Virus record (IMG/VR): IMGVR_UViG_2061766007_000510
DNA: 18,416 bases
Reading direction: 5' to 3' (one strand)
From: an uncultured virus (IMG/VR IMGVR_UViG_2061766007_000510)
Taxonomy: Duplodnaviria; Heunggongvirae; Uroviricota; Caudoviricetes
Positions 1 to 18,416 of this stretch are shown one piece after another. The position numbers and the translations under genes were made by a program. The notes under the pieces were generated by a model. That model was given only the letters and a program-made list of their open reading frames with translations, did no database searches and had not been told where the DNA came from. Position 1 is the first letter of the stretch. Every line of letters starts with the position of its first letter.

Positions 1-4
1 TTTT

Positions 5-190
5 TTATACAAGCCCTTTCTTGATTGCCTCTGTCGCCTCGCGGATGGCCTTGGAGTTCTCCTCCATAACCTCGCAGTAGTGCTTGAGGGACTTGTTGAG
101 TTCCGCGAGCATTTCGCCCACGGTCTCCATATTGTTGTTCAGTTGCGCCGTGGCGCGCTGTTCCCCGACTGTCGGCCCTGCAAATGCCAT
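5..190 (-). CDS. Small hypothetical coiled-coil protein (61 aa)
   Basis: GGAGG RBS; translationally coupled to the upstream gene's stop at 192; heptad-like sequence. Confidence 0.75.
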   Translation of the reverse strand: MAFAGPTVGEQRATAQLNNNMETVGEMLAELNKSLKHYCEVMEENSKAIREATEAIKKGLV

Positions 191-191
191 A

Positions 192-569
192 CTATGCCTC
201 CTTCAGTTCTTCTTCGGTGATGGTGATTTCGTAGTAGAGGCCGCAGTCGGACTCAATCCTGACCTGACCGCCTGCCTTGCGGATGAGTTCGCTGATGCCT
301 TCCCTAGAGTAGGTCTCCTCGGCCTCCTCACGCTCCTTCTCGGTGTCGGCCAACTCGTCCCAGTTGCCCCAGGACTCTTCCGAGTCGCTTCCCTTGAAGT
401 AAGCGTGCTCGCAGTACATCCACTGGACAATCTCCTCCATCTCCGCGATGGCAGCCTTCTCTGCCGCCGCGCGGTTGGAGTAAGCCCCGAGCACGAAGTT
501 CTCTCCATCTTCGCCCTCGTTGGAATGGTCCTCGACCAAGACCACGTAAATTTTTTTCTGATCTGCCAT
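192..569 (-). CDS. Acidic hypothetical phage-type protein (paralog of 3668-3982)
   Basis: GGAG RBS, start MADQKKIYVV; motif VLGAYSNRAAAEKAA; repeat 30 nt upstream. Confidence 0.85.
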   Translation of the reverse strand: MADQKKIYVVLVEDHSNEGEDGENFVLGAYSNRAAAEKAAIAEMEEIVQWMYCEHAYFKGSDSEESWGNWDELADTEKEREEAEETYSREGISELIRKAGGQVRIESDCGLYYEITITEEELKEA

Positions 570-656
570 ATTGCAATCTCCTATTTTGGTAATTAACATA
601 TCAGCCACCGGGACATCCCGGCTTGCCCCCCGTCCACCCCCGGTGGGTACGGGTGG

Positions 657-986
657 CTACTGGCGGGTCTCCAGGAGGTGCTCCACCAGTTCGTTCCTCA
701 TACAGTCGTCCGCGACCCCGGCCCTCTTGAAGAAGGCATAGATGTCGAGCAGTTCCGGGATGCTGAACCCGGCAAAGCACTCGCGGATGAAGGCGCACCC
801 GGCGTCCGATGCGTTGGCGACGTCGATGGTCTTCGCCGGGAGCACCTCGGTGAACCCATCGTATGTCTTCCCGGACACGCCGCACTCCTCCCTGAACCAG
901 TCCATCTTCGCGTTCTCGGTCAGCCTGTCCAGCAAGTACCATTCGCGTTCCGTGATTTCTACTTTCTCGTTTCCCTTGTTAGCCAT
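657..986 (-). CDS. Hypothetical protein (109 aa)
   Basis: GGAGG RBS; fills the space between two repeat copies. Confidence 0.85.
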   Translation of the reverse strand: MANKGNEKVEITEREWYLLDRLTENAKMDWFREECGVSGKTYDGFTEVLPAKTIDVANASDAGCAFIRECFAGFSIPELLDIYAFFKRAGVADDCMRNELVEHLLETRQ

Positions 987-1061
987 AGTAGCCTCCTGTT
1001 TTCTATAAAAAATATACGAGACCGGGGAGCACCGGCGTGCCCCCCGTCCTCACCCGGTGGA

Positions 1062-1397
1062 CTAGTACCAGGAAAGCCTGAGCCATCCGTCGTCGGTCTC
1101 GTCCTCGTCGAGCCAGCGCTGGAAGGTACTGATGACGTACTTTTTCGTCCATCCGTCATCCTTGCTTGCCCCCCAGCCTTTCGCCTTCTTGTTGAACTCC
1201 TTTGCGGGCATCTTCTTCAAGGACGCGACCATCTTCTCGAAATCGTACTTGTTGATTTCCCATAGGTCATCGTTCTCGAAGTCTCCTCCCAGTCCAAAGT
1301 CCTCGAACATGCTGATGAGAAAATCTTCCCCATAGCTGAACGAGCAACCGCCGTATTCGGGCTCGTATTTCGTGATGTTGTGTGCGCGGCTTGCCAT
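1062..1397 (-). CDS. Acidic hypothetical protein (111 aa)
   Basis: AAGGAG RBS before MASRAH; stop abuts the repeat ending at 1060. Confidence 0.85.
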   Translation of the reverse strand: MASRAHNITKYEPEYGGCSFSYGEDFLISMFEDFGLGGDFENDDLWEINKYDFEKMVASLKKMPAKEFNKKAKGWGASKDDGWTKKYVISTFQRWLDEDETDDGWLRLSWY

Positions 1398-1477
1398 AGC
1401 AGTCTCCTTTGTTGTTGTTGATATGGGTATCAGCCACCGGGGCATCCCGGCTTGCCCCCCGTCCTCTCCCGGTGGGC

Positions 1478-1903
1478 CTAGCCGAGGTCGTCCAGAATGT
1501 CCTTGTATTCGTCCCAGACGCGCTGTGCCTCCTGATTAAGCCAGCGGGCGTCCTTCTTGGTGGGGAACACCTCGCTGTCGGTATCGTCCACCTCTTCCGT
1601 ATCGAGGTCATAGGGCATGTAGAAATCCTCGTACCCGCTAATCCCGGCTGTACCGCTGGCATACCCGATTTTCGCACAGATACGCCAAGTGCCGTCGGCA
1701 TACTTGGTATGCTTCGGGGCCTCGTCGAAGCCGTCCCCCCAGCCCACGACGATGTAGAGGCCGGTTCCCATTTCCGTCTCGGCGACCTTGTGCCAATATA
1801 CGGCGTTGCTCTTGGTTCCGTCCGGGTTCTCCTTGTCCAGACTGGCGATTACGTCAGCGAGCCATTCGCTCGTAATCTTGTTGATAGTATAGCGTTTTCC
1901 CAT
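1478..1903 (-). CDS. Acidic hypothetical protein (141 aa)
   Basis: GGAGG RBS; stop 2 nt from the repeat ending at 1475. Confidence 0.85.
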   Translation of the reverse strand: MGKRYTINKITSEWLADVIASLDKENPDGTKSNAVYWHKVAETEMGTGLYIVVGWGDGFDEAPKHTKYADGTWRICAKIGYASGTAGISGYEDFYMPYDLDTEEVDDTDSEVFPTKKDARWLNQEAQRVWDEYKDILDDLG

Positions 1904-2083
1904 ATTAGCCTCCGTTGTTTGCAGTACACCTATCCGCTACCGGGGCATCCCGGCATACCCCCCGTCCTCTCCCGGTGGACGCTAGGCCTCCAGCCTGACC
2001 GGTACCTGCACTGGCCTTGCGGCAGTCCCTTTGCATACGAAGAAACCCCCCGGCAGTTGCCGGGAGGTTCTTCACGGAGGGTC

Positions 2084-2160
2084 AAAAAAGAATAAAAAAT
2101 TCCGGGAGGCGCCCGTTTGTGTTGTGGCGGGGCTGTGTGTTCCCCTTGGCGCCTCCCGGA
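2084..2160 (-). terminator. Intrinsic terminator with 13-bp stem and large CA-rich loop
   Basis: TCCGGGAGGCGCC (2101-2113) pairs with GGCGCCTCCCGGA (2148-2160); T-tracts follow on the minus strand. Confidence 0.65.
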
Positions 2161-2179
2161 CGGGGCAGGGAGACCCCGG

Positions 2180-2266
2180 TTAGTCCAGTACCTCGTCAAT
2201 TTGGTTGCCGTAGCACCAGTGTCCGTCGTCGAGGCAGATGCAGGAGTATTCTCGGCGGGCGAAGGG
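2180..2266 (-). CDS. 3' fragment of a gene (PFARREYSCICLDDGHWCYGNQIDEVLD*), probably the C-terminus of 3573-3671
   Basis: Read manually; open from the gap to TAA at 2180, followed by a terminator. Confidence 0.65.
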   Translation of the reverse strand, partial: PFARREYSCICLDDGHWCYGNQIDEVLD

Positions 2267-2307
2267 GNNNNNNNNNNNNNNNNNNNNNTTTTTTCCATAG
2301 CAGCCAA

Positions 2308-2350
2308 AGGTTGACTCCCGGTGCGTCCGGGGGTCAACTTTTTTTTATTT
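2308..2350 (+). terminator. Intrinsic terminator
   Basis: AGGTTGACTCC...GGGGTCAACTT hairpin followed by a T-run. Confidence 0.65.
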
Positions 2351-2410
2351 CTGAGGAGACACCGTGGAGTCTGAAGACCCCGGGACTGGACAGGATGGAA
2401 CCGGCGCTGT

Positions 2411-2458
2411 CCACCGGGTGAGAATGTGGGGCATGCCGGGGTGCACCGGTGGCTGATA
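2411..2458 (+). repeat. Degenerate plus-oriented copy of the 48-bp element
   Basis: CCACCGGGTGAGAATGTGGGGCATGCCGGGGTGCACCGGTGGCTGATA, upstream of plus-strand gene 2517. Confidence 0.85.
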
Positions 2459-2516
2459 GGGAGAATGCAAAAGGCTATGTCCAACCAAAATGTTGCTAAA
2501 GCAACGAAGGAGATAA

Positions 2517-2864
2517 ATGATGCTGGCAAAATACATTATTCGAGGAAACAAGAGAAAAAACGCACTTGATGATGAAAAATGGATGAACAAGTGGTTCGCC
2601 GTACATTATAAAAATGCTACGGTTGAGTTCAAGCGAGACTATTATACGAAATATGATGCCCAATATCTTACCGATGCCGGGATGAAATTGCTGTGCAAGA
2701 AAATAGAAAAGGAACTTCCGTTCTATGATGAAATTGACCGAATTGCGGAAGAATACGCCAGTGGCGAACCGGAGGATATTCCTACGTTGGATGATTTGGT
2801 TGATATGGAAGCGAGAAACATTCTTGTAAGTTTTTTCAAATGCCCGGAGCACGATTGGTTTTAG
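2517..2864 (+). CDS. Hypothetical protein (115 aa), AT-richer than its neighbours
   Basis: AAGGAG RBS; ORF track. Confidence 0.8.
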   Translation: MMLAKYIIRGNKRKNALDDEKWMNKWFAVHYKNATVEFKRDYYTKYDAQYLTDAGMKLLCKKIEKELPFYDEIDRIAEEYASGEPEDIPTLDDLVDMEARNILVSFFKCPEHDWF

Positions 2865-2910
2865 CACCACTTTGGGTAGACATAGCCATGCAAAAAGCAA
2901 GGAGACAACT

Positions 2911-3066
2911 ATGGCACGATACGAAATCCCGGTTTCAGTGAACGTTGAGTTCACCATCACGGTAGAGGCTTCCTCGAAGGCCGAGGCAAGGGAAATCGCC
3001 GAGGAAAGGGCTTACACCGAGTACCTGACGGCGGACCCGGACGAACTCAACGCGGTGGCCATGTAG
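2911..3066 (+). CDS. Small acidic protein, DpnD/PcfM-like pattern (paralog of 4410-4589)
   Basis: AAGGAG RBS; YEIPVSVNVEFTITVEASSKAEAREIA. Family resemblance judged by eye only. Confidence 0.75.
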   Translation: MARYEIPVSVNVEFTITVEASSKAEAREIAEERAYTEYLTADPDELNAVAM

Positions 3067-3067
3067 C

Positions 3068-3115
3068 CCACCGGGTACGGACGGGGGGCACGCCGGGATG
3101 CACCGGTAGCGTATA
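3068..3115 (+). repeat. Plus-oriented copy of the 48-bp element
   Basis: CCACCGGGTACGGACGGGGGGCACGCCGGGATGCACCGGTAGCGTATA, 1 nt after the TAG at 3066 and 32 nt before the ATG at 3147. Confidence 0.95.
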
Positions 3116-3146
3116 TCCGTGACGAACCTTAAACCAGGAGACTGCT

Positions 3147-3562
3147 ATGAAGAACTTTGACCCCAAGACCACCCTCGCCGCCGCCAAGCCCGAAGAAATC
3201 CGCGACTGGGCTATCGCCTGTCTCGAGAAGAAACTCGCCGCCTGTGTCGAAGACACCACCAAGCGCTTCGCCGCGTGGAAGGACGAGGAAATCAAGGCCG
3301 CGCTCGGCAAGCGCGACCAGAAGAAGCTCGCGGACGGCAAACTCACTATCGAGGACGCCCGCGATATTCTCGTCCAGAAGGACTGCAAGGGCGACATCGC
3401 GGACAACGAGAAGGCCATTGCCGACATCAAGGCCGCCTTCTCGAGGGAACTTCCCAAGACTATCCACATCGACGTGGAATGGAAGAGGAGCGCCACCTGG
3501 GGCTTCAACCCGAAGGCCGACGTCTGGGCCGACGGCTACTCTGCTTCCGAGTTCATCGGCGG
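3147..3562 (+). CDS. Hypothetical protein, 3' end lost in gap
   Basis: AGGAG RBS; strong GC3 codon bias up to the gap. Confidence 0.85.
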
Positions 3563-3572
3563 NNNNNNNNNN

Positions 3573-3671
3573 TTCCTCGATACTTTCCACGGTGGCGACC
3601 TTAGGGTCTTCCGAGCCCCAGCCGCCACGGTAGCGCACCTTGCTGCCGACCTTGATTACCTTGCTGCTCAT
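3573..3671 (-). CDS. 5' fragment of a small phage-type protein (MSSKVIKVGSKVRYRGGWGSEDPKVATVESIEE)
   Basis: ATGA overlap with the upstream gene's stop; SH3-like KVGSKVRY start; runs into the gap. Confidence 0.7.
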
Positions 3672-3982
3672 ACCACTTCCTCCTCGTCGATGTTCCATTC
3701 GCACCACGTACCCGAGCTGTCCACGTTGATGCTGGACGCCTTCCGGGCTTCGGCTAAGGTCATCCCCTCGGCGGTTTCCCCGTCGATTTCGTCGATGGCG
3801 TCGGTAATCTTGCCGTCCTCGATGCCTCCGCAGGCTTTCAGGTAGTCCTCGATGTTTGCCGCGCAAGCCTTTTCCGCCTTCTTCTGTGTGGAGAAGACTC
3901 CGATGATGGACATACCGCCGTCGTCGTGCCTGTCCTCGAAGCGATAACTCGCCACCCATACCTTCTGTTTCTTCGTTGCCAT
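3668..3982 (-). CDS. Acidic hypothetical protein (104 aa; paralog of 192-569)
   Basis: AAGGAGG RBS; IIGVFSTQKKAEKA motif. Confidence 0.85.
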   Translation of the reverse strand: MATKKQKVWVASYRFEDRHDDGGMSIIGVFSTQKKAEKACAANIEDYLKACGGIEDGKITDAIDEIDGETAEGMTLAEARKASSINVDSSGTWCEWNIDEEEVV

Positions 3983-4057
3983 ATCAGCCTCCTTGTTGGC
4001 AATTACCATATACGCTACCGGGGAGCACCGGCTTGCCCCCCGTCCTTTCCCGGTGGG

Positions 4058-4330
4058 CTACGAGAAGGTAGACCAGTCCACCGACCAGCCGTCGATTTCC
4101 GCGTCTACTCCCGGTTCCTCCTCGGGGAAGTCATAGGAATACTCGTCGAACAGCAGGGGGAAGATGCCTTCCATCGTGCCGTCATTGTCCAGCGCGCGTG
4201 CGACGGACTCGGGAACGCCGTGCAGGGTGTAGTCGTTGCACTCCATGAACTCACCGGTCTCGCCGTCATAGAGACGGACGGTCAGTTCGACCTCGCCAGT
4301 CTTTTCCACGTTGTTATTCTGTTCTGCCAT
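4058..4330 (-). CDS. Extremely acidic small protein (90 aa)
   Basis: AAGGAGG RBS; D/E-rich with few K/R; lies between two repeats. Confidence 0.85.
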   Translation of the reverse strand: MAEQNNNVEKTGEVELTVRLYDGETGEFMECNDYTLHGVPESVARALDNDGTMEGIFPLLFDEYSYDFPEEEPGVDAEIDGWSVDWSTFS

Positions 4331-4409
4331 ATCAGCCTCCTTGTTGGCAATTAACATATACGCTACCGGGGAGCACCGGCGTGCCCCCCGTCCTATCCCG
4401 GTGGGTAGC

Positions 4410-4589
4410 CTATGCACGCTCCACGTTGCTTACGGTGGAATCTACCCCGACTCCGGTGAGGGCGCAGAACTGTCTTTCGGCCTTCTCGCGGGCCATCTCG
4501 ATTGCGGTGTCGCGGTCTACGGCAGATACCTGCACGTCCACGCTGAAGTTGATGTCCACGGTCACCGTGTATTTCTGTTTCGTTGCCAT
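4410..4589 (-). CDS. Small protein (59 aa), DpnD/PcfM-like pattern
   Basis: GGAGG RBS; KYTVTVDINFSVDVQVSAVDRDTAIEMA. Confidence 0.8.
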   Translation of the reverse strand: MATKQKYTVTVDINFSVDVQVSAVDRDTAIEMAREKAERQFCALTGVGVDSTVSNVERA

Positions 4590-4719
4590 ATCAGCCTCCA
4601 TTGTTGTGTCTAATCTATCCTCTACCGGAGCCCTCCGGCTTGCCCCCCGTCCTATCCCGGTGGATAGCCCCGGCAGTTCCCTGTCCAGCCAGAAGGCTGC
4701 CAGAAGACCGCTTTAGGAT

Positions 4720-4754
4720 AAAAAAGGAACCCACGGGGAGTTTCCCGTGGGCTC
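4720..4754 (-). terminator. Intrinsic terminator
   Basis: GAGCCCACGGG-loop-CCCGTGGGTTC followed by CTTTTTT, after the stop at 4777. Confidence 0.75.
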
Positions 4755-4776
4755 GGTGTAGGTTGCAAAGAAAATG

Positions 4777-5604
4777 CTATTCAATGCAGTTGAGGGTGTC
4801 AATGATGAAGTTCAGTTTGTCCTTCGTGAAAGTCCACGTGTAGTTTTCACTCTTGGCTCCGATGTTCTGATGGGCGGGAGTTCCCCATTTTTCCGTGAGG
4901 AAGTCAATGACGCGCTTGGGGGTGAACGCGGAAAACCTGATTTTGAGTGCGTCAGTCCACTTCTTCACCTCGCCACCGAGGCCGACATTGTTGAATCCCG
5001 TCCAAACGATGCAGTACGCATCGTCAATCCAATAGAAACCGAACACGCGCACCTTGTTTGCGTGTATCTTATCCCATCCCGAGTTAGTCGGATAGTCGCG
5101 GGAAAAATCGAAATTTCCGTCAAAGCAAAGGCGCTTGTTCAGTTTCAGGATGGCGTTGTTCAGGCGGTCGGTGTCCACCATGTTGAACATGATATGCAGT
5201 TCCTTGCCGTTCTCATCAAAGATGCGCCCGTCCTTCTTGATGTAGACGCGCTTTCCGTAGAACATGGCGCGGGCCACGTACCCGTCCCTCTCGTAGCGTT
5301 CCACGCTCTCAATGCTGATGAGACCGATGACGCAGGATGGCAGGAACTCGCATACCTCGCTATACTTGGCGAAGTTGCTGATGCCCGTGAAACGCATCTC
5401 GGTGTCCTTCTTCTCGTTCTCGGGGCCCTTCGTGATGATGGCACCATCGTTGGTGCGCTCAATCTCATGGAACCACACGTCACTGATGAGGTGCCCGTCC
5501 GCGTCCATGAGGTTCCAAAGGGTGTCTTCCCTCTTGGCAACCTTGATGTATTCCTTGTCAAAGGGGAGGATGGTGGTGATTTCGTTCAGTTGTGTCTTTT
5601 TCAT
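4777..5604 (-). CDS. Hypothetical protein (275 aa)
   Basis: GGAG RBS; longest gene of the array. The N-terminal WNLMDADGHLISDVWF resembles WG-repeat-like motifs (by eye). Confidence 0.85.
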   Translation of the reverse strand: MKKTQLNEITTILPFDKEYIKVAKREDTLWNLMDADGHLISDVWFHEIERTNDGAIITKGPENEKKDTEMRFTGISNFAKYSEVCEFLPSCVIGLISIESVERYERDGYVARAMFYGKRVYIKKDGRIFDENGKELHIMFNMVDTDRLNNAILKLNKRLCFDGNFDFSRDYPTNSGWDKIHANKVRVFGFYWIDDAYCIVWTGFNNVGLGGEVKKWTDALKIRFSAFTPKRVIDFLTEKWGTPAHQNIGAKSENYTWTFTKDKLNFIIDTLNCIE

Positions 5605-5685
5605 AGCAGTTTCTCCGTGTTGTGCCTAATATATCCGAGACCGGGGCGCACCGGCGTGCCCCCCGTCCTATTCCGGTGGAAAGGA

Positions 5686-6105
5686 TTATTTCGTGATGCT
5701 AATTTCCGTGAGGAGGTGGATTGTCCCGTCCGCCATCTTCACGGCAGTGACCTTTTCCCAGTACATCTCTATGTCGCTGACGAGGCGGTAGCAGATTAGG
5801 CCGCCTTCACGCTTGGCCAATTCGTCCCACGGGGGGATAGAGTCCGCACCGCATCCGACGGGCGAATCGTCGGCTTTCTTGGCCTCCCGTACGGCCTCGT
5901 AGTAATCGTCATAGCCTCCCACAGATAGGGTTCCTTCGGACTTGAAATATCCTTCCACGCCAATGTAGGAGTCCACGATGCGGCTGAACTTGGCGCGCGC
6001 CTCATTCTCCGTCCGGTAAAAATAAACGTTCTCCTGACCCCACTCGTCACGTTCGTAGACGCGGTAGAGAGTAATGACTTCTGCGGTAAGTGTTTTCTTT
6101 TTCAT
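5686..6105 (-). CDS. Hypothetical protein (139 aa)
   Basis: GGAGG RBS before MKKKTLTAE; lies between two repeats. Confidence 0.85.
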   Translation of the reverse strand: MKKKTLTAEVITLYRVYERDEWGQENVYFYRTENEARAKFSRIVDSYIGVEGYFKSEGTLSVGGYDDYYEAVREAKKADDSPVGCGADSIPPWDELAKREGGLICYRLVSDIEMYWEKVTAVKMADGTIHLLTEISITK

Positions 6106-6223
6106 GGTGAGCCTCCGGTGCCAACTATCCGCTACCGGAGCCATCCGGCTTGCCCCCCGTCCTATTCCGGTGGATGGCTCCGGCAGACACCGGCGGCCNN
6201 NNNNNNNNNNNNAAAAGAAAAAT

Positions 6224-6251
6224 AAAAAAGAGGGCCCCATTCGGGGCCCTC
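6224..6251 (-). terminator. Intrinsic terminator
   Basis: GAGGGCCCC-GAAT-GGGGCCCTC followed by TTTTTT. Confidence 0.8.
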
Positions 6252-6269
6252 GGTGCGGGGTTGGTAAAA

Positions 6270-6791
6270 TTACCGGCCAATATCCTTCAGCGTGACCTTC
6301 CTTACGAGGTGCGCCTTCAGCAGGCGTTCGTGCAGTTCCCTCGGGCTGTACTCGTCCTCGTGGCGGGCGATGTACTCCTCGCCCCTATTGGTCACCTTGT
6401 AGACCACGTAGCGGTTCGTGCCGTCATGGTGGCTGCCGTAGAGCACGAGGCCGTCTTCCGGCTCAAGCACCACGCGCAGGCTGTCAACGTCCATGAAGAA
6501 CAGGTCGCCGCCCTTGTTCACGTTCATGAACTTGCCCCCTTCGTGGTGGCCGTCCCAAAGACCCGCGTAGCCCTTGACGAGGCACTTGCCGAGTTTGAAG
6601 CCCCAGCCGTCGTCGTCACGGAAGGACTCCGTTTCCCACTGGTGGAAGTCGTTCACGATGTCCCAGTAGCGCTCGCTGCCCTCCTCGGGAACATCACAGT
6701 CGTTCGCCTCGCAGTGTTCGGCGATTTCTTCCATAGTGACCTCGCGGTCGCTGTCGAAGAGTTCAATTTCTTTCGTTTCGTTCTTTGCCAT
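6270..6791 (-). CDS. Acidic hypothetical protein with GLWDG...HHDGTN motif (173 aa)
   Basis: GGAGG RBS; I recall this motif from phage/ICE hypothetical proteins, function unknown. Confidence 0.85.
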   Translation of the reverse strand: MAKNETKEIELFDSDREVTMEEIAEHCEANDCDVPEEGSERYWDIVNDFHQWETESFRDDDGWGFKLGKCLVKGYAGLWDGHHEGGKFMNVNKGGDLFFMDVDSLRVVLEPEDGLVLYGSHHDGTNRYVVYKVTNRGEEYIARHEDEYSPRELHERLLKAHLVRKVTLKDIGR

Positions 6792-6966
6792 AGTAGCCTC
6801 CGTTGTTGGCAAAAAAATTATCCTAGACCGGTGCATCCCGGCTTGCCCCCCGTCCTATCCCGGTGGGTGGCCGCGGCAGCCCCGGCGCTCCTGCCTCCCG
6901 GGATGTCCCGGCCGCTCCCGGCAGGGCCCCCGGGATGTCCCCGGGAGTCCCCCGATGCGAGCGATG

Positions 6967-7218
6967 CTAGTAGCGGAGCGTGTTCTTGGCGCGGCTGCGG
7001 GGCAGGGTGGCCCGGATGCCCGGCACGTCCTTGATGCTGCCGCACGCCGTCATGTCCTCGGACAGCACGACCACGCCGTACTTCTCGGAGTTCTTCGCCC
7101 AGCGTGCGAGGGCGGCGTTGGTGGACGCCTTCAGTTCCTCCTGCGGCTCGCGGGAGTTCCTGATGCGGGCCTGCGCGTGGGCGAGGGCGGCGAGGGATTT
7201 GGGGTCGATGTTAGCCAT
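6967..7218 (-). CDS. Basic hypothetical protein (83 aa)
   Basis: GGAGG RBS; repeat 28 nt upstream. Confidence 0.8.
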   Translation of the reverse strand: MANIDPKSLAALAHAQARIRNSREPQEELKASTNAALARWAKNSEKYGVVVLSEDMTACGSIKDVPGIRATLPRSRAKNTLRY

Positions 7219-7355
7219 TTTAGCCTCCGTTTCTTACGTTCTCCCTATGCTACACCGGGGCATCCCGGCTTTCCCCCCGTCCTTGCCCGGTGGGAAGCCC
7301 CGGGCTTTGCCTGGTGCAACAGGGACGCCTCCCGGGGTCTCCGGGAGGGATTAGG

Positions 7356-7610
7356 TTATTTTCCGAAAATTGCGGAAAGTAAGCGTCTCGCCCACTTGTC
7401 CATGTATTCGGTAAGGGCGCGGTACTCGGCCTTTGCGTCCGCGATGAGGTTCAACTCGTTCTTGATGATAATTTTCGGGGCGCATATCTCCTTGAGTTTC
7501 GCGAGGCGCGCGATGCGCCTGCCGATTACGGCCTGCACCTTCTCGCGATAGGCCATGCACTCGTCCCAAGTCATAGGTTTGAAGTTTTTCGTGTAGTCTT
7601 TCTTTGCCAT
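7356..7610 (-). CDS. Basic helical hypothetical protein (84 aa), not preceded by the repeat
   Basis: AAGGAG RBS before MAKKDYTK. Confidence 0.8.
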   Translation of the reverse strand: MAKKDYTKNFKPMTWDECMAYREKVQAVIGRRIARLAKLKEICAPKIIIKNELNLIADAKAEYRALTEYMDKWARRLLSAIFGK

Positions 7611-7641
7611 ATTTGACTCCTTTGTTTGGCGTTCTATTATA

Positions 7642-7670
7642 ATTATCGCCACGGAATATGGAAATGTAAA
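7642..7670 (-). promoter_or_regulatory. Sigma70-like promoter
   Basis: TTTACA-N17-GATAAT with AT-rich upstream sequence, 32 nt before the ATG at 7610. Confidence 0.65.
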
Positions 7671-7712
7671 GCGCATAGAGAAAAAAATTTGTAAAAGTGA
7701 ATTTACAAAAAG

Positions 7713-7736
7713 AAAAAATCCCCCCTTTCGGGGGGA
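7713..7736 (-). terminator. Intrinsic terminator
   Basis: TCCCCCC-GAAA-GGGGGGA followed by TTTTTT, right after the stop at 7742. Confidence 0.85.
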
Positions 7737-7741
7737 AACGT

Positions 7742-8229
7742 CTACTTGACGTTGAGGGTGCGCTCCTTCGGGGTCTTCACGAAGAGGTCTCCCACCTTCT
7801 CAACGAGTTCGTCTTCCGTGAGGCCCGCGACCTTCATCGCCTGCGTGGGCGTGAGGCTGCACGTGAACTGAGCCACGTTGATGCCGCACTTATCGGCGAG
7901 GGTCATGGCGGCAGTCACGCTATCCNNNNNNNNNNNNNNNNNNNNNNNNNNTGCGCCTCAAACGAGCAGCACTTAGGCAGGTTCGCCATGTTCGCGAGCA
8001 GGGCGCGCTTGAGAGAGGTCTTGATGCTCTCGACGGCAGCCTCGCACCGCCTCATGTGCTCCCAAAGGTCGCGGATGCCATCGTCCATGCCCGCGAGAGT
8101 GTCGGGGAAGGCAGGGTCGCCCGCGTCCACCGAAGTGATGAACTCGTACACGAGGCGAGCCTTCTCGGTAAGCGCGGGGCTGACCGGAAGATAGTCAAGG
8201 GGAACAATGTCTGTCTTTTTCTTTGCCAT
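7742..8229 (-). CDS. Hypothetical protein spanning an N-gap
   Basis: GGAGG RBS, start MAKKKTD; after the gap an open frame DSVTAAMTLADKCG...RTLNVK* ends at 7742. Confidence 0.75.
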
Positions 8230-8444
8230 AGTAATAACCTCCGTTATCTATCCTATCCGCTACCGGTGCACTCCGGCTTGCCCCCCGTCCTATTCCGGTG
8301 GAAGGCGTCCTCCCGGATGTCCCCGGCAGCCCGAAATGCCGGCACCCCGTTGGGATGTCGGCAGGAAAAAATTAGCATGAGCCCCCGAAGGGGCTAGCCG
8401 CTACCCGTGATAGCCGCCCGTGCGTCCTTCAGTGCCCCTAGCCA

Positions 8445-8768
8445 TCACTTCACCTCCTTCTTCGCGGCCTGCACGGCGCTGTCGGCCTTCTTCTTGATGT
8501 TCGCCTTGGCGGTGGCGACCTCGTCCTTGACGGCCTTCACAACCGCATCCTTCGCCTCGCCCGCCTGCTCGGCAATGGCCTCGCCCGTACCCTTAGCGCC
8601 CTCTACGGCAACGTCCACGACGGTGCTGGCAGCGTCGCCCGCGGTGGCTACCGCCAACTTGCCCGCGGCGCGTGCGGTCTCCGCTGCGGCTGCGCGGCTA
8701 TCGTCCCCGCAACCGACCAAGACGGCGACCGCGAGAACCGGAATGAAACGGAAGAGAATTTTTTTCAT
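8445..8768 (-). CDS. Ala-rich lipoprotein (107 aa)
   Basis: MKKILFRFIPVLAVAVLVG-C lipobox; AGGAG RBS. Confidence 0.85.
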   Translation of the reverse strand: MKKILFRFIPVLAVAVLVGCGDDSRAAAAETARAAGKLAVATAGDAASTVVDVAVEGAKGTGEAIAEQAGEAKDAVVKAVKDEVATAKANIKKKADSAVQAAKKEVK

Positions 8769-8920
8769 GGTGTTGTCTCCTATGTTGAGTTTCTGCATCC
8801 ACCCTATTCGCTACCGGAGCATCCCGGCTTGCCCCCCGTCCCGCCCCGGTGGATACGGGGAGGCGGCAGGGAGGAAAAAATTTCCTGCCGGTAGGTTCCN
8901 NNNNNNNNNNNNNNNNNNNN

Positions 8921-9432
8921 ACGGCCTGCTTGAGGGCACCCACGCACTCCTCGTAGGATTTCCTCAAGTCGCAAGGACGGAAATTTACCGCCACGCCCAC
9001 GCCCTTGACACCGCAAGTGTTCTCAATGACCGAGTAGAGGGCACGGCAGTCGCAGTCCCTTACTCCGCATACTAAACGGGTTTCCGGAGTGAACTGGAGT
9101 TCAACCACGCAGTCACACCCGCGCACCTTGAACGGGACGCTGGCGGAGCCGAACGTGGTCGCCTTCGGCTTGCGTTCCTCGTCACGCTTGGCCTTGAGGG
9201 CCTTGCCCTCCTCCTCGCTGATGACCTCAAAGCGGTCGGTGTCGGGGTGGATTGCACAACCCCACGTGCCGTGAATCTGACCCATATCGTCCGTGTGCTC
9301 GTACTGACCGATGGCACCCGTCATACGCGGTTCCCCGTCCATATAGATGACCTTGACCCATTGACCCTTTACCATAGTACCCTCCGTTGTCGGTATCTGT
9401 TCTTGGTTCGTTGTGTTCTTGGGAATACTCAT
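8921..9432 (-). CDS. DUF4314-like domain protein (alternative start 9375); stop lies in gap
   Basis: KGQWVKVIYMDGEP...GQYEHTDDMGQIHGTWG...DTDRFEVI matches the DUF4314 pattern as I recall it; two RBS/ATG pairs. Confidence 0.7.
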
Positions 9433-9617
9433 AATTACCTCCGGTTATCTCCCCTATCCGCTACCGGGGAATCCCGGCTTGCCCCCCGTCCGTCTCCGGT
9501 GGGTGCCGGATAGCAAAGCGGAAGAAAAAATTTCCTGCCGGAAGGGTCCGGCAGGTATCGGCTANNNNNNNNNNNNNNNNNNNNNNNNNNNNNNNNNNNN
9601 NNNNNNNNNNNNNNNNN

Positions 9618-9989
9618 CTCCTGCAAGTGCAGGTGCAGGCGCTGCGCGGTGGTGAGCGGAGCCTTCACGATGCAGTGGTCTTGCACCCGCGTGTACCCGT
9701 AGTAGCCGTTGTGATACCACTTGCGGTAGACGTAGTACCCCGCGTCCTTGATGTCGGCCACGATGGCATCCCAATGCTCCTCGGTCAGCAGGAAGGAATT
9801 TTTCCCGCCCTTGAACTCCTTCACCCATCCCGCCCAAACGTGCTCGGGCATGGGGGTATTGTCATAGGCAGCGGTCTCCCACTTCTTGGAAAAAATATAA
9901 TCCTCCACCTGCTCCACCTCGCGGCGGAACTGCTTGGCGTTCTGCTTGGCAATCTGTTCTTGGTTCGCGGTGTTCTTTGGAATACTCAT
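9618..9989 (-). CDS. Hypothetical protein, 3' end in gap
   Basis: GGAGG RBS; first 13 codons shared with gene 9432. Confidence 0.8.
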
Positions 9990-10177
9990 AATTACCTCCG
10001 GTTGTCTTCCCTATCCGATACCCGAACGCTCCGGCTTTCCCCCCGTCCTACTCCGGTGGATGGCTCCGGCGCACGCCAGTCCCATCTGGGGGCCCGCCAG
10101 TGGCGTCCTTCCGCCCGCGTCCTCCCCAAACGCAGAAGGGGCCCCCGAGGGGGCCCCTAGAAGGTGGCGGTGCAGTC

Positions 10178-10378
10178 CTACCAACGCGGGAACTTGATGC
10201 ACCGGATGACACTCGCGTAGAACGCGGTGAGCACCACGAGCCAACTGACGGACAGTTCAATCACGTCGCTGACGGGGGGCACGTCGCCCTTGGCGAGGCC
10301 GATGAGGGTGATAACCGACTCGCCAACGAGGGCGAGCGTGAAGGCGGTGAGAACCGCGACAATCAGGGTCTTGAGCAT
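10178..10378 (-). CDS. Small two-TM membrane protein (66 aa; paralog of 14888-15187)
   Basis: Two hydrophobic stretches; AVLTAFTLALVGE...IELSVSW. Confidence 0.8.
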   Translation of the reverse strand: MLKTLIVAVLTAFTLALVGESVITLIGLAKGDVPPVSDVIELSVSWLVVLTAFYASVIRCIKFPRW

Positions 10379-10397
10379 AAGCAACCTACCTGATAGT

Positions 10398-10419
10398 GCA
10401 GGTTTCATGGGCAACCTGC
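10398..10419 (-). promoter_or_regulatory. 5' leader hairpin family B (other copies 15209-15230 and 17873-17894)
   Basis: GCAGGTT-GCCCnnGA-AACCTGC; third copy GCGGGTT/AACCCGC shows a compensatory change. Confidence 0.7.
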
Positions 10420-10533
10420 GACAGCCCTATGTCCACGTACCTTATACGCTACCGGTGCACTCCGGCTTGCCCCCCGTCCTACTCCGGTGGTATAGGGCCG
10501 TCCGCGATGTCCCGCAGCTCGGCCCCTATTCCG

Positions 10534-10562
10534 CATATCGCAATTTTCGGGGGAAATGTCAA
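10534..10562 (-). promoter_or_regulatory. Possible sigma70-like promoter
   Basis: TTGACA-N17-GATATG in an AT-richer patch, between a half copy and a full copy of the repeat. Confidence 0.45.
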
Positions 10563-10692
10563 GTACCTAGTGCAAAATTCTCCGTAAAATTTTTTAAACA
10601 CTCCGGCTTGCCTCCCGTCCTAGTCCGGTGGGTAGCACCCGAAGCCCCCCGGCAGGTACCGGGAGGCTACGGGCGGGGTTCCGGGAGGCTCG

Positions 10693-11001
10693 CTAGCCGA
10701 CAAGGGCCTTGTACTTGGCGAGCACCTGCTCCTGCACGTACTCGTAGAGAGTCCGGTCGGTGGGTTCCACTATGCTCTTGAAGTTCTCCCCCTTGTAGAA
10801 GGGGTCGAGCGGGTAGGAAACGAAAAATTCCCCCTCGTTATTCTCCATGATGCGGATGCCGCGGACGACAATCGCGTTATTGAAAGTAATCTGGGCGAGG
10901 CCGCGCAGGTGGCCGAGGTTCACTCCCTCCTTGAAGGGAAAAATCTTGATGTCCGTCAGTTCAAGACCGCAGACGCCCGTAGTGTTCTTTTCTTCTGCCA
11001 T
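10693..11001 (-). CDS. spoVG: SpoVG family nucleic-acid-binding protein (102 aa)
   Basis: LTDIKIFP...LRGLAQITFNNAIVVRGIRIMENNEGEFFVSYP...FKSIVEP...VLAKY is the typical SpoVG pattern; AAGGAG RBS. Confidence 0.88.
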   Translation of the reverse strand: MAEEKNTTGVCGLELTDIKIFPFKEGVNLGHLRGLAQITFNNAIVVRGIRIMENNEGEFFVSYPLDPFYKGENFKSIVEPTDRTLYEYVQEQVLAKYKALVG

Positions 11002-11194
11002 AGCAAACTCCTTTTCGTTGGCAAAGAATATATCCGCCACCCGAACGCCCCGGCGTGCCCCCCGTCCTCTCCCGGTGGACAAATAAAAAAATTCCTGGGA
11101 CGCCGCGGCGGCTGCCAGGCTGTCCCGGGNNNNNNNNNNNNNNNNNNNNNNCCCGCCTTGCGGCAGGGACTCCCTTGTGGGGCGAAAGGAAATG

Positions 11195-11575
11195 CTAGAG
11201 GTTGTTGAGTTCGTCCTCAACGAGTTCCTTCTGAACGCTCTCCCAAAGGGCGGAGTAGCGGGGAGCGAGAAGGCCGAAGCGGACAACCTTGACGAGTTCG
11301 GCAGGCCCTTCGCTCAGGATGGCCTTGAAGAGGTTCATGCCCGTCACGCGACCCGTATGGGTGGCGAGGTAGAGAGGGATGCGGTTGCCGCAGTCGGGGT
11401 AGCGTTCGTAGAGTTTCTTCATGATGTAGCGGTCGCTCTCCACCGCCTTCTCGATGCTGCCCATAATCTTGTCGAGCGGGTCGCCCTCGTTCTGCTGGCG
11501 AATGTCCTCAAAGTCCTCCGCCATATCGTCCACGATGCGGTCAAGTTCTTTTTTGTCTTCTTCCGTGAGTACCAT
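11195..11575 (-). CDS. Acidic hypothetical protein (126 aa)
   Basis: AAGGAAGG RBS before MVLTEEDKK. Confidence 0.8.
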   Translation of the reverse strand: MVLTEEDKKELDRIVDDMAEDFEDIRQQNEGDPLDKIMGSIEKAVESDRYIMKKLYERYPDCGNRIPLYLATHTGRVTGMNLFKAILSEGPAELVKVVRFGLLAPRYSALWESVQKELVEDELNNL

Positions 11576-11738
11576 ATCACACCTTCCTTTCGCTCGCTCG
11601 GGCAACATCGCCCTCGCAAGTACCCTATACGCTACCCGAGCCCTCCGGCTTTCCCCCCGTCCTAGTCCGGTGGAGGGCAGAAAAAAATCCTGTCCGGTCC
11701 CTGAGCCTCGGCAGTCCTCCCGCGGCAGTGAACGGGAA

Positions 11739-11764
11739 GAGCCCCCGCCTTGCGGCAGGGGCTC
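11739..11764 (-). repeat. Repeated 3' GCAA-tetraloop hairpin (other copies 11152-11172, 13910-13934, 14303-14327)
   Basis: GAGCCCCTGCC-GCAA-GGCGGGGGCT, 12-23 nt after stop codons; no T-tract in the three complete copies. Confidence 0.8.
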
Positions 11765-11780
11765 TCGCTCTCCTTCTAGT

Positions 11781-12083
11781 CTACTTGCCAATCGCCTCCT
11801 TGAGCAACTTCGCAATCTCCTTATCAGTTTCCGCGTCCATCTTCTTGCGGTAGGGAGCACGTTTCTTGACCGCGTCCTCAATCAGGTGCAACTCGGAGAG
11901 AAAAATTTCGTCGGGAGCACAGATGCGGTGGAGGTTCAAGAGCGTGATGATACGCTCCCAAATGTCCTCGTTGAGGAGGGTGACCGCATGTGCGGGGTCA
12001 ATGTCCTTGACACGCTTGGCGGTCTTGCTGGCGGTGGCGGTCTTCGTGGTCTTCGGGGTCTTGGGGGTCTTCTTCTGTGCCAT
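11781..12083 (-). CDS. Hypothetical protein with K/T-rich basic N-terminal tail (100 aa)
   Basis: MAQKKTPKTPKTTKTATASKTAK; repeat 47 nt upstream. Confidence 0.8.
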   Translation of the reverse strand: MAQKKTPKTPKTTKTATASKTAKRVKDIDPAHAVTLLNEDIWERIITLLNLHRICAPDEIFLSELHLIEDAVKKRAPYRKKMDAETDKEIAKLLKEAIGK

Positions 12084-12102
12084 ACTGCACCCTTTCGCTA
12101 GC

Positions 12103-12118
12103 GGACGGACACCCGTCC
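12103..12118 (-). promoter_or_regulatory. 5' leader hairpin family A (7 copies)
   Basis: GGRCGG-GYGT-CCGYCC at 12103, 13805, 14168, 14603, 16381, 16816 and 18338, always between the repeat and the RBS. Confidence 0.75.
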
Positions 12119-12532
12119 TACGTACGCCCTATCCCATACCCGAGCCCTCCGGCTTGCCCCCCGTCCTTCTCCGGTGGAGCACTCCCGATGTCGCCAGTGC
12201 GGCCAGGGACGGTACCGGCGTCATCCTGCTCGGGTTCCGTCGTCCTCCCGGTAGCCCCCCGTCCACACCCGGTGGGACGCGTTGCCTCCTGACGCCGTCG
12301 TCCCAGCGGCTGTCGCCTCCCAGAAGCCCCCGCTGTCCATACCGCATGCCCCACGTCCTCACCCGGTGGTATGCCCCGGTGCCCGCCGGCAGCCTCCAGN
12401 NNNNNNNNNNNNNNNNNNNNNNNNNNNNNNNNNNNNNNNNNNNNNNNNNNNNNNNNNNNNNNNNNNNNNNNNNNNNNNNNNNNNNNNNNNNNNNNNNNNN
12501 NNNNNNNNNNNNNNNNNNNNNNNNNNNNNNNN

Positions 12533-13061
12533 TGTGGTCGATGACGGGAATTTTCATAATTTTCCCTGCGGCACAGATAACGCTAGTGATGGCAAAGTCT
12601 TCCTCGCTCGGCTCGGAGTTGCCGCTCGGGTGGTTGTGTGCGAGCATGATGCTGACCGCGTTGTCCATCAGGGCGGCACGGAACACCTCACGGGGTGCTG
12701 CGGGGGTTTGGTTGACGAGCCCGACCGTGATGTCGTGGCGGTTGATGATGTGGTTTGCAGCGTCGAGCGTGAGCACGACGAAGTTCTCCTGACACGCAAA
12801 CTTGAGGTCGCAGAGCCTCGGCAGAGCGTCTTCCGGATTTACCACCGATTTCGCCTCGGTGCCGACCACGTAATGGGCGGAGAGTTCACAGCAGGCGATA
12901 ATCTTCTCCGCGGTCGATTCCCCGATGCCCCTGAAGTTCATCAGACGCTCCTTGCTCGGGATGGCGGTGCAGGTTGCGAGGTAGTCGCACACGCGACGGG
13001 CGAGGTCAGCGTCGCCCAATATGGCTGCGAAGAGCCGTTCTGTTGTCTGAGAGTTTTCCAT
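12533..13061 (-). CDS. radC: RadC-like JAB/MPN domain protein; C-terminus in gap
   Basis: HhH-like RGIGESTA, then QENFVVLTLD...PREVFRAAL...AHNHPSGNSEPSEED...PVIDH. Confidence 0.93.
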
Positions 13062-13187
13062 CGTATTGCCTCCGATATACCTATACGCCACCGGGGAGCT
13101 CCGGCTTGCCCCCCGTCCTATTCCGGTGGGGAGAGGTCGGTGCCCGCCGCCCTGGACAGGGACCGTGCTGACGTCGGGCAGTCCCCG

Positions 13188-13220
13188 TAAAAGAGAAACT
13201 CCGGCATTGCCTGCCGGAGT
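13188..13220 (-). terminator. Intrinsic terminator
   Basis: ACTCCGGCA-GGCAA-TGCCGGAGT followed by TTCTCTTTT. Confidence 0.75.
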
Positions 13221-13242
13221 CTTCAGTGTCGACAAAAAATTT

Positions 13243-13335
13243 CTATCCGTGGTATCCCCCGATGCGACCGAATTCGCAGGGTGCAATGGTTGGATGACGA
13301 TAGAGCATTCCTGACGGCTGGGTTAATTTATTCAT
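13243..13335 (-). CDS. 30-aa peptide MNKLTQPSGMLYRHPTIAPCEFGRIGGYHG
   Basis: Found manually: AAGGAG RBS, its own repeat copy at 13396 and a terminator downstream. Confidence 0.6.
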   Translation of the reverse strand: MNKLTQPSGMLYRHPTIAPCEFGRIGGYHG

Positions 13336-13462
13336 TTGGCTTGTCTCCTTTTAGTTGGTTTTGTTTTGGTGTCCGCCACTCGGCGGCTCACCGGATATAT
13401 TCTACCGGAGCACTCCGGCATGCCCCCCGTCCGCTTCCGGTGGGGGCACCGGCGTGCACGGG

Positions 13463-13783
13463 CTAGGCTTCAGGTCCCTCGCATGGTTCGAGCTTTGCAG
13501 AGTAGTCCCCGAGCGACAGCAGCACGAAGGACTCTCCCGAGTCCGGCTCGGTCAGCCTCAGCAGGTGGTGACCGCTCGCATAGTAGTCCACGCAGTCGTC
13601 GTCTTCCTCGTCGTACCCGTCGTCGAGTTTGACCGTGATGGCACACTCCGCACCGTCATCCCACAGCACGAGCGGGTATACGCACATACGCTCGTCCGGT
13701 TCGATTTTGTCCAACGCCTCGGTGAGGGCGTCCATGTCATAGGTAATCTTGTACCCGCCGAAAAAGATTTCCTTTGTTTCCAT
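13463..13783 (-). CDS. Extremely acidic protein (106 aa)
   Basis: LDDGYDEEDDD; follows a repeat plus family A leader. Confidence 0.85.
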   Translation of the reverse strand: METKEIFFGGYKITYDMDALTEALDKIEPDERMCVYPLVLWDDGAECAITVKLDDGYDEEDDDCVDYYASGHHLLRLTEPDSGESFVLLSLGDYSAKLEPCEGPEA

Positions 13784-13946
13784 TCTGTTGCCTGCCTTGT
13801 TGCTGGGCGGACACCCGCCCTACGTTCTCCCTATCAGCCACCGGGACATCCCGGCTTGCCCCCCGTCCGCCTCCGGTGGGAGCAGCCGGAACGCCCGCAG
13901 GGAGCAGGAAGCCCCCGCCTTGCGGCAGGGGCTCATCGGTAGGGGT

Positions 13947-14150
13947 CTAGTGGCGGAAGTCAGCCCAACACGTAGCACCGGAGCAGGCGGTCAGTTCCTC
14001 GGGCACGTCAATGCCCTTGTCCTTGAAAAATTTTACCGCCTCGTCAAAGTCCTCGGGATATTCTCCCTTGATGAGGCGGAGGGTGTTCTCGAGTTGGCGA
14101 CGGTTCGGGTTGCGGATGCCCTTGACAAATTTTTCCACACTTGGCGACAT
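13947..14150 (-). CDS. Hypothetical protein (67 aa)
   Basis: AAAGGA RBS; repeat plus family A leader; GCAA hairpin at the 3' end. Confidence 0.8.
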   Translation of the reverse strand: MSPSVEKFVKGIRNPNRRQLENTLRLIKGEYPEDFDEAVKFFKDKGIDVPEELTACSGATCWADFRH

Positions 14151-14350
14151 ATTCAGTCCTTTTCAATGGGCGGACACCCGCCCGACATTCTCCCTATCAG
14201 CCACCCGCCCGCTCCGGCTTGCCCCCCGTCCGCCTCCGGTGGATGACGCCCGGTGCCAGCCGGCAGCCTCCTGGAGCCCGCCGGCAGCCTCCTGATGCAG
14301 GAAGCCCCCGCCTTGCGGCAGGGGCTCCTCGGTTGGGCGGGGTGGAAACG

Positions 14351-14584
14351 CTACGGGAGGTTCTCGATACCCTCGATGTACCAAATCCGCTCGCAAGAGA
14401 GGTCGATACTCAGAAAGACCGTAAACTCCACACGCTCGCCCTTCGGGAAGATGAGCGGGTAGAGGGCGACCACCTTCGCCTTGGCGGTCGCATAGTCGGG
14501 GTCGGACACCTCGAACGCGGTATGGTTGATGTAAGATTTGTCAGTTCCGATATAGTTGTCGGCTTTGATGCTAAAACGTACCAT
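14351..14584 (-). CDS. Hypothetical protein (77 aa)
   Basis: AAAGGCAGG RBS; repeat plus family A leader. Confidence 0.8.
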   Translation of the reverse strand: MVRFSIKADNYIGTDKSYINHTAFEVSDPDYATAKAKVVALYPLIFPKGERVEFTVFLSIDLSCERIWYIEGIENLP

Positions 14585-14837
14585 AGTACCCTGCCTTTCA
14601 TTGGACGGACGCCCGCCTGCAAATATAATATCCTCTACCCGAGCCCTCCGGCTTTCCCCCCGTCCTTATCCGGTGGGAAATGCCCGCCACCAGCACGCAG
14701 CCACGGGACCGGACGACCCCGCTCAGGAAAGAAAAAATTTTCAGGCTGCCGAATACCCCCCGTCCTATTCCGGTGGGATATGCCGGAACACCCCGGGAGG
14801 CACCTGGATGCCTCCGGTAGCAGTGCCTTAGGGCAAG

Positions 14838-14869
14838 AAAAAAAGAAAGCCACCCTCTCGGGGTGGCTT
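14838..14869 (-). terminator. Intrinsic terminator
   Basis: AAGCCACCC-loop-GGGTGGCTT followed by TCTTTTTTT. Confidence 0.8.
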
Positions 14870-14887
14870 GTGGTCTAGGCTCCCGTC

Positions 14888-15187
14888 CTATTCGTTGGTC
14901 GGGGTATCGTGGTCTTCGTCTTCCGGCTCATCGTCTTCCCCGTCTTCCGGCTCGTCCTCTTCCGGCTCGTCATAGTGGTGGATGACCACCACCCCGACAC
15001 CGCCCGAGCGACCGAACGCGATGCGGAGCACGCCCGCGATGAACGCCACGAGGACAACGCCCCAAGCCACCCCGAGCTCGATGAGGGAGCCCACGTCTGT
15101 GGTCTTCCCGAGAGCGAACAGAGCCGTTTCGGCAACAAGGGCAACGGTAAAGGCAGAGAGAATAGCAACGCAAAGAACTTTTTTCAT
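14888..15187 (-). CDS. Two-TM membrane protein with acidic DEPE-repeat tail (99 aa)
   Basis: AILSAFTVALVAE...IELGVAW; tail DEPEEDEPEDGEDDEPEDED. Confidence 0.85.
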   Translation of the reverse strand: MKKVLCVAILSAFTVALVAETALFALGKTTDVGSLIELGVAWGVVLVAFIAGVLRIAFGRSGGVGVVVIHHYDEPEEDEPEDGEDDEPEDEDHDTPTNE

Positions 15188-15468
15188 AGTATACCACCTT
15201 TCGCTATCGCAGGTTTCAAGGGCAACCTGCACCGCCCGTCTACATCTACCCTATCCGCTACCCGAACGCTCCGGCTTGCCCCCCGTCCTTTCCCGGTGGT
15301 ATCCCCGGGATTCCCCCGGAGGCTGCCAGTAGGTCCCGGGAGATGCCGCTGGGGTGACCTTAGTGCTCGCTTGTGCAGTGGAGCATTCCCCCCGTCCGCA
15401 TCCGGTGGACAATAAAAAAATCCGCGGCCGCCTCCAGTCCCAGACATCGCCGCGAGGCTTCGGGAAAT

Positions 15469-15656
15469 AAAAAAATCCGGCTTCCCCGAAGGTCTGCCGG
15501 ACTAGTCAAGGTTAATCACTCCTTCGGGGCTTTGCCCCGCGGCACTGACCCGTGCCGCCCTCCGTCTCGTGGATAGGTACGTGAACCGCTATGCCTAGTA
15601 GTCCAAGTCACTTTTGACTTCCGGCTGACCTACCGGAGCGGTGGCGAACCCCCGCA
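15469..15656 (-). ncRNA. Candidate structured non-coding RNA (~190 nt)
   Basis: Starts just downstream of the repeat at 15664; at least six hairpins, long-range pairing, terminator with T7; no credible RBS-led ORF. Confidence 0.65.
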
Positions 15657-16245
15657 TATACCCTATACGCTACCCGAGCCCTCCGGCTTGCCCCCCGTCC
15701 TAGTCCGGTGGTATCGCACCGCCCACGCCGGTCCATCAGGATGCCGAGGCGGGCCGCCCCCGGTGGCTCCTCGGTGCACACCCGAGCACTACCGGCATGC
15801 CCCACGTCCGTCTCCGGTGGAAGGCTGACCCGCCCGCGGCCGTCGAATCGCCAGCCAGTGGATGCTTCCAGCGTCGTACTGGTGACAGCAGGCCTCCCGT
15901 CCCACCCCGGTGGTATCGCGGGGAACTCCCGGAGGCTGCCACGGTGGTCCCGGGGAACTGCTCGCAGGAAAAAACTTCCACGCCTTAGCCATGCACCACA
16001 ACACAATAAATAATACAGCAACTTTGCACTGAGCCGTCAACCCCCGAGCACATAAAAAATTGTAAATTTCGCATTACATTCTTTTCCCAATGCCTCCCGT
16101 CCCGTTCCGGTGGAATACGCCGGAAACCCCCGGACGCCGCAGGGAGACATCCGGGGAGTTCGTTAAAAAAAATTGCCGGGACATCTACGANNNNNNNNNN
16201 CCTTCCAAACGGAAGAGGGCCCGGCCTAAGCCGAGCCCCCAAGAG

Positions 16246-16362
16246 TTAGCCCTTATGGGCTTTCTGCTCATCCTCCTCCTGCTTGAGGTCGGCATCCGTC
16301 TTGTGGAAGCCGAGCATCAGCATCGGGAGCAGGAGCAGAGGTATGAGCGTCAACGCTAGCAT
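16246..16362 (-). CDS. 38-aa single-TM peptide MLALTLIPLLLLPMLMLGFHKTDADLKQEEDEQKAHKG
   Basis: Found manually: GGGAG RBS; repeat plus family A leader at 45-nt spacing. Confidence 0.7.
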   Translation of the reverse strand: MLALTLIPLLLLPMLMLGFHKTDADLKQEEDEQKAHKG

Positions 16363-16629
16363 ACGCATCTCCCTGCCTATGGACGGACACCCGCCCGCAA
16401 AAATCTTATCCGCTACCGGAACACTCCGGCTTGCCCCCCGTCCGCATCCGGTGGCAGCACGTCAGCACGCGGCCGTCGACAGCGGGCCGCCAGCCTCGTC
16501 GACAGCATCCCAGAGCCCTCCCGCAAGCCCCCCGTCCTTCTCCGGTGGGTAGCACCCGAAGCCCCCCGGGAGGTCCCGGGAGCATGTCGTCGAGAAACGG
16601 GAAAGGGAGCATTCCGCCCCCCGAGTCCG

Positions 16630-16797
16630 CTATCCCCTCATAGCGAAATTTTTCCTTATGTTCCCGCTAGGGTCGCCCCATTCGACAAATTTCTTGTCGT
16701 CCTCTGTGAGGGGTTCGCCCTTCTGCTCCTTGCGGAGGATAGCAAGGACCGCACTCTCGATACGCTCACGATTAAAAAAAGTAAAGTCAGCCAACAT
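16630..16797 (-). CDS. Hypothetical protein (55 aa)
   Basis: AAAGGCAGG RBS before MLADFTFF; repeat plus family A leader. Confidence 0.75.
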   Translation of the reverse strand: MLADFTFFNRERIESAVLAILRKEQKGEPLTEDDKKFVEWGDPSGNIRKNFAMRG

Positions 16798-16958
16798 AGC
16801 AACCTGCCTTTCAGTGGACGGACGCCCGCCCGCAAAAAAATTATCCGCCACCCGCCCGCTCCGGAGTGCCCCCCGTCCGCCTCCGGTGGAAACGGCTTAT
16901 TTCCCCCTGTGCAGCCACGGCCGCCCGCTGGGCCCGCCAGATGCCGCGNNNNNNNNNN

Positions 16959-17226
16959 TCTGATGGCCGCTAGTGGCGCGGGTCCACTTCCCGAGGTGGA
17001 ACGCCTGCCCGTTGCGGACAACGCTCACGATGGTAGAGTAAGACTGAAGGCACACGATGCCGTTCGCCACGTCCTCCACTATCCACGCATGACCGCTGCC
17101 GCAGAACGAGCCGCGGCCCACGTCCAACTCTCTCACGAGTTCAAAACGCGGCTCTGCCGCACCTTCCGCAAGCATGTTGCGGTAGTCTTCCGTATAATAC
17201 GGATATGTCCAAGTATGCTTTGCCAT
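16959..17226 (-). CDS. Phage-type protein with LxSYxT...GKW motif; stop in or near gap (paralog of 17565-17852)
   Basis: AWIVEDVANGIVCLQSYSTIVSV...HLGKWTRATSGHQ. Confidence 0.8.
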
Positions 17227-17437
17227 AAGACCCTGCCTTTTTCCGAGGGGCACCATCGCCCCGCATATACCCTATACGCTACCCGAGCCCTCCGGCTTGC
17301 CCCCCGTCNNNNNNNNNNNNNNNNNNNNNNNNNNNNNNNNNNNNNNNNNNNNNNNNNNNNNNNNNNNNNNNNNNNNNNNNNNNNNNNNNNNNNNNNNNNN
17401 NNNNNNNNNNNNNNNNNNNNNNNNNNNNNNNNNNNNN

Positions 17438-17468
17438 CGAAAGCGTCGAACTTGATGGAGTTTTTCAT
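17438..17468 (-). CDS. 5' fragment of a gene (MKNSIKFDAF); remainder in gap
   Basis: AAAGGA RBS; repeat at 17508. Confidence 0.5.
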
Positions 17469-17564
17469 GGTGTTGTTCCTTTTTGGTTAAGTGGTTTGTG
17501 TGATGCATATCCCGGAGCGGGGCGGGCGGGCTTGCCCCCCGTCCGTTTCCGGTGGGGGCTGCCG

Positions 17565-17852
17565 CTACCCGCGGCAGTGAGCCTCGAACAGCGCCTGATG
17601 GCGGGTAGTGGTCTGCGACCACTTGCCGAGATGGCGCACCTGACCGCCCGCGAACACACTGACGACAGTGTGGTAGCTGACGAGGCACACGGTCCCGTTC
17701 GCCAAGTCACGCACCGCCCACGCGGGCGTGCCCTTCTTGAGGCGAGTCGGTTCGCCCCAGACGGGGGTCTTCGGCTCGTTGAGAGCGGAGAGATAGACGC
17801 TGTAATCGTTCGGGTAAAAAGTCACGTTGCGACCCTGACCAAATTCCACCAT
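17565..17852 (-). CDS. Phage-type protein with LxSYxT...WSQTTTRH motif (95 aa)
   Basis: AWAVRDLANGTVCLVSYHTVVSV...HLGKWSQTTTRHQ. Confidence 0.85.
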   Translation of the reverse strand: MVEFGQGRNVTFYPNDYSVYLSALNEPKTPVWGEPTRLKKGTPAWAVRDLANGTVCLVSYHTVVSVFAGGQVRHLGKWSQTTTRHQALFEAHCRG

Positions 17853-18135
17853 AGTAGACCTGCCTTTTTCTAGCGGGTTTCTTGGGCAACCCGCAACCGC
17901 CCGTTTACACTACTAATATACGCCACCCGAGCCCTCCGGCTTGCCCCCCGTCCTATTCCGGTGGTATCACGGGGAACTCCCGGAGGCTGCCACGGTGGTC
18001 CCAGGGGCTGCCGCTGGTACTGACCTTAGTGCTCGCTTGTGCAGTGCTCCCTTGCCCCCCGTCCGCATCCGGTGGAACGCACGGAGACCCCCCGGAGTGC
18101 TCCGGGAGGTTCCGCGTTAGGCAGGTCGGAAAAGC

Positions 18136-18318
18136 CTAGGGCTCGGTCGCCCAATCCATGACAACGAAGGAGAACGCCATAGTAGCAACGCCTCCGGCTC
18201 CGAGAATAATTTTTTCAAGTATGCCGGGAACGCAAAAAACTCCGAAGGCCGACACGAGACCGCAGCCCCCGAGGAAAAATGCGAGAATGAACACGATAGC
18301 ACCGATGAAACTACGCAT
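18136..18318 (-). CDS. Small two-TM membrane protein (60 aa)
   Basis: Hydrophobic throughout; repeat plus family A leader upstream. Confidence 0.75.
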   Translation of the reverse strand: MRSFIGAIVFILAFFLGGCGLVSAFGVFCVPGILEKIILGAGGVATMAFSFVVMDWATEP

Positions 18319-18416
18319 AACTGACCGCCTTTCTCTTGGACGGACGCCCGCCCTACGCCTTCCATATACGCCACCCGAGCCCTCCGGCTTGCCCCCCGTC
18401 CGCCTCCGGTGGGAGC

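Follow-up and report, generated by a model that had tools for sequence, protein, structure and literature searches.

A gene-start repeat without a gene, and the small structured RNA that it may precede, in a mobile element of the cattle gut

The window analysed here, the whole stretch of 18,416 nt in the IMG/VR record IMGVR_UViG_2061766007_000510, belongs to a mobile element of the cattle gut and most likely comes from a large phage, as its early or accessory region; no packaging genes were seen in it. About 35 small genes are arrayed along it, and a repeat of about 55 nt, present in about 34 full copies, lies just 5' of ribosome-binding sites and start codons, in the same orientation as the gene that follows. 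One full copy, at 15711-15660 on the minus strand, has no gene after it. The question raised by this locus is what the repeat is doing there. A first-pass annotation made from the letters had proposed that it precedes a highly structured non-coding RNA encoded by the element, and had suggested a sponge, decoy or anti-defence role.

The repeat has the form CCACCGG-N4-GGACGGGGGG-CAAGCCGG-N6-CCGG-TAGCG-nATA. By a tally of the repeat and gene tables, 33 of the 34 full copies have, 20–115 nt behind them, a Shine-Dalgarno sequence with a start codon that opens a reading frame of at least 30 aa. The association with gene starts holds on both strands, two inverted copies being paired with plus-strand genes. 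The copy at 15711-15660 is the sole exception, with neither a ribosome-binding site nor an open reading frame behind it, and the annotation was thus right to place a non-coding segment after it. The upstream half of the repeat, box A, is separable and is also found alone; about 44 copies of it occur in 18 kb, and 43 were collected by regular expression and aligned. Most copies of the repeat contain a CCGG-N4-6-CCGG dyad, which lacks a U-run and often has a mismatch at its centre (CCGGAG...CTCGGG). The ATA is invariant across full copies, 18 of which have TAnnnT in the corresponding alignment position.

The repeat does not look like a sigma-70 promoter. A scan of the window listed nine sigma-70-like sites, none of which is a repeat copy; no TTGACA-like hexamer was found 16–19 nt upstream in the repeat copies, on a reading of the alignment, and there are no sigma-70 hexamers in 15400-15720. 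A sigma-70-like pair upstream of the region (16040-16010) was dropped, as it has a 19-nt spacer and is absent from the scan list. Other identities were also considered for the repeat. Integron attC sites are imperfect palindromes that begin and end with core sites (RYYYAAC ... GTTRRRY), and the repeat was rejected as such a site, the inverse core and core words being absent from the conserved columns of the 43 aligned copies. A CRISPR-like repeat and a T7-type promoter are likewise unsupported by the sequence, ATAGGGAGA being present in only some copies.

Several features tie the locus to the rest of the array. The 50-nt putative promoter and leader module that ends at 15650 is identical to the module upstream of gene 17226. 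Leader hairpins begin 6–7 nt past the hexamer in seven other cassettes, and many of the array's genes are followed by U-run terminators. In four other runs, contigs break or rejoin at repeats, and such mosaic junctions, together with identical modules on different cassettes, fit repeat-mediated shuffling; they are not proof of it, because repeats also break assemblies. In the reading favoured below, the non-coding unit on the minus strand would be one cargo among some 34 promoter-per-gene cassettes of the element. The features of this unit and of the repeat copy before it are as follows.

15691..15711, minus strand: box A, CCACCGG-ACTA-GGACGGGGGG, the upstream half of the cassette module (regular expression and alignment, 43 box-A copies)
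15660..15690, minus strand: box B, CAAGCCGG-AGGGCT-CGGG dyad, TAGCG and the invariant ATA within TAGGGT (15665-15660); the putative promoter core (alignment)
15638..15655, minus strand: H1, leader hairpin GCGGGG-GUUCG-CC(A)CCGC with loop GUUCG (sequence, folding, module identity)
15620..15637, minus strand: H2, UCCGGU-AGGUCA-GCCGGA, 6 bp including one G.U, with a hexaloop (folding)
15606..15619, minus strand: H3, AGUCA-AAAG-UGACU, 5 bp (folding)
15583..15604, minus strand: H4, local hairpin GGACUACUA-GGCA-UAGCGGUUC (z -2.27, pair probability 0.77–0.83)
15559..15577, minus strand: H5, weak hairpin CC..UCC-ACGAGAC-GGAGG (pair probability 0.59 in the reference, 0.17 in a natural variant)
15539..15558, minus strand: H6, perfect hairpin GCGGCAC-GGGUCA-GUGCCGC
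15526..15538, minus strand: H7, perfect hairpin GGGGC-AAA-GCCCC, adjoining H6
15502..15525, minus strand: predicted single-stranded linker GAAGGAGUGAUUAACCUUGACUAG (sequence and local-hairpin model)
15469..15501, minus strand: T1, intrinsic terminator with stem UCCGGC/GCCGGA, inner C(UUCG)G, and U7 at 15475-15469 (terminator scan and folding)
15414..15454, minus strand: T2, second hairpin CGCGGC...GCCGCG with U7, a possible back-up terminator (sequence)

No translated reading frame was found over this span. The stretch carries no coding signal in any of the six frames, each of which has 1–5 stop codons, and the ten listed natural substitutions alter 5–8 of the 8–9 affected codons in all six. 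The sole ATG near the 5' end opens 19 codons and lies within the shared module.

The segment is, as had been described, highly structured. Folded as a whole, the 192 nt reach -80.4 kcal/mol (z -3.63), and none of 200 shuffles was as good. Hairpins H1, H2, H3, H6 and H7 can all be read on the minus strand as the annotation gave them. Local hairpins reach z -2.3 to -4.7 overall: H2 with H3 (15637-15606) gives -12.6 kcal/mol (z -4.21), and H6 with H7 (15558-15526) gives -23.6 kcal/mol (z -4.66, pair probability 0.95–0.98), each matched by none of 200 shuffles. Among the 32 GGTCA sites of the minus strand, the loops of H2 and H6 have the longest stems around them (6 and 7 bp); block shuffles contain a mean of 0.91 GGTCA sites with a stem of at least 5. 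In a sliding scan (190 segments of 180 nt) the stretch ranks 6th with z -3.8, the scan as a whole averaging -0.8 (sd 1.3), and intergenic stretches elsewhere in the element fold equally well or better. Neighbouring non-coding units of 110 nt have no excess folding (z -0.4 and +0.3), so that a tendency to form hairpins is not general to the spacers. The plus strand folds nearly as well as the minus strand (-74 kcal/mol, z -3.28), and the strand is therefore assigned from the orientation of the repeat and from the terminator, and not from folding.

The long interrupted stem that had been proposed to close a junction (GGACUA/UAGUCC, GGUU/AACC, CAC/GUG, CCU/AGG) did not hold up. Its words exist, but the model is 14 kcal/mol worse than the local hairpins (-56.6 vs -70.2 kcal/mol, with the minimum free energy (MFE) at -80.4 kcal/mol). 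Its outer stem has an ensemble probability of about zero, H4 competes with it, and in the natural variant it weakens to -48.9 kcal/mol with the loss of four pairs. In the MFE structure of the full stretch the 5' arm of H2 pairs with the 3' arm of T1; alternative pairings are possible because the two share the arm GCCGGA.

The UUCG hairpin with its U7 tract is present at 15501-15469: the terminator scan lists 15490-15476, and the full hairpin (15501-15476) has -15 kcal/mol, with z -3.0 and 2 of 200 shuffles as good. T1 is thus a G+C-rich stem-loop followed directly by a U-run on the transcribed strand, as expected of an intrinsic terminator. For T2 only the stem and U-run can be claimed, because its fold is no better than shuffles (z -0.6). 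Before T1, the linker contains AAGGAG, which resembles an SD, as well as UGACU words that complement the GUCA loops, and the word CUAGUCCG (15505-15498) overlaps the foot of the terminator. H1, at the other end, is a generic 5' hairpin that recurs on many of the array's mRNAs.

Gut metagenomes from other studies contain near-identical DNA, and the unit is found at 97–100% identity in samples of two of them. Run X3 has a contig of 337 nt over 15364-15700 that shows 13 differences, of which 10 are listed and six lie within the RNA. Four of the five stem changes keep or improve local pairing (U.G to C-G, A.C to G-C, G.U to G-C, and U-A to U.G, the last in H5) and one breaks a pair; H4 is strengthened from -4.9 to -9.3 kcal/mol. 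This is a single diverged copy, at about 97% identity, with no substitution compensated on both sides, and four compatible changes of five, mostly transitions, are not statistically significant. The remaining change turns the H6 loop from GGGUCA to GAGUCA. Of the idea that RGGUCA hexaloops form repeated binding sites, the two matching loops thus stand, but the motif is not strictly kept in nature. A contig of run X5, from a different study, covers 15514-15678 with zero differences. Altogether 20 runs from 10 studies contain part of 12540-16190, none of them listed as RNA. Runs X4 and X8 gave no contig over 15452-15627, which is not taken to mean that the unit is missing there.

The RNA could not be assigned to a family, in agreement with the annotation. 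Rfam 15 (4227 models, including riboswitches, leaders, tracrRNA, 6S, pRNA and tmRNA) gave no match at the gathering threshold in the whole window, and nothing in the RNA at E 10 or better when 15150-16300 was searched. With permissive covariance-model filters the sole match in 15400-15720 was a eukaryotic lncRNA model (E 7.6), and ARAGORN found no tRNA or tmRNA genes in the window. An antisense search gave no complementarity of at least 13 nt within the window. It returned only five overlapping 10-mers, and its longest run, of 12 nt inside the RadC gene, is judged to be chance; the linker GAAGGAGUGAUUAACCUUGACUAG has no matching target elsewhere in the window.

On these observations, a discrete, stand-alone small structured RNA of about 185 nt, encoded by the element at approximately 15653-15469 on the minus strand, has in our estimate an even chance of being real. 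The repeat, the shared module, the lack of coding and the terminator make an element-encoded non-coding RNA the best-supported reading, whereas the sponge, decoy and anti-defence roles attached to it are unsupported and remain guesses. The repeat module would act as promoter for the RNA as for the genes of the array. Because it lacks sigma-70 -35 and -10 elements, a factor or polymerase specific to the element would read it. Transcription would begin a few bases past the invariant ATA, giving a 5' end near 15653, so that H1 would cap the RNA; T1 would end it. How the RNA might work is more speculative. It may act in trans as a stable protein-binding RNA, with the near-identical twin RGGUCA hairpins as candidate binding sites and the exposed linker as a second site, or as a strand that docks onto the RGGUCA loops. 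A conceivable partner is an RNA-binding protein of the element, such as the SpoVG homologue encoded at 10693-11001, or one of the host.

The alternative that deserves most attention is an empty or decayed cassette, in which promoter/leader and terminator modules have been joined by repeat recombination and the roughly 130 nt between them are a non-functional GC-rich spacer, or a transcriptional insulator acting only in cis. We consider this possible, if on the unlikely side. It would explain why the 5' 50 nt are a shared module and why the unit ends in a U-run terminator like those behind many array genes; it also suits the surroundings, a gene-free stretch of 1,058 nt (16245-15188) with many partial repeat copies and non-coding units of 72–90 nt, as well as the comparable or better folding of other intergenic stretches and the mosaic junctions at repeats in contigs from other samples. 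However, repeat recombination should delete whole cassettes, and a body of 130 nt should not survive it. This body resembles nothing else in the window, where no internal paralogue of it was found. Its adjacent perfect hairpins and matched hexaloop hairpins beat all 200 shuffles, a property not shared by the neighbouring 110-nt units, and it has been kept at high identity in samples of the two other studies. A cis-acting leader or attenuator, in which T1 and T2 stop or pass transcription from the 15711 repeat and so tune the downstream membrane-protein gene (15187-14888), is quite improbable. The tandem terminators do lie 230–290 nt upstream of that gene, and the arm common to H2 and T1 would allow the alternative pairings that appear in the MFE structure, but that gene is itself preceded by a full repeat copy (15299-15246) and a leader hairpin of its own, a box-A copy as well as a unit of 110 nt intervene, and no riboswitch or leader family matches. 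That the stretch encodes a very small protein is scarcely credible. A 19-codon frame starts at ATG 15657, at the 5' end of the unit, and a 49-codon frame (15509-15360) starts at a TTG preceded, 9 nt upstream, by the strong SD-like AAGGAG; yet the ATG lies within the shared module, and gene 17226, with the same letters before it, starts 50 nt further on. The TTG frame crosses both terminators and both U-runs, and the natural substitutions have no synonymous bias in any frame.

Two further readings are each very unlikely. In one, the RNA would be a guide-RNA mimic (an RNA anti-CRISPR) that blocks a host CRISPR effector, with a tracrRNA-like 3' part and 15587-15575 as the repeat. An anti-repeat-like strand, a nexus-like word and a terminator hairpin would follow one another there; the word is CUAGUCCG, directly before the terminator hairpin, which we take to match the conserved nexus of S. 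pyogenes tracrRNA, and 15587-15575 can pair with 15523-15510 in three short blocks. The duplex, however, has only 10 pairs (blocks of 4, 3 and 3), competes with H4 and loses a pair in the variant. Its outer continuation has an ensemble probability near zero, and the model containing it is the one that scores 14 kcal/mol worse than the local hairpins. No Rfam model, tracrRNA included, reaches E 10 on this stretch, the 8-nt match was found post hoc and is weak, and the unit lacks the combination of long repeat:anti-repeat duplex, nexus and 3' stem-loops that marks a tracrRNA mimic. In the other, the stretch would work as folded single-stranded DNA: a single-strand origin, an ssDNA promoter like those in the leading regions of conjugative elements, or a site for replication or packaging. 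Folding is good on both strands, and the gene content of the window (RadC and small acidic ORFans, all on one strand) resembles conjugative leading regions (PMC11541004). Against this, there are no sigma-70 hexamers for a hairpin to rebuild; Frpo and sso elements have a long imperfect hairpin rebuilding -35/-10 on one strand only, and in 15400-15720 no such hexamers were found and both strands fold similarly. Iterons and an AT-rich unwinding region are absent, and the cumulative GC skew has no turn here. The promoter-like repeat and the oriented U-run terminators fit an RNA unit better.

If the unit is a small RNA, it can be compared with several known kinds. Trans-acting small RNAs of bacteria and phages that end in a Rho-independent terminator form a general class, and the unit resembles them in its length of about 185 nt, its own promoter, 5' hairpin and exposed linker, and its terminator hairpin with a long U-run; unlike them, it has no complementary target of at least 13 nt in the window. 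The pRNA of phi29-type phages is a structured RNA whose early promoter lies at the border of the early genes and whose loops are complementary to each other. Similar length, phage encoding and two functionally matched loops are shared with it; here, however, the two loops are alike and not complementary, and no Rfam pRNA match was found at E 10.

The closest known architecture is that of the promoter-early stem-loop (PeSL) cassettes of the T4-type phages RB49 and phi1 (PMC2839356; PMC4122927). A PeSL is, as here, a conserved intergenic motif of composite make-up, tens of bases long, that recurs in front of many small ORFan genes. It contains a G/C-rich dyad, is oriented with the gene and runs up to a Shine-Dalgarno sequence and start codon, which in our element holds for 33 of the 34 full copies. 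The PeSL differs in having a consensus sigma-70 promoter in AT-rich DNA, where the present repeat has no sigma-70 -35/-10, and in that its promoter and terminator activities have been measured (PMC2839356). The present repeat is GC-rich, with a longer conserved core (about 55 nt) and a separable box A that is also found alone, and the putative cargo of the unit is an RNA, not an ORF. Phages also encode small RNAs that counter CRISPR: the Racrs, RNA anti-CRISPRs that mimic repeats (PMC10651486), and rAcrIIA1, which copies a whole Cas9 single-guide RNA (bioRxiv 10.64898/2026.06.03.729762). Both resemble the unit in being small structured non-coding RNAs with their own promoter, intergenic among accessory genes and ended by hairpins; what identifies them is a clear homology to CRISPR repeats or tracrRNA of the host, whereas the likeness here is limited to one 8-nt word.

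Neither the array nor the RNA was seen in any of the collections searched. The exact pattern of the repeat core has no loci in IMG/VR, and a looser one has 74; the repeat-core pattern has 59 loci in GTDB representative genomes and 74 in JGI metagenomes. All of these loci hold one match each, with no arrays, and are taken as chance. The H6/H7 pattern has no loci in IMG/VR, the whole window has no nucleotide match among plasmids and phages, and 15200-15900 has none among phages in a distant mode of search. A 275-aa ORFan of the element (4777-5604) has 45 homologues at 43–100% identity, some on contigs of 200–455 kb, and no tblastn match among plasmids and phages. Two IMG/VR relatives, L134 and L135 (57% identity to this ORFan), consist of AT-rich, tightly packed DNA from which no homologue of the RNA was obtained; L134 has a clamp-loader gene and a homing-endonuclease gene, and lacks the repeat.

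The most far-reaching possibility, which we regard as doubtful, is that an uncultured phage or conjugative element of the cattle gut has in this array a new kind of promoter-per-gene cassette system, read by the element's own transcription machinery and loaded with both RNA and protein cargo, and that the RNA is an anti-defence decoy, acting through mimicry of a guide scaffold or through titration of a host immune or regulatory protein by RGGUCA.

A real RNA here would be the first member of a new RNA family, and the promoter cassettes that shuffle ORFans in mobile elements would be seen to carry RNA genes as well, which would make such cassettes a place to look, in the phages and plasmids of the gut, for regulatory RNAs or RNAs of counter-defence. 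The repeat may prove the more important of the two. Its sequence is GC-rich and lacks host-type promoter hexamers, and none of the viral, genome and metagenome collections that were searched contains an array of it; it would offer a handle for finding the transcription factor or polymerase of the element, and for tracing the exchange of cassettes among rumen elements.

The 18.4-kb window has a G+C content of about 57% and contains about 35 small genes, almost all of them on the minus strand. Only two are given a Pfam domain, RadC-like JAB (12533-13061, E 2e-31) in one and SpoVG (10693-11001, E 3e-15) in the other; the remaining genes are orphans, DUF4314 and DUF7336 being sub-threshold hints only. 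The non-coding DNA is dominated by a GC-rich repeat of about 55 nt. On the gene strand, this consists of a box A, CCACCGG-N4-GGACGGGGGG, and downstream of it a box B, CAAGCCGG-N4-6-CCGG-TAGCG-nATA. A regular expression finds 43 copies of box A, and one more is half hidden under the masked run at 17309. The copy tables give 34 full copies (box A plus box B), and 33 of the 34 are followed, within 20-115 nt, by an SD and an ORF start (ORFs of at least 30 aa).

Repeat copies and associated modules of the array
4056-4003, 9502-9449, 13879-13826, 15299-15246, minus strand: examples of repeat copies
2411-2461, 3068-3118, plus strand: inverted repeat copies, preceding plus-strand ORFs 2517 and 3147 and counted among the 33
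13820-13805, 14183-14168, 16830-16815, 16395-16380, 12118-12103, 18353-18338, minus strand: leader hairpins GGRCGG-GYGU-CCGYCC (approximate)
14297-14337, 13904-13944, 11734-11774, 11142-11182, plus-strand coordinates: 3' hairpin module GAGCCCCTGCCGCAAGGCGGGGGCT
18075-17965, 15408-15300, minus strand: non-coding units of about 110 nt; partial copy at 15960-15892
16548-16455, 15913-15821, 15820-15712, 12369-12276, 12275-12178, 14776-14677, minus strand: box-A-only copies with 72-90-nt non-coding units

Since the repeat precedes genes in the orientation of the gene on both strands, its association with gene 5' ends depends on orientation, which is how a promoter-and-leader cassette behaves. No sigma-70 -35/-10 pair is present in the repeat, and none of the nine sigma-70-like sites found by scanning the window falls in a copy. 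ATA alone is invariant, and 18 copies have TAnnnT at the corresponding position. Many 5' leaders open with the hairpin GGRCGG-GYGU-CCGYCC. In seven cassettes it begins 6-7 nt past the TAnnnT-like hexamer, and a transcript would be expected to start there. The G.U pairs of this hairpin form on the sense strand only. We infer that the module is a promoter, read by a dedicated factor or polymerase. Four different genes have one and the same conserved hairpin module, GAGCCCCTGCCGCAAGGCGGGGGCT (gene strand), after their stop codons, so the cassette 3' ends are modular too.

Several local features of the array are worth recording. Gene 7610-7356 (minus) has no repeat upstream; the AT-rich stretch before it (7670-7636, minus) carries sigma-70-like hexamers, TTTACA-17-GATAAT and TTTCCA-17-TATAAT, and is preceded by a strong terminator (7739-7718). 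The two inverted copies lie in an island of lower G+C (0.49; 2400-3560, plus strand), whose ORFs, 2517-2864 and 3147 onward, converge with the minus-strand gene starting at 3671; the junction is hidden under the masked run 3563-3572. Two minus-strand pairs are paralogous: the cassettes 9989-9435 and 9432-8698 share a leader and the N-terminus MSIPKNT.NQEQI, and a leader hairpin, …GCAGGTTGCCC…GAAACCTGC…, is common to 15187-14888 and 10378-10178, which encode small membrane proteins.

Among known architectures, the array most closely resembles the PeSL cassettes of T4-type phages, in which a conserved promoter-plus-stem-loop motif precedes each small orphan gene and acts as a joint for shuffling (PMC2839356). 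The array likewise has an oriented, SD-terminated motif for each gene, a G/C-rich dyad within it, and identical modules on different cargos (the same 50 nt before gene 17226 and the predicted RNA described below). Unlike PeSL, the motif lacks sigma-70 hexamers, is GC-rich and has a separable box A. No array of the repeat core was found in three collections, IMG/VR, GTDB (one genome per species) and JGI metagenomes, which gave single chance-like matches only.

Box A occurs without box B ten times, often ahead of short non-coding units (72-90 nt); those at 16548 and 15913 have GGCTGGCG…TCGACGGCCGCG in common. The conserved unit of about 110 nt (…CACUGCACAAGCGAGCACUAAGGUCA…GGCAGCCUCCGGG…), also headed by box A alone and containing a further GGUCA word, sits directly before the full repeats of genes 17852 and 15187. 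A convincing gene is absent over 1,058 nt (16245-15188).

The copy at 15711-15660 (minus) is the sole full copy with no gene downstream; the first-pass annotation had noticed that it precedes a structured segment in place of a gene. It is followed by a hairpin-rich stretch in which the simple hairpins and the UUCG terminator with U7 listed in that annotation are all present.

Features of the predicted RNA locus (minus strand)
15655-15638: hairpin H1
15637-15620: hairpin H2, UCCGGU-AGGUCA-GCCGGA
15619-15606: hairpin H3, AGUCA-AAAG-UGACU
15604-15583: hairpin H4
15577-15559: hairpin H5, weak
15558-15526: hairpins H6, GCGGCAC-GGGUCA-GUGCCGC, and H7, GGGGC-AAA-GCCCC
between H7 and the terminator hairpin: linker of about 24 nt containing AAGGAG
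15501-15469: terminator T1, with inner C(UUCG)G, then U7
15454-15414: second stem and U7

Folding of the 192-nt stretch gives -80.4 kcal/mol (z -3.63 against shuffles). Taken by parts, the z values are -4.66 for H6+H7, -4.21 for H2+H3, -3.0 for T1 and -2.27 for H4, with no folding excess in the second terminator region. Of 32 GGTCA sites on the minus strand, none has longer flanking stems than the two in the GGUCA hexaloop hairpins. These values have to be set against the rest of the window. When 190 windows of 180 nt were folded in a sliding scan, this stretch came sixth (z -3.8, against a mean of -0.8 with sd 1.3), while an intergenic stretch of the ordinary kind (13976-13797) reached -6.7; the plus strand of the locus folds at -74 kcal/mol (z -3.28). 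Folding alone therefore marks neither the locus nor the strand; what singles them out is the upstream repeat together with the U-runs and their orientation downstream.

Rfam finds nothing in the whole window at gathering scores, and nothing meaningful with permissive filters on 15150-16300 and 15400-15720. ARAGORN finds no tRNA or tmRNA. The predicted RNA body has no paralogue in the window, where complementary matches to it reach 12 nt at most, and the H6/H7 pattern is absent from IMG/VR. Two start codons were considered and rejected. The ATG at 15657 lies within the 50 nt (module plus leader start) that recur letter for letter before gene 17226; that gene's true start codon is farther downstream. 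The TTG frame behind AAGGAG passes through both terminators. The ten listed substitutions of a natural variant give no coding signal, all six frames changing 5-8 of 8-9 affected codons.

Contigs of four other gut-metagenome runs were aligned to 14880-16190, and one of them is that variant. From run X3, this 337-nt contig spans 15364-15700 with 13 differences, ten of them listed and six within the predicted RNA. Four fall in H4, three adjacent and one further, touching both arms: U.G becomes C-G, A.C becomes G-C, G.U becomes G-C and one C-G is broken, taking H4 from -4.9 to -9.3 kcal/mol. In H5 the fifth makes a U-A pair U.G. With the sixth, the H6 loop reads GAGUCA; the RGGUCA hexaloop said to be common to H2 and H6 holds in the window (AGGUCA and GGGUCA) but not in this copy. 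A contig of a second run (X5) is identical to the window over 15514-15678. The pattern fits the local hairpins, as judged from one diverged copy of about 97% identity with mostly transitions and no change compensated on both sides.

The first-pass annotation had also drawn a long interrupted stem closing a junction. Its complementary words are present. However, the junction model reaches only -56.6 kcal/mol, against -70.2 for local hairpins alone, its outer stem has an ensemble probability of about zero, and the four H4 changes would cost it four pairs (-48.9). Modelling and natural variation together argue against this stem, and the predicted architecture is other than the one proposed.

The window has no nucleotide match in plasmid or phage records. 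Part of 12540-16190 also turns up in public sequencing data: twenty runs, drawn from ten studies and carrying the label bovine gut or gut metagenome, contain it. Two runs of one sample, which may be the source, have more than 90% of the words, and none of the twenty is recorded as RNA. The largest orphan, a 275-aa protein (4777-5604, minus), has 45 homologues (43-100% identity), and contigs of 200-455 kb carry some of them. Two IMG/VR contigs carry a member of the family, at L134:10001-10795 and L135:10001-10792; L134 is AT-rich and has a clamp loader and a homing endonuclease alongside the orphan, and no repeat. The large contigs and these neighbours hint at a large phage, with a conjugative element still in play.

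Against this PeSL-like background, the best reading of 15653-15469 is a cassette that carries an RNA of about 185 nt as its cargo. This RNA would run from a generic 5' hairpin through a body of stable hairpins and an exposed linker to the terminator. Our best guess is a stable protein-binding RNA, with the twin RGGUCA hairpins as putative binding sites; UGACU words in the linker may dock on the hexaloops, and the SpoVG homologue of the element is one possible partner. We consider the chances about even that a real, discrete and functional RNA is made here. That the cassette is empty or decayed, or acts only as an insulator, is rather unlikely but deserves consideration: this reading fits the mosaic, gene-free 1 kb of surroundings, but leaves unexplained a unique 130-nt body whose hairpins beat all shuffles, while the adjoining 110-nt units show no folding excess (z -0.4 and +0.3).

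The word CUAGUCCG, just ahead of the terminator, resembles the nexus of a tracrRNA. The appeal of a guide-RNA mimic is that a phage RNA which copies an entire Cas9 guide was recently described (bioRxiv 10.64898/2026.06.03.729762). Here such a mimic is very improbable: no tracrRNA similarity is found in Rfam, and the required duplex is weak and disfavoured. A single-stranded DNA element is just as improbable, a cis attenuator for gene 15187 is only slightly less so, and a micro-protein is hardly credible; each of these three fails on specific points.

As anatomy, the locus is a real oddity, and the new small RNA predicted there is plausible. The surrounding repeat system merits at least as much attention as the RNA.
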